Of a stretch of 64,000 bases of DNA, positions 1-64,000 are shown one piece after another. The notes under the pieces were generated by a model that saw only the letters and a program-made list of their open reading frames with translations, ran no database searches and had not been told where the DNA came from. The number at the start of each line of letters is the position of its first letter. Within the stretch, counting starts at the first letter, position 1. The position numbers and the translations under genes were made by a program. Location of the stretch: the sequence record NC_027399.1. One strand, given 5' to 3'.

Positions 1-1
1 T

Positions 2-391
2 AATTCAGATCGTCATGAAACAGTACTTGCAGTACAGAAATATATTGAAAGCAATCTTCACAAACCGGTTTGGTGTATGGTAAGCACTGAAGAACAACTT
101 GGAATTACTTTTGGTAGTGAAGATGGTTATGTTGCACAATTGATTATGGATTTTAGTACTGAAGAAAAATTCATTTCTTATCGTGATAAAATTTATCAAG
201 CACTATTACGCAGTGGTATCAGTGAAGATCAAGTACCAGAAATTGCACCAATGAAAGATTTTTTCCTTATCCCAAGTGATGAAAAATATGATGCAATGTT
301 TTATAAAATGAATGTGCCAGGTGTTATTGTTGAACATTTTGATGATGATAATACTGAGTGGTTGGACTTGGGTGATGACGAAGACTATTGA
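2..391 (+). CDS. Hypothetical protein, probably 5'-partial
   Basis: The frame is open from nt 2 to the stop at 391; acidic C-terminus. Confidence 0.7.
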   Translation, partial: NSDRHETVLAVQKYIESNLHKPVWCMVSTEEQLGITFGSEDGYVAQLIMDFSTEEKFISYRDKIYQALLRSGISEDQVPEIAPMKDFFLIPSDEKYDAMFYKMNVPGVIVEHFDDDNTEWLDLGDDEDY

Positions 392-539
392 TGATTTTTA
401 TTGCTTTATAGAAAATACAACTGCACTATTAGAGTATTTTGACAATACTCCTTATCATAAAATATTAGTGCAGGTTTATGATGATCTTTTTTATGAATAT
501 GGTAACTATTTTGATTGGTTCGCACATCTTAGTACATAA
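375..539 (+). CDS. Small hypothetical protein
   Basis: ATG at 375 (MTKTIDDF...) overlaps the end of the previous gene. Confidence 0.5.
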   Translation: MTKTIDDFYCFIENTTALLEYFDNTPYHKILVQVYDDLFYEYGNYFDWFAHLST

Positions 540-804
540 CTTTTTATTACTTCTTAATAACAAAATACAAATTAACTATATTTTCAGAGATGATCCTTTA
601 TATAAAAATGAAATCTCTGATATATACAAGAATATGACAACTGAAATCTATCATTATTACATGAATAAAAAATTCAAGTGCTATTATATCAAAGGAATTG
701 TAAAACCAGCAAGGTTATATATATGCACTAAAAATGATATGGTGAGTAAAGTTATAGATATCAAAGATTTAAAAGATGAGGTTCTTAGGGATGAGTGGTG
801 TTGA
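478..804 (+). CDS. Hypothetical protein (start uncertain)
   Basis: ORF track; tightly packed with neighbours. Confidence 0.55.
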   Translation: MMIFFMNMVTILIGSHILVHNFLLLLNNKIQINYIFRDDPLYKNEISDIYKNMTTEIYHYYMNKKFKCYYIKGIVKPARLYICTKNDMVSKVIDIKDLKDEVLRDEWC

Positions 805-1108
805 ATGTGTGAAAAAGAAAATCGAATTTATACAAATGACATGTAAGGTAATTTTCGATTTAGCACACAGTAACAACATGCCAACAGCATTTAAAGAAGT
901 ACTATTATTAAGTACTGAGATTATTTTTGAAGAATATTTCAGTACTAAATTGTATTTATATTATGGTAATTTTTGCAAAATTCACGGCTTTACTATAAGT
1001 AGTTCAAATGGAAGTGTTTATATTTTAACTTCATTTGGTCATTTCGAATTAACAGAAAGTGCTGTAAAAAATTTATATGAATATCCATCAAAAATGAGAG
1101 TAAATTAA
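776..1108 (+). CDS. Hypothetical protein (start may be 791)
   Basis: ORF track; the stop overlaps the next ATG. Confidence 0.6.
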   Translation: MRFLGMSGVECVKKKIEFIQMTCKVIFDLAHSNNMPTAFKEVLLLSTEIIFEEYFSTKLYLYYGNFCKIHGFTISSSNGSVYILTSFGHFELTESAVKNLYEYPSKMRVN

Positions 1109-1308
1109 TGAAAAAATGTTCGTGTTGTGGATCTACTCAAATTGCACGTTTTCGATTAGATTCTGATTGGGCCGTTGGTTGTGGTGATTTCTACCCAGTT
1201 AATGATGATTCAGAATATACTGAAGAACAACTGAAAGATTTTGATAATAGTTGGAGACCAGATTTTGAGTTTCTATATTGTTTGAATTGTAATTCGGTAC
1301 AGGAATGA
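1108..1308 (+). CDS. Small Zn-ribbon protein
   Basis: CSCC at the N-terminus and CLNC at the C-terminus; coupled to neighbours. Confidence 0.65.
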   Translation: MKKCSCCGSTQIARFRLDSDWAVGCGDFYPVNDDSEYTEEQLKDFDNSWRPDFEFLYCLNCNSVQE

Positions 1309-1574
1309 TTAAACCACATTATCATTGTATTCACTACTTAGGAACGACTATTTGTAATGAATTTACGAAAAATAAACATCATCAATTCAGTACTGTAATA
1401 CGTGATATATTGTTATACATTGAAAAAGAATTAACATTATTTTATAAAAATACCGTATATACTTATTGTAATAAAAAGTACAAAATACTCAATTTATCAT
1501 TTGATGATAGAGGATTTTTATATGTAATGAGTACTGAATATTATACTCATTTGGTTCTGCATACGGATTTATAA
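1305..1574 (+). CDS. Hypothetical protein, small paralogue family
   Basis: ATGA overlap; about 90 aa, helix then beta-rich half. Confidence 0.65.
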   Translation: MIKPHYHCIHYLGTTICNEFTKNKHHQFSTVIRDILLYIEKELTLFYKNTVYTYCNKKYKILNLSFDDRGFLYVMSTEYYTHLVLHTDL

Positions 1575-1843
1575 TGAACAAACAATTATTATACTGTAAA
1601 GTGGTTTATTACTTGACTAATTCAGTACTGAATATGAATAACACACATTTTAACTATTCACTATGTATTAGAAGTATTTTAGATAACATAGAAGATGAAC
1701 TAAATGTGTTATATACTGGAAAAACATTCACAAAAAACAATATCCGACACAAATGTAATGGTATTGTTATAACATATGGGCGTATATTTGCTTTATACGG
1801 TATACGTTACACTTGCTATTTTCATAGGGCTAAATTTAAATGA
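1574..1843 (+). CDS. Hypothetical protein, small paralogue family
   Basis: TAATG coupling; resembles 1305..1574 (IRxIL..IE.EL..LY....T). Confidence 0.65.
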   Translation: MNKQLLYCKVVYYLTNSVLNMNNTHFNYSLCIRSILDNIEDELNVLYTGKTFTKNNIRHKCNGIVITYGRIFALYGIRYTCYFHRAKFK

Positions 1844-2457
1844 AAACAGATTATTCAAAACTAAGAACAAAACTTTATGGAATTATAGAGGGGCTATCTC
1901 TAATCGATCCAAAGTACTATGAATTGCGTCGTTTACTTGCATTCGCCGAACAATATCATTGTAATACACGAAAAGATGGTTCTGAAGAATTCTCTCATCA
2001 ATTACAAATGCTTGGATTGGCTCTTACGCTTCATGAATCGATGTGTAAGCCGTTTGAAGTATACATGGCAATTGTATCTCATGATTTAATCGAAGACTAT
2101 CCAGAAGCTTCTGAAACGCTTGAGATGTTATTCCCTGATGTAATCCAATATAGTCGCAAACTGGCTAAATTTAAAGATTCAAATACTGATGAAGATTCGT
2201 ACTATGGATACTTTAATCAGCTTTCTAATTGTCAAGTATGTTCAATTGTAAAACTCGTAGATAGAGTGCACAATTTGAGTACCGCACCTGGTGTATTCAG
2301 TACTGAAAAAATTATAAGTTATTGTGATGAAACTGATAAGTATTTCTTTGATATGATAAAAAAATCCAAAGTTATGTTCAATCAACGTTCAGCATATGAA
2401 GTTCTAAAATTCATGTTGAATACCGAAGTCAGTACTATCAGGAATTTATTAAAATGA
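1840..2457 (+). CDS. RelA/SpoT-type HD-domain hydrolase (stand-alone small alarmone hydrolase-like)
   Basis: AEQYH..TRKDG...H, SHDLIED and VKLVDRVHNL match the HD motifs of SpoT/Mesh1. Confidence 0.8.
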   Translation: MKTDYSKLRTKLYGIIEGLSLIDPKYYELRRLLAFAEQYHCNTRKDGSEEFSHQLQMLGLALTLHESMCKPFEVYMAIVSHDLIEDYPEASETLEMLFPDVIQYSRKLAKFKDSNTDEDSYYGYFNQLSNCQVCSIVKLVDRVHNLSTAPGVFSTEKIISYCDETDKYFFDMIKKSKVMFNQRSAYEVLKFMLNTEVSTIRNLLK

Positions 2458-2660
2458 AAATAGTTTTAGAATTTGCATTTATTATTTTTGGTTTCATTTG
2501 GTTCACTGCTATTTCAATTTTTGCTGGATATCTCATTATTAAACCGGATATGTTGATTTTCTACTGGATTTTGACTTTAATTGCATTCATCAGTGTTGTC
2601 TATTTGTCTTATAAACTGGTATATCTATATGCAGATGAAATCAAAAAATATAACACTTAG
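2454..2660 (+). CDS. Small two-TM membrane protein
   Basis: Two hydrophobic segments. Confidence 0.7.
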   Translation: MKIVLEFAFIIFGFIWFTAISIFAGYLIIKPDMLIFYWILTLIAFISVVYLSYKLVYLYADEIKKYNT

Positions 2661-2693
2661 TTGGTTTTATGTTGAAAAGATTTAAAATCGATA

Positions 2694-2723
2694 TTGAATA
2701 AACATTTCTCCTTGTGATATAAT
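2694..2723 (+). promoter_or_regulatory. Sigma70-type early promoter (extended -10)
   Basis: TTGAAT-18-TATAAT with TGn; upstream of SD AAGGAG and ATG 2768. Confidence 0.7.
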
Positions 2724-2767
2724 ACTATATGTAAAAGGATTTTACATAAGCACAAGGAGAGTCAAAG

Positions 2768-3496
2768 ATGATAGATAATTTAGCATTTGCATCCGAAATG
2801 GCTAATCAGTTGAACATGAGTAATTTTCAGAGTCTTACACCAGTGATGGCGGAATATGCTGTTGCTCATGCCACCTGTGGTGAACAAGTTGGATCAGCAA
2901 ATTTATTAGCTGATGTATTCAGTACTGTACAAAGTACCCAATACAGTGTTAAAATGTATAGGGATAAGTTTGTACAGTTGTATATGCTTGATGTAATAAA
3001 AGAAGAACCAGAATGGACTGATTTTATTATTGAACGTAGGATTAGTGGTGTTTCTAATCCAGATAAAGATGCAGTACAAGTATTTGATGAAATACTTCAA
3101 GATGTATATAGTAATGAACAAAAAAGTCTAAATCAATACAATGTACGTTCTACCAAGACAGTGCTCGTGGGATTTGATGAAGATGAAGAATATTACTATT
3201 TTCGTTGTACTGAAGTAGATTTTAAATACGAAACTCCCAGTACAGTTAAAGTTAAAGAATTTACTGAAAAGAGTAAAAACTTCAAAAAACATTCTTCTAA
3301 TATTAGTAATATAGTTGGTTATAATAAAGATGGTATTGACATATATCAATGGGTACACCCAAATAACTCAACTTATACCAGATGTTTAAAGAAACGTTAT
3401 AATTTAAAACAAGAAGAATCATTTTATTTTAAGATAAAGAAGCATTCCTATCAACGACCTGATGAATCAGTGTTACTTGGTATGATTTACTTCTGA
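2768..3496 (+). CDS. Hypothetical protein, monocistronic
   Basis: 242 aa, strong SD, own promoter and terminator. Confidence 0.8.
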   Translation: MIDNLAFASEMANQLNMSNFQSLTPVMAEYAVAHATCGEQVGSANLLADVFSTVQSTQYSVKMYRDKFVQLYMLDVIKEEPEWTDFIIERRISGVSNPDKDAVQVFDEILQDVYSNEQKSLNQYNVRSTKTVLVGFDEDEEYYYFRCTEVDFKYETPSTVKVKEFTEKSKNFKKHSSNISNIVGYNKDGIDIYQWVHPNNSTYTRCLKKRYNLKQEESFYFKIKKHSYQRPDESVLLGMIYF

Positions 3497-3504
3497 TTTT
3501 AGTC

Positions 3505-3537
3505 GTCCAGTACAATATAAGTACTGGACATTTTTTT
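3505..3537 (+). terminator. Rho-independent terminator
   Basis: GTCCAGTAC-aatataa-GTACTGGAC followed by a T7 run. Confidence 0.8.
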
Positions 3538-3547
3538 AAGGTAAAAA

Positions 3548-3826
3548 ATGAATATATTACAAAAAGTTAATCTATTTGGAAAAGCGTATACAAATGCTTT
3601 TTATGGTATTGATAAACGTTATGAATATGCTAATTTTTTAAATAGAGAAATTGAATTTAGTGGAATGAATAGGTTATTGTCTGGTAAACGTGTAACTATT
3701 GTTTTTAATGGTTATCAGGGATATATTAATCAAATTCGTCATCTAGATGAGAAAATTTTTGCATACGTTTATACTAATAATGGAAATTTATTGATTAATT
3801 TATCTTTTTTGGAATTGATTGAATGA
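3548..3826 (+). CDS. Hypothetical protein, small paralogue family
   Basis: SD AAGGT; LSGKRV...GYINQI pattern. Confidence 0.65.
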   Translation: MNILQKVNLFGKAYTNAFYGIDKRYEYANFLNREIEFSGMNRLLSGKRVTIVFNGYQGYINQIRHLDEKIFAYVYTNNGNLLINLSFLELIE

Positions 3827-4107
3827 AATTAATAGACCAAGTTATTCTTTATAAGAAAGTATTTGATTATATGGAAGATTTTCTTGATGGTACACATTAT
3901 GAATGTTGCATTTATGTTACATGGAAAAAGAATGTAATGGAAATAGAAAAAGCTACCATTTCTAAAATAGTGCGTATAAAAAGCCTTGATACTATTGGTA
4001 CTATTATTGAACTTAATATAGGAAGATATTTTGCATTTTTTGGTGTAAAAGTACCTGAAAACGATTTTGCTCTTATAATTTCATTAGATGATATTGAGTT
4101 TCTTTGA
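3823..4107 (+). CDS. Hypothetical protein, small paralogue family
   Basis: ATGA overlap; GTIIEL; ends LDDIEFL. Confidence 0.65.
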   Translation: MKLIDQVILYKKVFDYMEDFLDGTHYECCIYVTWKKNVMEIEKATISKIVRIKSLDTIGTIIELNIGRYFAFFGVKVPENDFALIISLDDIEFL

Positions 4108-4136
4108 GTTTTATCTATTTGGTAATATAAAATATT

Positions 4137-4448
4137 ATGGATAAATTACACAAAGCAGTATTATTTTTAAAAGCATATAGCTATGAGTACTTACAAAGTC
4201 ATGGAAAATGGAATGGTAGTTATAAGGATTTATATTCATCTGTTTTTCTTAATGAAGTAAATCTTGTGATATCAGAAGTACAAAAATTATATGAAAGAAA
4301 ACTTGTGCATACGAGATTTGGTATTGGAATTATTATTAGTATATTTTGCTTCACATACGGTTCCTTTTTAGTCGCAATAGAAACAATAGTAGAAGGCAAA
4401 CCACAAACAATAGTATTAGAATTAAGTGAGATATATCTGGATGAATGA
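4137..4448 (+). CDS. Hypothetical protein, small paralogue family
   Basis: RKLVHTRFGIGIIISI, SH3/KOW-like. Confidence 0.65.
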   Translation: MDKLHKAVLFLKAYSYEYLQSHGKWNGSYKDLYSSVFLNEVNLVISEVQKLYERKLVHTRFGIGIIISIFCFTYGSFLVAIETIVEGKPQTIVLELSEIYLDE

Positions 4449-4713
4449 ACATTTTAATAGAATACAATTAATCACCCAACTTCTACAAATGGTTGATGAC
4501 ACATTTGATGAATTAAAAAATAATCTTATGAATAAGAAAATCAAATGTAAGGTATATATGAATGATGGTGATTATTTCGATATGCGAGAAGTTGAAGTAA
4601 CTGGAATTGTTACTAATATTACTTTATATGAATATGATCTAACTATTACAGTGAAAATCGACGAAGGTCGTGAATATTACGTTTGTAATCAACATATTGA
4701 GGTGGTTGAATGA
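4441..4713 (+). CDS. Hypothetical protein, small paralogue family
   Basis: LMNKKI...GIVTNI; ATGA overlap into the ligase. Confidence 0.65.
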   Translation: MNEHFNRIQLITQLLQMVDDTFDELKNNLMNKKIKCKVYMNDGDYFDMREVEVTGIVTNITLYEYDLTITVKIDEGREYYVCNQHIEVVE

Positions 4714-5855
4714 GTTTAGTAGAAATCTATAATGATTTAATGAATTTAGTACAAAATAATGAAGCATTTGAATATAAAGATCAGCGTTCAATTGGTGGTG
4801 GTTTGTATAGAATCTTTTCTTATCGAATGGCCTCATATACTGATTTCTGTGAACCTAATGCCAAAGAAACACGAGGTTCAATGTGGGAAATCAATGAAGA
4901 TGGTACTATGATTCGTTGTGCAGCCCGTACTATGAATAAATTTTTTAACGCATATGAAAACCCATTCACAATGTTTGATAAAAATATGCTTAGTACTGAA
5001 ATTGAAGTGGCGATGGATAAACGAGACGGTTCTATTATCAGTACTTTCAAGGATAATGACGGAATTATTCGTTGTAAATCTCACACTTCTCTATCTTCAG
5101 AACACGCAATTAATAGTAATGCTATCATGCGTCCTGGTTCTAGTTTATATCAATACGTAGAAGAAGCTGAACTTCAACAATATACCGTGAACCTCGAATA
5201 TACTTCACCTGAATATCGTATTGTATTGCCATATCAGAGCGAGAAACTGACTGTATTGAACGTTCGTCATCGAATCACTGGTGAACTACTGTGTGGTGAA
5301 AAACTGCGTCAGAAGTTTCCTATGCTCGCTATGCGTAGCACTAATATGATAAATGGTCAGAACATTGCAAGTAATTTTCCAATGCGTACTACAGTACTTG
5401 AAACGGTGGAAGCAGTAAAAGGAATGCGAGACATTGAAGGATTTGTGGCAGTACTGAAAGATGGCACAATGTTTAAAATTAAAACAGATTGGTACTGTGC
5501 TTTGCATTTCAATAAGGATAGTATTAATGTTGATTCTAGACTTTACGAATCAGTGCTACAAGGTGCAAGTGATGATTTAAGGCAAATGTTCTCTAATGAT
5601 CAGTATTGTCTTGATAAGATTAAAAGGATGGAAGATTTAGTATTCAGTACTTATAATTCTTTTGAAAAATTTGTTAATGATTTTTACAATGAATTTAAAC
5701 ATTTAGAACGCAAAGAATATGCACTAAAAGTACAGAAACTTCTACCAAAAGAATTAAATCATCAGGGTTATGCTTTCTCTTTGTATAACAATAAACCGTT
5801 TGATTTAAAGGAAAACATGATCAAATACAGCAAAGAAGTATTAAAAGATTTCTAA
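4710..5855 (+). CDS. rnlA: RNA ligase 1 (T4 Rnl1 family)
   Basis: Motif I KRDGS; EGFVAVLKDGTMFKIKTDWY matches T4 Rnl1 motifs IV/V; RTMNKFFN. Confidence 0.92.
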   Translation: MSLVEIYNDLMNLVQNNEAFEYKDQRSIGGGLYRIFSYRMASYTDFCEPNAKETRGSMWEINEDGTMIRCAARTMNKFFNAYENPFTMFDKNMLSTEIEVAMDKRDGSIISTFKDNDGIIRCKSHTSLSSEHAINSNAIMRPGSSLYQYVEEAELQQYTVNLEYTSPEYRIVLPYQSEKLTVLNVRHRITGELLCGEKLRQKFPMLAMRSTNMINGQNIASNFPMRTTVLETVEAVKGMRDIEGFVAVLKDGTMFKIKTDWYCALHFNKDSINVDSRLYESVLQGASDDLRQMFSNDQYCLDKIKRMEDLVFSTYNSFEKFVNDFYNEFKHLERKEYALKVQKLLPKELNHQGYAFSLYNNKPFDLKENMIKYSKEVLKDF

Positions 5856-5867
5856 TAAGGACACCAA

Positions 5868-6041
5868 ATGAAGAAAAGGAATTCGTGGAGTACTCCTGAA
5901 GAATATAGGAAGATTCAGTGTTATTTTGATACAATACACAAAGAAAAATCCAGTTCAGGAGTACGAAAAAACAGAAATAAAATTAATACTAAAAAGAAAG
6001 AACGTATATATTCTTTAGAACGTCATACAAGAGAAGCTTAA
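5868..6041 (+). CDS. Small basic hypothetical protein (57 aa, not in ORF track)
   Basis: SD AAGGA, ATG 5868, MKKRNSWSTPEEY...REA*. Confidence 0.55.
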   Translation: MKKRNSWSTPEEYRKIQCYFDTIHKEKSSSGVRKNRNKINTKKKERIYSLERHTREA

Positions 6042-6054
6042 ACGGGAGATTATT

Positions 6055-6267
6055 ATGAAAGTACAAATTCAGCACAGTATTGTTCAAGACATGTCAGTGA
6101 TTAAATTTAACAATCTTCATGATTTTTTTAGATGCATTGACTTTCTCGATAATTCATGTTTAGAATATGATATGATAAAATACAGTTCAGTTCTTGATAC
6201 TGCCAGTATCAGAGTGAATGAATTGGTACTACATAAATTTAGCAAACGTTTCGGGATTGGGAAATGA
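6055..6267 (+). CDS. Hypothetical protein
   Basis: SD GGGAG; ATGA overlap downstream. Confidence 0.65.
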   Translation: MKVQIQHSIVQDMSVIKFNNLHDFFRCIDFLDNSCLEYDMIKYSSVLDTASIRVNELVLHKFSKRFGIGK

Positions 6268-6530
6268 TTATGTATGAAAAATTTATATCAACTAAAGAAA
6301 TGCTTCATAGGTTGATTGACGACACTGACAAAGAAATTATAAGGTATTACACTGGAAAAAAAGTACAAATTTCTGCTGAACTCCTTGAGGAACTCGAATT
6401 GGAATCAGAGGATGATATTGTATGGACTATATATGCAGTCACTGTATTCGATGATTGCCTATTTTTTGATGTAGAGCACGGTGATGATGACTTACAAGAT
6501 TTAGAAATAGATGATCTTATATTTCTTTGA
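6264..6530 (+). CDS. Acidic hypothetical protein, small paralogue family
   Basis: YTGKKV...TIYAV; ends IDDLIFL. Confidence 0.65.
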   Translation: MIMYEKFISTKEMLHRLIDDTDKEIIRYYTGKKVQISAELLEELELESEDDIVWTIYAVTVFDDCLFFDVEHGDDDLQDLEIDDLIFL

Positions 6531-6805
6531 GAATAAAAATGAATACAGAACAAGCTATTAGTACTATTGAAAATTTAAATAACACTTTAGTAATTCTTGA
6601 AAAAATTAAGTTAGATGTTGAATATCAAGTACAAAGTTTATTTTTGAATAAGAAAGCATTATTTAAGGATGGCACAGAAGGATATATTGTCGAGTTGTTT
6701 TCTGAAAATGTAAATCTACCTTATGATTTTCAATTTCTTGTTCGTTCAGAAGGTGGATACCTAGATTATATATATGAGGTAAAAGATTTTGTGCAATTCA
6801 TCTAA
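6527..6805 (+). CDS. Hypothetical protein, small paralogue family
   Basis: FLNKKALF..GTEGYIVEL. Confidence 0.65.
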   Translation: MRIKMNTEQAISTIENLNNTLVILEKIKLDVEYQVQSLFLNKKALFKDGTEGYIVELFSENVNLPYDFQFLVRSEGGYLDYIYEVKDFVQFI

Positions 6806-7031
6806 AATAATTAAGCAGTACGAACAATACGTAACTATGCTTGAAACCATGAATGCGGAATTAGAAGTTTCTGCATTTAATTCTGTACATAGATACTTTA
6901 TAAATCGTCCAGTGTTATATAAAAACAATGAATATAAAATTCAAAATGTATTCAGAGATGAAGAAAGTACCATAATTTTCCTACTGTATAATAATATATA
7001 TGTGGATTATACTGAAGTAACGTTTATTTAA
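6789..7031 (+). CDS. Hypothetical protein, small paralogue family
   Basis: FINRPVLY...YKIQNV; ends VTFI. Confidence 0.6.
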   Translation: MCNSSKIIKQYEQYVTMLETMNAELEVSAFNSVHRYFINRPVLYKNNEYKIQNVFRDEESTIIFLLYNNIYVDYTEVTFI

Positions 7032-7042
7032 AGGACATAATA

Positions 7043-7987
7043 ATGCCAACAATCACATTAACAGTTGGACTTCCCGGATGTGGCAAGACTACATGGGCTG
7101 TTGAAGAAGTTCGAAGATCTAAAAGTAAAACAGTAAACATCAACCGTGATGATATGCGAGAAAGCATGGCTGGTTCTCATGAGAATTATAAGTTCAAAGA
7201 TGATAATGAGAAGTACATAGACGCTATGCAAATTGCAGCAGCAGATACAGCAGCAAAGAATAAGTGGAATATTATTATTTCAGATACCAACCTAAAGTTA
7301 TCTATCCGAAAGAAATGGAAAGATTGGGCTAAAGCCAATGGCTATGATTACAAAGAAAAGAATTTCTTTGATGACTTTGTAGCAAAAAGTACTTCAGGTG
7401 CAGATGTTCATCAGTACTTTAAAATTAAAGAATTTGTTAAACAATGCAAATACTATAATTTACTTCGATATAAATCAGTACCGGAATCGGTAATTGATAC
7501 AATGGCAGATTCTTATTTGTATAGTACTATGCCAGTTCCTTCTATTCAGAAAGATTCGATGTACGATTTTAGTACTGAATATATCATTGTTGATATTGAT
7601 GGTACTTTAGCACATAGGGGAAATCGCAACCCATATGATGAAAGTACTGTACTGGAAGATACACCAGATCTTGAAGTTATTCGTTCAGTACTTGCTGAAG
7701 TGAACCATCATAAACGAAAGGTTATTATCATGAGTGGTCGTCATGAAACTTGTGCAAAAGACACTCGTTTGTGGCTTCATGAAAATGGAGTTCCATTTGA
7801 ATATCTTTTTATGCGTTCAGAAAATGATAATCGCCCTGATGATGTGGTAAAATATGAATTGTACATGAAACATGTTGCACCATATTATAATGTTGTTAAA
7901 GTTTATGATGACCGACAACAAGTGTGTACGATGTGGCGTAAATTACTGAAATTGAAAGTTTTTCAAGTTGATTTTGGTAATTTTTGA
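7043..7987 (+). CDS. pseT: Polynucleotide 5'-kinase / 3'-phosphatase
   Basis: P-loop GLPGCGKTT, RDDMR, HAD motif DIDGTL, SGR and DDR, in the T4 PseT layout. Confidence 0.93.
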   Translation: MPTITLTVGLPGCGKTTWAVEEVRRSKSKTVNINRDDMRESMAGSHENYKFKDDNEKYIDAMQIAAADTAAKNKWNIIISDTNLKLSIRKKWKDWAKANGYDYKEKNFFDDFVAKSTSGADVHQYFKIKEFVKQCKYYNLLRYKSVPESVIDTMADSYLYSTMPVPSIQKDSMYDFSTEYIIVDIDGTLAHRGNRNPYDESTVLEDTPDLEVIRSVLAEVNHHKRKVIIMSGRHETCAKDTRLWLHENGVPFEYLFMRSENDNRPDDVVKYELYMKHVAPYYNVVKVYDDRQQVCTMWRKLLKLKVFQVDFGNF

Positions 7988-7995
7988 TAATTATT

Positions 7996-8028
7996 GAAGG
8001 GGAACACTTGATCCCCTTCTTTTCTTTT
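7996..8028 (+). terminator. Rho-independent terminator
   Basis: GAAGGGGA-8-TCCCCTTC followed by a T-rich tail. Confidence 0.8.
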
Positions 8029-8098
8029 GTTAAAATAGAAATACAAATAGAAAAATAACATTCATCTAGATTCAGTAGTTGGGCTTGGGGATAAGAAA

Positions 8099-8365
8099 AT
8101 GAGACAATTTTATGAACACTGGAAAATGTTGTTTAATAGTACAGAGTCGTTGTACTGGAATAGATATTATTCCGTTTGTATCAATGAATTGTATAATCAT
8201 TTTTTATATGAAGCTACTTCATCATTAAAAGGACAAACAGTTCAACACAACGTACTCGGCGAATGTAGAATTACAAGAGTTTATTCTTTTTATGATGATG
8301 AATTATTTTGTACAATATATTCGAATTTATACAGAATGGATGTAAAATTGCGAGATTTAATTTAA
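8099..8365 (+). CDS. Hypothetical protein, small paralogue family
   Basis: LKGQTVQHNVLGECRITRVY. Confidence 0.65.
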   Translation: MRQFYEHWKMLFNSTESLYWNRYYSVCINELYNHFLYEATSSLKGQTVQHNVLGECRITRVYSFYDDELFCTIYSNLYRMDVKLRDLI

Positions 8366-8667
8366 TGAATTTATCAGAATGTGTAAAATTGACTAAATTT
8401 TTAGATTCAGTGAATGATCGTATGTTTGAGGAATTTTGTGATAATTCTGAATATTTAAATATAGTAATGGGTATTTTTCATAAACATCTAAATTTGTATA
8501 TTGATGAACTGAATAAAAAACTAAAAAACAGAGAACTTTTCGTGTATGGTTTAGGTTACTGTGTAATTTATGATGTTTATCGTTCGATACGCGGTGAATT
8601 AAAATGTACAGTAACATTTGAAAATGATTATCATAATGTCTATATGAAATACTCAAAACTCGTATGA
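8365..8667 (+). CDS. Hypothetical protein, small paralogue family
   Basis: TAATG coupling gives start 8365; LKNRELFVYGLGYCVIYDVY. Confidence 0.65.
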   Translation: MNLSECVKLTKFLDSVNDRMFEEFCDNSEYLNIVMGIFHKHLNLYIDELNKKLKNRELFVYGLGYCVIYDVYRSIRGELKCTVTFENDYHNVYMKYSKLV

Positions 8668-8957
8668 ATAAAATAAAGTCACTTGATATTGTTTATACCC
8701 TATTTTATATCAAAGATCATACAGATGACTCTTTTTATAAAGTTATAGTCGATTATACAGAGAATTTAATACAAGAACTTAATACAATACTTATTGGTAG
8801 TGACTGTATTGTTAAACCATCTGGTGTTGAATTCAAAGCTACAATTGATTCAATATTGTTTAGTTCTATTTCTGGTTTAGTATATAAAGTGACTGAAAAT
8901 ACTAAATCATTTTATAGTTATCGTTATGTTAATCCATTAAAAATTGAGTTCTTATGA
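8664..8957 (+). CDS. Hypothetical protein, small paralogue family
   Basis: LIGSDCIV...ATIDSI; ends KIEFL. Confidence 0.65.
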   Translation: MNKIKSLDIVYTLFYIKDHTDDSFYKVIVDYTENLIQELNTILIGSDCIVKPSGVEFKATIDSILFSSISGLVYKVTENTKSFYSYRYVNPLKIEFL

Positions 8958-9229
8958 AATCACTCAAAGAAGATATTAATTTCAAATTATTATCAGTACT
9001 GAAAGAACATACTATTTATAACCAAATATGTCAAGATTTACTTAATTCAATATATTATAATAAAATTACCAAATATGTTGATAGTAAATGTTATTTTATC
9101 CATGACAAAGAAAAAGTATGCTCAACCATAAATGGGTTTTATGTATCAAAAAACGGTGATGTTTTATGTTATTTGTATCATAATAAAACATACAATTTTA
9201 TAGAATTAAAGGATGTATATATTGAATAG
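8954..9229 (+). CDS. Hypothetical protein, small paralogue family
   Basis: YVDSKCYF...STINGF; ends LKDVYIE. Confidence 0.65.
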   Translation: MKSLKEDINFKLLSVLKEHTIYNQICQDLLNSIYYNKITKYVDSKCYFIHDKEKVCSTINGFYVSKNGDVLCYLYHNKTYNFIELKDVYIE

Positions 9230-9371
9230 TATTCAGGATGATATAGAAAGGAGAATATACTTCATTGTAGTGTGTTATAAAAGAAAATACACTACGCAGT
9301 ACTATAATTTCTGGAATGCAAGATTAAATTTAGAAATTAAAAACATATTATACTATCAGAGGATATTGTGA
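9222..9371 (+). CDS. Small hypothetical protein (49 aa, TTG start)
   Basis: SD AAGGA; the stop TGA overlaps ATG 9371. Confidence 0.45.
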   Translation: MNSIQDDIERRIYFIVVCYKRKYTTQYYNFWNARLNLEIKNILYYQRIL

Positions 9372-9511
9372 TGGATTCTTATTTAGATGAATTGATTGCT
9401 GATTTACTAGTTTCTTCAGTACTATCACGTCGCGGCGAACAAAAAGAACGCAAATATAATAAAGAAAAATTTGATGATTATTTGCGTGGTTTTCTGGGAA
9501 GATTCAGATGA
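9371..9511 (+). CDS. Small hypothetical protein (46 aa)
   Basis: SD GAGGA; ATGA overlap with 9508. Confidence 0.5.
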   Translation: MDSYLDELIADLLVSSVLSRRGEQKERKYNKEKFDDYLRGFLGRFR

Positions 9512-9693
9512 ATCAACATCAAGATTACAAATATCATAAGCTGCTTGATGAATTCACAGAAAACACAAAAATGTATGGGGTGCTAAAACAGATAGCAACA
9601 AAACATAAAAAAGGAGACTATTTCAATAAAAGATATAATTCAATTATAAATCGATTTGTTACAGAAAGTAATTTTATTATTAAAGGAAAATAA
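9508..9693 (+). CDS. Hypothetical protein
   Basis: ORF track; coupled. Confidence 0.55.
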   Translation: MNQHQDYKYHKLLDEFTENTKMYGVLKQIATKHKKGDYFNKRYNSIINRFVTESNFIIKGK

Positions 9694-9696
9694 TTT

Positions 9697-9846
9697 ATGG
9701 ATATTGATGATACGTATTTATATAATCTTGAATTAGTGAGAGTTGGTGTATTATTAGTAACTTATTATACTAACTACAAATGTATTAATTCTGTTATAAA
9801 TTCTATACTTGATTCATGGGTACATTATAGTTCCAGATTACTATAA
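9697..9846 (+). CDS. Small hypothetical protein (49 aa)
   Basis: SD AAGGA, ATG 9697. Confidence 0.45.
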   Translation: MDIDDTYLYNLELVRVGVLLVTYYTNYKCINSVINSILDSWVHYSSRLL

Positions 9847-9897
9847 TGATTAATTTAAATTTAAGTTACAAAACACATAACTTCGAAAGTATAAAAT

Positions 9898-10200
9898 TTG
9901 ATGAATAAAATAAATGTTGCATACCATACTTGGGAAATGCTTTTTGACTTAACTGATGATTTTTATCCAAGTAACTATTCAAATGTTTATTATGAAGTAT
10001 ATAAAAATTATTATTCAGAACTTAATAATTATGTCAAAGGAACTAAAGTTGAACTTATATTATTATATTCAGTGAGTCCTTCAAAACTAGGAACTGTTAA
10101 TTCAATAAATGTGACACCATTTGGATTACACTTTGAAATAGAACTGTGCCATAATTCAGTAATCGTTTTCCGTGAATATTGTGAAATAAAAGAATATTAA
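9898..10200 (+). CDS. Hypothetical protein, small paralogue family
   Basis: VKGTKVEL...GTVNSI. Confidence 0.6.
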   Translation: MMNKINVAYHTWEMLFDLTDDFYPSNYSNVYYEVYKNYYSELNNYVKGTKVELILLYSVSPSKLGTVNSINVTPFGLHFEIELCHNSVIVFREYCEIKEY

Positions 10201-10214
10201 TATGTGGGGTTATC

Positions 10215-10475
10215 ATGAATTTAAAAACTGATATAGAATATTTCAATTTACTTATGTCATTAGTAAATGAACAATTGGAGCACATGAATAATACTTATAA
10301 AAACACCAATGTATTAATAGATTCACATAAACAGAATTTATATGATGAAGAGGGAAATATTTTATTATTTGATATTTCGGATAAAGACGCTACATTAATG
10401 ATAAGTGTTCAGTACAGTAACGGTTGGTTTGGTCATTTAAACTCAGAATATCATGATTTTGTGATCAAAAAATAA
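10215..10475 (+). CDS. Hypothetical protein, small paralogue family
   Basis: YKNTNVLI...GNILLF. Confidence 0.6.
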   Translation: MNLKTDIEYFNLLMSLVNEQLEHMNNTYKNTNVLIDSHKQNLYDEEGNILLFDISDKDATLMISVQYSNGWFGHLNSEYHDFVIKK

Positions 10476-10484
10476 CAAAAAATA

Positions 10485-10579
10485 TTGCAATGGCTTCTAT
10501 TGTGTTGTATAGTCTGTGTATCGGTCTCACCGGTGGATGTAAAATAAAAATTGAATATTTTTCGTATCAATGATATAGT
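10485..10579 (+). promoter_or_regulatory. Two tandem sigma70-type promoters
   Basis: TTGCAA(10485)-17-TATAGT and TTGAAT(10551)-17-TATAGT. Confidence 0.7.
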
Positions 10580-10608
10580 GTTATAAACATATAAAAGAGG
10601 AAATAAAA

Positions 10609-11280
10609 ATGATCGCTATCTGGTTTATTATGGTTATTCTTGTCGGTGTTTGGGCTAATGCATGGGGTCGTAGTGGTATTTTATTCGGTCTGTTGTCACT
10701 AATTTTATCACCACTGATTGGTGCAATCGTGCTTCTTTGTGCTGGTAAAAAAGTTGTTGCAACACAACCACAAAATATGCAACCAATTCAGAACATCGTA
10801 ATTCATACTAACGGTACTGCTCCACCAGAAGTACAAGTAACAACTGATACTACTGTACTGGAAAAAGAAGACGAATCTGATAAAAAAAAAGATCAAAGTC
10901 TTGAACCCGTAGAAGCAACCGAAGTATCTGAAGTAGTAAATGAGGTTGTTGAATCTTCCCCAAAAGAAGATAATACGAAACCAGTACCAGTTACTAAACA
11001 AAAGAGAGCACAACAAGCGAAAAAAGCACGTACTGTTAAAAAGAAATCAAGTACTGTTGGTGCAACTAAACAAACAAAAACAACTAAAACTGTTGTTGAT
11101 GATTTCAGTAATAAAAATACATCAAACAACAATGATATTATTGATAGTACTTCAATCGTACCTGGTGTGGCCGCCGCTGTTATTACAACCCAAATCCTAA
11201 CGGAGAGTAGTTCAGTGGATAGTATCTCTTCATACGATTCTGGAAGTTGTGACAGTTCTTCAAGTTCTTCATGTGATTAA
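10609..11280 (+). CDS. Membrane protein with a long low-complexity tail
   Basis: N-terminal hydrophobic hairpin, acidic then Lys/Thr-rich region, Ser-rich end ...GSCDSSSSSSCD; SD AGAGGA. Confidence 0.8.
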   Translation: MIAIWFIMVILVGVWANAWGRSGILFGLLSLILSPLIGAIVLLCAGKKVVATQPQNMQPIQNIVIHTNGTAPPEVQVTTDTTVLEKEDESDKKKDQSLEPVEATEVSEVVNEVVESSPKEDNTKPVPVTKQKRAQQAKKARTVKKKSSTVGATKQTKTTKTVVDDFSNKNTSNNNDIIDSTSIVPGVAAAVITTQILTESSSVDSISSYDSGSCDSSSSSSCD

Positions 11281-11285
11281 TAAAC

Positions 11286-11314
11286 AAAAGAAGCCCAAAT
11301 AAGGGCTTCTTTTT
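11286..11314 (+). terminator. Rho-independent terminator (bidirectional form)
   Basis: AAAAGAAGCCC-aaataa-GGGCTTCTTTTT. Confidence 0.85.
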
Positions 11315-11342
11315 ATTTAAGTAAAATATATTAAGGATTAAT

Positions 11343-12089
11343 ATGAGACATTATTTACAAGTAACAGTACCGGATGAAAAGGAATTATATATTGTTGGTG
11401 ATATTCATGGTAATGCAAGACTGTGGGATTTAACTAAAAAAGAATTTGGAATCACTGATAATGATGTAGTATTCAGCCTAGGTGATATTGTGGATCGTGG
11501 TAAAAATAATTCCAAATTACTATTTGAATTTCTTTTTCAAGACAATCGTTATATGATTAACGGTAATCACGAATCCATGCTCGTTGATGGATTGACTAAT
11601 CGTGAATGGTATCATTGTCATATGAGTAATGGTGGAGACAAACTATACGAAGAACTTGGTCATACTGGTGTAGAATTCTTTGCTCAGTACTTAAAAGATT
11701 TACCCATGATCATAGAAATACATTATCGTGGTATGAAAATTGGATTAGTACACGGTTGCTGTCCTTTACGTTATACAGACTGGAACGAATTTTTAACTGA
11801 TAGTTCAACGTTATCTCCAAAAATTGTTGAAGAATGCATTTGGTCCAGAAATGATTTTGACTATGCAAAACAAAACAACACTTATCATTCACCAAGAATT
11901 TCCAATATTGATTATGTCATTTCAGGACATTCCCCTGTATTTGATCCACTAATTTATGGAAACCGATGGTGGATTGATTCACAATTTAGTACTGGAGATT
12001 TGACTGTAGTACAACCAAACAGTGGAAAACTGAGATATTTTAGAAGAGAAAAGGATGCATATTCTTTTGATCGTAAACGTGGTTATTAA
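11343..12089 (+). CDS. Ser/Thr protein phosphatase (calcineurin-like, lambda NinI/PphA type)
   Basis: GDIHG, GDIVDRG, GNHE, HG and GHSP motifs. Confidence 0.88.
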   Translation: MRHYLQVTVPDEKELYIVGDIHGNARLWDLTKKEFGITDNDVVFSLGDIVDRGKNNSKLLFEFLFQDNRYMINGNHESMLVDGLTNREWYHCHMSNGGDKLYEELGHTGVEFFAQYLKDLPMIIEIHYRGMKIGLVHGCCPLRYTDWNEFLTDSSTLSPKIVEECIWSRNDFDYAKQNNTYHSPRISNIDYVISGHSPVFDPLIYGNRWWIDSQFSTGDLTVVQPNSGKLRYFRREKDAYSFDRKRGY

Positions 12090-12101
12090 TAAGGATAAAA
12101 T

Positions 12102-12539
12102 ATGAAACTATATCTATTAGTTAACAGTTATTGTACTGGTAAACAAGCATATATTCAGGCAATGCACGCTGGTTTTGATCTACTCATGAAATACCATGAT
12201 GATTCAACCTATGGTACCAAATGTGTTGATATGATCACCGATTGGTACAATAATCATAAAACAGTAGTAGTACTGAATGCTGGTAATTCAGATATGCTTC
12301 ATTATTATGAGACCATTCTTGACGCACAACAAACAGTTCCATACGATGTTTTCTGTGAACCCGGACTGGATGGTGCCATGACTGCAATTGCAGTACTCGC
12401 CAGTACTGAAATGGTGGAAGATATGAAACACATGCGTGATGGTTTATATGATGATGTTCCTGGATTTTTTGGTGTAAAATATGGTTGTGAATTAGAAGAA
12501 ATCCTAACTGACATGAGTACCATGAGAACTGCGGATTAA
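12102..12539 (+). CDS. Peptidyl-tRNA hydrolase type 2 (PTH2)-like protein
   Basis: GKQAYIQAMHA, W...KTVVVL and EP.L.GA.TAIA resemble PTH2-family patterns. Confidence 0.62.
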   Translation: MKLYLLVNSYCTGKQAYIQAMHAGFDLLMKYHDDSTYGTKCVDMITDWYNNHKTVVVLNAGNSDMLHYYETILDAQQTVPYDVFCEPGLDGAMTAIAVLASTEMVEDMKHMRDGLYDDVPGFFGVKYGCELEEILTDMSTMRTAD

Positions 12540-13210
12540 TGAAAATTTATAATAAAGAAACTAAACTTTATAATAATGTTATAAAATTGTATAATTCTGA
12601 AATTAATTACTTAAAAAGCAAAGTTAAGAAACTCAAAAACAATCCAGTACTTAGAAATGAAATAAAACGAACCAACGAATTATACATCAAAAAGGCAAAA
12701 ACTGAATTATCAAAAGAACATTACACCGCTTACAGTAACTGGATGGAAGCATCCTTAAATGTAAACAAAATAAAGCACAATTTGGGAATAAAAAGTTATT
12801 TACAACTAATAACCGATTTAGAAACACAAAAGGAATTTGTATTAAAAGAAATAGAAAACCAGTTAGGTTCAGTTTTATTTCATTTGTGTGAATTAGATGG
12901 TAATTCCTCAACGCATTATTCTTTCTTTAGTATGAATGGTGTATACATTTGGATTACCAACATCGCAACATCATATATTTTATATGATAATTTTGATTAT
13001 TACAGTACTGAATTATTTGAGGAACTTATAAAGTACCTTCCCAAGAAAAATTCTGAACTGAAATTCATTTTGCATGGTAAAAATAAGCATATAATTGTAA
13101 AAGATGATATTTTTATTCTTTTTGATGAAGTAAATTTTAACCATTTTAGTACAGGATCACTACAGGAACTATTTGAAGAAATTATAAGGATTAATAATGA
13201 GTATACCTAG
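12539..13210 (+). CDS. Hypothetical protein with a coiled-coil N-terminus
   Basis: TAATG coupling; 223 aa. Confidence 0.7.
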   Translation: MKIYNKETKLYNNVIKLYNSEINYLKSKVKKLKNNPVLRNEIKRTNELYIKKAKTELSKEHYTAYSNWMEASLNVNKIKHNLGIKSYLQLITDLETQKEFVLKEIENQLGSVLFHLCELDGNSSTHYSFFSMNGVYIWITNIATSYILYDNFDYYSTELFEELIKYLPKKNSELKFILHGKNKHIIVKDDIFILFDEVNFNHFSTGSLQELFEEIIRINNEYT

Positions 13211-14411
13211 TAAATTATACGTAGCACGTTCATATGCTGGAACAGATAAAATAAATGGAAGTATAATCGATGCAACAAAAGATCATACTAAAGCATATCA
13301 GGATAAAAAATCCAGAGTAGATCAACGCCACCGACATAATACACTGGCTTCACTTGAACTGGATAATGTCCCAACAAAGGGGTTCAGCGTAGTCAAACAA
13401 TATAGTTATGTCAGCCGTGAATGTTTTTTTTCTATTCATCACCCAAGAGGTTTTGAATTTAATATTTCAGTACAAAATATGATCGATTTGATTGCTAATA
13501 ATAATATAATCAATGGTTCATTTGTTGATGAAATGTACTTCGATGATAAATTACAGCTAATCAACAGTAATACTGAAGCGTTTGAAAAAATGAAAAAACG
13601 CGAAGAAATCAAAGAAAAGAACAAAAATACAAAAGAAAATCTTAAATGTGGTAGTGGTTTTGTTTATCTGAAAAATGAATTCTATTACTGCGGTAAAGTT
13701 CATGCAATTAGTGTTCATGCAAACAAAGATTATGCATTAACTGATAAAAGTCGTTCATATGATTTAGTATATGATATTGGCAAGAAACTCTATTCTTTGT
13801 GTAATGATTTGAGTAAGTACCAAATTGAACAAAGAGCACTTCTTAATACAAAAACTGATTTAGAAACAGAAGTACAGAAAGCAAATACATATTTTCAAAG
13901 TACAGTCAAAAAAGAATATGCACCTCTTTCCGACCAAAGAGAACCAGTACTAATTCATACCAAATCATTCAAGAAATCCGACTTACGTATTCAGTACAAT
14001 GATATTTCTTATTCAGAAATGTCAAACGGTGTAAATTATTTTTGTTCTAATTTATTATACTTAGCAGAATATAATAATAACACATATAGAGTGTTCTTTG
14101 GTCTTAATAAAAACTATAAGCCAGGTGTATACCGACATTATAGTAATGATTATGATATAATCAATTCTGGTAATTTTGAGATTTACTGTGCATACCCATG
14201 TACTGTGTCAGAAAATACATTAGAAATGGATGTTGACATTAATAGTCATTATTCTTTTGCTATGTGGGGTGCATATAAATCACCATTCTATCCACCATCC
14301 AAGCGTTATGACGCATATAGTACCAGTTATAAAAACAAAAAGGAACTAATTCATCTTGATCCATCTAATACAGTACTAAAAGTTGGTCGTTATTATCTAC
14401 AAGGAAAGTAA
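13197..14411 (+). CDS. Hypothetical phage protein
   Basis: 404 aa; HPRGFEFNIS..N..DLI segment. Confidence 0.75.
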   Translation: MSIPSKLYVARSYAGTDKINGSIIDATKDHTKAYQDKKSRVDQRHRHNTLASLELDNVPTKGFSVVKQYSYVSRECFFSIHHPRGFEFNISVQNMIDLIANNNIINGSFVDEMYFDDKLQLINSNTEAFEKMKKREEIKEKNKNTKENLKCGSGFVYLKNEFYYCGKVHAISVHANKDYALTDKSRSYDLVYDIGKKLYSLCNDLSKYQIEQRALLNTKTDLETEVQKANTYFQSTVKKEYAPLSDQREPVLIHTKSFKKSDLRIQYNDISYSEMSNGVNYFCSNLLYLAEYNNNTYRVFFGLNKNYKPGVYRHYSNDYDIINSGNFEIYCAYPCTVSENTLEMDVDINSHYSFAMWGAYKSPFYPPSKRYDAYSTSYKNKKELIHLDPSNTVLKVGRYYLQGK

Positions 14412-14413
14412 AA

Positions 14414-15817
14414 ATGAGCATTCTGTCCATTCTAAATGAAATTAAAAATACCAGCAGTACTAATGCAAAAAAAGATATCCTAAGAGAAAATAAAAATAAT
14501 ATTTTACTACAAAAGGTAATCAAATACGCATTGGATCCTCTTAAAGTTTATGGATATAAAAAGCTTCCAGAACCAGTCTCAGACGGTTTCAAAATGAGCC
14601 TTAATGATGCACTGGACGCACTTGACCGTATTGCTAGTCGTGAATTTACTGGTCATACTGGCCGTGATTTTATTGCATCAGTCCTTGGTTCAGTTAATGA
14701 AGATGATGCTGAAGTACTACGTAAAGTATTGGTTAAAAATCTAGATAATGGTATTCAAGCAAAAATGGCAAATGCTGTTTTTGGTAATATCGTTCTCGAT
14801 GAAAGTTATATGCGTTGTGATCTACTTACTGCAAAAACGGCAAAAAAAATTAATTTTAAAAAGTTTGGTTATGCAGTTAGTGAATTAAAACATGATGGTC
14901 AATATCTTTCGCATATTATCAAAGATGGAAAAGTCACGAGTACCAGTCGCAACTCCAAAATATATGACTTTTATGGAACTAAAGATGATGATATGCTAAA
15001 ACTTGCTGAACTTATTCAAAGTTCCGACTCTCGTTTTAGTTCCGGTGTTGTTGTGATGGGTGAAGCATTAGTATACAGTACTGACATGATTAACCCAGAA
15101 CCACGAACTACTGGTAATGGTATTATTCAGAAATTTGGTAAAAATGGTGGTACTATTGACGAAGCCCACAGGGTATTCTTTAAACTATGGGATGTTGTTC
15201 CATATGATGCGTTCATTGAAGGTGAGTGGGATGTTATTAGAAAGGAACGCCGAGAACTATTAGAAAATACATTAAATGAATTAAATTCTAACTTTGTTAA
15301 AATGACTGAGTACAGAATCGTTCATTCATTTAAAGAAGCATTTGATTATAATACAGAAGTGATGACACAAGGTTCCGAAGGTACTATCATCAAGTCTGAA
15401 GACAATATTTTCAAATCACATACATCACCAACACAACTTAAAGTCAAACTCAAGATGGAAGTTGATTTGAAAATTGTTGGATTTGAAAAAGGTGTAGGAA
15501 AACGTAAAGGAACACTTGGTTCTATTATTCTACAAAGTGATGATGGTCAATTAGTGACCAACTGTGGGACTGGTTTCACTGATAAAATGCTTGACGAAAT
15601 CTGGAAAAACAGAGATAATCTTCTTTACAAAATCGTAGCAGTTGAAGCAAATGATATAGTACTTGATAAGCGTACAAAAGTTCCAAGTTTATTCTTACCA
15701 GTATTTGTGGAAATTCGTGAAGATAAGGATACTGCTGATACTTATAGTAGAATTCAAGAAATCAAAGAAAGTAGTATTGAAGTATTCAGTACTAAACTAT
15801 TAGAATCAATCAAATAA
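14414..15817 (+). CDS. ATP-dependent DNA ligase (T4 gp30-like)
   Basis: ELKHDG motif I, GEAL, WDVVP, EGTIIK, KVKLKMEVDL and an OB-fold with GTGF. Confidence 0.93.
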   Translation: MSILSILNEIKNTSSTNAKKDILRENKNNILLQKVIKYALDPLKVYGYKKLPEPVSDGFKMSLNDALDALDRIASREFTGHTGRDFIASVLGSVNEDDAEVLRKVLVKNLDNGIQAKMANAVFGNIVLDESYMRCDLLTAKTAKKINFKKFGYAVSELKHDGQYLSHIIKDGKVTSTSRNSKIYDFYGTKDDDMLKLAELIQSSDSRFSSGVVVMGEALVYSTDMINPEPRTTGNGIIQKFGKNGGTIDEAHRVFFKLWDVVPYDAFIEGEWDVIRKERRELLENTLNELNSNFVKMTEYRIVHSFKEAFDYNTEVMTQGSEGTIIKSEDNIFKSHTSPTQLKVKLKMEVDLKIVGFEKGVGKRKGTLGSIILQSDDGQLVTNCGTGFTDKMLDEIWKNRDNLLYKIVAVEANDIVLDKRTKVPSLFLPVFVEIREDKDTADTYSRIQEIKESSIEVFSTKLLESIK

Positions 15818-15825
15818 GGTATATT

Positions 15826-16119
15826 ATGAAAATTAAATCACTAATTGCAGGTTTTTCATTGGCATCTATTATTTTCATTACTGGTTGTACTGACGCAACT
15901 CAATCACAAATCATGTCACTTGGTAATATTCATCAAGTTAAATGTTATAGTGGTGGAGTAGAAATCTTTAATGATTACAGTACTGGTAAAGTGAATGATG
16001 AAAGTGGTAATGGTATTGGATATGAATCTTACTATACTAAACAATATGTAAACACATATGCAGATTGTATTGTACATACTATGCCAAATAATTTTGTGCC
16101 TCCTTCTAAATCAGAATAA
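15826..16119 (+). CDS. Putative lipoprotein
   Basis: Signal peptide with lipobox ITGC. Confidence 0.7.
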   Translation: MKIKSLIAGFSLASIIFITGCTDATQSQIMSLGNIHQVKCYSGGVEIFNDYSTGKVNDESGNGIGYESYYTKQYVNTYADCIVHTMPNNFVPPSKSE

Positions 16120-16132
16120 GGAATATTAAAAT

Positions 16133-16158
16133 AGAGCACTTTGTGCTCTCTAATTTTT
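16133..16158 (+). terminator. Rho-independent terminator
   Basis: AGAGCAC-ttt-GTGCTCT followed by T5. Confidence 0.65.
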
Positions 16159-16554
16159 ATGTACATAAAAATGCTAAATTTTAGGAATAATGATTTTATA
16201 TTTACATCAACTGCATCACCACAGTCGTATTTGAATATGAATAATCTACCTTATGGTATTATGTACCATTGTGATGTATCTACAATTTTTGATTCCAATA
16301 ATCCTGAATTTCATTTCGTTGAAAAATCAAGATATAATAACAATGTTGGTATTATCAATGGTGGATTATATGAGTATGCATTTGATTACGATAAAAATTA
16401 TTATGTAGCAATACCAAATAGTAGTTTAGTGTATTCATATATGCTGACTGATATAATTGGATTACCATTCAGTACTAAATTATTGAAATTTGATTTGAGG
16501 GTGATTGAACCAGTACTATTATGGGATTTTATTTTTGCAATGAAATCGCTTTAA
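16141..16554 (+). CDS. Hypothetical protein (true start probably downstream, 16171 or 16237)
   Basis: ORF track; the 5' end overlaps a terminator. Confidence 0.45.
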   Translation: MCSLIFMYIKMLNFRNNDFIFTSTASPQSYLNMNNLPYGIMYHCDVSTIFDSNNPEFHFVEKSRYNNNVGIINGGLYEYAFDYDKNYYVAIPNSSLVYSYMLTDIIGLPFSTKLLKFDLRVIEPVLLWDFIFAMKSL

Positions 16555-16557
16555 TTC

Positions 16558-16677
16558 TTGACAAATGTAAAAATTTGTGATATAGTGATTGTAATGATTG
16601 CAGTATTAAAATACGTATATGTAAAATGGAGAATATACTATGATTAATTTGACATAAGAAGAAACTGCTGTTATTAT
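16558..16677 (+). promoter_or_regulatory. Two sigma70-type promoters
   Basis: TTGACA(16558)-17-TATAGT and TTGACA(16649)-17-TATTAT. Confidence 0.7.
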
Positions 16678-16695
16678 AAAAAAAATAATCAATAA

Positions 16696-16719
16696 GCTCA
16701 CCATAAGGTGAGCATTTTT
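16696..16719 (+). terminator. Rho-independent terminator
   Basis: GCTCACC-ataa-GGTGAGC-aTTTTT. Confidence 0.75.
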
Positions 16720-16768
16720 GTCTCAAAATACTTACAATTTAATAGATTAAAATATACAAAGGATTTGT

Positions 16769-17593
16769 ATGAAAGTAACAGGAAAGGGAAATCAGAAGGA
16801 TGACCTATTTCATATAGATAAGTTTTTAAATACTGGTAAATTTTTACCAGGAACAATATTTTCTCGTTCAACTACTAGACAAAAGAACAATAAAGGTGTA
16901 ATATCATATCCATATTGGAATTATAAATGCCCCAAATGTTCACATGATGAATTCGTTGAACATGGTTTATGTTCTGGTGTATTCGAAGGTGAATGTCAAA
17001 AACTAAAATTAGGAAAACGTAATTGTAGATGTGCTCCGACATATAGGTGGACACAAGAACAACGAGAATATCAAATACAAAAAGAAATCGATGAACGTGG
17101 TCTAGAAAATTATTTTATTGGATGGGTTGATCCTGAAGGATATAAAAATAATGGAAGTAAAATTATAATTGGATGTATAAATTCAGATGATGATGGTACC
17201 CAACATAAAAGTTATACTATAGCAATAAATGATTTTCTCCATGGACATAAAGGTTGTGCTAAATGTGCCGGTCAAACACAAAAACATGCATATATAAATG
17301 TTGTATATAATGAAAATAAACCAGTAGCTATAAAATTTGGAATTGCAAATGCACCACACATAAGGATTGAATTTCAAAATAGTAAAAATTTATATAAGAT
17401 GGTTCAAACGCACATTTACAAATTTTTCAGTACTGAACAATGTAAAGATGCTGAACGATATTGTAAATCAATTTATAAAAATGTTTTAACAAAAGAACAA
17501 CTATTTGATGGTTATACTGAAACCACACTATTGGAAAATATAGAAAATATTATTCAAATCTATGAAAAATATGGTGGAATCAGAACAAAATAA
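16769..17593 (+). CDS. Free-standing homing-type endonuclease (Cys-rich N-terminus, GIY-YIG/T5orf172-like C-terminus)
   Basis: CPKC and CAKC Zn motifs, then AYINVV...KFGIAN....RI..Q...Y...AE. Confidence 0.62.
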   Translation: MKVTGKGNQKDDLFHIDKFLNTGKFLPGTIFSRSTTRQKNNKGVISYPYWNYKCPKCSHDEFVEHGLCSGVFEGECQKLKLGKRNCRCAPTYRWTQEQREYQIQKEIDERGLENYFIGWVDPEGYKNNGSKIIIGCINSDDDGTQHKSYTIAINDFLHGHKGCAKCAGQTQKHAYINVVYNENKPVAIKFGIANAPHIRIEFQNSKNLYKMVQTHIYKFFSTEQCKDAERYCKSIYKNVLTKEQLFDGYTETTLLENIENIIQIYEKYGGIRTK

Positions 17594-17662
17594 TGATTGA
17601 CATTTTATTTGTTTATGTTACAATGTCTCTATAAATTGATTAATAAACACGAGGAAATACAA

Positions 17663-18364
17663 ATGCTAGATCAATTCACATTCGGTGGTTACTCATCCGG
17701 TACACAAATTACTAACTACAGTGTTCCAATTGTGGTAGAAAAAGAAAATGGGCAAGAGCGTTCTTATGACTTGTCTTCTCGTATGATGAAAGAACGTATT
17801 ATTTTCATCGATTCTGATTTCAATCCACAAATGGCACACATTCTAAAAATGCAACTACTTTGGCTTGACTCACAGGATGATGCACCAATTGTATTGTATG
17901 TATCATCACCTGGTGGTTCTGTTCATGATGGTCTAGGTATTGCTGACGTTGCGAAATACTGTCGCTCTCCAATTCGTACTATTGTAATGGGATACGCCGC
18001 CAGTATGGGTGCGTTTACACAAAGTACAGTAGGTACTCCAGGTCATCGTTTTGCTGGTGAATCTGCTATGATTATGTGTCACCAAGTATCTTCAGGCACT
18101 AAAGGTCTAATTACTGATCAGAAGATTGCTCTAAAGCATACTGAACGCCTTAATGAACTACTGATGAAACGCATTGCTGAAAGTGTTGGTGTTTCATATG
18201 AACAACTACTTGAAGATGCTGACCGTGACTTGTGGCTAAATGCTGAAGAGTCACTAAATTATGGTACTAAAGGTTTCATTGATGGTATTATTCTTAGTGC
18301 TAAAAATGAAAAAGGTGAATTCCTAGTTCGTCGTCGCGGTGGCGTAGAAGAGTGGGTCAAATAA
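17663..18364 (+). CDS. clpP: ATP-dependent Clp protease proteolytic subunit
   Basis: ERSYDLSSRMMKERIIF, SPGGSV, AASMG (Ser), MCHQ (His), DRDLW (Asp); SD GAGGA before ATG 17663. Confidence 0.92.
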   Translation: MLDQFTFGGYSSGTQITNYSVPIVVEKENGQERSYDLSSRMMKERIIFIDSDFNPQMAHILKMQLLWLDSQDDAPIVLYVSSPGGSVHDGLGIADVAKYCRSPIRTIVMGYAASMGAFTQSTVGTPGHRFAGESAMIMCHQVSSGTKGLITDQKIALKHTERLNELLMKRIAESVGVSYEQLLEDADRDLWLNAEESLNYGTKGFIDGIILSAKNEKGEFLVRRRGGVEEWVK

Positions 18365-18384
18365 TTTAGTACTGAATAATTAAA

Positions 18385-18407
18385 ACCCTCCAATTGGAGG
18401 GTATTTT
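18385..18407 (+). terminator. Rho-independent terminator
   Basis: ACCCTCC-aatt-GGAGGGT-aTTTT. Confidence 0.75.
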
Positions 18408-18421
18408 GTATAGAGAGTAAT

Positions 18422-18703
18422 ATGAAACAATTAATTCGAAACAATACAAATGAAGAATCCGAAATTCTAGATGATACTGAATTTCTCAGTACTGCATTAG
18501 AACAGATCAGTACTACTGCATTAAATCTCAAAGAAGTTGATGCAACTGATAAATTGCTTGATGGTTTTTCAGATATTCTTGAACTTCTTAGTGAAGTACT
18601 TCTTAAAAATAATATCAATCCAAAAAATGCTTTTATTCATGCAGAAAATCTACGTCAAGAAAAGGGGACTTTTCATGACAAGAAAGCAATTAATAAAGAC
18701 TAA
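18422..18703 (+). CDS. Degenerate MazG-superfamily (COG4997-like) all-alpha protein
   Basis: KQLIRN, FSDILELL and RQEKGTFHDKK resemble KLVRD / ELADLLEV / R..RGGF; the catalytic EExxE is not seen. Confidence 0.45.
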   Translation: MKQLIRNNTNEESEILDDTEFLSTALEQISTTALNLKEVDATDKLLDGFSDILELLSEVLLKNNINPKNAFIHAENLRQEKGTFHDKKAINKD

Positions 18704-18726
18704 CATCAATTAAAAGGAATTAGAAT

Positions 18727-19191
18727 ATGTCACAACAAGAACAATATGAACTAGGTAAAGTATCTTTCAACAACGGTATTGTATATACTCAGGAAGAACT
18801 TAAACAATGTAATCCACTATTTCGTACTGGATATAAGGCTGCACAACAAGCAGCGATGCTACGAAATAACAACATTTTCCCCACTGTACTCTTCGATGTT
18901 CCAAAACGTCCAGAAATTTTCAAACCAACATGGGTTGATATCATGAGTGCAATGAAACGCCCACGATACCATCGCTTACATAGTAATGAAGGCCGTTGGT
19001 TGATGTTTGGTATTGCTAAGCATATTGAAACACGTACAAGTGAAATCAAGCGTTATAAAGACGTGCTCACTATGGTGGATGAAGCATTTGACTATGTTCT
19101 CCAATATGGTTATGATGAAGGTGTATTAACGGCACAGGATTGTGAGCAATATAATTACACACCAAAGCCAGTAATTGCAAATAAAGAATAA
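18727..19191 (+). CDS. Hypothetical protein
   Basis: SD AAGGA; 154 aa. Confidence 0.75.
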   Translation: MSQQEQYELGKVSFNNGIVYTQEELKQCNPLFRTGYKAAQQAAMLRNNNIFPTVLFDVPKRPEIFKPTWVDIMSAMKRPRYHRLHSNEGRWLMFGIAKHIETRTSEIKRYKDVLTMVDEAFDYVLQYGYDEGVLTAQDCEQYNYTPKPVIANKE

Positions 19192-19240
19192 AATAGATCC
19201 AGTACTACACTCTATGTGGTATTTTTGAGGTAATTGTAAT

Positions 19241-19600
19241 ATGCGTAAAATTATTTGTGTTGATATGGATTATTCCGCTGACCCTCTGTGGTTAGGAATT
19301 GAAGATGTAGATGAACCAGAAAGTATTTCATTCATCAATGAATGTTTGACTGATTACGAGGATGTTTTGAGTAATGAAGTACTACACAGTTTAACTCTAT
19401 TCCAATCCACATGGGAAAGTTTTCACAGTTCAAAATACAAATCTGTATTTTCTGCATATTCTTTTCCTGGATCATTCAGTACCAAAGAATACCTGAGTAC
19501 TTTAGCTTTTTTGTGTGCTTCACAAATTAAAAAAGAACACCCAGAATGGCGTGTATTTTATACCTCAATGTATGATTATGAAAGGACTGAATTAAAATGA
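19241..19600 (+). CDS. Hypothetical protein
   Basis: SD GAGGT; DMDYSADPLW. Confidence 0.7.
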   Translation: MRKIICVDMDYSADPLWLGIEDVDEPESISFINECLTDYEDVLSNEVLHSLTLFQSTWESFHSSKYKSVFSAYSFPGSFSTKEYLSTLAFLCASQIKKEHPEWRVFYTSMYDYERTELK

Positions 19601-20145
19601 AATTAAAAAATGCAGATGTAAAAAACATTAGTACTAAAATTGAATACTTGCATAAGCGTAGAATTGAACTTGCATATGAAATTAGTACTAAAGCATATAA
19701 TTTAGTTAAAGGGTTATATGCCGAATATGAAAAAAATTTCAAATATAGTATTTTAAATACACTTCAATTCAAACCACAATCTTTTGATAGTTTTGAGAAA
19801 GATTTGTTTGGTGGTGGAGGATTCTATAGTACCAAAAAGAAAATTGTACTTGATGTAGTTAATCAGACCAATCCAGGTGTTACTAGGGTGATATTTGTTG
19901 ATGCTTTGTGGTTTAAAGTCAAATATACTATAACCAACGAAAAGGATGATGATTTTATTCATCGTGCTGATACAGTAGGTCAAATTTTTGTAGATCACAA
20001 TAAAGACTTTGATTTTTATAAAAAATTCCGTATTATTTCTGAATTGGGTGATATCGTATATGAAGATTCAGATTTATCCCGAATTACACGTTGGGAAAGA
20101 GAGATTGATAATATGGAATCAATTTTAGCGGATTACAATAAATGA
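19597..20145 (+). CDS. Hypothetical protein
   Basis: ATGA overlap. Confidence 0.7.
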   Translation: MKLKNADVKNISTKIEYLHKRRIELAYEISTKAYNLVKGLYAEYEKNFKYSILNTLQFKPQSFDSFEKDLFGGGGFYSTKKKIVLDVVNQTNPGVTRVIFVDALWFKVKYTITNEKDDDFIHRADTVGQIFVDHNKDFDFYKKFRIISELGDIVYEDSDLSRITRWEREIDNMESILADYNK

Positions 20146-20669
20146 TATATCATTTAACTGAAGAACAAAGTACTGAATACTTTAACAATTTAGAAGCGGT
20201 TCTGGACTATCATAAAAAAATTCATACAGATGCATGTAATATTTTAAATTCTTGGTATACTTTTTATAAATTGAATTTTAATAACCTACCGTGGTATATG
20301 AAATTTGGTGTTTTATCATATAAAAAGTTTTTAGCATCTATTGCTAACGATACTGGGTTAGAAATAAGAAATAAAATGTATCAATATGTAACACCACGCA
20401 ATATGTCTGGATGGGTTTATAAATTAAAAATTAATAAAATCCAAAAATTAACTGGTATTGATTTAAGTACCGAAAGTATAAATTTGGTAATTCATGCAAT
20501 GCATTTTGGTTTACAATATGATAGTATGTATGATTTGTATAGAACATTAGAAAAAATAAAAAAATATGGTTCAATTCCATATACTATTGATGAATATGAT
20601 TTGAAAATTTTTGAACATGTATCATTTTTAGTACAACATTATAATATAGAGAAATATAATGAAGCATAA
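20142..20669 (+). CDS. Hypothetical protein
   Basis: ATGA overlap. Confidence 0.7.
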   Translation: MIYHLTEEQSTEYFNNLEAVLDYHKKIHTDACNILNSWYTFYKLNFNNLPWYMKFGVLSYKKFLASIANDTGLEIRNKMYQYVTPRNMSGWVYKLKINKIQKLTGIDLSTESINLVIHAMHFGLQYDSMYDLYRTLEKIKKYGSIPYTIDEYDLKIFEHVSFLVQHYNIEKYNEA

Positions 20670-21129
20670 AACATGGTTAAATATTGCTAAAGCGGTTGCC
20701 GAGGAAAGTAAATGTATTTCACACAAAGTTGGTGCAGTAATTGTAAAGAATAACAGGATTCTCAGTACTGGGTATAATGGTACAAGTTCTGGAGCAGTTA
20801 ATTGTTGTGATGCGAATAGTCATTTAATTCATAATAATGAATTTCAAAATTGGGTATCAGATGAAGCTAAACATGAACATCATGAGTGGAGTAATATTCA
20901 TGAAATTCACGCAGAAATGAATGCTTTATTATATAGCTCTCCACAAGAACGACAGGGTGCAACTCTTTATAGTACAATGCAACCCTGCTATACCTGTTCT
21001 AAATTAATTGCAGGGAGTGGTATTACTAATGTAATTTATGAAAAAGAATACCCACGTACACCACCCGAAGCAATTGAAGTTTTAAAAGATGCTGGTATTA
21101 CAGTTAATAAATTATCAGATTTGGAATAA
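20659..21129 (+). CDS. dCMP deaminase
   Basis: SKC....VGAVIV, STGYNG, HAEMNAL and PCYTC. Confidence 0.92.
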   Translation: MKHKTWLNIAKAVAEESKCISHKVGAVIVKNNRILSTGYNGTSSGAVNCCDANSHLIHNNEFQNWVSDEAKHEHHEWSNIHEIHAEMNALLYSSPQERQGATLYSTMQPCYTCSKLIAGSGITNVIYEKEYPRTPPEAIEVLKDAGITVNKLSDLE

Positions 21130-21196
21130 TTATTTTAACATAATAAATGCACTTTTGGATTATATACAATTAGTATCTTTTGAGTTAAAATAATAC

Positions 21197-21230
21197 AAAA
21201 AAGGAGAACTATAAAGTTCTCCTTAATTTT
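21197..21230. terminator. Bidirectional terminator between convergent genes
   Basis: AAGGAGAACT-ataa-AGTTCTCCTT with A/T flanks. Confidence 0.8.
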
Positions 21231-21234
21231 TAAA

Positions 21235-21873
21235 TTATTCTACTGTGACTTCAACAGTATCAGTTTTGTTTCCATCATTGGTGGTTACAGTTATAGTTGC
21301 AGTACCAGCAGCTACATATGAAACTAGTCCAGTACTATCTACAGTACAAACACCCACTGCACTGGAAGACCATGTAACAGATTTATCGGTTGCATCCAAT
21401 GGTAGTACTGAAACGCTTAGTTGCTCGGTACCACCGACTGCACCAGTAAGAGTTTTTGGTGAAACAGTAACGCTTTCTACATGAACGACTGGTGGTTTTA
21501 CGTTAGTGCGTCTAAAGATAAATCCACCATTATCCAACTTGACTTTGTTGAGTTGGTAGAGTATACTGAATCCCTCGACACCGGTTTTTGGGTCAGATTC
21601 TTTGATACAAAAGGTATTTACTGCTAGTGAATCAGCAATATCTTCGTCAGCATCGGAATATTTTAGTGCTACCAGATTTGAATCGCGGTGAACTAGTCTA
21701 ATAAATGTATAAACAGTTCCATCTGTGGAAATCAAATCATACACATCAAAAGTTCTTTGTTTGTATACAAATAGGTCGCCAACATGAACTGTACCATTAA
21801 CATTTGCCGCAGTGACTTTCAATCCATCAACAACAAACGGATAATGGTTTTGTTTTGCGATAACACGTGCCAT
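21235..21873 (-). CDS. Virion-type protein with a C-terminal Ig-like (Big_2) domain
   Basis: VESVTVSP....GAVGGTEQLSVSVLP.DATDKSVTWSSS...TVDSTGLV...GTATITVTT; SD GGAGA. Confidence 0.85.
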   Translation of the reverse strand: MARVIAKQNHYPFVVDGLKVTAANVNGTVHVGDLFVYKQRTFDVYDLISTDGTVYTFIRLVHRDSNLVALKYSDADEDIADSLAVNTFCIKESDPKTGVEGFSILYQLNKVKLDNGGFIFRRTNVKPPVVHVESVTVSPKTLTGAVGGTEQLSVSVLPLDATDKSVTWSSSAVGVCTVDSTGLVSYVAAGTATITVTTNDGNKTDTVEVTVE

Positions 21874-21972
21874 TATTTTCTCCCTTTTATAAAAACTTGT
21901 AAACGTTATTAAATTTATGTTTATTATAAAATTTTATATAACCTTACTATTATTTACCAATTTAGAGGAAAT

Positions 21973-22569
21973 ATGTTTATTGTACTAAAAGAATTTTTAT
22001 ATAATACATTAATTGCTTTTTCACTTATTTTCCCATCACATGATATTCAACAGAATGTAACTGTAAACGATAGTAACGTGTTAATTTTTAATACTAAAAT
22101 AAACGACGAATCAGTACAAAGAGCGGAAACATTATATAAGAAATATAAGTACAAAACCATTTCTATTACCTCACCTGGAGGTGATGTGAATTCTGGTTTT
22201 GAATTAGCAGTCTTTGCTTCTGACCATAATATTAAAGTTAATGTACCGAAGTACTGTGCAAGTGCATGTACAGTTATATTTTTTGCTGCTGATAAACAAA
22301 ACAGAGTTATGGATAAAGATGCTATTATTGCTATTCATAATGTTTCGGTTGTGGCTAATAATGATATTTCTGGTAATGAAACCATATCTATCAATACTGC
22401 CATGGATTTAATGAAAGATACATCAGAAATTGTAGCAGCTATGTATAGTTTATATGCATATGTTGGTATTCCAGGTGAAATCCTGATGAGAACAAGCACT
22501 ATGCACGGAGCTGATTCTTATCAAATAACAAAAAAACAACTCCAAATGTGGGGCATTTTAGAAAAATAA
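21973..22569 (+). CDS. ClpP/crotonase-fold protein with a hydrophobic N-terminus
   Basis: ITSPGGDV, CASACTVIF and AIIAIHN motifs. Confidence 0.7.
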   Translation: MFIVLKEFLYNTLIAFSLIFPSHDIQQNVTVNDSNVLIFNTKINDESVQRAETLYKKYKYKTISITSPGGDVNSGFELAVFASDHNIKVNVPKYCASACTVIFFAADKQNRVMDKDAIIAIHNVSVVANNDISGNETISINTAMDLMKDTSEIVAAMYSLYAYVGIPGEILMRTSTMHGADSYQITKKQLQMWGILEK

Positions 22570-22591
22570 ATCTGTACAAGAATATCATTTG

Positions 22592-22656
22592 TGATATAAT
22601 AATTAAACAGAGAGTGATGTAGCTCTCTTTTATATAGCTTAGGGAGTACTAAGACA
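22592..22656 (+). promoter_or_regulatory. Extended -10 promoter plus two-hairpin leader with the SD in a loop
   Basis: TGaTATAAT(22592-22600); AGAGAG/CTCTCT; CTTAG-GGAGTA-CTAAG. Confidence 0.7.
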
Positions 22657-23721
22657 ATGAAAGAAAAAGTTTATGTATATATTGGACGTTTCCAAATTCC
22701 ACATATTGGTCATGAAGAAGTCCTCAAACATGCGATCAAAATTGCAGATCGTGTTATCATTCAGGTCGGTTCAAGTGAACTGGCTCGTGATCCAAAAAAT
22801 CCATTCACGTTTGAAGAACGTAAGTCAGTACTAGAAGAAATTACAAAACGTGTAGCTCAAGATGAATGGAATAAAGGTCGAACTGTTAAAATCGATATTA
22901 TGCCATTACATGATTATGTATATGATAATAATGCATGGCTAAAAGAAGTACAGGATAATGTTAAAACATGTACTTCAAGTAATGATATTACTATTACCGG
23001 TTGTCGTAAAAATGGTGATACTAGTACTGAATATCTTAACTATTTTCCTCAATGGAAAAATGACTTCATTAACGAAGTACAAAGTAATGCAAAGGGTACT
23101 ATTAGTAGTACTGAACTACGCGAAGCTTTCTTTGTCTCTGGTAAAGTTCCAACTGAATTTGTTTCAAAAGAAACAACAGAATTTCTAGAAAATTTTGTCA
23201 GTACTAAACCGGATGTATTCGATAATCTTATTAAAGAATATGAATTCATTAATCGTTATATTGAACAAATGAAAGAAGCACTACCTTATGATATTCCATT
23301 TTTAACAGCAGATAACATCGTCGTCAGTTGTGGTCACGTTCTTCTTATTCGTAGAAGAACATATCCAGGAAAAGGATTATTAGCTATGCCGGGTGGATAT
23401 TTTCAATGTTGGGATGATAAAGACCAGATTGATACTGCAATTCGTGAATTAAAAGAAGAAACTAAAATCGATGTACCTGAAAAAGTGCTTCGTGGTAATA
23501 TTGTTAGTGCAACAGACTTTACTGACATGAATAGAAGTCTTCGCTGGCGAATTCTAACTAAAGCTGTTCATATTCAATTACCTGACGTCACTCTACCTAA
23601 AGTTAAAGGAAGTGATGATGCAGAAAAAGCTCAGTGGATTCCACTAAGCGATGTAGAAAAATATCGTGATCAGTTCTTTGAGGACCATTATTCTATTTTG
23701 GCTTCAGTACTGAAACTATAA
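22657..23721 (+). CDS. nadM: Bifunctional NMN adenylyltransferase / ADP-ribose pyrophosphatase (NadM-Nudix, NatV-like)
   Basis: GRFQIPHIGH (HxGH), NPFTFEER, ISSTELR, Nudix box GG.....D......AIRELKEET and FFEDH. Confidence 0.92.
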   Translation: MKEKVYVYIGRFQIPHIGHEEVLKHAIKIADRVIIQVGSSELARDPKNPFTFEERKSVLEEITKRVAQDEWNKGRTVKIDIMPLHDYVYDNNAWLKEVQDNVKTCTSSNDITITGCRKNGDTSTEYLNYFPQWKNDFINEVQSNAKGTISSTELREAFFVSGKVPTEFVSKETTEFLENFVSTKPDVFDNLIKEYEFINRYIEQMKEALPYDIPFLTADNIVVSCGHVLLIRRRTYPGKGLLAMPGGYFQCWDDKDQIDTAIRELKEETKIDVPEKVLRGNIVSATDFTDMNRSLRWRILTKAVHIQLPDVTLPKVKGSDDAEKAQWIPLSDVEKYRDQFFEDHYSILASVLKL

Positions 23722-23750
23722 AGAATTATTACACAGAGTAATAATAAATC

Positions 23751-23796
23751 AGAGAACGTAGTAGTTCTCTAACTTAAACTAAGGGAGTCTTAGAAA
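23751..23796 (+). promoter_or_regulatory. Two-hairpin leader with the SD in a loop
   Basis: AGAGAAC/GTTCTCT; CTAAG-GGAGT-CTTAG. Confidence 0.7.
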
Positions 23797-25269
23797 ATGA
23801 AAAACGTAAATCCAAATGTAAACTTTATTTTAAACTGCGACAGCTATAAGATTCAACACAGAAAAATGCTCAAAAAGCATGTTGATGGTTATTACAGTAC
23901 TATTGTACCTCGTAAAAGCTCTCCACATAGCAACCATGTAGTTGTGGCTGGTTTGCAATACACAATTAATACCTATATCAATATTCAGATTACCAAAGAA
24001 GATGTTGATGAAGCTGAAATTGAAATTCGTGAACAAGGTTCACGTTTTGATAGAACTATTTGGGATAAAATCGTCAATGAGTTTGGTGGTAAAGTTCCAG
24101 TAAAAATTAGTGCTATTAAAGAAGGTACAGTTGTTCCAGTTCAATCAGTAGTTTGTGTTGTTGAAGCTAAAGATGAGTTTGCATTTTTGGCTAGTTATAT
24201 TGAAACTTGTATTCAACGTGGTGTATGGTATAGCAGTACTGTAGCATCTGAATGTCGTGCAATGAAAAAAATTCTTGCTGATGTAATGCAACGTCATGCT
24301 GGTCATAAGAATGTAGATTATCATTTCCACAACTTTGGAGATCGTAGTGCAACTTGTTTTGAACATGCATATGTAGCTGGTATGGCACATGCAATTATGT
24401 TCAATGGTTCGGATAGTTTAACTTCAAATCGTTATATTAAAGCTCACTATAATACTACCAAAGCGTATCTGAGTTCAGTTGACGCTACTGAACATAGCGT
24501 TATGTGCAGTAATAGTGATGCTGAACATCGCAATGATTATGGTGCAGCAGTAATGGCGGTAGATCATTGGGAAGAACAAGTTACAATGTGGGAAGAAGAT
24601 GGATTAGGTGTACCAGTAACTTCATGTGTTATTGATACTTATAATGATTATCGCTTTGTCCGTGACTTTATCGGTACTAAATTAAAAGACCGTATTGTTG
24701 AAATTGGCAAACGAGGTGGTCGCTTTGTTCTTCGTCCTGATTCACGAATTCCTAAAGAAATTTGTATTGATGTAATCGAAATTCTAATGGAAAAGTTTGG
24801 TTATACTATTAACGAACATGGTTACAAAGTACTACCACCATATATTGGAGTAATTCAAGGTGATGGTGTTAATTTCGATAGTATTCATGAAATTCTAGAT
24901 ATTCTTGATGAAAAGAAATTATCCCTTGAAAACATTGTATTTGGTTGTGGTACCAAATTGGTTAACCCTGAACGTGGTCGTGATCTTTATAGTTGGTCAA
25001 TGAAAGGTACTGCACAACATGTCGAAGATGAACGTGAATGGCAAGACCTATTCAAAGATCCAGCAGGTGAACCAGGCAAACGTTCACATAAAGGGCGTGT
25101 AGTAACCTGGAAATGTAAAGTATCTGGTAAGATTTTTGTTGATCGTGATGATCTTGATAAAATTAATCATTTCATTGAAAATCTACTTGTACCAATGTAT
25201 GACTGCGGTAAAATTATGAATTTCAGTACTTTTGATGAAGTTCGTGAGCGTGCTAACGCAGGTATCTAA
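23797..25269 (+). CDS. nadV: Nicotinamide phosphoribosyltransferase
   Basis: DSYK..H, HNFGDR, ATEHSVM, DTY, LRPDS, IQGDGV and FGCG. Confidence 0.92.
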   Translation: MKNVNPNVNFILNCDSYKIQHRKMLKKHVDGYYSTIVPRKSSPHSNHVVVAGLQYTINTYINIQITKEDVDEAEIEIREQGSRFDRTIWDKIVNEFGGKVPVKISAIKEGTVVPVQSVVCVVEAKDEFAFLASYIETCIQRGVWYSSTVASECRAMKKILADVMQRHAGHKNVDYHFHNFGDRSATCFEHAYVAGMAHAIMFNGSDSLTSNRYIKAHYNTTKAYLSSVDATEHSVMCSNSDAEHRNDYGAAVMAVDHWEEQVTMWEEDGLGVPVTSCVIDTYNDYRFVRDFIGTKLKDRIVEIGKRGGRFVLRPDSRIPKEICIDVIEILMEKFGYTINEHGYKVLPPYIGVIQGDGVNFDSIHEILDILDEKKLSLENIVFGCGTKLVNPERGRDLYSWSMKGTAQHVEDEREWQDLFKDPAGEPGKRSHKGRVVTWKCKVSGKIFVDRDDLDKINHFIENLLVPMYDCGKIMNFSTFDEVRERANAGI

Positions 25270-25276
25270 TATATTT

Positions 25277-25307
25277 TGGAGAGTCATTATGGCTCTCCAT
25301 TCTTTTT
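25277..25307 (+). terminator. Rho-independent terminator
   Basis: TGGAGAG...CTCTCCA followed by a T-rich tail. Confidence 0.75.
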
Positions 25308-25332
25308 AATTAAAGTAATAAAGGTATATAAT

Positions 25333-25509
25333 GTGCTTATTGGTTTTAAAATAGTTATTATCTTCTTTATATGGTTTATTACATATCAAATAATTGAAGA
25401 AATCAGTACTAAATTCTCTTCAAATAATTTCTTAGTAGACGTTTGTTTATTATCCATTGCGGTACTGGGATTTTTGATCATACCGGTTATATTTTCATAT
25501 TTTATATGA
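25333..25509 (+). CDS. Small two-TM membrane protein (GTG start)
   Basis: SD AAGGT; hydrophobic segments. Confidence 0.5.
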   Translation: MLIGFKIVIIFFIWFITYQIIEEISTKFSSNNFLVDVCLLSIAVLGFLIIPVIFSYFI

Positions 25510-25515
25510 AAAATG

Positions 25516-25544
25516 TTGACATTTTTTTCTTCATAAGATATAGT
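25516..25544 (+). promoter_or_regulatory. Sigma70-type promoter
   Basis: TTGACA-17-TATAGT. Confidence 0.8.
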
Positions 25545-25577
25545 ATAGATATTAACAATTAATAACGGATATCAAAA

Positions 25578-25844
25578 ATGTTCCAACATCTTTTGGATTT
25601 TTTCTGTACTGTAAACATTGAAAAACAAGCTAAGTTCATTATTGTAGAACTGGTCTGGTTTTACTTAGGTGGCCTGGTAATTACACTGTGTGCATTTTTA
25701 CATAGTGATATTAATCTTGGTATTTCCTATGCAAAAAGTGAGAATAAACCATCATTACTACTCAAGTTTATTAGATGTTTATTGTACTTAGCGTATATCT
25801 TATATATTGTTGGATTTTTTGGTGTATATTATGTAATTCATTAG
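25578..25844 (+). CDS. Small two-TM membrane protein
   Basis: Two hydrophobic helices. Confidence 0.7.
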   Translation: MFQHLLDFFCTVNIEKQAKFIIVELVWFYLGGLVITLCAFLHSDINLGISYAKSENKPSLLLKFIRCLLYLAYILYIVGFFGVYYVIH

Positions 25845-25854
25845 GAATTAATCG

Positions 25855-26592
25855 ATGATTAGTACTAAATTCATTAAAAAAGCTGGTGATAAAAGATTAC
25901 TAATCATTTCTGGAAATGGATTGTCAATGGATAGTGGTTTTGACTTATATGACATTCCTGATAATTTTCAGATAAATGATGTATGTAATATTGCCAGTTT
26001 AGGTACAAAATATCACGTAGTTCATTCTTATTATAATACTCTTAGAGTTAAATTAAAAGATATTGAACCAAACGAAATGCATTACTATATTAAATCATTA
26101 CAAGATGAGTATGGTGATAACTTTTTACACATGACCAGTAATGTAGATGATTTATATACAAGAATTGGTGGCACTGAATTAAAATTACATGGTAATATTA
26201 AAGAGGTTATAGAAAACTACACCGCTGATGGTTCTGAAATAGAAATAAAAGAATTAGGTTATGAACCATATATTCCATGTAGTGGTATTTTTTCTAAACC
26301 AGGTGTTACATTAATTGGTGAGTTCCATAGTTATTTTTATGGATATAAAATCCCAATTTATGAAGAACGAAATGAAATACTAAAATCATTAAATGAAAAT
26401 GATACTGTAGTAGTAATTGGAAGTTCTGATTCAGTACTGAAATGGAGCCATTTAATAAATGAGAAATGTTACACAGTACTAATCAATATAAGAAAAAATG
26501 AAAACGATCATCGTTTCAATGAACGAATTTATAAATCTTGTTCCAAATCTGTATTAGATTTATCTGGAATAATTTCAAAAAGGATGGTATAG
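25855..26592 (+). CDS. Divergent Sir2/sirtuin-family protein
   Basis: ISGNGLSMDSG, TSNVDDL, KLHG, KPGVTLIGE and VIGSS. Confidence 0.78.
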   Translation: MISTKFIKKAGDKRLLIISGNGLSMDSGFDLYDIPDNFQINDVCNIASLGTKYHVVHSYYNTLRVKLKDIEPNEMHYYIKSLQDEYGDNFLHMTSNVDDLYTRIGGTELKLHGNIKEVIENYTADGSEIEIKELGYEPYIPCSGIFSKPGVTLIGEFHSYFYGYKIPIYEERNEILKSLNENDTVVVIGSSDSVLKWSHLINEKCYTVLINIRKNENDHRFNERIYKSCSKSVLDLSGIISKRMV

Positions 26593-27146
26593 TGGAAAAA
26601 ATTGATTTCGGTACAAGAAGTACCAGAGCCGATTTTGCTTTTTGTTGGATTTTTGCCCGAGATTGTACTCCATACTCTGGATATGATGATCAACTTGGAA
26701 TTGATAAAGTAAATTTAGTACTAGCACAATTACGTTTTGATGGTTGCATTGGGGCGTGTGGTGGTATGGTGGAAAGTGATGATAATTCATTAGAAGAAGC
26801 TGTACAGCGTGAAGTACTGGAAGAAATTGGTTATACTGTTGATTTAACACATTTAAAACCACTTCTAAGCTTGCGTTTACCATCAGGCAGCCATTGCCAT
26901 AGCTATAGTTATGAAGTTGATTACAATGAATTACAAAGCATTAGAGATGGTGCTTATAGAGGAATACATTTCAATCCAGAATGTGCTGGTGTGAATCTTT
27001 TACATATTTCAAGATACACAAAAGGTTATGGAAACGAATGTGGATATAATGTATTATTAGAACAACACTGGAGTGGTACATCAAAAGAAGAATTTATGTA
27101 CCTTGTAGAGACAGAAAATCTATTAATTAGTTATTTGAAGGAATGA
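26592..27146 (+). CDS. Nudix hydrolase resembling the NUDT16 family
   Basis: QLRFDGCIGACGGMVESDDNSLEEAVQREVLEEIG; the GTG start overlaps the sirtuin TAG, with SD AAGGA. Confidence 0.8.
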   Translation: MEKIDFGTRSTRADFAFCWIFARDCTPYSGYDDQLGIDKVNLVLAQLRFDGCIGACGGMVESDDNSLEEAVQREVLEEIGYTVDLTHLKPLLSLRLPSGSHCHSYSYEVDYNELQSIRDGAYRGIHFNPECAGVNLLHISRYTKGYGNECGYNVLLEQHWSGTSKEEFMYLVETENLLISYLKE

Positions 27147-27478
27147 TAATGGGATACCAGTTATTTTTAGATGATATTCGTTACCCATCAAAATATTATA
27201 GTACTGAAATGGTACTATGTAGATCTTATGATGAAGCTGTCAAATATGTAGAAGAACATGGAATTCCAGAATTTATCAGTTTTGACCATGACCTTGGAGA
27301 TACTTCTGATAATGAAAAAACTGGTTATTCATTTGCTAAATTTTTGATTGATTATATGATTGATAATGGCATCAGTAATGAATTCAAATATAATATTCAT
27401 AGCTCAAATCCAGTAGGTGCAGATAATATCGATTCTTATCTAAAAGCTGGTTTTAAATATCTAAGAGAAAATATGTAA
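27143..27478 (+). CDS. Cyclic-phosphate-processing receiver-like domain protein
   Basis: LFLDDIR.P, RSYDEA, ISFDHDLG, TGY..AK and IHSSNPVG. Confidence 0.7.
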   Translation: MIMGYQLFLDDIRYPSKYYSTEMVLCRSYDEAVKYVEEHGIPEFISFDHDLGDTSDNEKTGYSFAKFLIDYMIDNGISNEFKYNIHSSNPVGADNIDSYLKAGFKYLRENM

Positions 27479-27795
27479 TGAAGATTGGTAATCATATTTT
27501 TGCATGTTTTATTAGTATATGTATCTGTTCGGTTGTTGCTGGATTGTGGTATAATTCAATGAGGTACGAAAAACACAATATTAGATATAATTCAGTTAAA
27601 GTTGTTGGTATTGGTCAATGTTCTAATAAAAGTTCGAGTACCGAGTGTTCTTTTTGGTACGAAGATGGAAATTCTACCCAATTTGCAATTTCAGATAATC
27701 CAGTTTCAATTGGTCAAATTGTTTATCAAATGTGCTGGACAGAAAAGGCTCGTGGTGATAGATGTTATGTAAATTACCAAACGAGTAAGCAGTAA
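27478..27795 (+). CDS. Membrane-anchored Cys-containing hypothetical protein
   Basis: N-terminal TM; TAATG coupling. Confidence 0.7.
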   Translation: MKIGNHIFACFISICICSVVAGLWYNSMRYEKHNIRYNSVKVVGIGQCSNKSSSTECSFWYEDGNSTQFAISDNPVSIGQIVYQMCWTEKARGDRCYVNYQTSKQ

Positions 27796-27816
27796 AAAAG
27801 TTGTATTTTAGCAGTT

Positions 27817-27872
27817 CTAAATACATATGAGAACAACATAATATTCTCCCCAACTAAGATAAGGAATATCTT
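27817..27872 (+). promoter_or_regulatory. Late-type promoter (CTAAATA) plus two-hairpin leader of phoH
   Basis: CTAAATA 27817-23; GAGAA/TTCTC; TAAGAT-AAGGAAT-ATCTTA(TG). Confidence 0.6.
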
Positions 27873-29312
27873 ATGAAAAAATATACTATTGACACTAACG
27901 TAGTACTTTCTGATCCAAATGCAATCACTGCGTTTGATGGTACATCTGTTATTCTTCCATTTAAAGTACTAGAAGAACTAGATTCTATTAAAAGTCGCAA
28001 TGTTGACGTATCTCGTGATGCACGTTTTGCAATCCGAAATATTGATGCAATTCTAGCTGATGCAACTTATGAAGAGATTAGAAATACTGGTGTTGATATT
28101 TCAAAAGTACATACGAATATGAGTGCTTCCAGTAAATTATTTGTAATTACCGATGAAGAAGCAGAAGCTTTAATTCGTACACAAGATAAAGAAGAAAAAT
28201 TAGTCACTCTTCTAAAAAGTACAGTTCCTGATGATAAAATCATTTTAGTAGCACTAGCAACTGATTCAGTACTAGTTACAAAAGATATCAATATGCGTCT
28301 AAAAGCACTATCTTATGGTGTTGAGGTTCAAGATTATCGTCATGATGTAGTACTAGAAGATAGTGATCTTATTCATGTCGGTCAACATCATCTTGACATT
28401 GATTTTTGGGAAATGTTTAAAGATATTCCTGATGCAGAAATTAAATCCAATCAAATTGGTAGAAAATTGTATCACTATATCAGTACTGAACTATTAAAAG
28501 ATTCGTTACCAACAAATATGTATATTGGTGATTATTTGTATGATAATTCTGATGTATTGTTTGTATATGATGGTATTGTTGAGCTTGATGATTCAGAAGG
28601 TAATGCAATTGAAGGTGAGTTTTTTGTATTTCAAGATGTAGGACAATCGGTTGCTTTACGTGCTAAAGTTTGGGATATTAAATCAAAAAATATCCAACAA
28701 TCATTAGCAATTAATAGTATTCTCGATCCTGACGTACATCTTACTGTACTTCTTGGTTCTGCTGGTACTGGTAAAACACTAATTACAATTGCAAGTGCAC
28801 TTGAATTAGTACTAGAGAAGAAAAAATATTCTCGTATTATTTTCTCAAAAACTCAAGATTCACAGTTTGAAGATATTGGTTTCCTACCAGGATCAGAAAG
28901 TGAAAAAGTAATTCCTTTCTGTGGTGCAGCAATTGATGCATTAGAGTTTTTACATCGTGATGACCGCGATCCACAAGGTAGTATTGAAGAAATTATGAAA
29001 CGTAATGTTATTCAATTTAAAGCATTGAACTTCGTTCGTGGTCGTAGTTTCACTGATACAATTCTTGTTATCGACGAATTCCAAAATATTTCACCCGCAC
29101 AAGCGAAGACAATCTTGACACGTGCTGGACAAAACTGTAAAGTAATCATTATGGGAAACCTATCACAAATTGATAATAAATTTATTAGTGCAGTGAATAG
29201 TGGTTTAACATATGTTACTGAAAAATTTAAAGATTGGTCCGGTTGTCGTATCATCGAGTTAGAAGGTGTTGTGCGTTCACCATTAGCCGAATTTGCTGAG
29301 AAAAATATGTAA
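27873..29312 (+). CDS. phoH: PIN-PhoH (PhoH2/YlaK-like) ATPase
   Basis: PIN motifs IDTNV, VLEELD, DDKI and TKD.N.R; PhoH motifs GSAGTGKT, RGRSF, DEFQN, GN..QID and RSPLAE. Confidence 0.9.
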   Translation: MKKYTIDTNVVLSDPNAITAFDGTSVILPFKVLEELDSIKSRNVDVSRDARFAIRNIDAILADATYEEIRNTGVDISKVHTNMSASSKLFVITDEEAEALIRTQDKEEKLVTLLKSTVPDDKIILVALATDSVLVTKDINMRLKALSYGVEVQDYRHDVVLEDSDLIHVGQHHLDIDFWEMFKDIPDAEIKSNQIGRKLYHYISTELLKDSLPTNMYIGDYLYDNSDVLFVYDGIVELDDSEGNAIEGEFFVFQDVGQSVALRAKVWDIKSKNIQQSLAINSILDPDVHLTVLLGSAGTGKTLITIASALELVLEKKKYSRIIFSKTQDSQFEDIGFLPGSESEKVIPFCGAAIDALEFLHRDDRDPQGSIEEIMKRNVIQFKALNFVRGRSFTDTILVIDEFQNISPAQAKTILTRAGQNCKVIIMGNLSQIDNKFISAVNSGLTYVTEKFKDWSGCRIIELEGVVRSPLAEFAEKNM

Positions 29313-29318
29313 TAATAT

Positions 29319-29349
29319 TTTCGGTACTGAACAACACTCAGTACCGAAA
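29319..29349. terminator. Hairpin after phoH, probable terminator
   Basis: TTTCGGTACTGA-7-TCAGTACCGAAA. Confidence 0.6.
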
Positions 29350-29372
29350 TTTAAAATAATTAAAAAAAACAT

Positions 29373-29401
29373 TTGACATATCAATCGTTGTATCCTATAA
29401 T
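29373..29401 (+). promoter_or_regulatory. Consensus sigma70 promoter
   Basis: TTGACA-17-TATAAT with an A-rich UP region. Confidence 0.9.
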
Positions 29402-29448
29402 AATCTCATCAACACGAAACACAGAAACAATAAAAGAGGAAATAAAAA

Positions 29449-29745
29449 ATGGCTAAACAAGCAAAGAAAAAAGTTCAAGAAGCTCCAGTTAAAGTTAAAA
29501 AAGCAAAAACCGAAAAACTGTCCAAAGAAGAACGCGTAAGTGCACTGTACAAAGCCGAAGCACAAACAACTCTCCAAACCCTACGTAAGAAAGGTGTGTT
29601 GACCCGCCGCCAACAACGCATGATTGCGTACACAAAAGGTCTTGGTGGTGTCAAAGGTGTACCACTGGTAAATACCTATGAAGTGGAGAAAAAAGGCGAC
29701 AAAAAAGTTGTAGTTCACAAACTCCAACAATGGCATCGTATCTAA
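29449..29745 (+). CDS. Very basic small protein, monocistronic
   Basis: Lys-rich 98 aa; SD AGAGGA. Confidence 0.85.
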   Translation: MAKQAKKKVQEAPVKVKKAKTEKLSKEERVSALYKAEAQTTLQTLRKKGVLTRRQQRMIAYTKGLGGVKGVPLVNTYEVEKKGDKKVVVHKLQQWHRI

Positions 29746-29789
29746 TATAATTTTATAGTACTGTAATTATATTACAATACTTCACATTA

Positions 29790-29812
29790 AATCCCCACTT
29801 TGTGGGGATTTT
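29790..29812 (+). terminator. Rho-independent terminator
   Basis: AATCCCCAC-ttt-GTGGGGATTTT. Confidence 0.8.
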
Positions 29813-29827
29813 CCTTATATAAGGACA

Positions 29828-29959
29828 ATGAGTATGCACCATTTATTTGAAGCTTTTTTGGATATTGTTACCTGTGTTATTCCATCTACTAAGAAAGGTA
29901 CTATCATTTTTCTTGGTATTATCCTATTATTGACAATTGGCTATTTCCTCACTGCATAA
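29828..29959 (+). CDS. Small membrane protein (43 aa, not in track)
   Basis: SD AAGGA; C-terminal TM segment. Confidence 0.55.
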   Translation: MSMHHLFEAFLDIVTCVIPSTKKGTIIFLGIILLLTIGYFLTA

Positions 29960-30036
29960 GGAGTTATAATGAAAAAATTAATCAGAGGTAGAATGACATT
30001 TCATTAAGTTAAACTAACTTAATGGAGATCATATAC

Positions 30037-30585
30037 ATGTTTTTCAACCAAACTTTCGTTTTGTATCATGACAACGGTAATGTAGAAATTACTGATGATT
30101 TATTAAAAACAGTACAGAAATATGGTGGCTCAGAAAAATTTCATAGTCTAATGAAATTTAATCTAGGTTCTTTTGAAGAACGAAAAAGAAAGTATTATCG
30201 TCCTAACGGATATTTTGATTATGAATTCACAAATCATATAGGCTTTTTTCTTTGTAATGAAAAAGGATTACTTATTTCTCCTGATTTATTTTATGGTGAA
30301 TATGAAGTAATCTGGAATAAGTACTGGGAACAGAGAAATCATACTCGTACTATGCATTTCAAACATAATAGATCATGGGTTCATAAACACAATAACACTC
30401 GTTATAAACACCCGCAAACAATGAATGCTCGTAGAGCATCATGTGCAGTATTAAAAGAAGAAGGTGAACCTGAATTTCGAGGTAAACGTAAGGTACGTTC
30501 TATTCCAACGTTGTGGGATGATAAAAAAACTCGTCACGGTACTGGATGGAAGTATAGTACAAAACGCAAACATCAATACAAATAA
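30037..30585 (+). CDS. Hypothetical phage protein with a basic C-terminus
   Basis: SD GGAG; PQT...RGKR...IPTLWDD...WK..TKRKHQY. Confidence 0.75.
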   Translation: MFFNQTFVLYHDNGNVEITDDLLKTVQKYGGSEKFHSLMKFNLGSFEERKRKYYRPNGYFDYEFTNHIGFFLCNEKGLLISPDLFYGEYEVIWNKYWEQRNHTRTMHFKHNRSWVHKHNNTRYKHPQTMNARRASCAVLKEEGEPEFRGKRKVRSIPTLWDDKKTRHGTGWKYSTKRKHQYK

Positions 30586-30632
30586 TCCAAAAGGAGAACA
30601 TTTACGTTCTCCTTTTTCTATTGGACAATTCA

Positions 30633-30986
30633 ATGTCAAAATATAAAAAGAAAATTTTATCAAAAATAATTCATACTGAATCACTTGAAGATGATAATTT
30701 GGATGATATTATTTCAGTACTACTACACTGGAAAGAACAATACCCAAATGAAGAATTACGTGTTGAATATGGTTCTTGTGGTTTAGACCCTTATGGTGGA
30801 TATGATGAATATTATATTATCCGTGATTGTTTAGAAACTGATGAAGAATTTAATACAAGAGTTCAGTACGAAGAAGATAAATTAAGAACTAAAGAACAAA
30901 AAGAAATGGAACGTTTATTAAGATGTAAAACTTTAAACGAATCAAACAAAGAAAAGTTAATCAAATATATCGAGAAATATAAATGA
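30633..30986 (+). CDS. Hypothetical protein
   Basis: ORF track (second Met); ATGA overlap downstream. Confidence 0.65.
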   Translation: MSKYKKKILSKIIHTESLEDDNLDDIISVLLHWKEQYPNEELRVEYGSCGLDPYGGYDEYYIIRDCLETDEEFNTRVQYEEDKLRTKEQKEMERLLRCKTLNESNKEKLIKYIEKYK

Positions 30987-31843
30987 ATCATATTACTGAA
31001 GAAAAAATTCTATATCACGCATTACATAATGGATCATTTACTTTACAAAGTTGTGATTATATTGGTCATACTCAGACATGTATTGATAATCTTTTGAAGT
31101 GTAAATTTCTTACATGGGAAACTAATAGTTTATGGAGTGATTATAAACATAATGATAGTTCTGAATATTATGACATAGCATTTCATCAGTATAAAATCAC
31201 CGAAACAGGTGAAGTTCGTTTAGCCATTTATCGTTTAGCTTATGCACATAAGAATCACAGAGATACTTCTAAACATGTGAAAAGGATGGAACAATTAACA
31301 AAAGTATTGAAACAGTATTCTCTGGATATTGATAACTTCAAAAAGAATTGTACTAAAAATGAAGTGAAAGCAATTAATTATTATAAAGAAAACTATAATA
31401 AAACGGTTGATATTGAAGAAGCGAAAGCTGTCGGTGATGCATTAAAACAAGCTATTCATCCAGTATTCAGTACTGAAAAAATTCAATACAAAAATTCTCA
31501 TCTAAATGATATTGATTTCGGTGATGCAGTACTTAATAATATGTTCCAAATGAGTTCTATGCTTGGTGAAAAAGGTTATGATAAATCCAGAACATGGGAT
31601 TATGTTCTTCGTAAAATTAATGAAGAATTAGGTGAAATGACACTTGAAATGAATGTAGCAGATGGGTTATCATATAAAGAAGCAGGGAAAGATGGCGTAA
31701 AAGGTGAAGCCGTTGATTTAGCAATTTGTGCTATGGATATGTTTGCGTTAGAATGTCCAGGTATGAGTGCTGAAGAAATTGAGCGTGAATTTTTAACATA
31801 CATGAACATCAAACTAGCTAAATGGAGAAAATCAATACAATGA
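30983..31843 (+). CDS. Protein with a C-terminal MazG-like NTP pyrophosphohydrolase domain
   Basis: RKINEELGEM...GEAVDLAICAMD (EExxE...ExxD). Confidence 0.68.
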   Translation: MNHITEEKILYHALHNGSFTLQSCDYIGHTQTCIDNLLKCKFLTWETNSLWSDYKHNDSSEYYDIAFHQYKITETGEVRLAIYRLAYAHKNHRDTSKHVKRMEQLTKVLKQYSLDIDNFKKNCTKNEVKAINYYKENYNKTVDIEEAKAVGDALKQAIHPVFSTEKIQYKNSHLNDIDFGDAVLNNMFQMSSMLGEKGYDKSRTWDYVLRKINEELGEMTLEMNVADGLSYKEAGKDGVKGEAVDLAICAMDMFALECPGMSAEEIEREFLTYMNIKLAKWRKSIQ

Positions 31844-32142
31844 ATAAATTTATTTTTGGCATGGTCTTGATTGGTACAGTACTGTTAAGTGGTTGTGTTA
31901 GTTATTTTGAATGTGATACTTATACACAATACTTACCATTTACTGCTAATGTTCCAGAAAATTGTTATCTTGTGAATAGCGAGATTACTGTTATTAATGG
32001 TATTCCTTCGTTTGAATATATTTGCAATAAAGGAGAAGAATTACAAGAAGGTTCATCTCGTTCTCAATATTTAACTGGTTCTACCCCATATAAATGGCCT
32101 GTAAGTACTAAAGATATTATATTCATAGGTGGTGAAGAATAA
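31840..32142 (+). CDS. Putative lipoprotein
   Basis: Lipobox LSGC after a hydrophobic stretch. Confidence 0.7.
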   Translation: MNKFIFGMVLIGTVLLSGCVSYFECDTYTQYLPFTANVPENCYLVNSEITVINGIPSFEYICNKGEELQEGSSRSQYLTGSTPYKWPVSTKDIIFIGGEE

Positions 32143-32516
32143 TGCGTAAAATTGATTATGTAGCATTTTTATTAAAGGATGGTACTGTAATTGAAAAGCA
32201 CATTATTCGTATGCCAGCGTATAATGAGAAGGGATGGTATAATAGTGTAGTTAGTATTGATGCATTCAACAATCGTGAGTCCGAACGATTTTATCAAATT
32301 AGATGCGTTAAAAAGAAACCACTTCTTGGTTTATTATGCCATTTATATAGATTAACTGAATGGGAACGTGATACACAGTTATCAACTAATCGTATGAAAA
32401 AGTATGATCCTTCATATGAACACCCTTACAATTTAGTACCATGCATTGAGCATCAAAATGTGTTTGACTTTTATAAACACATCGGGTATGATTATAAAAA
32501 GAAGCGATACATTTAA
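32142..32516 (+). CDS. Hypothetical protein
   Basis: TAATG coupling. Confidence 0.7.
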   Translation: MRKIDYVAFLLKDGTVIEKHIIRMPAYNEKGWYNSVVSIDAFNNRESERFYQIRCVKKKPLLGLLCHLYRLTEWERDTQLSTNRMKKYDPSYEHPYNLVPCIEHQNVFDFYKHIGYDYKKKRYI

Positions 32517-32527
32517 AGGTAAATTTA

Positions 32528-33730
32528 ATGAAACTTTGTAAGCATTGCCAGAAACCAAAATTCAAACATCAACGTGAAACACTGAATTGTCCAAGTCCAA
32601 CTCGTTCATTGGCTGCGAATTTTAATAGTACAACTGTATATGATGAATATGAATCCGATCCAGTACATTATGCTATTGCACAAGTACAATTGAAAGCTGA
32701 TATTGCTGAAATTACTGCTGGTCTTGATGAACTTCTTGCTAAAGGTGATATTAACGAACAATCATATAAAATGAATTTAGCAAATGCAACTGCCAATCTT
32801 ACTCGTATTGCTGAAAATAGTAAGCGACCAGAAATTACAGAATCTAATTCAGTACTGTATGTTTCTTTTAACGATGTGGTGTATTTTTATGATGCACAAT
32901 GGGAAGGAAATGCAGTACTAGAAGGTGAAAAAGCAGTAGAAGATTTATATTTTTCTAATAAATTCAAAGAATATTATGATGCTGGTATTGTACCAGTATT
33001 AGAAGTGCTAGATAATGAAAGCACTGAAATGATTAAAGTAATTTATAATGAAGAACGTGCTGAATTTATTTCTGATATTAGTCGTGATGAACATTTGAAA
33101 GAAAGAGATACAAAACAAGAAGAAGTATCTTTATCTGATTTGAATAATGATGATTTTGTACTTCCATTGCATGATAAACAATGGGTACTAAATACTATTC
33201 GAAAAAATTCTGACGATGATTGTGATGTTGAAGAACTTGAATGTGCATTGAAAAGCTGTGATGGATCTGTTGTTCTTGGTAAACCAGATACAGAAAACGA
33301 TGGAACTTATCTAATGCTTGGTATGAAAACCAACGATGGTTTCCTTGAAAATGATTACTGTCTTCTTGATAGCATTTTGCTTAAAGAATGGAGTGTACTT
33401 GAAAATTCAGGGTTGATTGAAATTGGTACTTTTGAAAGCCACATTGACATTGATGAAAGCAAAAATAAAGGCATTACTACTTTTATGTCTGAAGTAATTG
33501 CACGTTCATTATTCAGTACTGAAGCATTGGATATCAAAAGTACTTCTGATTGTAAAGAATTCTTGAAATCAGAATACAATGTACAAAAAGCAAAACGCAT
33601 CAAGAAAGAAAAATGGGGTAAAATTGAGTACCGAATCTTTGAAGATGATAATGGTGAACAGTATACTATTGTCACTTACTGTGATAAGTTGATTTCACAT
33701 TATCCATTTGCTTACAATGAGGATTATTAA
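32528..33730 (+). CDS. Acidic hypothetical protein with an N-terminal CxxC..H..C motif
   Basis: 400 aa; SD AAGGT. Confidence 0.75.
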   Translation: MKLCKHCQKPKFKHQRETLNCPSPTRSLAANFNSTTVYDEYESDPVHYAIAQVQLKADIAEITAGLDELLAKGDINEQSYKMNLANATANLTRIAENSKRPEITESNSVLYVSFNDVVYFYDAQWEGNAVLEGEKAVEDLYFSNKFKEYYDAGIVPVLEVLDNESTEMIKVIYNEERAEFISDISRDEHLKERDTKQEEVSLSDLNNDDFVLPLHDKQWVLNTIRKNSDDDCDVEELECALKSCDGSVVLGKPDTENDGTYLMLGMKTNDGFLENDYCLLDSILLKEWSVLENSGLIEIGTFESHIDIDESKNKGITTFMSEVIARSLFSTEALDIKSTSDCKEFLKSEYNVQKAKRIKKEKWGKIEYRIFEDDNGEQYTIVTYCDKLISHYPFAYNEDY

Positions 33731-33948
33731 TGATCATCTATGCTGTTCAGGAAATTGATTTTTATACTGAAGAATACGACAATCAAAAAATTCGTAAATT
33801 ATTTTTAAATTTAGACGATGCACTTAATTATGTAAAAACTACATATGATATTAAAATTACTAACGTTAATACATGTAAAACATATATAGAAAATGATGAA
33901 GAACGTGGAGAAGTTTCCGTTGGTATTTATGAAATGAGTGTGTTATAA
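33730..33948 (+). CDS. Hypothetical protein
   Basis: TAATG coupling. Confidence 0.65.
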   Translation: MIIYAVQEIDFYTEEYDNQKIRKLFLNLDDALNYVKTTYDIKITNVNTCKTYIENDEERGEVSVGIYEMSVL

Positions 33949-33970
33949 TTAAATAATTTTTAACAAACAA

Positions 33971-34089
33971 GAAAGTACTGTCGCCGTGCATCTGGGTAAA
34001 ATCAGTATAAGTCCGTAAAGCACAATGCCAATACTCAACCATCTCCCTACTCCTTGAGATCTACCAAAGTTGAGGGTGGTAGTACTTTC
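33971..34089 (+). ncRNA. Candidate structured non-coding RNA, family unassigned
   Basis: Intergenic and GC-richer than flanks; 15-bp closing stem with three G:U pairs and four internal helices; extended -10 at 33941-49; T tract after the stem. Confidence 0.6.
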
Positions 34090-34099
34090 ACCTTTTTAG

Positions 34100-34345
34100 A
34101 TGAGAAATATTATGATTTTATTAATTATTACAGTACTGTTAGGATTTTTTAATTGTTTGATTTATTTAAGAATTGAAAAGAAAGAAGGATATTGCTTTCA
34201 TAGTACAAAAGATGGTAAATTAGTTTCAATGTTTAGTATAGAATCTCCATCAATTTGTAAATTCTTTATTCTTTTACAATTCATCCCGTTTGTTAATATT
34301 GTTTTCGCACTTTTATATTTCGTAGATATTCTTAATGGACATTAA
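34100..34345 (+). CDS. Small two-TM membrane protein
   Basis: Hydrophobic N- and C-terminal segments. Confidence 0.6.
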   Translation: MRNIMILLIITVLLGFFNCLIYLRIEKKEGYCFHSTKDGKLVSMFSIESPSICKFFILLQFIPFVNIVFALLYFVDILNGH

Positions 34346-34347
34346 TA

Positions 34348-35004
34348 ATGAATATTAAAACAACAGCAGATAAGTACTGGTTCATTATGAACCACCCAAA
34401 ATTTGTAAATAAAAATTACATTGTACCAAAAATCGAAATTGAACCACATAACGTATGTCCACAAACCAACAGAATTGAATCGTATGAATATTTGAATACA
34501 AAAGTCCAGTACTGGATTGAATTTTATATCCCAGTGCAAGAAGATGGGAAATGGGAAATTGCACATGATTACAAACTCGATTGTGGTGGCGACACCATAG
34601 ATGAAGCAATTGACTGCTTATATAATTCAGTACTAAATGAATATGGAAATTATACACAAGAAGAACTTGACAAAAAGGAGGATGAAGTATATAATTACAA
34701 CAAATCCAAGTTTGGTAGTGCAACAATGTCATATATTTTATCTAAAATTCATGAAGACATGTTTGAATACGTAAATGATAAAATTTTGCCAGATGAAGAA
34801 GCGGAATGCTATAATCATAACACGGTTGGTTATTATGAAAAAAAAATTAAAGAATTAAAAGGAACTTTAAATTCATTGATCGAATTCAAAAGAAATTCAC
34901 CAAAAGAAATGCACAAAGTAATTGACAAAGATATAAAAAACGTAGAACATGACATTTTTGCGAATGAAATGAGTATTAAATTTATGGTGGATTTGGATCT
35001 ATGA
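34348..35004 (+). CDS. Hypothetical protein
   Basis: 218 aa. Confidence 0.75.
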   Translation: MNIKTTADKYWFIMNHPKFVNKNYIVPKIEIEPHNVCPQTNRIESYEYLNTKVQYWIEFYIPVQEDGKWEIAHDYKLDCGGDTIDEAIDCLYNSVLNEYGNYTQEELDKKEDEVYNYNKSKFGSATMSYILSKIHEDMFEYVNDKILPDEEAECYNHNTVGYYEKKIKELKGTLNSLIEFKRNSPKEMHKVIDKDIKNVEHDIFANEMSIKFMVDLDL

Positions 35005-35369
35005 ATAAAGATCTTTCAAAATTAGTTGAAGACCTACGGAATATGCCGAAAATTGAACAAGTTGGTTCGTTTAAACGTTTCTTAGTTATTGCACGTGCAT
35101 TAGATAAAAAGGGACGTGTACTCAGTACCAAAACCAATTCATACACACAAACACATCCAGTACAGAAGAAGTTTGCAGTTAGGGCTGGACGGTGTGAAGC
35201 TGTATGGCTCCATGCAGAAATTCGTTGTTTGTTAGCTGCAAGAAAAGATGTTCATACATTACTAATTGCCAGAATTAACAAAGAAGGTCTTCCTGTTCCC
35301 GCAAAGCCATGTTCTGTTTGTGAACTGGCTATAAAAGAATATGGTGTAAAAAGGGTGATTTATACATGA
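35001..35369 (+). CDS. Zinc-dependent cytidine/CMP deaminase-like protein
   Basis: WLHAEI and AKPCSVC motifs. Confidence 0.78.
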   Translation: MNKDLSKLVEDLRNMPKIEQVGSFKRFLVIARALDKKGRVLSTKTNSYTQTHPVQKKFAVRAGRCEAVWLHAEIRCLLAARKDVHTLLIARINKEGLPVPAKPCSVCELAIKEYGVKRVIYT

Positions 35370-35539
35370 AAAATATTTTTAAAAAAGAATATGATGGTGA
35401 AAGCCTTTGTGATGTTCAACGAGATGTTGTTGAAGCATTCAGTACAGTATTCAATCCAGAAATGATTGATATCCCAGTCGATGAATACGGATTTCAGGAA
35501 GGTACATTTGTTGTAAGTATTAAATGGAAGCCAGAATAA
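35366..35539 (+). CDS. Small hypothetical protein (57 aa, not in track)
   Basis: ATGA and TAATG coupling on both sides. Confidence 0.6.
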   Translation: MKNIFKKEYDGESLCDVQRDVVEAFSTVFNPEMIDIPVDEYGFQEGTFVVSIKWKPE

Positions 35540-35667
35540 TGCGTGATCTTATTATGTTCTTTTCTGCAATCATAGGATTATGTACTTATTATTTTTCCAA
35601 TCATTATATTATAGCTATGGTATTTGCTATTATATATATTGCACTTTACAGTACTGACGACGAATAA
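35539..35667 (+). CDS. Small membrane protein (42 aa, not in track)
   Basis: TAATG coupling; hydrophobic. Confidence 0.5.
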   Translation: MRDLIMFFSAIIGLCTYYFSNHYIIAMVFAIIYIALYSTDDE

Positions 35668-35689
35668 AAGCACCCCAGCGGTGCTTTTT
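35666..35689 (+). terminator. Rho-independent terminator
   Basis: AAAGCACC-ccagc-GGTGCTTTTT. Confidence 0.8.
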
Positions 35690-35724
35690 GTATTTGTACA
35701 AAATATAATCTAAGTGACTTTTTA

Positions 35725-35766
35725 TTGATTTAAATCAAGAATAAAATCACCTTTTAGTGATATAAT
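35725..35766 (+). promoter_or_regulatory. FNR box plus -10 (class II FNR-type promoter) of the nrdD operon
   Basis: TTGAT-TTAA-ATCAA 35725-38, centred at 35731.5; TGaTATAAT with -10 at 35761-66. Confidence 0.8.
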
Positions 35767-35822
35767 ATGTTACGTAGCATTTAAATAAATCTACCACATA
35801 ATAAAAAAATCAAGGAAGAAAA

Positions 35823-37628
35823 ATGAATTCAAATAAATTATATGAAGATATTGAAAATTTTATTAATAATACAAATAAAGATATTACTACTGAAAATGCT
35901 AATAAAGATGCCAAAGTAGTTAATACACATAGAGATTTATTTGCTGGTATCCTTTCTAAACATTACGCCCAAGATACTATCCCAGAAGAATTTATTAAAT
36001 GGCACAATGATGGTTATGGACACTGCCACGATTTAGATTACTGGATCTCACCACTAACAAATTGCTGCCTTATTAATTATCCAGATATGCTTAGAAATGG
36101 TTTTAAAATTGGTAGTGCTAACATTGAAGAACCAAAAAGTTTTTCTGTGGCTTGTACGGTACTAACACAGATTGTGCAAGCGGTTGCAAGTTCACAATAT
36201 GGTGGACAATCATTAGCTCACATTGACAAATATTTAGAACCATATGTTCAAATGTCATGGAATAAACTATTAGAAAAACAAAAGAAATATAATTTAAGTA
36301 CCGAATTCATTGAAGACGAATTAAAAAAAGAAGTTTATGATGGGTGTCAAACATTTTTATATCAATTAAACAGTACTGTGTCCGTGTCAGGTCAAACCCC
36401 TTTCATATCTATTAGTTTAGGTTTAAGTACTACTAAATTTGGACGTTTAATTACTGAACAATATTTAAAAGTTCATGAAAAAGGTTTAGGTAAAGATGGC
36501 ATTACTCCAGTATTTCCGAAAGTTATTTTCTTTTTAGAAGATGGTATTAATACTAATAGTACTGATCCAAATTATGATTTAAAACAACAAGCATTACATT
36601 GTAGTTCTAAAAGAATTTATCCTGATTTCGTTAGTGTTACATTGAATAAAGAAACCACAGGTAGTACTTCTGAAGCTGTTACTCCAATGGGTTGTCGTTC
36701 ATTCCTTTCCAAATGGATAAATGAAGATGGTGAAGAGCAATATAATGGCCGTTGTAATTTAGGGGTGGCATCAATCAACCTACCGTTAATTGCTCTTGAA
36801 AGTACGTCAGACGCCGTTTTCTTTGACAAGTTACACCATCACATGGACATGGCATACCGCTTCTTATCACTTCGTGTAGAGCGTTTAAAAGACACAAAAG
36901 CCCGACAGAATCCAGTACTGTACATGTACGGAGCCTTAGCTCGTTTAGATCCAGATGAGACTATTGAGCAACTATTTTACAATGGTAGAAGTTCCATTAG
37001 TATTGGGTATGTTGGTTTATCTGAATGTTCTGAAATTCTTAAAGGAAAAATAGACAAAGATTTTGGATTAAAAGTACTAAAATATATGCAAATGAAATGC
37101 AATCAATATAAAGAAGAAACTAATATCGCATATAGTTTATATGGAACACCAGCCGAGAGTTTGTGTTATAAATTTGCAAAAGCTATAAATGAGAAATACC
37201 CCTCTGTATTGAATAGAGATTACATTAGTAATTCATTCCATTATCCAGTTCATTATGATATTTCAATTTTTGATAAATTTCAATATGAAAGTTTATTTGG
37301 AAATATCAGTTCAGGTGGTAATATTAGTTATGTTGAAACTCCAAATCTTTCTAATAATTTAAAAGCATTAGAAACAATAGTTGATTATGCTAGTACGAAA
37401 GTACAATATTTCGGTATAAATCAACCAGTGGATCACTGCTATGAATGTGGATATGATGGACAATTCAACGTAGATAAAAATGGATATAATTGCCCACACT
37501 GTGGTAATAATGATGAAAGTACTATATCAGTTATTAGACGTGTTTCAGGTTATCTTGGTGCACCAAATAGTCGTCCGTTCAATAAGGGAAAACAAGCCGA
37601 AGTAATTGAAAGAATTAAACACCAATAA
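35823..37628 (+). CDS. nrdD: Anaerobic (class III) ribonucleoside-triphosphate reductase
   Basis: [42 protein letters not shown], CxxC...CxxC and RRVSGYLG. Confidence 0.95.
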
Positions 37629-37638
37629 GGAGTCAATT

Positions 37639-38001
37639 ATGACAATTAAAGCAAAACAAATTTTATCCGGCGAACATACTGGAACAATCTTTTTACACGA
37701 TGATGAATATGCACGTATTTTAGTATCAAAAACATTTTCAGAAGATGATGAAGTATTATTCAGTACTTTTGAAAATGAAGAAATGCGTGAAGTTGATATT
37801 CAAGAACAACCAAAAATTGAAGGTGGTCAACATTTAAATGTAAATGTATTATCACGTTCTCAATTAGAAGAAGCACAGAAATTTCCTGAAAAATATCCTC
37901 AACTTACTATTCGTGTTTCTGGATATGCAGTTCGTTTTAATTCTCTTACGAAAGAACAACAAAATGATGTAATTTCACGAACTTTCACTACTAAGTTCTA
38001 A
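37639..38001 (+). CDS. grcA: Autonomous glycyl radical cofactor (GrcA/YfiD type)
   Basis: [11 protein letters not shown]...[31 protein letters not shown]; SD AAGGAG. Confidence 0.93.
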
Positions 38002-38005
38002 TCTA

Positions 38006-38353
38006 ATGTTTTTTGAATATGATGATGAAAATATATATCCAATTGTGGTTAATAAGTATAAAGAACCATATGATGTATATATTGGAAGAGGTTCAAAATG
38101 GGGTAATCCGTTTACTCACATAAAAAATCGTGATACGAAAGCTGAGTTTATTGTCAATACCAGAGAAGAATCTATTTCAAAATATAGAGAATGGATATTT
38201 AATAAAATTGAAAATGGTGAAATTACCATTGATGAGTTACTAGAATTATCTGGTAAAAAATTAGGATGTTTTTGTAAGCCTAAATCATGTCATGGTGATG
38301 TTCTTGTGGAAATAGTGAGTGCGTTATTAGATGAATTATCAAACAATAATTAA
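38006..38353 (+). CDS. DUF4326-like protein
   Basis: DVYIGRGSKWGNPF...L.GK.LGCFCKPKSCHGDVL. Confidence 0.8.
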   Translation: MFFEYDDENIYPIVVNKYKEPYDVYIGRGSKWGNPFTHIKNRDTKAEFIVNTREESISKYREWIFNKIENGEITIDELLELSGKKLGCFCKPKSCHGDVLVEIVSALLDELSNNN

Positions 38354-38801
38354 AGATGACTTAATAAATGGGGAGGGAGTTAGATGCTCCCTTTTTGTTT
38401 CGGGTTGTTCAATGGGTTGTAAAAATTGCTACAATGAAAAAGCATGGGATTATAGAAGCGGTACTGAATTCGGTACTGAACATGTCGAGCTTATACTAAA
38501 CGAATTATCTAAATCATATATATCAGGATTATCATTACTTGGTGGTGATCCACTTATGCCTAAAAATTTCAGTACTGTGATTGAACTTTGTAAAATTGTT
38601 AAAGAACAGTATCCTGACAAAAATATTTGGTGTTGGAGTGGTTACACACTTGATGAAATTATAAATAATCATGCGGCCCCTGTATTAGAATATATTGATG
38701 TTCTAATTGATGGAAAATTCAAAGAAGAACTAAAAGATTTATCTCTACCATATAGAGGCTCTAGAAATCAACGTATTTTATATAAAGGGAAAGATTTTTG
38801 A
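38331..38801 (+). CDS. nrdG: Anaerobic RNR activating enzyme (radical SAM)
   Basis: NGEGVRCSLFVSGCSMGCKNCYN (CxxxCxxC), GGDP and RGSRNQ. Confidence 0.93.
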   Translation: MNYQTIIKDDLINGEGVRCSLFVSGCSMGCKNCYNEKAWDYRSGTEFGTEHVELILNELSKSYISGLSLLGGDPLMPKNFSTVIELCKIVKEQYPDKNIWCWSGYTLDEIINNHAAPVLEYIDVLIDGKFKEELKDLSLPYRGSRNQRILYKGKDF

Positions 38802-38962
38802 TGAAATATAGTGATCTAATTACTGAAAAAATTCGTAAACGTGGTGATAAATGGGAAGTGACCGATAGTACTGGTAAAAAGGTATTAGGTACACACCCAA
38901 CACGTGAAGAAGCACTTAAACAACTCCGTGCAGTAGAATGGTCTAAGCACAGTGGTAAATAA
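38801..38962 (+). CDS. Small basic protein (53 aa, not in track)
   Basis: MKYSDLITEKIRKRGDKWEVTDSTGKKVLGTHPTREEALKQLRAVEWSKHSGK; TGATG coupling. Confidence 0.7.
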   Translation: MKYSDLITEKIRKRGDKWEVTDSTGKKVLGTHPTREEALKQLRAVEWSKHSGK

Positions 38963-38963
38963 T

Positions 38964-38989
38964 AAAAGCCTCCATATGGAGGCTTTTTT
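38964..38989. terminator. Bidirectional terminator
   Basis: AAAAGCCTCC-atat-GGAGGCTTTTTT. Confidence 0.85.
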
Positions 38990-38990
38990 A

Positions 38991-41201
38991 TTAGCTATTG
39001 AATGATATTACATAATCAAAATCAGCGTGGAAAGAAAAATCAAAAGTTCCTGCTGGATGTGAAAATGAGGTTCCTGCACTATCTTTTAAAATTGTTAATA
39101 CATCAGTACTTGGAGTAACTAATGGTATTAATGTCACACCAGTTGCCTGTGGAGTAAACACACTACCTTTTGTATATCCAGTTTGAATTGAGCTTGAAAT
39201 AAATGGTAAACCAGATATTCTAAATGGTCCAGCCGTATTAATAGTCAAATTACTATTTCTCAATCTTATATGTATTCTGATTATATCACCGAATCTGTGA
39301 TATATACCAGTTGCTTCCGTTAGAGTTATATAACTTCCTGCAATTTGAAGTACAGGAGTAAATGTTCCATAATCATATTTAAATTGTGCATTTGATGAAG
39401 TGAATACCAACGGTTGAACAAATGCATATGAACTATTGAAAACGTATTTGCTTACCCAACTATTTTTAAACTCCTGAAGGGTTAACATTGAATAACTACT
39501 AGTATCATCTGATCTTCTATATTGTCTATGTATTTGACCACCAGTAACAATTGGGTTTATTTCATTTGAGACTGATTGTTGAACATGTCCAGATCTAGTA
39601 ACATCCATACAACCAATATTACCTCTACATACCATTGCTGGGAAGAAATTTTGTGAAGGATCCCAAGGGTCTACGTTATCTACATTAAAACGATTACCGG
39701 TTGTATTACCGGCAGCATAATTGATTATACCAACTCTTTCTAAAATTACATTTCCTATTTTACTATTACCTACCCATGAACCTGATTGTGATGTATGATA
39801 AAATGGAGTTCTCGGAGACCACATTATTTTGGCTTCTAAAATATTACAATTTAATATTTCACGACCATATCTTGAATATACAGTTTTGGCACGACCTGTT
39901 ATTCCTTTATATTCACCCAACGGCCATACACCAGTTTGTTTATTATTTGATAATCTACCACCATTTGCGGTTGTTATGGAATTAGCAGTTTTAAAAAAAT
40001 ATGTATTAAAAAAATTATCCAGTGAAGAATATGCAGTATGCGTGAAATTAAGACTTGTATCACCATAATAGTGATATTTTTCAGTGAAACTAGAATCATT
40101 CCATCCTGCTCTATAAATGTCTGATGCAGGATATGGTGGTAAATAAGTTGATGCATAAGCATAGTTTCTTGTTAGCCATTGCCCACCAAATACATCACCT
40201 GCTATATTATACCATAATTTAATAAATCCTCTTTCAACTGCGTCTTCACCTTGAAATATCCCGGTTATTCCACAACTTGAAATTTGTAAATTATCCTCAG
40301 TTGAAAATGCACTAATTCCTTCACATAATCTACCAATCATAAATCCTGATATATTTAAATCATGCATATGATATCTTACATAACCATCTTTTCCAGAATC
40401 ACCAGAAATAAAAACACCAATTGTTCCATTTAAATCATATGGCCCACTAGTTTTGCTCCAATTACCACGAATACCAGTAGTTTGCATATTTGTTCCAATT
40501 ATAACAGAATCGTTGTATAGTCTAATTGCTGCCCTCATTGTATAAATTGGTTCTGGATCTATATTTTGATCAGTTCCGGCAGTTATCCATCCCGGATAAA
40601 CAGTACCGTCATCTCTTGGTAATTCATAAGTTTGTGGAAATGTTATACATGGATATCTTTGTGACAATACAACTGGTAAATTATTAGTTTTTCCATAATC
40701 AATTGCCGCTTGTAAATAAGGAACTGCATCTAATGTAGTTCCATGTATATATTTTTCATTATTAATGACAAACATTTCTGGAGTTATAAATTTTAATGCA
40801 TCTTTTAATACTCCACCAGTATCAAGTGTTATATTATTTGAAATATTATCCAAATTTTTTTGTACTGATAACCCGTTACTAGTTCCAATTTTACCAGCAG
40901 CATCATCATTAGAAAGAATAATTTGTTCTAAAATATTAATTTGATATGATGATATATTAGTTACTATAATAATAGTTGATTCATCTACAATATTCCAAGA
41001 ATCAACCATCCCTGTTTCATTCCCATTAAGTTTCCAAATTGTTTCAGTACTGGAATCATATACAAATTTTAAACCAGCAATATCTAGTCCATCTTCTAAA
41101 TATTTTACTTCCTCAATTTTTGACCCAGTAATTCTTGCTATGCTTTGTATATTAGTTTCTTTAGAAACTGAACCTTTCGGTTGTATTAAACTATTTGTCA
41201 T
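38991..41201 (-). CDS. Tailspike / putative capsule depolymerase (QPKGS N-terminal type), 736 aa
   Basis: N-terminus LIQPKGSVSKETN; D...LQAAID head motif; beta-helix-like body. Confidence 0.85.
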   Translation of the reverse strand: MTNSLIQPKGSVSKETNIQSIARITGSKIEEVKYLEDGLDIAGLKFVYDSSTETIWKLNGNETGMVDSWNIVDESTIIIVTNISSYQINILEQIILSNDDAAGKIGTSNGLSVQKNLDNISNNITLDTGGVLKDALKFITPEMFVINNEKYIHGTTLDAVPYLQAAIDYGKTNNLPVVLSQRYPCITFPQTYELPRDDGTVYPGWITAGTDQNIDPEPIYTMRAAIRLYNDSVIIGTNMQTTGIRGNWSKTSGPYDLNGTIGVFISGDSGKDGYVRYHMHDLNISGFMIGRLCEGISAFSTEDNLQISSCGITGIFQGEDAVERGFIKLWYNIAGDVFGGQWLTRNYAYASTYLPPYPASDIYRAGWNDSSFTEKYHYYGDTSLNFTHTAYSSLDNFFNTYFFKTANSITTANGGRLSNNKQTGVWPLGEYKGITGRAKTVYSRYGREILNCNILEAKIMWSPRTPFYHTSQSGSWVGNSKIGNVILERVGIINYAAGNTTGNRFNVDNVDPWDPSQNFFPAMVCRGNIGCMDVTRSGHVQQSVSNEINPIVTGGQIHRQYRRSDDTSSYSMLTLQEFKNSWVSKYVFNSSYAFVQPLVFTSSNAQFKYDYGTFTPVLQIAGSYITLTEATGIYHRFGDIIRIHIRLRNSNLTINTAGPFRISGLPFISSSIQTGYTKGSVFTPQATGVTLIPLVTPSTDVLTILKDSAGTSFSHPAGTFDFSFHADFDYVISFNS

Positions 41202-41227
41202 CTACTTAACCTCATATGTAATTGCAA

Positions 41228-41235
41228 TATTTATA
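41228..41235 (-). promoter_or_regulatory. T4-like late promoter TATAAATA
   Basis: Exact TATAAATA 27 nt upstream of ATG 41201. Confidence 0.7.
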
Positions 41236-41252
41236 ATTCATCAAAACCTTAA

Positions 41253-43208
41253 TTATATTAAAAATAGTCTAATATAACATCTTGTTATTGTTGGTGTTAT
41301 TGGTGATGCTGTTGGATTATATAATGTTACATAAAAAGAGCCATTAATATTATTAGAAACAACTGAACATAGTAAACCATTAATATTTCCATCAAATTTA
41401 GGTTGTGAAAATGATTGTATTAAACCAGTGACACCAATCGTATCAGTGTAACTTTGTAATGCAGATGTGATGGATGCACCAGCGGCAATAGCCCCTGGAT
41501 TAAATGCAAAGTTCCAATCAATATATTTTGAACGTTGTATATATATGCCATCAAATAATATAGAAACGGTACCTGAATTTATGAAACGTAAACTTCCTGC
41601 TCCAATTTGTGATGGTTTTAACTGAAATGTTATAAGTTGCCAACCAGTAGATGCTGTTATAGTACTAGAACCAATATCAGTCGTACCATCAATATTTAAT
41701 TTTAATTCACCATTAGTTCCAGCAGTATCTACACATTTTACACGAGCTTGAATTGTCAATACTGTGTTAGAATCTAAATATTGTTTACCCAATTGAAATC
41801 TTCTAATTTCAACCAATGATGGTACATTCATTGTCGTGTACAATGATGCCATGGTGTCAGTTTGAAACATATTATTACTAGTACCAAACATGTTATGTGC
41901 TGAAATAAAATTTGGATCAATATAATCACCAACAGATGTTATGTTTCCATTACTAGTAAAACAAATAACAGGCTCTATACTTTGCGGTCTAGTACTTGTA
42001 ACATTAAATTGCATATTACCGCTGGCGACCACACCTCTATTATAAAAATTTCCAGATGCTTGTAATTTTCCACCTTCAACTGAACCAAAATATCCAGAAC
42101 AAGATAATGCGTCATTATCAATTAATTTAGTAAGATAAGCACATCCCGAACGCATACGTAATATGCCTTCATAATTATTATGATCAGTTGTGAAATGTGT
42201 AAAACCATTATTTGTTATTCTACATCTTGACATTTGCCCAAAGTCAATAACCGCTTTAGGGGTAATATTAGCACTTGTTGGTGTACCATCCCATTCGAAC
42301 TTATTACGTTCAATCCATATTAAATCTGGATTTGAATTAGTTGATGATTTAATCCAATTCCCACTACTATAACCTAATGTATTATTAGAAAAATGAAAAT
42401 TATTTACATTACTATTTGGAGTTCCAATATAATCATCCATTAATAAAATACCAGTAGTATCACTACCTATTCTTCTGAATAATGTATATTCACATGATGA
42501 TTCCATCATATCACGAGCAATAATTCCCCAGTCAGATATATTTTGAATAGCACAATTATTGATTCTCATATACGACCACGAAGTAACTTTAATTAAAGGT
42601 CCAGTATCAGTACTTGATTCACCTCGAACTTGTAAATTAAATAAACCACCACCCATTGGCCTTGTAGTTTGACCAGTACCATTAAAATGTATACCATAAC
42701 TTGCTGATGCTATTTTTTTAATAGTACTGCCGCCCGTATTAATATTAGAACCAGAATCTCCCCACAAACGTAATGTAGATGTAATATCTAATTCACCTAT
42801 CATAACATCTTTATAAATTTCACGAGGAGGAATATATAAAGATTCTGTCCCAGCTAAAATAGCTTTTTTAAATCTAGTGCTATCATCCGTAGCTGAATCT
42901 GAATCATAATCTAATAAATTTGGTATATTTTTAGTTAAACCATATGAAAATAGAGTATATGTCCCACTTGATGTTGTTAATATACATTTTACTGGATCTG
43001 AAACCCATGAAATCACATTACCATTAATAAAATTTCCGACATATGGTATTTGTGTATTATTATCAATAAAAACTTTTATGGTGGATGTATCAAGTCCAAC
43101 ACTAATATATTGTACTTCATCTATTTTAGTATTAAATTCAATTGCACATGATTTTCTAGATGTGTATCTTGATGTTGAACCTTTTGCTTGTGTTAATTCA
43201 GTAGACAT
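41253..43208 (-). CDS. Tailspike / putative capsule depolymerase (QPKGS type), 651 aa
   Basis: LTQAKGS; DDSTRFKKAI; beta-helix; CBM-like C-terminus. Confidence 0.85.
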   Translation of the reverse strand: MSTELTQAKGSTSRYTSRKSCAIEFNTKIDEVQYISVGLDTSTIKVFIDNNTQIPYVGNFINGNVISWVSDPVKCILTTSSGTYTLFSYGLTKNIPNLLDYDSDSATDDSTRFKKAILAGTESLYIPPREIYKDVMIGELDITSTLRLWGDSGSNINTGGSTIKKIASASYGIHFNGTGQTTRPMGGGLFNLQVRGESSTDTGPLIKVTSWSYMRINNCAIQNISDWGIIARDMMESSCEYTLFRRIGSDTTGILLMDDYIGTPNSNVNNFHFSNNTLGYSSGNWIKSSTNSNPDLIWIERNKFEWDGTPTSANITPKAVIDFGQMSRCRITNNGFTHFTTDHNNYEGILRMRSGCAYLTKLIDNDALSCSGYFGSVEGGKLQASGNFYNRGVVASGNMQFNVTSTRPQSIEPVICFTSNGNITSVGDYIDPNFISAHNMFGTSNNMFQTDTMASLYTTMNVPSLVEIRRFQLGKQYLDSNTVLTIQARVKCVDTAGTNGELKLNIDGTTDIGSSTITASTGWQLITFQLKPSQIGAGSLRFINSGTVSILFDGIYIQRSKYIDWNFAFNPGAIAAGASITSALQSYTDTIGVTGLIQSFSQPKFDGNINGLLCSVVSNNINGSFYVTLYNPTASPITPTITRCYIRLFLI

Positions 43209-43239
43209 TATATAATTTCTCCAAATATAATCTTAATAA

Positions 43240-43275
43240 TATTTATAAAGAAAAAGCCCCCAGAGAGGGGGCTTT
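43240..43275 (-). promoter_or_regulatory. Late promoter TATAAATA abutting the upstream gene's terminator
   Basis: TATAAATA 43240-47; hairpin AAAGCCCCC/GGGGGCTTT 43253-75. Confidence 0.75.
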
Positions 43276-43284
43276 ATTGTTAGT

Positions 43285-45393
43285 TTATCCAGCTAATATA
43301 AAAGAAACCATTCTAGAAACATTAATATTTCCAGTAAATCCAGATACTTGCCATCTTGGTTTACATTTTACAGCACCCACTGGGGCATTGAATGTCCTAG
43401 ATGGTGTAGCAATATATCTACTATTACCATCTGAATAGTTTGGTAATGTTGTATCATTAAAAACAGTTCTCATATTTATTGATGAAGCAGATGAAGTTGA
43501 AATTAAATTGTCATTTACATCATACCAAGCAACTGAAAAAGTACACTGAATATTTCCAGTACTATCTAGTGCCGACAATGATAAATATAGACCTAATCTA
43601 TTTTTTACTGTAACAGGAATAAATGATTTAGTGGCTAAGTTAAAATAACCACCGGCACCAGTGACTTGTAATTGAGTTCCAGCAGTTCCACCTGTTATAA
43701 CTGTAGCAGACATGGCATTTCTATCTACACATGTATAACGTGTGAGTGCATCTAATGTTGCAGTACTGTTTACCACGGTGCCTACAACTTCATCACCCAT
43801 ATTATAACCTTTATTAAGTATCATTGTGTTAGATGGTAGTTGGAAGTAAGGATCTTTAATATATCCATTAATATATAATATAGTTTCATCTGAACACATT
43901 AAACAATCTTCTAGGTAAGGAGTTACTTCATGTCTTTGGTCTAGCCCATTGATATATACTGGGGTAGATTTTGCATCAATATGCAATCTACTAGATGAGT
44001 TAGTTCCAGTCGTATTGCTTCTTAACCTACTCAAATTAGTTATATTGTTCATAATAATAGATCTGTTGGAACCTACACTAGAACTTTGTGGACTTTCTGC
44101 TGAAAGAAGTAAACCATTGTATCCTTCCATATGACAACTCGTAAAGCTTACTTTAGAATATCCCCAAGTTGAAGTTCCATAAAAAACATTACCACTCGTA
44201 AAATCAAAAGAGCAATTAGTGAAATTTACATCAAAACCAGGCTGACTAATTTGAATGTGATTAGTTCTAGAACCACCAATTGTACAATCATTAAAAGTCA
44301 TCCTTTCGCCAGAGTTAGAACTCGTAGTATTAGGTACATAAATTCCAATTATTGTACTTTCTATATGGCAATCGGTTGCTGTAAATAAATAGGTATTTAT
44401 TGAACCAAAGGTTAAACCGTATCTTACCCCTCCTATAGATACACCATATAGAATGACATTTCTAACATCACTCATATTACTGGTATTACCAACAAAAATA
44501 CCATCTACATTTCCATCAAGGGTATTACCTAATACGCGGAAAGTACCTCCAATAGAACCTAGATTCCAACCTTTGTGATATGTTGTACTTATTCCTGACA
44601 CCTTATTTATTATTCTTATAACATAACTATTATCAGGCATACCTGAGCCATCAATTGTCACATTACCAATAGCAACAACAGAAACATAAGAGGGAATATC
44701 AAGTTGTCTTGATGGTTTGTAGGTTCCAGCCTTTAAATAAATAGCTTTTCTCCCATAAAAACCAACATTGGATACATAATTACTAACAATGGCAACAGCA
44801 GCATCCCATGCATCTGAAAAATCAACTGCTGGATTAAGAGCACCAAACCAAGCCATATCGATATAGTTCTCTGGTCTTTTCCATCTTTTTCCTGTTGCAG
44901 TGACAATAACAGTATATCCATCATCGATGGAAGTTACATCAGAAGAATCATAACAAAATATACCACCAGTAGTTGTACCTAATGTTGAATTTATTTGATT
45001 TAAAATAATTTGTTGACCATTTGTGGTTGGTTCTATTGAACGCAGCGAAGTTACAGATGATACTTTTCCTATATTACTATATCCTACTTCTCCTGTAATT
45101 TCTTGTCGCAAGTTAATATCTACTTGAGTTTTAATCAAAGCGAATTGCCCAGATGTAGTTTGTAATGTCAGTGAACCATTAGTAATAATCCATGAAATTG
45201 GAGTTCCAGTGGCTGTACCACGATACCAACAAGTTTCTGTACTTTCATCATATAAAATTGTATAAGGATCTATAAGTACTGAAGTAGATATATATCCTAC
45301 CGCAGTTTTTTTAATTCCAAAAAGACGAGCTATCGCTTCTTTATTTGTTTCTTTTGATATAGAACCTTTTGGCTGTGTTAATTTATTTGCCAT
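43285..45393 (-). CDS. Tailspike / putative capsule depolymerase (QPKGS type), 702 aa
   Basis: LTQPKGSISKETN; WFGA...DFSDAW..A...IYLKAGTY; beta-helix. Confidence 0.87.
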   Translation of the reverse strand: MANKLTQPKGSISKETNKEAIARLFGIKKTAVGYISTSVLIDPYTILYDESTETCWYRGTATGTPISWIITNGSLTLQTTSGQFALIKTQVDINLRQEITGEVGYSNIGKVSSVTSLRSIEPTTNGQQIILNQINSTLGTTTGGIFCYDSSDVTSIDDGYTVIVTATGKRWKRPENYIDMAWFGALNPAVDFSDAWDAAVAIVSNYVSNVGFYGRKAIYLKAGTYKPSRQLDIPSYVSVVAIGNVTIDGSGMPDNSYVIRIINKVSGISTTYHKGWNLGSIGGTFRVLGNTLDGNVDGIFVGNTSNMSDVRNVILYGVSIGGVRYGLTFGSINTYLFTATDCHIESTIIGIYVPNTTSSNSGERMTFNDCTIGGSRTNHIQISQPGFDVNFTNCSFDFTSGNVFYGTSTWGYSKVSFTSCHMEGYNGLLLSAESPQSSSVGSNRSIIMNNITNLSRLRSNTTGTNSSSRLHIDAKSTPVYINGLDQRHEVTPYLEDCLMCSDETILYINGYIKDPYFQLPSNTMILNKGYNMGDEVVGTVVNSTATLDALTRYTCVDRNAMSATVITGGTAGTQLQVTGAGGYFNLATKSFIPVTVKNRLGLYLSLSALDSTGNIQCTFSVAWYDVNDNLISTSSASSINMRTVFNDTTLPNYSDGNSRYIATPSRTFNAPVGAVKCKPRWQVSGFTGNINVSRMVSFILAG

Positions 45394-45421
45394 TATAATT
45401 CTCCAAATATAATTATAATAA

Positions 45422-45458
45422 TATTTATAAATAAAAAGCCCCGATATTGGGGCTTTTT
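45422..45458 (-). promoter_or_regulatory. Late promoter TATAAATA abutting a terminator
   Basis: TATAAATA 45422-29; AAAAAGCCCC/GGGGCTTTTT 45433-58. Confidence 0.75.
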
Positions 45459-45464
45459 ATTTAA

Positions 45465-48400
45465 TTAACCAGACACTTGAATATTAAATGTCATATTAGT
45501 AGTCGGTGCAACATCAACATATATAGTAACTGTAGTTCCAGAAACAACCGTCCAATATTTTGTTGGGCCACTATATGTTCCTTGTGGGGTTACTTGAACA
45601 GAAAATGCAGAAATAGAACCAATAAAAGTTGATGATAAATCATATCCAATACTAGTTTGACCAGCAGGAATTGACCATTGATTTCTATAAAAAGAATAAT
45701 CTCTTCCAGTAGATGTATTAATTACATTTGATAACATTTTCATCGTTATGGATGTTGCAGTTACTGGTGTCGTTGTTCCATCAAATTCGGTATTAGCTAT
45801 TTTCAATTTATTAATTGATGTTGAATTTCTAGCATATATTTTTTTAATTATGCCATAACAATTAGTCATAGATAAATTAACTAAATTGTTAAATGTCCCA
45901 ATAGTATAATTTGTTGTCGAATTAAATTTACAATTATTAAAACTAACTCTAGTATTTGATGTATATTCGTTTTGACCAATATAGTCAACAACCGCACTAT
46001 TACCTGTTATAGTTGAATCAAATTGACAATTATCAAATGATATATCACGCAATACATATGTTAACTGTAATCCAGTCGTTGGTAATGTAAACTTACAATT
46101 AATATATTTTAATGTCTTACCATCTTTAAACACAGTATTAGATTGATCATTACTTACATCTATTCTACCAAAATGACAATCTCTATATACATCAAACAAT
46201 TGTGAATTTATTTGTGAATATGCATTTGGCATTATAATATTTTCAGCAACCCAATATGTTTGTACTATATTAGATGAATTTGGGTATGTATATACCAATG
46301 GAACACCACTAGTAGTGTCAAGTGAATATCCATTTGACACTTTCATATATTCACATGTACCAAGTGGTGAAATTATACCACCTACATTTTTTCCAACTTG
46401 AAAATTCTTGATATCAAAATGGACACAATCACCATTAACTACTACAATAACAGCATATCCAGGAGTTTGAGTTTGTTTAAAAGTCAATCCATCAATACAA
46501 AAATAATCATTAAGACCAATTGTTTGTGATGATTTAACAACTGCACATGCATGACTAGCAATAGAATTATTTGGATTAACTCCAATAGAATCAATCATCA
46601 TATTTTTAAATAAAATATTTTTATTATTTCCACCACCATTCCCAGAAATATAAAATAAATGTTCACCTATATTATCTGCATATATTCCATCTAATACAAT
46701 ATTAGATATATTATTACCCCATTGACTTCCACAATATAAAGAATTAACCATAGTAGTATTTTGAAAATATACAAACGTTGAATTATTTCCCAATCTCCAA
46801 TTTATCACTCTACCATACCAAGGATTCGTTCCTGATGTATCAATAATATTACTTCTATTACCATCAGTATATAATCCTGATACGGTAGAATAACTTAAAC
46901 TGTTAAAACGAATCATATCGCTATCTAATGGAGTTGCTCCATCAGGTAATTTAAATATAGTTCCATCAAATTTAAAAGTCATACCTTTTAATGTAGGTAT
47001 TACTACTGTTGTTATTAAAATTGTTCCAGTTGGTGTTATATATGTCATTCCAGACGTTAATGAATTAACTTCACTTTGCATTAGTGCTGTTTGATCTTGT
47101 GTTGAATTTGGTATTAATTTACTTATCAATACTTTACTATCAGTAAATTGTTTTTTTATATTATCTATTTCTGCTTGAACACTTAGACCACTTGAAGTAC
47201 CTACAATGCTAGATCCATTATTTGATGATAATAGTACTGAATTTACTTTATTGTTAAGAGTTTGCTGTAAATTGTTTCCATCAGATGTACCAACCATTAA
47301 TGAACCAGTATTTGATGATAAATCAGATTTACTAACAAATTGACCATTAGCAGTTTCATAAGTCAAATATGGATTAGTATTAAGAATTAATTTTCCTAAT
47401 ATTGCAACTAAATTATCTCCAATATTCAACGAACCATTAAGATCTATGTATTGACCATTATAAGTATAATGTCCTAATTCGATATTTTGTAATACACCAT
47501 TAATAAAAATATTAATACTTCCAAAATTATATGGAACAAAAATTCTGTTAATATTATCACTAGTTGCGGTATATGTCCAAGTAATAACATCTTTATTGGA
47601 GTCCAATTTATAAAACGGAGTAGAAGGTACATTTCCTAATGTACCAATACCAGACCAGACTGTACCATCTACCGGATATAACCAGTACTGATTTATTGTT
47701 GAAGTATTACCTGCTTTCCAAATTTTTAATGATCTTCGTGGTAATCCAAATGCTACTTCAATACTAGGTAAATGTGGTTGCCATTTTAAATTAATACCCT
47801 CAGCTTTTAATGAATCTTTTAATAAGTTCAATTCAGTAATTGATGCATAAGAACTTAAATCAGCTTTAGTAACTATATTGTCATCTTGTATAGGAGAATT
47901 ATATACAATAACGTGTATATCATCACCTTCTTGTAGTGGTGAACTTAATGTTACTTCTGTTCCATTTAAATCATAAGCTCCATTATCTGGATTTTGTAGA
48001 ATACCATTAATAAAAACCTGTAATTCACTAAAATGGAAATAAGGAATATTTATTTTATTACTGTTATTTACATCATCAATTACACTATTATACTCGGTAT
48101 TAATATTGTCAATTAAATTTAAACTATCCAAGAAAACTAATACTTCATCTCCTGCAAAAAGCTTACTTACGAATGATAATGTATTTCCTGATATTGTATA
48201 ATGTGTATCATATTGTAAAACCCCATTAATATATACAACTGGATCTATTATTGTACCTGTTATAGTAAAATCAGTTTGGTCTTGTATTGCTACTGCTGTG
48301 TAATTAGGCACAATCTTATCATTACTTAATACAAATATATTATCATCTTGTTGCATTGAAGAATTCAATGTAATAGTATTGTTTACTATTGTAAATGAAT

Positions 48401-49046
48401 TTGGGTATTGTAAAACACCATTTATGAATAAGTAATTACTATTTTTTTCATATGGTAAAATAATAGTTGTTTGATTATCTAATGCAGTACTAATATATTG
48501 TGTGTTAGTTGTATTATCTGAATCTTCACCAACAACAATATAAACATTATCACCAGCTTGTAGAGAATTCGAGAATGTTACAGTACCACCAAATGTTTGA
48601 TATGATATACCAGGATATTGCAAAATTCCATTAATATAAATTATTGCTTTTTTGAAATCCAAATTAGGAACAGTAAAAACAGTTTGTCCGGCTGATGCAA
48701 TTGAACTCCATGTGACGGTTGTTTTAGTAGAATCAAATATAGTAACCCAGTCAGAATCATTACTATTATTAACCACTCGCATCATAAGTTTAACTGGTGC
48801 TGAATTATTATTTTCCCAATCACCTGTGTTAAAAGATAGCATCCCAGCAACATTATCTTGTTTTCCAAAATTTGTCACTAATGTATTACTAGCAAGATCA
48901 GTAGTACTTGAATTATCAATTTCATTAATTGTGAATTTACCTTCAGGCATATTTTTAGAATCTGGTAATTTTTCATTATCAAATTTCACACCACCTTTAA
49001 GTGTAGCATCAACCGCTGATAGTGAGCCTTTAAATTTAAATGCCAT
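45465..49046 (-). CDS. Large branching/scaffold tailspike with five docking-type repeats and a beta-helix depolymerase domain, 1193 aa
   Basis: Five repeats (F..P...I.INGxLQ...Y...G......L..GD); [12 protein letters not shown] module; DQTALMQ..V...Y...GT..I head of a beta-helix. Confidence 0.87.
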
Positions 49047-49088
49047 GTCATAATTCCTTTTAAATTAAAAATCTATAAAGTATTTAAT

Positions 49089-49120
49089 AAAAAATAAAGC
49101 CCAAGCTGGGCTTTATTTTT
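49089..49120 (-). terminator. Terminator between tailspike genes
   Basis: TAAAGCCCA-agc-TGGGCTTTA with A/T flanks. Confidence 0.75.
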
Positions 49121-49126
49121 AATCTT

Positions 49127-50881
49127 TTATGCACCTCTAATATAAGCTTGTATTTGTCTATTTCTTGTATCCATAGATACTAAGTTGATAGTAATAGTAG
49201 AACCATCAGATGTTGTACTAACAGATACTTGAACCCCAGTAGGTGTATTTGTACTTGGACCCCATACATTGTCTGGATATGTATCTAATTTCGATGATAT
49301 CATATTAATTACGGGTACGGTGCTTTCCCATGAACACAATAGAGGTACTGTAAAATATTCAGCTCTTCCACCTATAGTATCTCTTGCTGATATCTCAAGA
49401 ACTATTTTTTGTGGAATCATATATTGTGTCATTGCTGGTCTGCTTAATGATAATGTTAATGTTCCATTTGATGCTGCTGGCGGTAATGTTCCAGTAGATG
49501 TATTCCCCATTTTAACCAAACCAGATGATTTTTGATATGTCCCTGTATTAACTATATCAGGTAAACCATAGTTTCCGGTTATTACTTTATTAGCTATAGT
49601 TACTTCTTTCATATAGCCTAAGTTTCCACCCGAAAACGAATTTCCTGAAGCAATAAGGATTTTTCCAGTACCACCAGCACATATAATATCATAATCTGGT
49701 GTTAATACACCAGTACCACCGTCATCTACACCAGAAGTAAATCTATTACCATTTAATAAAATTATCCCAGAATCATTAATTAATATATTAGCCCCATTAT
49801 TTGTATTAGAGGATATTCTTCCGTTTCGTTGTATTGAGCAGGTTGTAACTGATACACTTGCACCATCGGCAACAGTAATTCCTGCATATCCGTTACGGTC
49901 AATCAATTCCCCAGTAATTACATTACCTACTGATTGATAAAAATAAAAACCATCGGTTCCATTCCATTCTACTCGGCACCCAACCCATGCATTATTATTA
50001 GCTCCTGTTCGCATCGCAATGCCACGAGAGACTTGTGCATTTATTGTACAATCGACTGCACGAGAGTCAATCCAGTCTTGCATTGCTGTATTATTACCAC
50101 TAAAATTACAACCACGAGCATAAACGGTTGCTACATACCCACTAGTTCTTCCTAAACCAATACCCCATCTATAAAATCCACATTTTTCGAATCTACACCC
50201 AGAAACTTGTGATGTAGCATTCATAGAACCCACTGTGTTGTTTCTACCATCAAATACAATATTGTCGAAAGTATGTCTCCCTGAAAGAACAAAAATACCA
50301 GGCGAACCAGATGCTAATCTAATAACAGTACCGCAATTATTAAATGATGCATCATTCGAAACAGTGTATGGTTTTCTACTTTGACCATACATATTGAATC
50401 CTGATGGTAATGTACATACATTACTATGTACATATATACCTTTAGATGGTGGATAATAAATTGACATTAATCCAGAATTTATTGCTTTTTGTAAAGCATA
50501 ATCAACATTAATTTCAATCCCAACTACATTTTTTATGTTGTAAATATCATCAGATGTCATAAAATTATATATAGAATTTGCGGTTGTTGTTGAAGTAGAA
50601 ACAGAAATTTTTCTTAATGTTAAAGTGCCATTAGTAGTTAATACAGTCATAATTTCGCCAGTACTATCTATACTCCATGATGAAATTGTTCCAGTTTCTA
50701 AACTTGAAATAGTTCCCCATATATATTGAGTATTTGGATCAATAAGAAGTTTTAAACCATTAACTGAAAGATTTTGTTTTATAAAATCTATTTCAGAATA
50801 ATTTATTGAATAAGTTTTAGATAAAATTTCTCTAGCGATTTCAGTAGAAGTTGAACCTTTAGGTTGTATAAAATTTCCCAT
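49127..50881 (-). CDS. Tailspike / putative capsule depolymerase (QPKGS type), 584 aa
   Basis: FIQPKGS; ALQKAIN..IYYPP..G.Y; beta-helix repeats. Confidence 0.87.
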   Translation of the reverse strand: MGNFIQPKGSTSTEIAREILSKTYSINYSEIDFIKQNLSVNGLKLLIDPNTQYIWGTISSLETGTISSWSIDSTGEIMTVLTTNGTLTLRKISVSTSTTTANSIYNFMTSDDIYNIKNVVGIEINVDYALQKAINSGLMSIYYPPSKGIYVHSNVCTLPSGFNMYGQSRKPYTVSNDASFNNCGTVIRLASGSPGIFVLSGRHTFDNIVFDGRNNTVGSMNATSQVSGCRFEKCGFYRWGIGLGRTSGYVATVYARGCNFSGNNTAMQDWIDSRAVDCTINAQVSRGIAMRTGANNNAWVGCRVEWNGTDGFYFYQSVGNVITGELIDRNGYAGITVADGASVSVTTCSIQRNGRISSNTNNGANILINDSGIILLNGNRFTSGVDDGGTGVLTPDYDIICAGGTGKILIASGNSFSGGNLGYMKEVTIANKVITGNYGLPDIVNTGTYQKSSGLVKMGNTSTGTLPPAASNGTLTLSLSRPAMTQYMIPQKIVLEISARDTIGGRAEYFTVPLLCSWESTVPVINMISSKLDTYPDNVWGPSTNTPTGVQVSVSTTSDGSTITINLVSMDTRNRQIQAYIRGA

Positions 50882-50890
50882 ATTTTAATC

Positions 50891-53230
50891 CTATTTTTGT
50901 AATTGTTTTTCAATTCTATCAAGTTTTCTACGCTGATAGGCCATTTCCACTGCTAAACACTCTTCCATTCTGAGCATATATATTTCTCCCTCGGCTTTAT
51001 ATGGAGATAATACATTACCATTTTGATCATATGTTTCTTCTGATTCTATCCATGATTCATAAGTTATTAAGCCATAATCTTGCCAATTTAATCCTGCATT
51101 TTCTAACACTGATTTAATTTTTTGTGCTATATACCCAACATGCCATCTTGCATCGGTTATCCCTTTTACATTGATTGCAGCTTTCATTTTCCACATATTA
51201 AATTCAACATTTTCCCATGCATCAAGAAGTTCATCTGGTATTTTTTGTATATTGGATTTGTAATTTTCATCTGAAACAACAGTTACTGGATTTTGAACAT
51301 ATAAATTGTTAACCGTCAATGATGGTGAACCTATTGAATAAACAGATGTTGTTGTTGGTGTTATTGCATTACTACCAAAGACCCATTCTTGTGAACCATT
51401 AAATGAACGTATATATAATCTTCCTGAGCTATCAACCAAAATCCTAGCCATTGATGTTGTTTTGTCACCATTAGAATAAAAATCAATACTTTTTGAACCG
51501 GCGGTTCCGTTATAAATTCCAAGCTGAATACTACCATTGGTTTTTATTTGTCCGGTATTAGTAAAAGACAAAATATCTGTAGGTGTAACACTATAATCAG
51601 TTGATGTAGTGTAACTGACAACCAATTCACCATTATCATTCACAGTTAATATATGATTTTTATTGCATATATTTTTATTCGAAATTGAAATCTTTGAAGT
51701 TATATTTCTATTTGTATATGTATTAAATGTGCAATTAATTACCAAATAAGAATCATCCAGTACAGTTGCGGTGTCTGAATCGATATTATACGATGGTCCT
51801 TTATTGTATGTGTTAAGACTGTAATACGGGTTAATAAAATGGTTATTATCAAAAATGATGTTTTTACTGTTTCCTGTTATTTTAATTGATTTAACGTCAG
51901 TACTTGAATAAGCAGTTAAGCGATTCGTTGTTACTTGGCGGCAATTTTTGAAATTTATATTATAACAAGCTTCGATATAACCTAATCGATAATTGGTATC
52001 AACTGCCGAACCATTTTGTGAAAATATAGTTCCATAAAAATTAACATTAAAACAGTTTTTTAAATTATAACATTTAGCTTTTAAATTATGAGTTTCTATA
52101 TGCCCACCAAATACATTTATTGCATGATGTGGATAAGTACTATTAATTGATGAAGCATTGAATAAAATTGCATTATCAGCATTCGAGGTTTCAATTGTTG
52201 GTCTAATAAACGTTATTTGGTTTGAATCATCTCCACTACCATCACCAGTTGTACCACCATTTGCTGGGCCAGTATAAACTTCAAAAGTAAATCCATAAGA
52301 AACATCAGATGTTGATTGCATATTTGAAATATTTTGTATAAAGATATCTTCAAAAGTACTATCAAATAATAAATTAGCTACTACACCTCGTGCAAATCCA
52401 GAAAAACCTACACAACGCCAATTACTATGTACCACTGGCAGCCAGGCAGTTGAACTTCCTAGTACTGCACCAGTTTGATATGAAGCACCAGATCTAAATC
52501 CAATATTAATTAAATTTATTTTACATTGTGTTGCAGTAAAAGCATTTTGACCTTGTGTAATTGGTTGTAGAACAGTAGAAGTCATACCAGAACCAATTAA
52601 AGTATAACATGTACTCAAAGATCCAGTACTGTTTAAATATTTTGTGAATTTCATTTCAGTACTGTACTGAAAAACTCCAGGAGGAAAAACGATTGGCATT
52701 ACACCGTACATTTGTGAATTCACCGCTGTTTGTGGAATATATGATTGTACATAAGAAATAGCAGCATCCAATGCAGGAGACCAATCCCAAGTTTCCATAT
52801 CATTTAAATTTGGTTTACTTGTAATTAAATGTTGGAATTCCATAATAGACACAAAATTGCTATTCATATAACCAGCAACTGATTCGATTGATGATAAAGA
52901 ATCATTAATTTTTTTTCTTTGGTATCCTATTTTAAGGGAAGTATCTGGATTACTTAATCCTATTTTTAATAAAGTATAAGTACTGAAATCAGTGGTTAAT
53001 ATCAAATTACCATCACTATTCAGATTCCATGTTTGTGGATTTCCTTTAGCATTCCCAACATAAAAAACCATCTCAGAAATAGGATCAAAAACAACAATAT
53101 ATGTATCAATTAATATTTCAGTACTTAAATATTCAACTTCGGAAAATTTTAATCCCAAACTTAATGCTATGCTATTTTTATTTGTTTCTTTAGAAACAGA
53201 GCCTTTTGGTTGAATTAATCCGTTTATCAT
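50891..53230 (-). CDS. Tailspike / putative depolymerase with a C-terminal S74 intramolecular chaperone, 779 aa
   Basis: LIQPKGSVSKETN; SDENYKSNI...W...HVGYIAQ...YGL...LR.EE.L coiled end. Confidence 0.88.
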   Translation of the reverse strand: MINGLIQPKGSVSKETNKNSIALSLGLKFSEVEYLSTEILIDTYIVVFDPISEMVFYVGNAKGNPQTWNLNSDGNLILTTDFSTYTLLKIGLSNPDTSLKIGYQRKKINDSLSSIESVAGYMNSNFVSIMEFQHLITSKPNLNDMETWDWSPALDAAISYVQSYIPQTAVNSQMYGVMPIVFPPGVFQYSTEMKFTKYLNSTGSLSTCYTLIGSGMTSTVLQPITQGQNAFTATQCKINLINIGFRSGASYQTGAVLGSSTAWLPVVHSNWRCVGFSGFARGVVANLLFDSTFEDIFIQNISNMQSTSDVSYGFTFEVYTGPANGGTTGDGSGDDSNQITFIRPTIETSNADNAILFNASSINSTYPHHAINVFGGHIETHNLKAKCYNLKNCFNVNFYGTIFSQNGSAVDTNYRLGYIEACYNINFKNCRQVTTNRLTAYSSTDVKSIKITGNSKNIIFDNNHFINPYYSLNTYNKGPSYNIDSDTATVLDDSYLVINCTFNTYTNRNITSKISISNKNICNKNHILTVNDNGELVVSYTTSTDYSVTPTDILSFTNTGQIKTNGSIQLGIYNGTAGSKSIDFYSNGDKTTSMARILVDSSGRLYIRSFNGSQEWVFGSNAITPTTTSVYSIGSPSLTVNNLYVQNPVTVVSDENYKSNIQKIPDELLDAWENVEFNMWKMKAAINVKGITDARWHVGYIAQKIKSVLENAGLNWQDYGLITYESWIESEETYDQNGNVLSPYKAEGEIYMLRMEECLAVEMAYQRRKLDRIEKQLQK

Positions 53231-53259
53231 TACATTAACCTCAATTTACAATATACTAA

Positions 53260-53298
53260 TATTTATAATAAAAAAGCCCCCATAAGGAGGCTTTTTTT
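53260..53298 (-). promoter_or_regulatory. Late promoter TATAAATA abutting a terminator
   Basis: TATAAATA 53260-67; imperfect hairpin AAAAAGCC...GGCTTTTTTT 53271-98. Confidence 0.7.
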
Positions 53299-53299
53299 A

Positions 53300-55966
53300 T
53301 TATAATGATATTTGCCAATATATAGTAGATGCATCTAAATTATTAGAACTTGTTATAGTGAAAGATACACCATTAACGATATTAGAAATTGATAATGTTC
53401 CTATATTAGAAGATGATAATATTCTTTTAAGATCTATATTAGATACATATCTTAAAGTGCTCGCTGTACTAGATGTAGATAATTTAACAGCAGATGTATT
53501 AATGGTGGCAGTGCCTGCTGTTAATGTTACCATACCAGATGTTGGTGCGGTTGTTGAATTTATATCTAAAGTGTTGTTATTTAACATTGGTGACAATGGC
53601 TGTGATGAATATCCACCCAACAAATACCATAAGTTCCCATATCCTGCCATATTAGTATTTTTAACACTAACTAGTTCTGGTCTAATACCAGACGAGCCTC
53701 TAAAATATAAACATCTTGTTTGAATCGTACTGTAAGGAAAATCACAATTGTCAATATAAAGTGAAAATTGATTTGCAGGATCTGAATTAGAGCCACAATC
53801 GACACATGCACTTGAATTATCAATTCCTCTTGAATTTATAATCCTTCCGCCCAACATAGCATATCCATATTGATTGTTAAGAGCTTCACAATCTTCAATA
53901 TTTCCACCTTCCCATACTAAACTGAATCCGTTTCTACCATTATTAGTTGCTTTGCACCCAATGAGTCTAGTATTGATCGCACCGTCACCCTGACCGAATC
54001 CATCTAATGTTGAATAATCAGCCAAACAATTAATATATTTTACATTTCTTGCTCTTATTTGGAATCCATCATCACCAGATTTATATGCACGACAATTTGA
54101 AAATGTTATATTTCTTCCAATATCATGAGTATCAAAACCTGACAATGTTGACGACGTTGAAGTACAATCATTTATTAATATACCATTTGGTTCTCCATAT
54201 ATGGATGACCAATTTATAGAAACTCCATGTCTACAATCATCAAAAAAGCATTTATCAACAGTAACTTCTTCTGAATATCCTAAGATTTCTACACCATACC
54301 ACCCCTGATGATATGCATTACAATTTTCAATTAATACATTTCTACAACTGTTTATTTTTAATGCAGTTCTTCCGCTAACATCACCTGTGTATTTTTCTTT
54401 AGAACCATATAATTGTGTATTTTTAATAACGATATTATCACAATATACCATATTCATTGTTATTGGGAATAACGTAGTATAATTGATATTATTGAATGTT
54501 AAACCATCAATATTTACATTTTTCACAATATCCATTTTAGAAATTAATGTATTATCACTTATTGTAAAATCATAAAGGGCAATTTTATCAATATATAATT
54601 GATTAGCATCAATCTTCGTTATTTGTCTCATTATTCCAATTTTAACACCTTGAGCATTAACCCCTTCAACCAATTTTTCAGAACGAATTTCTACATAATC
54701 ACCAACTGAAAATTTAGATGCATCAGTAACATTAACAATAAAAGATGAACTAGACACGTCACTTGTTAATGTTGTTGTTATTGTAGTTGATACTGAACCA
54801 GAACAAATCAGACCTTGAATCGTTGGTCCAGATGGGAAAAGGAAAACATCTTTATTAAAATATAAATTTGTATTACTTTTTATAGTTAGTGCTTTAGTTA
54901 AAGTTAAATTAGAATCAAATCTCAACGATACGTTACCAGTAGATAAAAATGTATTAATACCATCAATAGTAGTAAACCATGATGATAATGCTGGACCAAT
55001 ATATCTTCTTTTAATCCTTTTATTATTAATGACGAAACATGTTCCACCATCTTCAACGGTAATGGTGTCATTATTGTCATAATAAAAATAACCAGCACCC
55101 TCCGTTGTGTTTAATGTTTTACCACAAACGAAAATCTCATTAATTTCATCCCAATTTATATTTTTTATATCTGAATAAATTATTTTAGATATACTATTAC
55201 TATTATATAATATATCAAATTCTTCTTGTATAGAATTTCCAGATTTAGTATTAATATATGAAGATGCATTTACATCCAATAATTCTTGTTTTAAAACATA
55301 TTCATCACTTTGGATAATAATATCACCAAGCATTATAATAATTTCGTCATCTTGATATAATTCTTCAGAAAAAGTGATGATTCTATCAGCACCAATACTA
55401 TAAGCAGTAATGGGATTCTGCAAAACACCATTAATATAAACAATTGCAGTACTGAAATCATATGGCACTTGAATTGTTGTTTGGCCTTGCATTGCATTAG
55501 CTGTATAAATTCTATTAAGTTTATCATTAGTACTGATATTCGGATTGCCAATAAAAACATATAATAAATCACCAGCTTCTAATTCAGTAGTGAATGTTAA
55601 TGTGCTACCAGATACGGTGTAATTCAACCCAGGTAATTGAATTGAACCATTAACAAATACAGTTATAGTACTGAATGTGAATGGAATATTAAAATCAGTT
55701 TGACCATCAGTTGCTGATGCAGAATATGTTTTAATACTTGCATTAAAATTCGGAGTAATTTTTTCAAAACCAGTACTGGTTTCGGGATTATTACCAAGGA
55801 CACCAACCCCATTCCACACTGTACCATCAGTGTATAACCAATAATCATCTGATGTTGCAGTAGTACCAGATTTCCACATTTTTAATGAATTTTTAGTTAG
55901 TCCATAAGCAACTTCAACAGTAGGTAGATGTGCGTTCCAGTCCAGAGTTAAACCCTCTGTTTCCAT
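53300..55966 (-). CDS. Tailspike / putative depolymerase with two docking-type repeats, 888 aa; lacks its N-terminal anchor because of an upstream frameshift
   Basis: AHLPTVEVAYGL module, two INGxLQ-type repeats, beta-helix. Confidence 0.85.
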   Translation of the reverse strand: METEGLTLDWNAHLPTVEVAYGLTKNSLKMWKSGTTATSDDYWLYTDGTVWNGVGVLGNNPETSTGFEKITPNFNASIKTYSASATDGQTDFNIPFTFSTITVFVNGSIQLPGLNYTVSGSTLTFTTELEAGDLLYVFIGNPNISTNDKLNRIYTANAMQGQTTIQVPYDFSTAIVYINGVLQNPITAYSIGADRIITFSEELYQDDEIIIMLGDIIIQSDEYVLKQELLDVNASSYINTKSGNSIQEEFDILYNSNSISKIIYSDIKNINWDEINEIFVCGKTLNTTEGAGYFYYDNNDTITVEDGGTCFVINNKRIKRRYIGPALSSWFTTIDGINTFLSTGNVSLRFDSNLTLTKALTIKSNTNLYFNKDVFLFPSGPTIQGLICSGSVSTTITTTLTSDVSSSSFIVNVTDASKFSVGDYVEIRSEKLVEGVNAQGVKIGIMRQITKIDANQLYIDKIALYDFTISDNTLISKMDIVKNVNIDGLTFNNINYTTLFPITMNMVYCDNIVIKNTQLYGSKEKYTGDVSGRTALKINSCRNVLIENCNAYHQGWYGVEILGYSEEVTVDKCFFDDCRHGVSINWSSIYGEPNGILINDCTSTSSTLSGFDTHDIGRNITFSNCRAYKSGDDGFQIRARNVKYINCLADYSTLDGFGQGDGAINTRLIGCKATNNGRNGFSLVWEGGNIEDCEALNNQYGYAMLGGRIINSRGIDNSSACVDCGSNSDPANQFSLYIDNCDFPYSTIQTRCLYFRGSSGIRPELVSVKNTNMAGYGNLWYLLGGYSSQPLSPMLNNNTLDINSTTAPTSGMVTLTAGTATINTSAVKLSTSSTASTLRYVSNIDLKRILSSSNIGTLSISNIVNGVSFTITSSNNLDASTIYWQISL

Positions 55967-56220
55967 TTTTTCTTTTAATTTGCTGTATATAACCGGAACC
56001 CAAGCAGTATCTGAAATACCACCATCAGTATTTGGATTATTAGTACTGGTAATATGAGGTAATGTACCTTTCCATACATATCCAGTTTTAATTGAAGTTA
56101 CTGGATCTGTATAATATAAAATTTGGTTGTTTGATACTAATCGTTTGTTAATAACAAAGTCACCAGCATCAATTAGTGCACCTGAAATATTTGTTGCAAA
56201 CTTAAATTGTTCAATGACAT
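55967..56220 (-). pseudogene. Frameshifted 5' part of the 888-aa tailspike
   Basis: SD GAGGT plus ATG 56220 gives MSLNNLS.. and stops after 15 codons. The -1 frame encodes NQILYYTD..GYVWKGTLPH..TDGGISDTAW, continuous with METEG. Confidence 0.8.
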
Positions 56221-56253
56221 ATTAAACCTCATCTAAAAGTTTATGTATAGTAT

Positions 56254-56281
56254 TATTTATGATGCACATTAGAACTAAATA
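56254..56281. promoter_or_regulatory. Back-to-back divergent late promoters
   Basis: CATAAATA on - (56254-61) and CTAAATA on + (56275-81). Confidence 0.6.
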
Positions 56282-56314
56282 CATGAAAGCAAATGCAAAC
56301 TAAGAGGTTTTGAC

Positions 56315-59305
56315 ATGTCTTTAAGTAATTTAAGCTCAAGTAACAGTAATGGGGCATTTCTTGATTATGGAGAATTCAGAAGTGGTGTTTACATCCAAAC
56401 ATCAAATCAGATTTTATACTTCACTGATGAAAATGGAAATAAAGTAGGTTATCAGTGGAAGGGACTTTTGCCTCACACAACAACAACAAATGATCCAAGC
56501 ACGGATGGTGGTATTTCGGATACTGCTTGGTGTAGTATTGTTGGCAGTGGATTTATTGAAAAATTATCAAAAGAGGGGATTGATTTAAGTTGGAAAGCAC
56601 ACTTACCAACAGTTGAAGTTTCTTACAATTTACCGCATAAATCACTAAAAATATGGGAAGAAGGTACGAATAGTACTGATAATGATTATTGGTTATACCC
56701 AGGTGATGGTACCGTGTGGAATGGGATTGGTGTTCTTGGTGATATACCAGATGCACCTTTTAAGCAAATTGTACCACAAAATAATGTAATAGAATGGAGT
56801 GCAATTGCAACAGAAGGACAAAACCAATTTACTGTACCGTATGAATTCACAAATATATCAGTTTTTATTAATGGATTATTACAGAATAAAAGTACTGGTG
56901 GATATGTAGTTAATGGTAGTACTGTTACATTAAATGGTTCATTAAAAGCTGGTGATGACATTCACGTAGTAATATCAAATATCCCTATTAAAAATATAAA
57001 TTATATTACTGATGTTGAATTATCACAACCCGATGCAGCACAAAAAATTGGATTATTGCATGGTGGAAATATACAAAATTTACAAAATTTTCTTTCTTTT
57101 GATATGTTTAATATTGATAAAACTGGTTCAACTGATGTAACTAGTCAAATAAATAATATTTTTTCATTAGCAAATCAATTAAATATTCCAATAAAACAAC
57201 ATGATGGTACATATTTAGTTTCTGGCTCCACTATATTTACAATAAACACGGATTGTGATCTATCCGGCGTAACAATTTTACCATCTTCTAATTTTACTGG
57301 ATATTTTCTATATACACAAAATGAACAGCCAACAACATATAATTCATCTTCATCATTGGTCACTTTAATAAATTCAGCAACAATTAATGCAAATGATTCA
57401 ATATTATATGGATTAATAAATGATACCACATTGGATGGTAATGCTATTTTTATGAAAGGCAATGATCCTCTATATGTTGCTCGTGGCACAACAAAAAATT
57501 GGTGGTGTAATACGAGAATATCAAATCGAGGTAAAATGGATGATTATTTAAAATATGGGGTATCAGGTATAAATGAAGTTATTTCATTACCTATATCAAA
57601 AAAAGTAACTACAATAAAATTACCAAATTGGGATTTTATAAATCAACCTGCTAATAATGGCGTAATAAGATTTAATAATATTTCTAGATATAGAATACAC
57701 GGTGGTAGTGTTTTTAATAGGCCACTTAATGATATAAATAAAGATCCAGTTATAATTAGTATAAATTATGCATATGATATAATACTTCAAGATTTTTATG
57801 ATGAATATCCATCTTGGCCATTAGTAGGTGGCTCTATTGCTTATGCATATACTATAAATTTCAACTATATTAATCGTGTTACATTTAAAGATATTAATTC
57901 ACAAGGTTATGGTTGGGGAATTGTTGGGGGGCAACTAGCAACTAATATTACATATCTTCGTTGTAATATTAATAGAGTTGATATGCATGATCCATTTATG
58001 GGGTATTTAAAAATTTTAGACTGTGATTTGGGATATTATGGCGTATCTGCAACTGGTATGGGAGATATGTATATTGAAAGAACTACTTTTAATATTGATG
58101 ATCTAGCATTTAATGGTTGGAGAGAAGTTGATGGTATAATAAACACTAGACCGGATTTTGGTGGGTGGTTTGATGGTGGTGTATATATAAAAGATATTAC
58201 AATTATTGGAGATGCATCCAAATTTAGAGAAATTAATAATCGCGGAGTTTCTTTATTTTCAGCATATTCATATAATGCAACATTAAGTTATATTCCGAAT
58301 GGATCACCAGTCGAACCGTGGGGATTTAAAGAAATTATAGTTAATGGATTACGATGCACTAAACCTATAACAGGAAAAAGATTTTCATCACTAGTATATG
58401 CTGCTTCTGTACAAAATGTAGATTATTTTCCAAGACATGTAAAATTTAATAATTGTGATTTTAATTCTTCTGATGTTGAATGTATAGATTTACATGGATG
58501 GAAAATAACACCAGACAATTCAAGTAAAACATCAATATCAAATACTATGAATTTTAAATCAACAAATTTTATAGAATTCACTGATTGTTCATTTGTGGGG
58601 TTAGAAATTTTAAGACCATATTCTTCATATGATTATATGAATTTAGAGTTAAAACTTAATAATTGTAAATATATTGGTTCAAACATTTCTCCTATTAGTT
58701 TTTACACTGATCAAGTTGGAAATTACGAGTTTACAAACTGTGATATCAATTTTATTAGTGATACTACAAAGAGTACTTCAAGTTTATCAAATAGACAGTC
58801 ATCATTTGTAATAAATGGTGGTCAGATAAATTCTGTATCAGTACCATTTTCAATATTATATAATAGTGGTTATTCGACTCCAGTTTTAGTTAATAATACA
58901 ATTTTTAAAGGTTCATTTTCACAATCATCAGTGACTTCTATTAATTTAAATGTGGCAGAATTCGCACAATTATCAAATTGTAGATTTTATAGTAATGTGA
59001 ATAATTCTTATATATCACCAGCATTATGGCTAGGTAGTACTTCGAACTCAGCAACATCAATAACTGTTATGCGTGGAAATAAAATTAATACAGTTATAAC
59101 CAATACCACAACTGTTAGTGGTATATCCATAAAAACTGATATAATTCCATTTGGAGTTGCATCTGGACACATAAATGGGTCTTTTTATGTTGATGCTACT
59201 GGAACAACTGGAACATACCAATTGTATTTAAATTCGTTGAATTTGAAATCACAAATTGGAAAAATTGTTTCAAATGGTACAATATCAGGAATTTATTTAC
59301 AGTAA
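56315..59305 (+). CDS. Tailspike / putative capsule depolymerase with one docking-type repeat, 996 aa
   Basis: MSL-type N-terminus, AHLPTVEV module, INGLLQ repeat, DKTGSTDVT..I head motif, beta-helix. Confidence 0.87.
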   Translation: MSLSNLSSSNSNGAFLDYGEFRSGVYIQTSNQILYFTDENGNKVGYQWKGLLPHTTTTNDPSTDGGISDTAWCSIVGSGFIEKLSKEGIDLSWKAHLPTVEVSYNLPHKSLKIWEEGTNSTDNDYWLYPGDGTVWNGIGVLGDIPDAPFKQIVPQNNVIEWSAIATEGQNQFTVPYEFTNISVFINGLLQNKSTGGYVVNGSTVTLNGSLKAGDDIHVVISNIPIKNINYITDVELSQPDAAQKIGLLHGGNIQNLQNFLSFDMFNIDKTGSTDVTSQINNIFSLANQLNIPIKQHDGTYLVSGSTIFTINTDCDLSGVTILPSSNFTGYFLYTQNEQPTTYNSSSSLVTLINSATINANDSILYGLINDTTLDGNAIFMKGNDPLYVARGTTKNWWCNTRISNRGKMDDYLKYGVSGINEVISLPISKKVTTIKLPNWDFINQPANNGVIRFNNISRYRIHGGSVFNRPLNDINKDPVIISINYAYDIILQDFYDEYPSWPLVGGSIAYAYTINFNYINRVTFKDINSQGYGWGIVGGQLATNITYLRCNINRVDMHDPFMGYLKILDCDLGYYGVSATGMGDMYIERTTFNIDDLAFNGWREVDGIINTRPDFGGWFDGGVYIKDITIIGDASKFREINNRGVSLFSAYSYNATLSYIPNGSPVEPWGFKEIIVNGLRCTKPITGKRFSSLVYAASVQNVDYFPRHVKFNNCDFNSSDVECIDLHGWKITPDNSSKTSISNTMNFKSTNFIEFTDCSFVGLEILRPYSSYDYMNLELKLNNCKYIGSNISPISFYTDQVGNYEFTNCDINFISDTTKSTSSLSNRQSSFVINGGQINSVSVPFSILYNSGYSTPVLVNNTIFKGSFSQSSVTSINLNVAEFAQLSNCRFYSNVNNSYISPALWLGSTSNSATSITVMRGNKINTVITNTTTVSGISIKTDIIPFGVASGHINGSFYVDATGTTGTYQLYLNSLNLKSQIGKIVSNGTISGIYLQ

Positions 59306-59309
59306 AAAT

Positions 59310-59345
59310 AAAAGCACCTTCGGGTGCTTTTATTTTTACTAAATA
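59310..59345 (+). terminator. Terminator with a UUCG loop followed by late promoter CTAAATA
   Basis: AAAAGCACC-TTCG-GGTGCTTTT; CTAAATA 59339-45. Confidence 0.8.
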
Positions 59346-59377
59346 CATAATAAAATCTTTATAACGAGGTTTATTAA

Positions 59378-61681
59378 ATGTCATTAATTCAACTTTCACC
59401 AAGTAATGGTGATTTATTATTAATAAATTCCGGCTCATTTAGTACTGGTAAAGTTATAAGAACTAGAAATGAACTTGTTTTTTATACTGATCAATATGGT
59501 AACAGCACTGGATATCGCTGGTTAGGTAATTTACCTCACGTGATTAATGGTAATTCACCACAAACTGATGGTGGTATTTCAAGTACATCATGGGAATCTT
59601 ATATTACTTCAAATTTATATGATAAATTAAAATCAGAAAATATAACTCTATCAGGTACCGCCCATTTACCTACTGTTGAAGTTGCTTATGGACTGAAAAA
59701 AGGATCATTAAAAGTTTGGTCTGCTGGATTAGTCAGTTCATCATCACAGTACTGGTTATATACCGATGGGACTGTATGGAGTGGTGTTGGTGTGTTAGGA
59801 ACTGAACCAGATGTTCCATTCACACAAATACATCTACAACGAGATATTATAAAATATAATTATATTGTTCAAACAGATGGTGAAACACTAATTAATATAC
59901 CATATGATTTTACATCTATCGATGTTTTTATTAATGGTGTATTACAAAATTCGAATTCAGGTTCTTATAAAATTATTCAAAGTACAATTCAGTTTAGCGA
60001 CGTATTGAATAAAGGTGATAATATTCAATTCTATCTTTCTAATGTTCCAATTTCGAGTGTTCGCTTTGCTTTATCTAGTGATTTAACTAATTATGTTTTA
60101 AAATCAGACCTTTCTAATACATCAGGTGCGAATAACGTTGGGTTTTATCCAGGCGGGACTGTTCAAGATGCAATCGTATATACTACACCTGAAATGTTTG
60201 GTGCAATTGGAGATGGTATTACAGATGATACTAATGCATTACAAAATGCAATTAATTTTTCAAAAAATAAAACATTACTTTTTAGTAATGGTAAAAAATA
60301 TAGAACAAAAAATTTAATAGTACCACATCCAATGACATTTAAAGGTTTAGGTAGAAGACAAGATGGTGCTATTATTCCATACGGAAATGTTTCATCTGAA
60401 TCATTCATTCATACTGGAACATTAATATTATTAACTACTTCTAGTACAGTAACATTCTATGATCTTACAGTTGATGCAAGAGGAATAACTCTATCATTCG
60501 TTGATGGACAAAGATTAACTGGAGTTGGTGCAGCAGACAATAACAGTGGTGTATATCAATCTGGTCTTCAAATGTATAATTGTAATGTTTCTGGATTTAG
60601 TGGGAATAATTTATACGGCGGCGGGTCAAAATCATTTGGTATCCTAAAAGATTGCCAATTTGAAAGTTCGGGTAAATCATGTGTTAGAATAGATGGTGTA
60701 GATTGGAGAATTTCACATTGTGCAATTGGTAGATCATTAGAATCTTATGGTATTGAAATTCTAAATGAGAATAACTTTGTTTCTAATTGTGATTCTTATT
60801 TCAATAAACTTTCTGGTATTTTTTATCAACAACCAACTGGAATGGCTTTTATTAAATTAATAGGGAACACTATTAACAGTAATGGTCAACATGGTATTTC
60901 TTGTTCATTACCATATGCCCAGCCAGCAGGTACCGTAATTACGAACAATATTTTTTGGAATAATAGTACAGAATTGACAGGAACTTATCATAATATTGAT
61001 TTAAATTATGGTCGAGGACATATAGTTGAAAATAATGTTCATAAAGCATATCAAGCCACTGCTGGTTCTGATTCTGCGAGATGTGGTTACTGCATAAATT
61101 TGAGAAACGGGGCAACACTATCTGGATTCATTAATGATGCAATAGATCCATTATACTCATATGTTATCGATAAGATAAATGTAAATTCCCAAAATTTTGC
61201 TAACCAAAATGAAATATCAATTGGTACAGGTTTATCATTAACAAAAACCGTATCTTCAGATACATCAATAGGAATAAAACTTAATATAAATTCAGAAAGC
61301 TATGATAGAGTTCAAATAAATCCTGGTAAAATTTTATTAGGAAATGGTTCAGCAGAACCAACACATGGTATACAACAATTAGCAGCGTATCCTGGAATAA
61401 CAATGGGAGTACTAGGATTAGGTGTTGTTGGAAATTATTCTTCATCAGTTTTTCGTATAGGGACACATCGTATATGGTCTGGTGGCGATAACACACTGAG
61501 AACCAAATATGGGGCAGATCCTACATCAGCAACAGATGGAAATATATTATCAGTAAAAGTGTCAGTCCCATCTACCGCTACAAGTACTGGTATAGTTGGA
61601 CAATGGGCAGCCGATGATACATATTTATATATATGTACAGCAGCTAACACATGGAAGAGGGTATCTATAAATACTTGGTAA
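59378..61681 (+). CDS. Tailspike / putative capsule depolymerase (pectate-lyase-3-like) with one docking-type repeat, 767 aa
   Basis: TPEMFGAIGDGITDDTNALQNAI; beta-helix; MSL-type N-terminus. Confidence 0.9.
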   Translation: MSLIQLSPSNGDLLLINSGSFSTGKVIRTRNELVFYTDQYGNSTGYRWLGNLPHVINGNSPQTDGGISSTSWESYITSNLYDKLKSENITLSGTAHLPTVEVAYGLKKGSLKVWSAGLVSSSSQYWLYTDGTVWSGVGVLGTEPDVPFTQIHLQRDIIKYNYIVQTDGETLINIPYDFTSIDVFINGVLQNSNSGSYKIIQSTIQFSDVLNKGDNIQFYLSNVPISSVRFALSSDLTNYVLKSDLSNTSGANNVGFYPGGTVQDAIVYTTPEMFGAIGDGITDDTNALQNAINFSKNKTLLFSNGKKYRTKNLIVPHPMTFKGLGRRQDGAIIPYGNVSSESFIHTGTLILLTTSSTVTFYDLTVDARGITLSFVDGQRLTGVGAADNNSGVYQSGLQMYNCNVSGFSGNNLYGGGSKSFGILKDCQFESSGKSCVRIDGVDWRISHCAIGRSLESYGIEILNENNFVSNCDSYFNKLSGIFYQQPTGMAFIKLIGNTINSNGQHGISCSLPYAQPAGTVITNNIFWNNSTELTGTYHNIDLNYGRGHIVENNVHKAYQATAGSDSARCGYCINLRNGATLSGFINDAIDPLYSYVIDKINVNSQNFANQNEISIGTGLSLTKTVSSDTSIGIKLNINSESYDRVQINPGKILLGNGSAEPTHGIQQLAAYPGITMGVLGLGVVGNYSSSVFRIGTHRIWSGGDNTLRTKYGADPTSATDGNILSVKVSVPSTATSTGIVGQWAADDTYLYICTAANTWKRVSINTW

Positions 61682-61709
61682 TTAATAAAATAAATAGGAT
61701 TTATCAATT

Positions 61710-63869
61710 ATGTCATTAACTAATTTAAACTCAACAAACTCAAAAAGTATGTTGATTAATTCAGGAACATTTAGAAGTGGGGTGTATATAACCTCACCTA
61801 ATCAATTTCTATCATATACTGATAATAATGGAATGAATGCTGCATATTATTATACTGGTGTTTTGCCATATACAACTTCATCAAATACCCCAACATCAGA
61901 TAGTCCATTATGGAAAATATTATACATCGCCGATAAGTTTTCTTATCTTAAAACCGATATTGTACCAATTACAAGTGGTGGTACTGGTGCAAACACTGCA
62001 CAAAATGCAAGAACTAATTTAGGATTAGGAACTGCAAATACTCCTACATTTTCAAATATTGAATTAAGTTCTTTAACACCATATATAGATTTTCATTTTA
62101 ATAACAGTTCATCTGATTATACTACTAGGTTAATAGAGAATTCAAGCGGTGAATTAACATTAGTTGGTTCATTAAGATTGAATAACAATTTGGTGGTTAC
62201 AGGAAACACCACACTAGTAAATGCATTACCTATAGCAAGTGGTGGTACTGGTTCTAATACAGTTGCTGCCGCCAATACTGCATTTGGATTAGGAACAGGA
62301 GACAGTCCAACATTCCAAGGATTAAATATTCAATACGTTGGAAATGAACCAAGAATAAATTTGAATAATTCAGTGTTTAGATCTAATGCAGGTAATGCAC
62401 TGGTTATAAGTGCTTTACAAGGAATTTATTTAAGGCCAGCAGGTGATAATGTATCAACACCACAAATTTTATATTCAACGGCTGGTACATTGACAATGAC
62501 TGGTACTAATGTAAGTATAAGTGGTAGTTTGACACTTGGTACTGCATTGTCTATATCAAGTGGTGGTACCGGAGCAATCGATGCACCAACAGCAAGAACT
62601 AATTTAGGATTAGGAACATCAGCTACTGTAAATACTGGAACATCTGGTGCAACGATACCTTTATTAAATGCGGCAAATACATGGTCATCTACACAAACAA
62701 TACAGGGAAATCTTGCAGTAGGTACTGTTGGTACTACTTCTACTATTACCCTTGGAGGTTCTTCATTTGCACGAGATAATGGTTCAAAAGCATTAATAAT
62801 CACTTCATCCTCGGCGTCAGATGCATCACCTGCCGGAATTTATTTAAGACCAATGGGCGATACTGTAAGTACTGTACAAATTTATGGTAATTCAACTGGA
62901 TGGTCTATTAATGGAAATACGTTAGTTTCTGGTACTTTGTCCAACACCGGTGCTGCTAGTTTTCTTAATAATGTGTATACTGTGGATAGTACTGGATTTT
63001 ATTCATCTACTACAGGTAAAGTACTAGGTTCATCAACTAACCCTTGGTCAACAAATTATAGTAATTCAGTTACATCAGGTACTTCAACTGCATTATCATT
63101 AAATGGTACATCAAATAGTATAAATTTACAAATTGGAGGCACAACATTAATTCAACTTGGAACATCTGGATTTGTATCAAACAACAATGTAAGTTATCGT
63201 TCTAAAAATACTACTGGAACATCATTGGATATTTGTAAAATTGATACTAGTAATATTACACAAATTGGTAATATTACTATACCAACTAACATAAATTCTT
63301 CAGTACATCCAACAGTAAACGTGGCTGGTACTTCTTATACACTTTATAGTACTGGAAACAAACCTACGGTAAGTGCATTTAGAGCAAGTTATTTAACCAC
63401 CGCTGGTTCTGATTCTAAACAAACATTAACTGCATCTAATACACCACAGACTTTATTGGTCAATACCATAACTGCTGCATCGAGTATCATAACTGCTAAC
63501 ACCAGTACTGGAACATTCTTATCAAATGTCACACAAGGAATGATGTTATGTATAAGTGCTCAAATCATTAGAGAAGTAACTGGTGGTGGTGATGTTTATT
63601 GGATGATGTTTTTGGAAACAAGTCCTGATGGAACGACATGGACACCAGTTACAGGTTCAAATAGAATAGTTACATTAAGTTCTAGTACTACAAATGAAAT
63701 GAAACAAGTAGATTTTTCAGTAGCAATACAATCTACAGCGGGAACATATCTTAGAATTCGACATGCATGTACAGATAGTACTAAAACCGTTTCTGTAATT
63801 TCTAAAGATTCGTTATTTGCAGGTGTTCCAATTTCATCTGGTTTGATAGTAAGTTTCTTAACTATATAA
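61710..63869 (+). CDS. Tail fibre-type receptor-binding protein, 719 aa
   Basis: Three PI.SGGTG.....A.T..GLGT repeats and PYIDFH; no beta-helix signature. Confidence 0.85.
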   Translation: MSLTNLNSTNSKSMLINSGTFRSGVYITSPNQFLSYTDNNGMNAAYYYTGVLPYTTSSNTPTSDSPLWKILYIADKFSYLKTDIVPITSGGTGANTAQNARTNLGLGTANTPTFSNIELSSLTPYIDFHFNNSSSDYTTRLIENSSGELTLVGSLRLNNNLVVTGNTTLVNALPIASGGTGSNTVAAANTAFGLGTGDSPTFQGLNIQYVGNEPRINLNNSVFRSNAGNALVISALQGIYLRPAGDNVSTPQILYSTAGTLTMTGTNVSISGSLTLGTALSISSGGTGAIDAPTARTNLGLGTSATVNTGTSGATIPLLNAANTWSSTQTIQGNLAVGTVGTTSTITLGGSSFARDNGSKALIITSSSASDASPAGIYLRPMGDTVSTVQIYGNSTGWSINGNTLVSGTLSNTGAASFLNNVYTVDSTGFYSSTTGKVLGSSTNPWSTNYSNSVTSGTSTALSLNGTSNSINLQIGGTTLIQLGTSGFVSNNNVSYRSKNTTGTSLDICKIDTSNITQIGNITIPTNINSSVHPTVNVAGTSYTLYSTGNKPTVSAFRASYLTTAGSDSKQTLTASNTPQTLLVNTITAASSIITANTSTGTFLSNVTQGMMLCISAQIIREVTGGGDVYWMMFLETSPDGTTWTPVTGSNRIVTLSSSTTNEMKQVDFSVAIQSTAGTYLRIRHACTDSTKTVSVISKDSLFAGVPISSGLIVSFLTI

Positions 63870-63873
63870 TAAT

Positions 63874-63908
63874 AAAAAAAAGCCGCAATTTATGTTGCGG
63901 CTTTTTTT
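63874..63908 (+). terminator. Rho-independent terminator
   Basis: AGCCGCAA-tttatg-TTGCGGCT followed by a T run. Confidence 0.85.
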
Positions 63909-63956
63909 ACATTATGATATTATTACATCATTCTAAATCCATTTAAAAATCTTTTA

Positions 63957-63985
63957 TTGACAAAGGATCTATTTTAAGTTAAAAT
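63957..63985 (+). promoter_or_regulatory. Sigma70-type promoter for the gene beyond the window
   Basis: TTGACA-17-TAAAAT. Confidence 0.7.
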
Positions 63986-64000
63986 GCAAAAATAACTATC

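Follow-up and report, generated by a model that had tools for sequence, protein, structure and literature searches.

Introduction

In Escherichia coli, the oxygen sensor FNR recognizes the consensus TTGATnnnnATCAA, and 19 of 23 activated promoters carry the site at −41.5 ± 4 (PMC3688515). The yfiD (grcA) promoter, with an FNR site mapped at −40.5, is a direct target of activation by FNR, which also binds at nrdD (PMC3688515); transcription of host nrdDG needs FNR (PMC4009431; PMC2892513). These reports confirm what a preliminary description of the phage locus studied here had taken as established, i.e., that host nrdDG and yfiD/grcA are FNR-activated. For grcA, a second, distal site is given as lying at −93.5 and as down-regulating in a passage of PMC3688515 that relies on another study (its reference 129). 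Host nrdDG has more than one FNR site as well as NrdR boxes (PMC2892513). In Rak2-like phages, a study of phage CBB described an ATAAATA late motif, RpoD-like early promoters and a gp55-like sigma factor, with FNR unmentioned (PMC5259590). A literature search, together with a survey of phage ribonucleotide reductases (PMC3653736), turned up no earlier description of an FNR site ahead of nrd genes in phages.

The locus considered here belongs to K64-1, a Klebsiella jumbo phage (Alcyoneusvirus, 346,602 bp). The window, i.e., the whole stretch of 64,000 nucleotides that was analyzed, is the last 64 kb of the K64-1 record, and its positions 35300-38900 are 100% identical to Klebsiella phage K64-1. 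Close relatives of this region (RaK2, Muenster and others) are 94-97% identical to it, and distant relatives, whose hosts are E. coli, Salmonella, K. aerogenes and Erwinia, are ~73% identical within nrdD. Like the nrdDG genes of E. coli and Salmonella, the phage class III reductase operon appears to have an FNR-linked promoter, but with one consensus box and no NrdR box. We have considerable confidence that the promoter is bound by host FNR and that its expression thereby depends on oxygen. With moderate confidence, we propose more specifically that the nrdD promoter is a class II FNR-activated sigma-70 promoter, which would report anoxia for an oxygen-labile reductase set.

Results

The nrdD Operon of Phage K64-1

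The region has the following features, given in window coordinates.

35666-35688, plus strand: intrinsic terminator (9-bp stem, T run), which ends the upstream dCMP-deaminase block and is predicted to insulate the nrdD promoter
35725-35738, no strand assigned: perfect FNR consensus box TTGATTTAAATCAA (TTGAT-TTAA-ATCAA), by pattern match, centre 35731.5
35758-35766, plus strand: extended −10 element TGaTATAAT (TG at 35758-59, TATAAT at 35761-35766), from the sequence, with no −35 hexamer upstream
35772-35773, plus strand: predicted sigma-70 start, 6-7 nt 3' of the −10 hexamer
35782-35787, plus strand: TAAATA, the T4-type late-promoter core of K64-1, invariant and exactly 43 nt after the box
35812-35818, plus strand: nrdD ribosome-binding site AAGGAAG, from the sequence
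35823-37628, plus strand: nrdD, class III anaerobic ribonucleotide reductase, 601 aa (Pfam NRDD, E = 2e-168)
37639-38001, plus strand: grcA/yfiD-like autonomous glycyl-radical cofactor, 120 aa (Pfam Gly_radical)
38006-38353, plus strand: DUF4326 protein inside the operon, by domain match
38331-38801, plus strand: nrdG, radical-SAM activase of NrdD (TIGR02491, 193 bits against a cut-off of 126; Pfam Fer4_12)
38801-38962, plus strand: small ORF of 53 aa, the last operon gene (weak DUF2188 match)
38964-38993, no strand assigned: bidirectional intrinsic terminator, AAAAGCCTCC-ATAT-GGAGGCTTTTTT, which closes the operon and a convergent tail gene

As read from the sequence, nrdD, the grcA-like gene, the DUF4326 gene, nrdG and the small ORF form an operon that is complete in itself and has a promoter of its own. 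The gap upstream of nrdD measures 160 bp, and the box is located in it 3' of the terminator and 5' of nrdD. The block upstream of this terminator consists of dCMP deaminase and small ORFs, and the terminator hairpin, AAAGCACCC..GGGTGCTTTTT, is conserved in relatives.

The nrdD product scored 768 bits with the equivalog profile NF006732 of NCBIfam (cut-off 657), matching profile positions 95-705. Because it joins this host-type profile of 712 positions only from position 95, the phage NrdD lacks the N-terminal ATP cone, which provides the overall-activity site; it is thus a short, cone-less phage type, unlike the host enzyme. The rV5-like relatives appear to carry additional N-terminal coding sequence in nrdD. 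The grcA-like product shares 60% identity with E. coli GrcA over 107 aa and reached 136 bits with TIGR04365, under the cut-off of 170. The DUF4326 gene, which overlaps the nrdG start by 23 nt, stands between grcA and nrdG in K64-1, A4 and UE-S1, and is absent from Munch, fENko-Kae01 and Hallingskeid. The aerobic genes nrdA and nrdB lie elsewhere in the K64-1 genome.

A Consensus FNR Box at a Predicted Class II Position

On re-reading, every sequence statement of the preliminary description proved correct. The perfect TTGAT-N4-ATCAA that it had reported at 35725-38 is exact, and TATAAT is present at 35761-66 with no consensus −35, as it had said: AGAATA, the hexamer 17 nt 5' of the −10, agrees with TTGACA at 2/6 positions, and a scan for sigma-70 hexamer pairs called no promoter at the nrdD site. 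The gap between the box and the −10 hexamer is 22 nt in K64-1. The placement of the box centre at −41.5 follows if the hexamer occupies −12 to −7 and transcription starts at the predicted position, 35773; were A35772 the start, the centre would lie at −40.5. Of the elements looked for in a class II promoter, K64-1 has, among others, TTGAT-N4-ATCAA and a usable −10 with a poor −35. In the leader, an Rfam search gave nothing above noise, and the predicted 5' UTR showed no significant fold (z = −0.8).

Two copies of the exact box pattern are present in the window where 0.57 ± 0.71 would be expected, and 11 of 100 shuffles contained two or more, so that the bare match is not significant; the preliminary description had itself considered one chance match per window plausible, and ~0.6 are indeed expected. 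The other perfect box (54599-54612) falls within a minus-strand ORF of 888 aa and is probably due to chance. A genome-wide scan, which had been suggested as a check, gave a divided answer. The nrdD box is the sole intergenic perfect one in the whole 346,602-bp genome, but there is no enrichment, with two perfect boxes against ~3 expected and 76 one-mismatch boxes, of which four are intergenic by a crude gene call. As these counts are at chance level, the case for the box rests on its position and conservation. One of the one-mismatch boxes, TTGATTTAGGTCAA, is found outside the window at 108141-108154 of the K64-1 record (about 8141 of locus L159), between the uvsX-like gp146 and the endonuclease gp148, 48 nt 5' of the ATG and with TAACAT 22 nt downstream; given 76 such boxes genome-wide, it is consistent with chance.

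Conservation in RaK2-Like Jumbo Phages

The region upstream of nrdD was read in annotated relatives and in IMG/VR loci collected with an NrdD alignment query, giving a clade sample of 19 RaK2-like jumbo-phage loci; a single-protein query had returned two loci, and the alignment query was used for the locus set. The set comprises phages of five host genera (Klebsiella, E. coli, Salmonella, Cronobacter and Erwinia phages) and several uncultured contigs of 345-378 kb, and includes Alcyoneusvirus, Asteriusvirus, GAP32/Mimasvirus, Munch-like phages, fENko-Kae01 and Erwinia phage Hallingskeid. NrdD identity among the 19 loci is 64-99%, and since they share common ancestry, conservation is to be read as a footprint and not as 19 independent events. 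Separately, IMG/VR was scanned for the exact pattern of box, 22-23 nt and TATAAT; among at least 119 stretches listed, one adjoins nrdD (L120, a Munch-like contig).

The box is kept in all 19 loci, 76-89 nt 5' of the ATG. It is perfect in 15 of them, and the other four differ by A10 to G alone, giving GTCAA. Conservation in relatives had been named as a check, and the box was retained throughout while the flanking DNA diverged. When anchored on the box, the 18 unique sequences aligned without gaps over 144 columns, with TTGAT, TCAA and a downstream TAAATA as the only fully invariant blocks; the mean top-base frequency was 0.98 at the ten specified box positions versus 0.57-0.67 in the flanks. 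The remaining 86 kb of the 15 loci outside the K64-1/RaK2 pair held no perfect and ten one-mismatch boxes, and the chance expectation of a box in the promoter interval is 0.003 per locus. The divergence of the surroundings points to purifying selection on the box and its spacing. It had been argued that the exact spacing ahead of these very genes is not chance, and the clade-wide position and conservation uphold this. A functionless palindrome arising by chance in AT-rich DNA would agree with the expected ~0.57 matches per 64 kb, the intragenic second match and the lack of genome-wide enrichment; it is nevertheless very unlikely, because box and spacing are kept in every related lineage although their neighbours have diverged.

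A TAnnnT hexamer follows in 17 of the 19 loci, at 22 nt after the box in six and at 23 nt in 11, and is a perfect TATAAT in 12 of the 19. The remaining two (L144 and L153) have a degenerate hexamer at 23 nt, TTTTTT and TTGAAT respectively, and still a perfect box. The same site is present in the Erwinia phage, and the "gut niche" of the preliminary description is therefore too narrow. Most relatives carry TTGATCTAGATCAA, which we take to be the idealized FNR core of the synthetic FF(−41.5) and FF(−61.5) test promoters that defined the class II and class I spacing rules; those promoters are artificial, whereas the phage promoters are natural and reside in virulent phages.

In the GAP32-like group (L009 at 2407-2470; L132, L133, L138, L144, L153, L154), the spacer between box and −10 contains a GC-rich hairpin, ACCCC..GGGGT, with a T run, which looks like the terminator of the upstream gene embedded in the promoter. 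This group also has a conserved GAACAAACGTTAA motif just 5' of the box.

A Putative Late Promoter Downstream of the Box

From the end of the box to TAAATA is exactly 43 nt in 19/19 loci (L002-L006 and L132-L154 among the positions), whereas the distance from TAAATA to the ATG varies from 27 to 40 nt and the −10 shifts between 22 and 23 nt. TAAATA thereby stands 15 nt after the −10 in K64-1 and 14-15 nt across the clade. The K64-1 version, TTTAAATA, matches TATAAATA at 7/8 positions. Within the window, TAAATA precedes 7/7 tail/tail-fibre intergenic regions versus 3/23 others, the nrdD region being among those three. With seven copies against 8.3 expected, the 9-mer TAAATAAAT shows no enrichment in the window, and it is the 6-mer core and its position that matter.

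The seven tail/tail-fibre (depolymerase) gaps, at 41202-41252, 43209-43284, 45394-45464, 49047-49126, 53231-53299, 55967-56314 and 59306-59377, contain a terminator hairpin and then TAAATA, often as TATAAATA, 26-45 nt before the ATG. Judged by motif and layout, this is a T4-like late-promoter grammar. Two phage sigma factors are annotated in the K64-1 record, gp111 and gp304, at 72636-73514 and 190474-191373 respectively; gp111 is named "RNA polymerase late transcription sigma factor" on the basis of annotation, and gp304 belongs to the sigma-70 family and could alter which holoenzyme meets FNR in mid-infection. K64-1 thereby resembles T4, whose late promoters use TATAAATA and gp55, in having a TATAAATA-like motif and a gp55-like sigma factor. 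The invariant TAAATA, its usage at tail genes and the annotated late sigma factor suggest that the operon probably also has a late promoter, and with TAAATA in the leader, FNR may not be the sole route to expression.

A T4-like distance of 6 nt between TAAATA and the late start would place the centre of the box at −61.5, two helical turns away from −41.5 and in a class I position. FNR might then act mainly as a class I activator on a TAAATA promoter read by a gp55-like sigma factor, alone or with the sigma-70 promoter, recruiting polymerase via the alpha C-terminal domain, so that the oxygen sensor would gate late-phase expression. The 43-nt distance, fixed in 19/19 loci while the −10 and ATG distances shift, speaks for such an arrangement, as do the retention of box and TAAATA in L144 and L153, which have no recognizable −10, and the 7/7 versus 3/23 distribution of TAAATA. 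A late sigma factor is annotated (gp111), the clade has the ATAAATA late motif (PMC5259590), and FNR sites at −61.5 and −60.5 are mentioned in PMC3688515. Against it, T4-type late promoters are independent of upstream DNA, and the K64-1 motif reaches only 7/8. Phapecoctavirus ukendt has a box and −10 without TAAATA at 43 nt, and the fixed distance could reflect a low indel rate in a short stretch constrained at both ends. To our knowledge, moreover, there is no precedent for a host activator of the CRP/FNR family on a gp55-type holoenzyme. On balance, we regard action of FNR chiefly from −61.5 as unlikely. A dual arrangement, in which FNR serves both a sigma-70 promoter at −41.5 and a gp55-type late promoter at −61.5 and would gate the reductase throughout infection, is suggested by the invariant 43 nt in 19/19 loci and by the survival of the box in two lineages lacking a −10; we entertain it only tentatively, at the same low level. 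Weighing against the class II reading itself are the sigma factors gp111 and gp304, and the phage may modify host polymerase in a way that could block activator contacts.

The Host grcA Promoter and the Identity of the Binder

The E. coli grcA (yfiD) promoter has the identical proximal 14-mer, an identical 20-mer, TTTTTATTGATTTAAATCAA, and the same 22-nt gap to the −10. The likeness extends to what is controlled, as the host promoter governs a glycyl-radical protein and the phage operon holds a GrcA homologue. Among grcA loci from 80 species of Enterobacterales and Pasteurellales, TTGATTTAAATCAA is the commonest proximal box (26 times), and both the tolerated A10-to-G variants and the 22-nt gap of these host promoters match those of the phages. 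The Klebsiella grcA promoter has TGa before its −10. The two kinds of promoter differ in that host grcA has its distal FNR site, TTGATGTAAAACAA, ~53 bp upstream, where the phage has a terminator, and in that nrdD is the first gene behind the phage promoter, which has TAAATA at about +10 and resembles the host one in its functional elements alone. Alignment of the Klebsiella grcA promoter with that of the phage gave nothing beyond those elements, and a BLAST search of 5,426 E. coli genomes gave matches to the coding part of grcA (69-73% identity) and none to the promoter. A GTG..TTTTT flank 5' of the box is similar in host (L163 at 270-330; L164-L243) and phage promoters. The phage promoter may have been captured from a grcA gene or may have converged on the same solution; nothing outside the functional elements aligns.

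The grcA match also bears on whether the promoter is essentially constitutive or early, working via its extended −10, with the box modulatory or a vestige of a host promoter of the grcA type that was captured. The TGnTATAAT of K64-1 is perfect and may support transcription in the absence of FNR, and the shared 20-mer and the grcA homologue in the operon would suit a relic. We nonetheless find this doubtful. In A4, UE-S1 and Hallingskeid the TG motif is absent and the box is kept; the Hallingskeid operon has a box and no grcA gene, and none is annotated in that of GAP32. A vestigial site would not remain invariant amid diverging flanks, and outside the box, the phage promoter showed no resemblance to E. 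coli sequences by BLAST.

A different protein, either host CRP or a phage helix-turn-helix regulator, might bind the palindrome. The majority of annotated phage proteins are labelled hypothetical, leaving room for such a regulator, and the central TGATCTAGATCA of most relatives also forms the middle of the ideal CRP site. The half-sites, however, are TTGA, with the FNR-specific T, and not GTGA, with the CRP-specific G; compared with TGTGA-N6-TCACA, the phage box has mismatches at 4/10 core positions. FNR-activated host grcA promoters have the same sequence, spacing and tolerated variant. A tblastn search of the phage genome with E. coli FNR, a weak test next to a profile search, found no FNR/CRP homologue (best E = 0.39). 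Another binder is accordingly improbable in our estimation, and with no phage FNR homologue found by tblastn, a host protein is the likely one. NrdR boxes (paired 16-bp acaCwAtATaTwGtgt) were considered as well; the best candidate in 35660-35830 has 5/16 mismatches, which is background, as the window contains 141 sites that match as well.

Reductase Promoters of Other Phage Groups

Phapecoctavirus ukendt, whose NrdD is ~60% identical, has TTGATTTTCCTCAA, a gap of 22 nt and TAGAAT, i.e., the same geometry. In a 153-kb contig (L141), TTGATCCTGAACAA is followed after 21 nt by TGgTAAAAT. Justusliebigvirus alia has TTGACTAAGATCAA, 22 nt, TAAAAT and then a terminator-like hairpin; the hairpin is located 5' of nrdD and 3' of the putative −10 and might act as an attenuator, unless the site does not function in this phage type. 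In loci of the J. alia type (L010 at 2400-2503; L139, L148), the FNR-like box and the stop codon of the preceding reductase gene overlap.

No box with one mismatch or fewer was found upstream of nrdD in T4-like, rV5-like, T5-like, Felix O1-like, Slopekvirus, nt-1 and ICP1 loci, and in several boxless loci nrdD lies within a longer operon. T4-type nrdD and nrdG encode the same enzymes as in K64-1. In the Tequatrovirus examined, nrdD belongs to a gene 49-nrdD block for which a MotA-type middle promoter is annotated, and no box with up to one mismatch occurs within 260 nt.

Discussion

The preliminary description had read the site as a functional class II site of the FNR type ahead of an anaerobic reductase operon. 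The clade, the Phapecoctavirus locus, the FNR-type half-sites and the grcA match all support this reading. According to the mechanism that we propose, upstream transcription would stop at 35666-88, and the gap would hold a dedicated, activator-dependent promoter in which the FNR box, centred ~41 bp before the predicted start, takes the place of a −35. Under anoxia, pre-existing host FNR would carry a [4Fe-4S] cluster, dimerize and bind the box, and the dimer would contact sigma-70 region 4 and the alpha subunit, switching on nrdD, the grcA-like gene, the DUF4326 gene, nrdG and the small ORF. In air, FNR would be monomeric and would not bind DNA; the reductase would not be made from the nrdD promoter, and the phage would rely on aerobic NrdAB.

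Virulent phages are usually pictured with a fixed programme and factors of their own. An FNR-dependent promoter is a well-known kind of promoter, and what would be new is its setting in a clade of virulent jumbo phages and, possibly, its coupling to a late promoter. As FNR is pre-existing and responds through its iron-sulfur cluster, the phage could read oxygen without host expression after shut-off. Given the exact coupling to a late motif, it may further be asked whether a host activator is able to cooperate with a phage sigma factor.

If the proposed regulation holds, it would document environmental sensing by a lytic phage through a global regulator of its host, and would provide a compact, natural, anaerobically induced phage promoter. 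It would also bear on therapeutic phages of Klebsiella and E. coli in the anoxic gut, in abscesses and in biofilms. Across a whole clade of Enterobacterales jumbo phages, the oxygen sensor of the host thus appears to govern whether an enzyme that oxygen destroys is made.

Follow-up and report, generated by a model that had tools for sequence, protein, structure and literature searches.

Whether the K1 capsule depolymerase gene of the Klebsiella phage K64-1 is truly interrupted by a frameshift, or only appears so in its database record, is the question raised by the region upstream of the gene for protein S2-4. S2-4 is annotated as a protein of 888 amino acids (aa). The original prediction held that a frameshift detaches an N-terminal anchor from this tailspike, and it offered three explanations: an assembly error, a real mutation that removes the spike from the virion, or low-level slippage that acts as a host-range switch. 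We analysed the last 64 kb (64,000 nucleotides [nt]) of the genome (AB897757 / NC_027399; genus Alcyoneusvirus), referred to here as the window, whose position 1 corresponds to position 282603 of the record. In megablast searches, window positions 55700-56330 are 100% identical to K64-1 (AB897757.1 / NC_027399.1) and 98–99% identical to the phages RaK2, Muenster, OU509535, phiKp_21, KP13-7 and RCIP0023. This Klebsiella jumbo phage is the reference genome of its species. No mention of a frameshift in S2-4 was found in the literature searched.

The annotated S2-4 protein

The annotated S2-4 coding sequence lies on the minus strand at positions 53300-55966 (BAQ02841.1; also LC121104) and covers residues 85-972 of the intact protein, comprising XD/T4-gp10-like branching domains and a K1 lyase body. 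S2-4 is widely cited as a K1 depolymerase and is described in reviews, which refer to Pan et al. 2017, as the 888-aa K1-specific capsule depolymerase of K64-1; it is the only known K1 depolymerase of this phage. The protein has the three domains expected of a K1 capsule-specific lyase: a Rider domain (K1-lyase_Rider, PF24149; 5.5e-32), a right-handed beta-helix (Beta_helix, PF13229; 1.3e-10) and a K1-lyase C-terminal domain (K1-lyase_C, PF24146; 9.3e-20). Matches of the DUF4183/XD type are found at residues 231-263.

The K1 lyase of podophage NTUH-K2044-K1-1 (7w1c) aligns with residues 377-965 of the S2-4 read-through at an E value of 1.4e-94. The catalytic bodies of the two enzymes are homologous, and both contain K1-lyase_Rider and K1-lyase_C, but in place of the head/XD branching region of approximately 330 aa in S2-4, a short T7-like adaptor is found in the podophage enzyme. 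PDB entries 9k4a ("Depolymerase, capsule K1-specific") and 9k4b contain the 888-aa S2-4 construct after a 34-residue N-terminal extension, which is presumably an expression tag; S2-4 therefore starts at Met85 in these entries. The recombinant 888-aa form is reported to be an active K1 depolymerase and to have yielded a structure.

The start of the S2-4 gene

Several features on the minus strand point to a gene start well upstream of the annotated one. The sequence CATAAATA, a T4-type late-promoter-like motif, is located at 56254-56261 (minus strand), 34 nt upstream of an ATG codon at 56220-56218, and is identical in the six relatives named above. T4-type late promoters have the established consensus TATAAATA. 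The motif fits a promoter of this type and may well function as one. The heptamer ATAAATA is depleted in the window (23 occurrences found vs 67 expected), yet S1-2, S1-3, S1-1, S2-3 and ATG 56220 are each preceded by it at a distance of 27–34 nt. A Shine-Dalgarno (SD) sequence, GAGGT, is found at 56226-56230 (minus strand); in phage Muenster it is annotated as the ribosome-binding site of the orthologue. No SD-like, purine-rich GGAG precedes the annotated start, ATG 55966.

In the record as it stands, ATG 56220 opens an open reading frame (ORF) of only 15 codons, MSLNNLSLQQIFQVH (56173-56220, minus strand), which ends at a stop codon at 56175-56173. Codons 1–7 of this ORF read MSLNNLS, and the relatives continue as MSLNNLS-ATNISGAL in one frame. 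Judged by these alignments, the first seven codons are the true start of S2-4, and the remainder of the short ORF is out-of-frame read-through caused by an insertion (described below). The paralogues S2-5, S2-6 and S2-7 all begin with MSLxNL, as does the 15-codon ORF, and the promoter-like motif and SD sequence likewise agree with those of the paralogous spike genes. The late-promoter motif, the SD sequence, the MSLxNL start, and the stop-free frame and paralogue homology that follow all mark ATG 56220 as the true start of the S2-4 gene. The gene anatomy of the original prediction is thus upheld: the late-promoter-like motif, GAGGT, ATG 56220 and the short ORF are all present, and the true start lies approximately 84 residues before the annotated one, with a conserved N-terminal head or anchor module between the two.

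The detached segment and its predicted head domain

The N-terminal coding segment detached from the annotated gene occupies 55967-56200 on the minus strand. The -1 frame has no stop codon over the 78 codons that begin with the TTT at 56200-56198, and it leads into ATG 55966 and the 888-aa ORF, as had been proposed from its direct continuation into METEG. Also as proposed, the segment shares homology with the N-terminal regions of the neighbouring paralogues, with identities of 53% to S2-5 (996 aa), 46% to S2-6 (767 aa) and 27% to S2-7 (719 aa). Its identity to the intact orthologues is 99%.

The open frame, the paralogue homology and profile matches together suggest that the segment encodes a head domain of the type found in the tailspikes (TSPs) of phage CBA120. 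Residues 14-70 of S2-4 match Pfam PF18668 (Tail_spike_N, the TSP1/Gp66 N-terminal domain, known from CBA120 TSPs and G7C gp66) with a score of 22.3 bits, below the cut-off of 25; S2-5 scores 22.5 bits and S2-6 25.6 bits against the same cut-off. When a profile built from the segment, its paralogues and its orthologues is compared with the PDB, CBA120 TSP4 (5w6h) is matched at an E value of 1e-8 and TSP1 (4oj5) at 3e-6; TSP3 (5w6f) and other tailspikes are also matched, with E values for TSP4, TSP1 and TSP3 ranging from 1e-8 to 1.5e-4. The assignment rests on these sequence-profile matches and on a published AlphaFold model of the RaK2 gp531 head region, to which S2-4 is 99% identical (PMC10253068). 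In CBA120, conserved N-terminal modules of TSP1-TSP4 assemble several spikes into one branched fibre, and the same principle would apply to K64-1. CBA120 differs from K64-1 in belonging to another phage family, the Ackermannviridae, and the order of its head and XD domains is not that of the S2-4 type (PMC10253068).

Nature of the lesion

Six independently sequenced Alcyoneusviruses (RaK2, Muenster, KP13-7, OU509535, phiKp_21 and RCIP0023) were aligned with K64-1, a comparison that the original prediction had suggested. At the minus-strand T3 run at 56198-56200, K64-1 reads AAGTTTGCA, whereas all six relatives read AAGTGCA, with one T, and have an uninterrupted ORF from the same ATG. The frameshift in the K64-1 record is therefore real, but it is not the missing T that had been proposed: the lesion is a frameshifting 2-nt insertion (T3 vs T1 in relatives) that is private to this record. 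The repair suggested earlier, extension of the run to T4, does not match the T1 of the relatives and would give a protein of 973 aa with an extra Phe that is absent from all of the relatives. With the two T's removed, the K64-1 gene is 2919 nt in length, equal to 972 codons and a stop, and the annotated start becomes Met85. The orthologues are annotated from the ATG that matches 56220 in Muenster, phiKp_21 and RCIP0023, from an in-frame ATG 12 nt upstream in RaK2, and from a start offset by one base in KP13-7.

A whole-window comparison likewise shows the TT insertion to be private with respect to both RaK2 and Muenster. A search of IMG/VR for the T3 form returned only RaK2, which has T1, and a search of JGI metagenome contigs for this form gave no match. 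Inverted repeats between S2-4 and S2-5 were considered as the cause of an assembler tangle and rejected: the only sizeable pair (48 nt, 85%) is at 55782-55829 and 56704-56751, far from 56198.

Public sequencing runs

The insertion is also missing from public sequencing data. In each of four public runs, a contig bridges 56198 without the two T's and with no other differences to the window. These contigs match 53300-56330; apart from the missing T's, a single G>A at low depth is the one difference listed across the 3 kb. The four runs belong to one 2021 study, and so count as one independent source, and have a depth of 3–8. The 1.9 kb K1-specific 3' part of the gene is matched only by K64-1 records in a phage collection of 50,697 records, suggesting that the runs hold K64-1 itself or a near-clone in which the gene is intact. 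Their source may thus have been K64-1 or a sister isolate.

Quality of the K64-1 record

The K64-1 genome was obtained by high-throughput sequencing, according to the originating laboratory. For a comparison with OU509535, we rebuilt the record from six stretches and the window. The record has 35 N's, distributed over 22 places. Among the 334 OU509535 ORFs with a length of 100 aa or more, 15 are shifted out of frame over more than 45 nt in K64-1; some of these cases reflect sequence divergence or genuine polymorphism. In comparison with up to five relatives, 22–23 nt adjoining an N are missing at record positions 6912, 48064, 204848 and 251510, and 4 nt are missing at the N-junction at 256877. 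The flanks of these five junctions are perfectly conserved in three to five relatives, and all five fall inside ORFs that are intact elsewhere (217, 769, 183, 200 and 101 aa). Because an N cannot be biological, the junctions with missing nucleotides are assembly defects.

Two single-nucleotide changes are similarly private to K64-1: one nucleotide is inserted at 9815 (CCATATGG -> CCAATATGG) and one is deleted at 200604. Each change breaks an ORF that is intact in five relatives. Three further candidates, at 199548, 210223 and 257382, were rejected as K64-1 errors: they are common to some relatives, hence real polymorphisms, so this test for record errors is able to discriminate. Overall, the K64-1 record is draft-like. 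Seven indels in the window are private with respect to RaK2 and Muenster. Six are 1-nt intergenic changes, four of them in A-runs, and the S2-4 insertion is the only coding private indel in the 40 kb that the window shares with these two phages. Errors are therefore sparse in this stretch of the record.

Origin of the two extra nucleotides

The two extra T's probably result from an error of sequencing or assembly, in a record of draft quality. This explanation is favoured because the insertion is private, is absent from otherwise identical DNA, and occurs in a record with other defects. Among the three options of the original prediction, it is thus the plain record error that gains from the comparison, and slippage as a host-range switch that is left without support. 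S2-4 would then in reality be one ORF of approximately 972 codons that begins at ATG 56220 behind the late-promoter-like motif and the SD sequence. The intact protein is predicted to begin with a head domain (residues 1 to approximately 84), followed by two XD/T4-gp10-like branching domains and then by the beta-helix of a K1-specific lyase and C-terminal domains; both the "888-aa tailspike" that starts at Met85 and the 15-codon ORF would be annotation artefacts. Without the head domain, the spike would be predicted to drop out of the fibre, in poor agreement with infection of K1 strains, and the isolating laboratory states that K64-1 infects the K1 reference strain.

Besides the sparseness of errors in this stretch of the record, two points run against an error. 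An over-call from T1 to T3 is not a classic homopolymer error, and growth on the K64 isolation host (on which K64-1 was reportedly isolated and propagated) would not select against the loss of S2-4. A real and very recent 2-nt insertion in the sequenced stock, uncoupling the head domain from the lyase, is nevertheless unlikely. In such a stock, S2-4 would be absent from the virion or present there in reduced amount, or low-level production would start at the internal Met85, and K1 activity would come from free enzyme or from residual attachment via the XD domains. The insertion is, after all, in the record and is not typical of the errors seen in long homopolymers; the way in which the other private window indels avoid coding sequence suggests reasonable local accuracy; and S2-4 would be dispensable on a K64 host unless other spikes dock on it. 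Set against this are the absence of the insertion from otherwise identical DNA in four runs, the reported infection of K1 strains, and the lack of an SD-like, purine-rich GGAG before ATG 55966. At least seven other private defects break conserved ORFs in the record, making an error the cheaper assumption. It is likewise doubtful that the TT is real in a stock that infects K1 hosts with a lyase uncoupled from its head domain. Were this the case, either the first head domain would be dispensable for docking, with attachment through XD domains, or free or internally initiated enzyme would open the capsule for a virion lacking the spike, and nature would, by accident, have put the current assembly model for branched Alcyoneusvirus fibres to a deletion test.

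We consider it highly improbable that the T3 run is a site of programmed recoding, at which a -1 or +2 ribosomal frameshift or transcriptional slippage would provide a minority of full-length spike as a host-range rheostat. The case for recoding is one of arithmetic: the two frames overlap by eight codons, and a -1 shift would join them. A T3 run, however, is far too short for polymerase slippage, and the two-frame arrangement is found in none of the six relatives, so there is no conserved signal. Inspection by eye of the overlap (AAT TTA AGT TTG CAA CAA ATA TTT CAG) revealed no slippery heptamer X XXY YYZ in register, in keeping with the earlier remark that the site is not a perfect heptamer. 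The minimum free energy of the 98 nt downstream, -14.5 kcal/mol, does not distinguish them from shuffled sequence (z -0.85). An overlap of two frames in a tail-related gene does recall the programmed frameshifts of phage tail genes (the lambda G/GT-type -1 shift). Lambda-type sites are conserved across relatives and contain a slippery heptamer, whereas the K64-1 shift is private to one record and has neither signal. The proposal of low-level slippage as a host-range switch consequently lacks a slippery site, a downstream structure and conservation; the locus is biologically ordinary.

Very little weight can be given to the converse reading, in which the natural product is the 888-aa protein from METEG and the upstream segment is a decayed remnant. 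The GenBank annotation and the reported activity and structure of the recombinant protein are consistent with it. Against it, the upstream segment has 78 stop-free codons, near-identity to intact orthologues and a retained head-domain profile, and the promoter-like motif and SD sequence precede 56220 rather than 55966.

Relationship to RaK2 gp531 and implications

The closest characterized counterpart of S2-4 is gp531 of phage RaK2 (YP_007007686.1), a positional orthologue that lies between the homologues of gp530 and gp532 and is divergent from gp532. Over its first 100 residues, it shares 99% identity with the K64-1 read-through. The two proteins differ in their C-terminal bodies (a K54 endoglucosidase in RaK2 vs a K1 lyase in K64-1), and the gene has no interruption in RaK2. 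In vB_KleM_RaK2, gp531 is present in the virion and serves as a K54 depolymerase and the primary receptor-binding protein (PMC10253068). Its head region of approximately 310 aa is described as containing two CBA120-head-like and two XD/T4-gp10-like domains; gp531-gp533 are proposed to dock on gp528 via their head domains, and gp531 is proposed to carry further spikes (PMC10253068). S2-4 has both the head/XD N-terminal region and the syntenic position in the spike cluster that characterize a gp531-type branching tail fibre. By analogy, the K64-1 virion may carry intact S2-4, docked via its head domain in the manner proposed for gp531.

If the two T's are a record error, as we favour, the annotation of S2-4 should be corrected to a protein of approximately 972 aa that starts at window position 56220, and both the database entries and the 9K4A/9K4B construct would be without the CBA120-type head domain. 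This domain would matter for assembly models of the eleven spikes of K64-1 and for spike-swap engineering. The several unresolved junctions and broken ORFs in the K64-1 reference record also call for caution in fine comparisons. Enzymatic work on the 888-aa fragment stays valid.

Private indels and probable junction defects in the K64-1 record

Five N sites in the original GenBank record of Klebsiella phage K64-1 (AB897757; L019, L023 and L024 denote fetched stretches of it) lack adjoining sequence when compared with 3–5 relatives, in which the flanks are identical. The missing sequence amounts to 22–23 nt at 6912 (L019:6912-6914), 48064 (L019:48064), 204848 (L023:8848), and 251510 (L024:6510), and to 4 nt at 256877 (L024:11877). 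Each site falls within an ORF that is intact in the other genomes (217, 769, 183, 200, and 101 aa, respectively), and these sites look like contig-junction defects. N sites of a similar kind are found at 86672 and 183703 (comparison with OU509535 only). Elsewhere in the record, approximately 20 single N's are clustered within 200 nt (242804-242997; L023:46804-46997), the mark of a low-quality stretch.

Single-base indels private to K64-1 at AB897757 9815 (L019:9815) and 200604 (L023:4604) disrupt ORFs of 108 and 176 aa, both of which are intact in all five relatives (RaK2, Muenster, KP13-7, RCIP0023, and OU509535). These lesions are of the same kind as that in the K1 capsule lyase gene S2-4: an adjacent base is doubled or dropped, with no long homopolymer involved. 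The window itself contains six private 1-nt indels (reference: RaK2 and Muenster), all of them intergenic (3549, 21196, 29362, 29798, 30629, and 35802); four of the six lie in A-runs. These indels reflect either genuine differences in length or miscalled homopolymers.

S2-4 annotation and structure

The 888-aa S2-4 CDS (window 53300-55966) is present in the original GenBank record. In the RefSeq re-annotation (NC_027399 334802-342432; L001:3547-6531, a reverse-complemented stretch), S2-4 is reduced to a 'tail fiber protein' of 443 aa, with the remainder given over to 'hypothetical proteins' of 20–32 aa, despite the open 888-aa frame. PDB entries 9k4a and 9k4b ('Depolymerase, capsule K1-specific') contain a 922-residue chain: the 888-aa S2-4 construct, to whose N-terminus 34 residues have been added, presumably as an expression tag. 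Residues 1–84 of what is probably the native protein are therefore absent from the solved structure.

Putative late promoters

Five minus-strand spike gene starts have an ATAAATA motif 27–34 nt upstream (window 41228-41234, 43240-43246, 45422-45428, 53260-53266, and 56254-56260, all on the minus strand). Across the window the motif occurs 23 times against 67 expected, a three-fold depletion. Both its placement and its depletion fit putative late promoters of the T4-like type, with the motif avoided at other positions.
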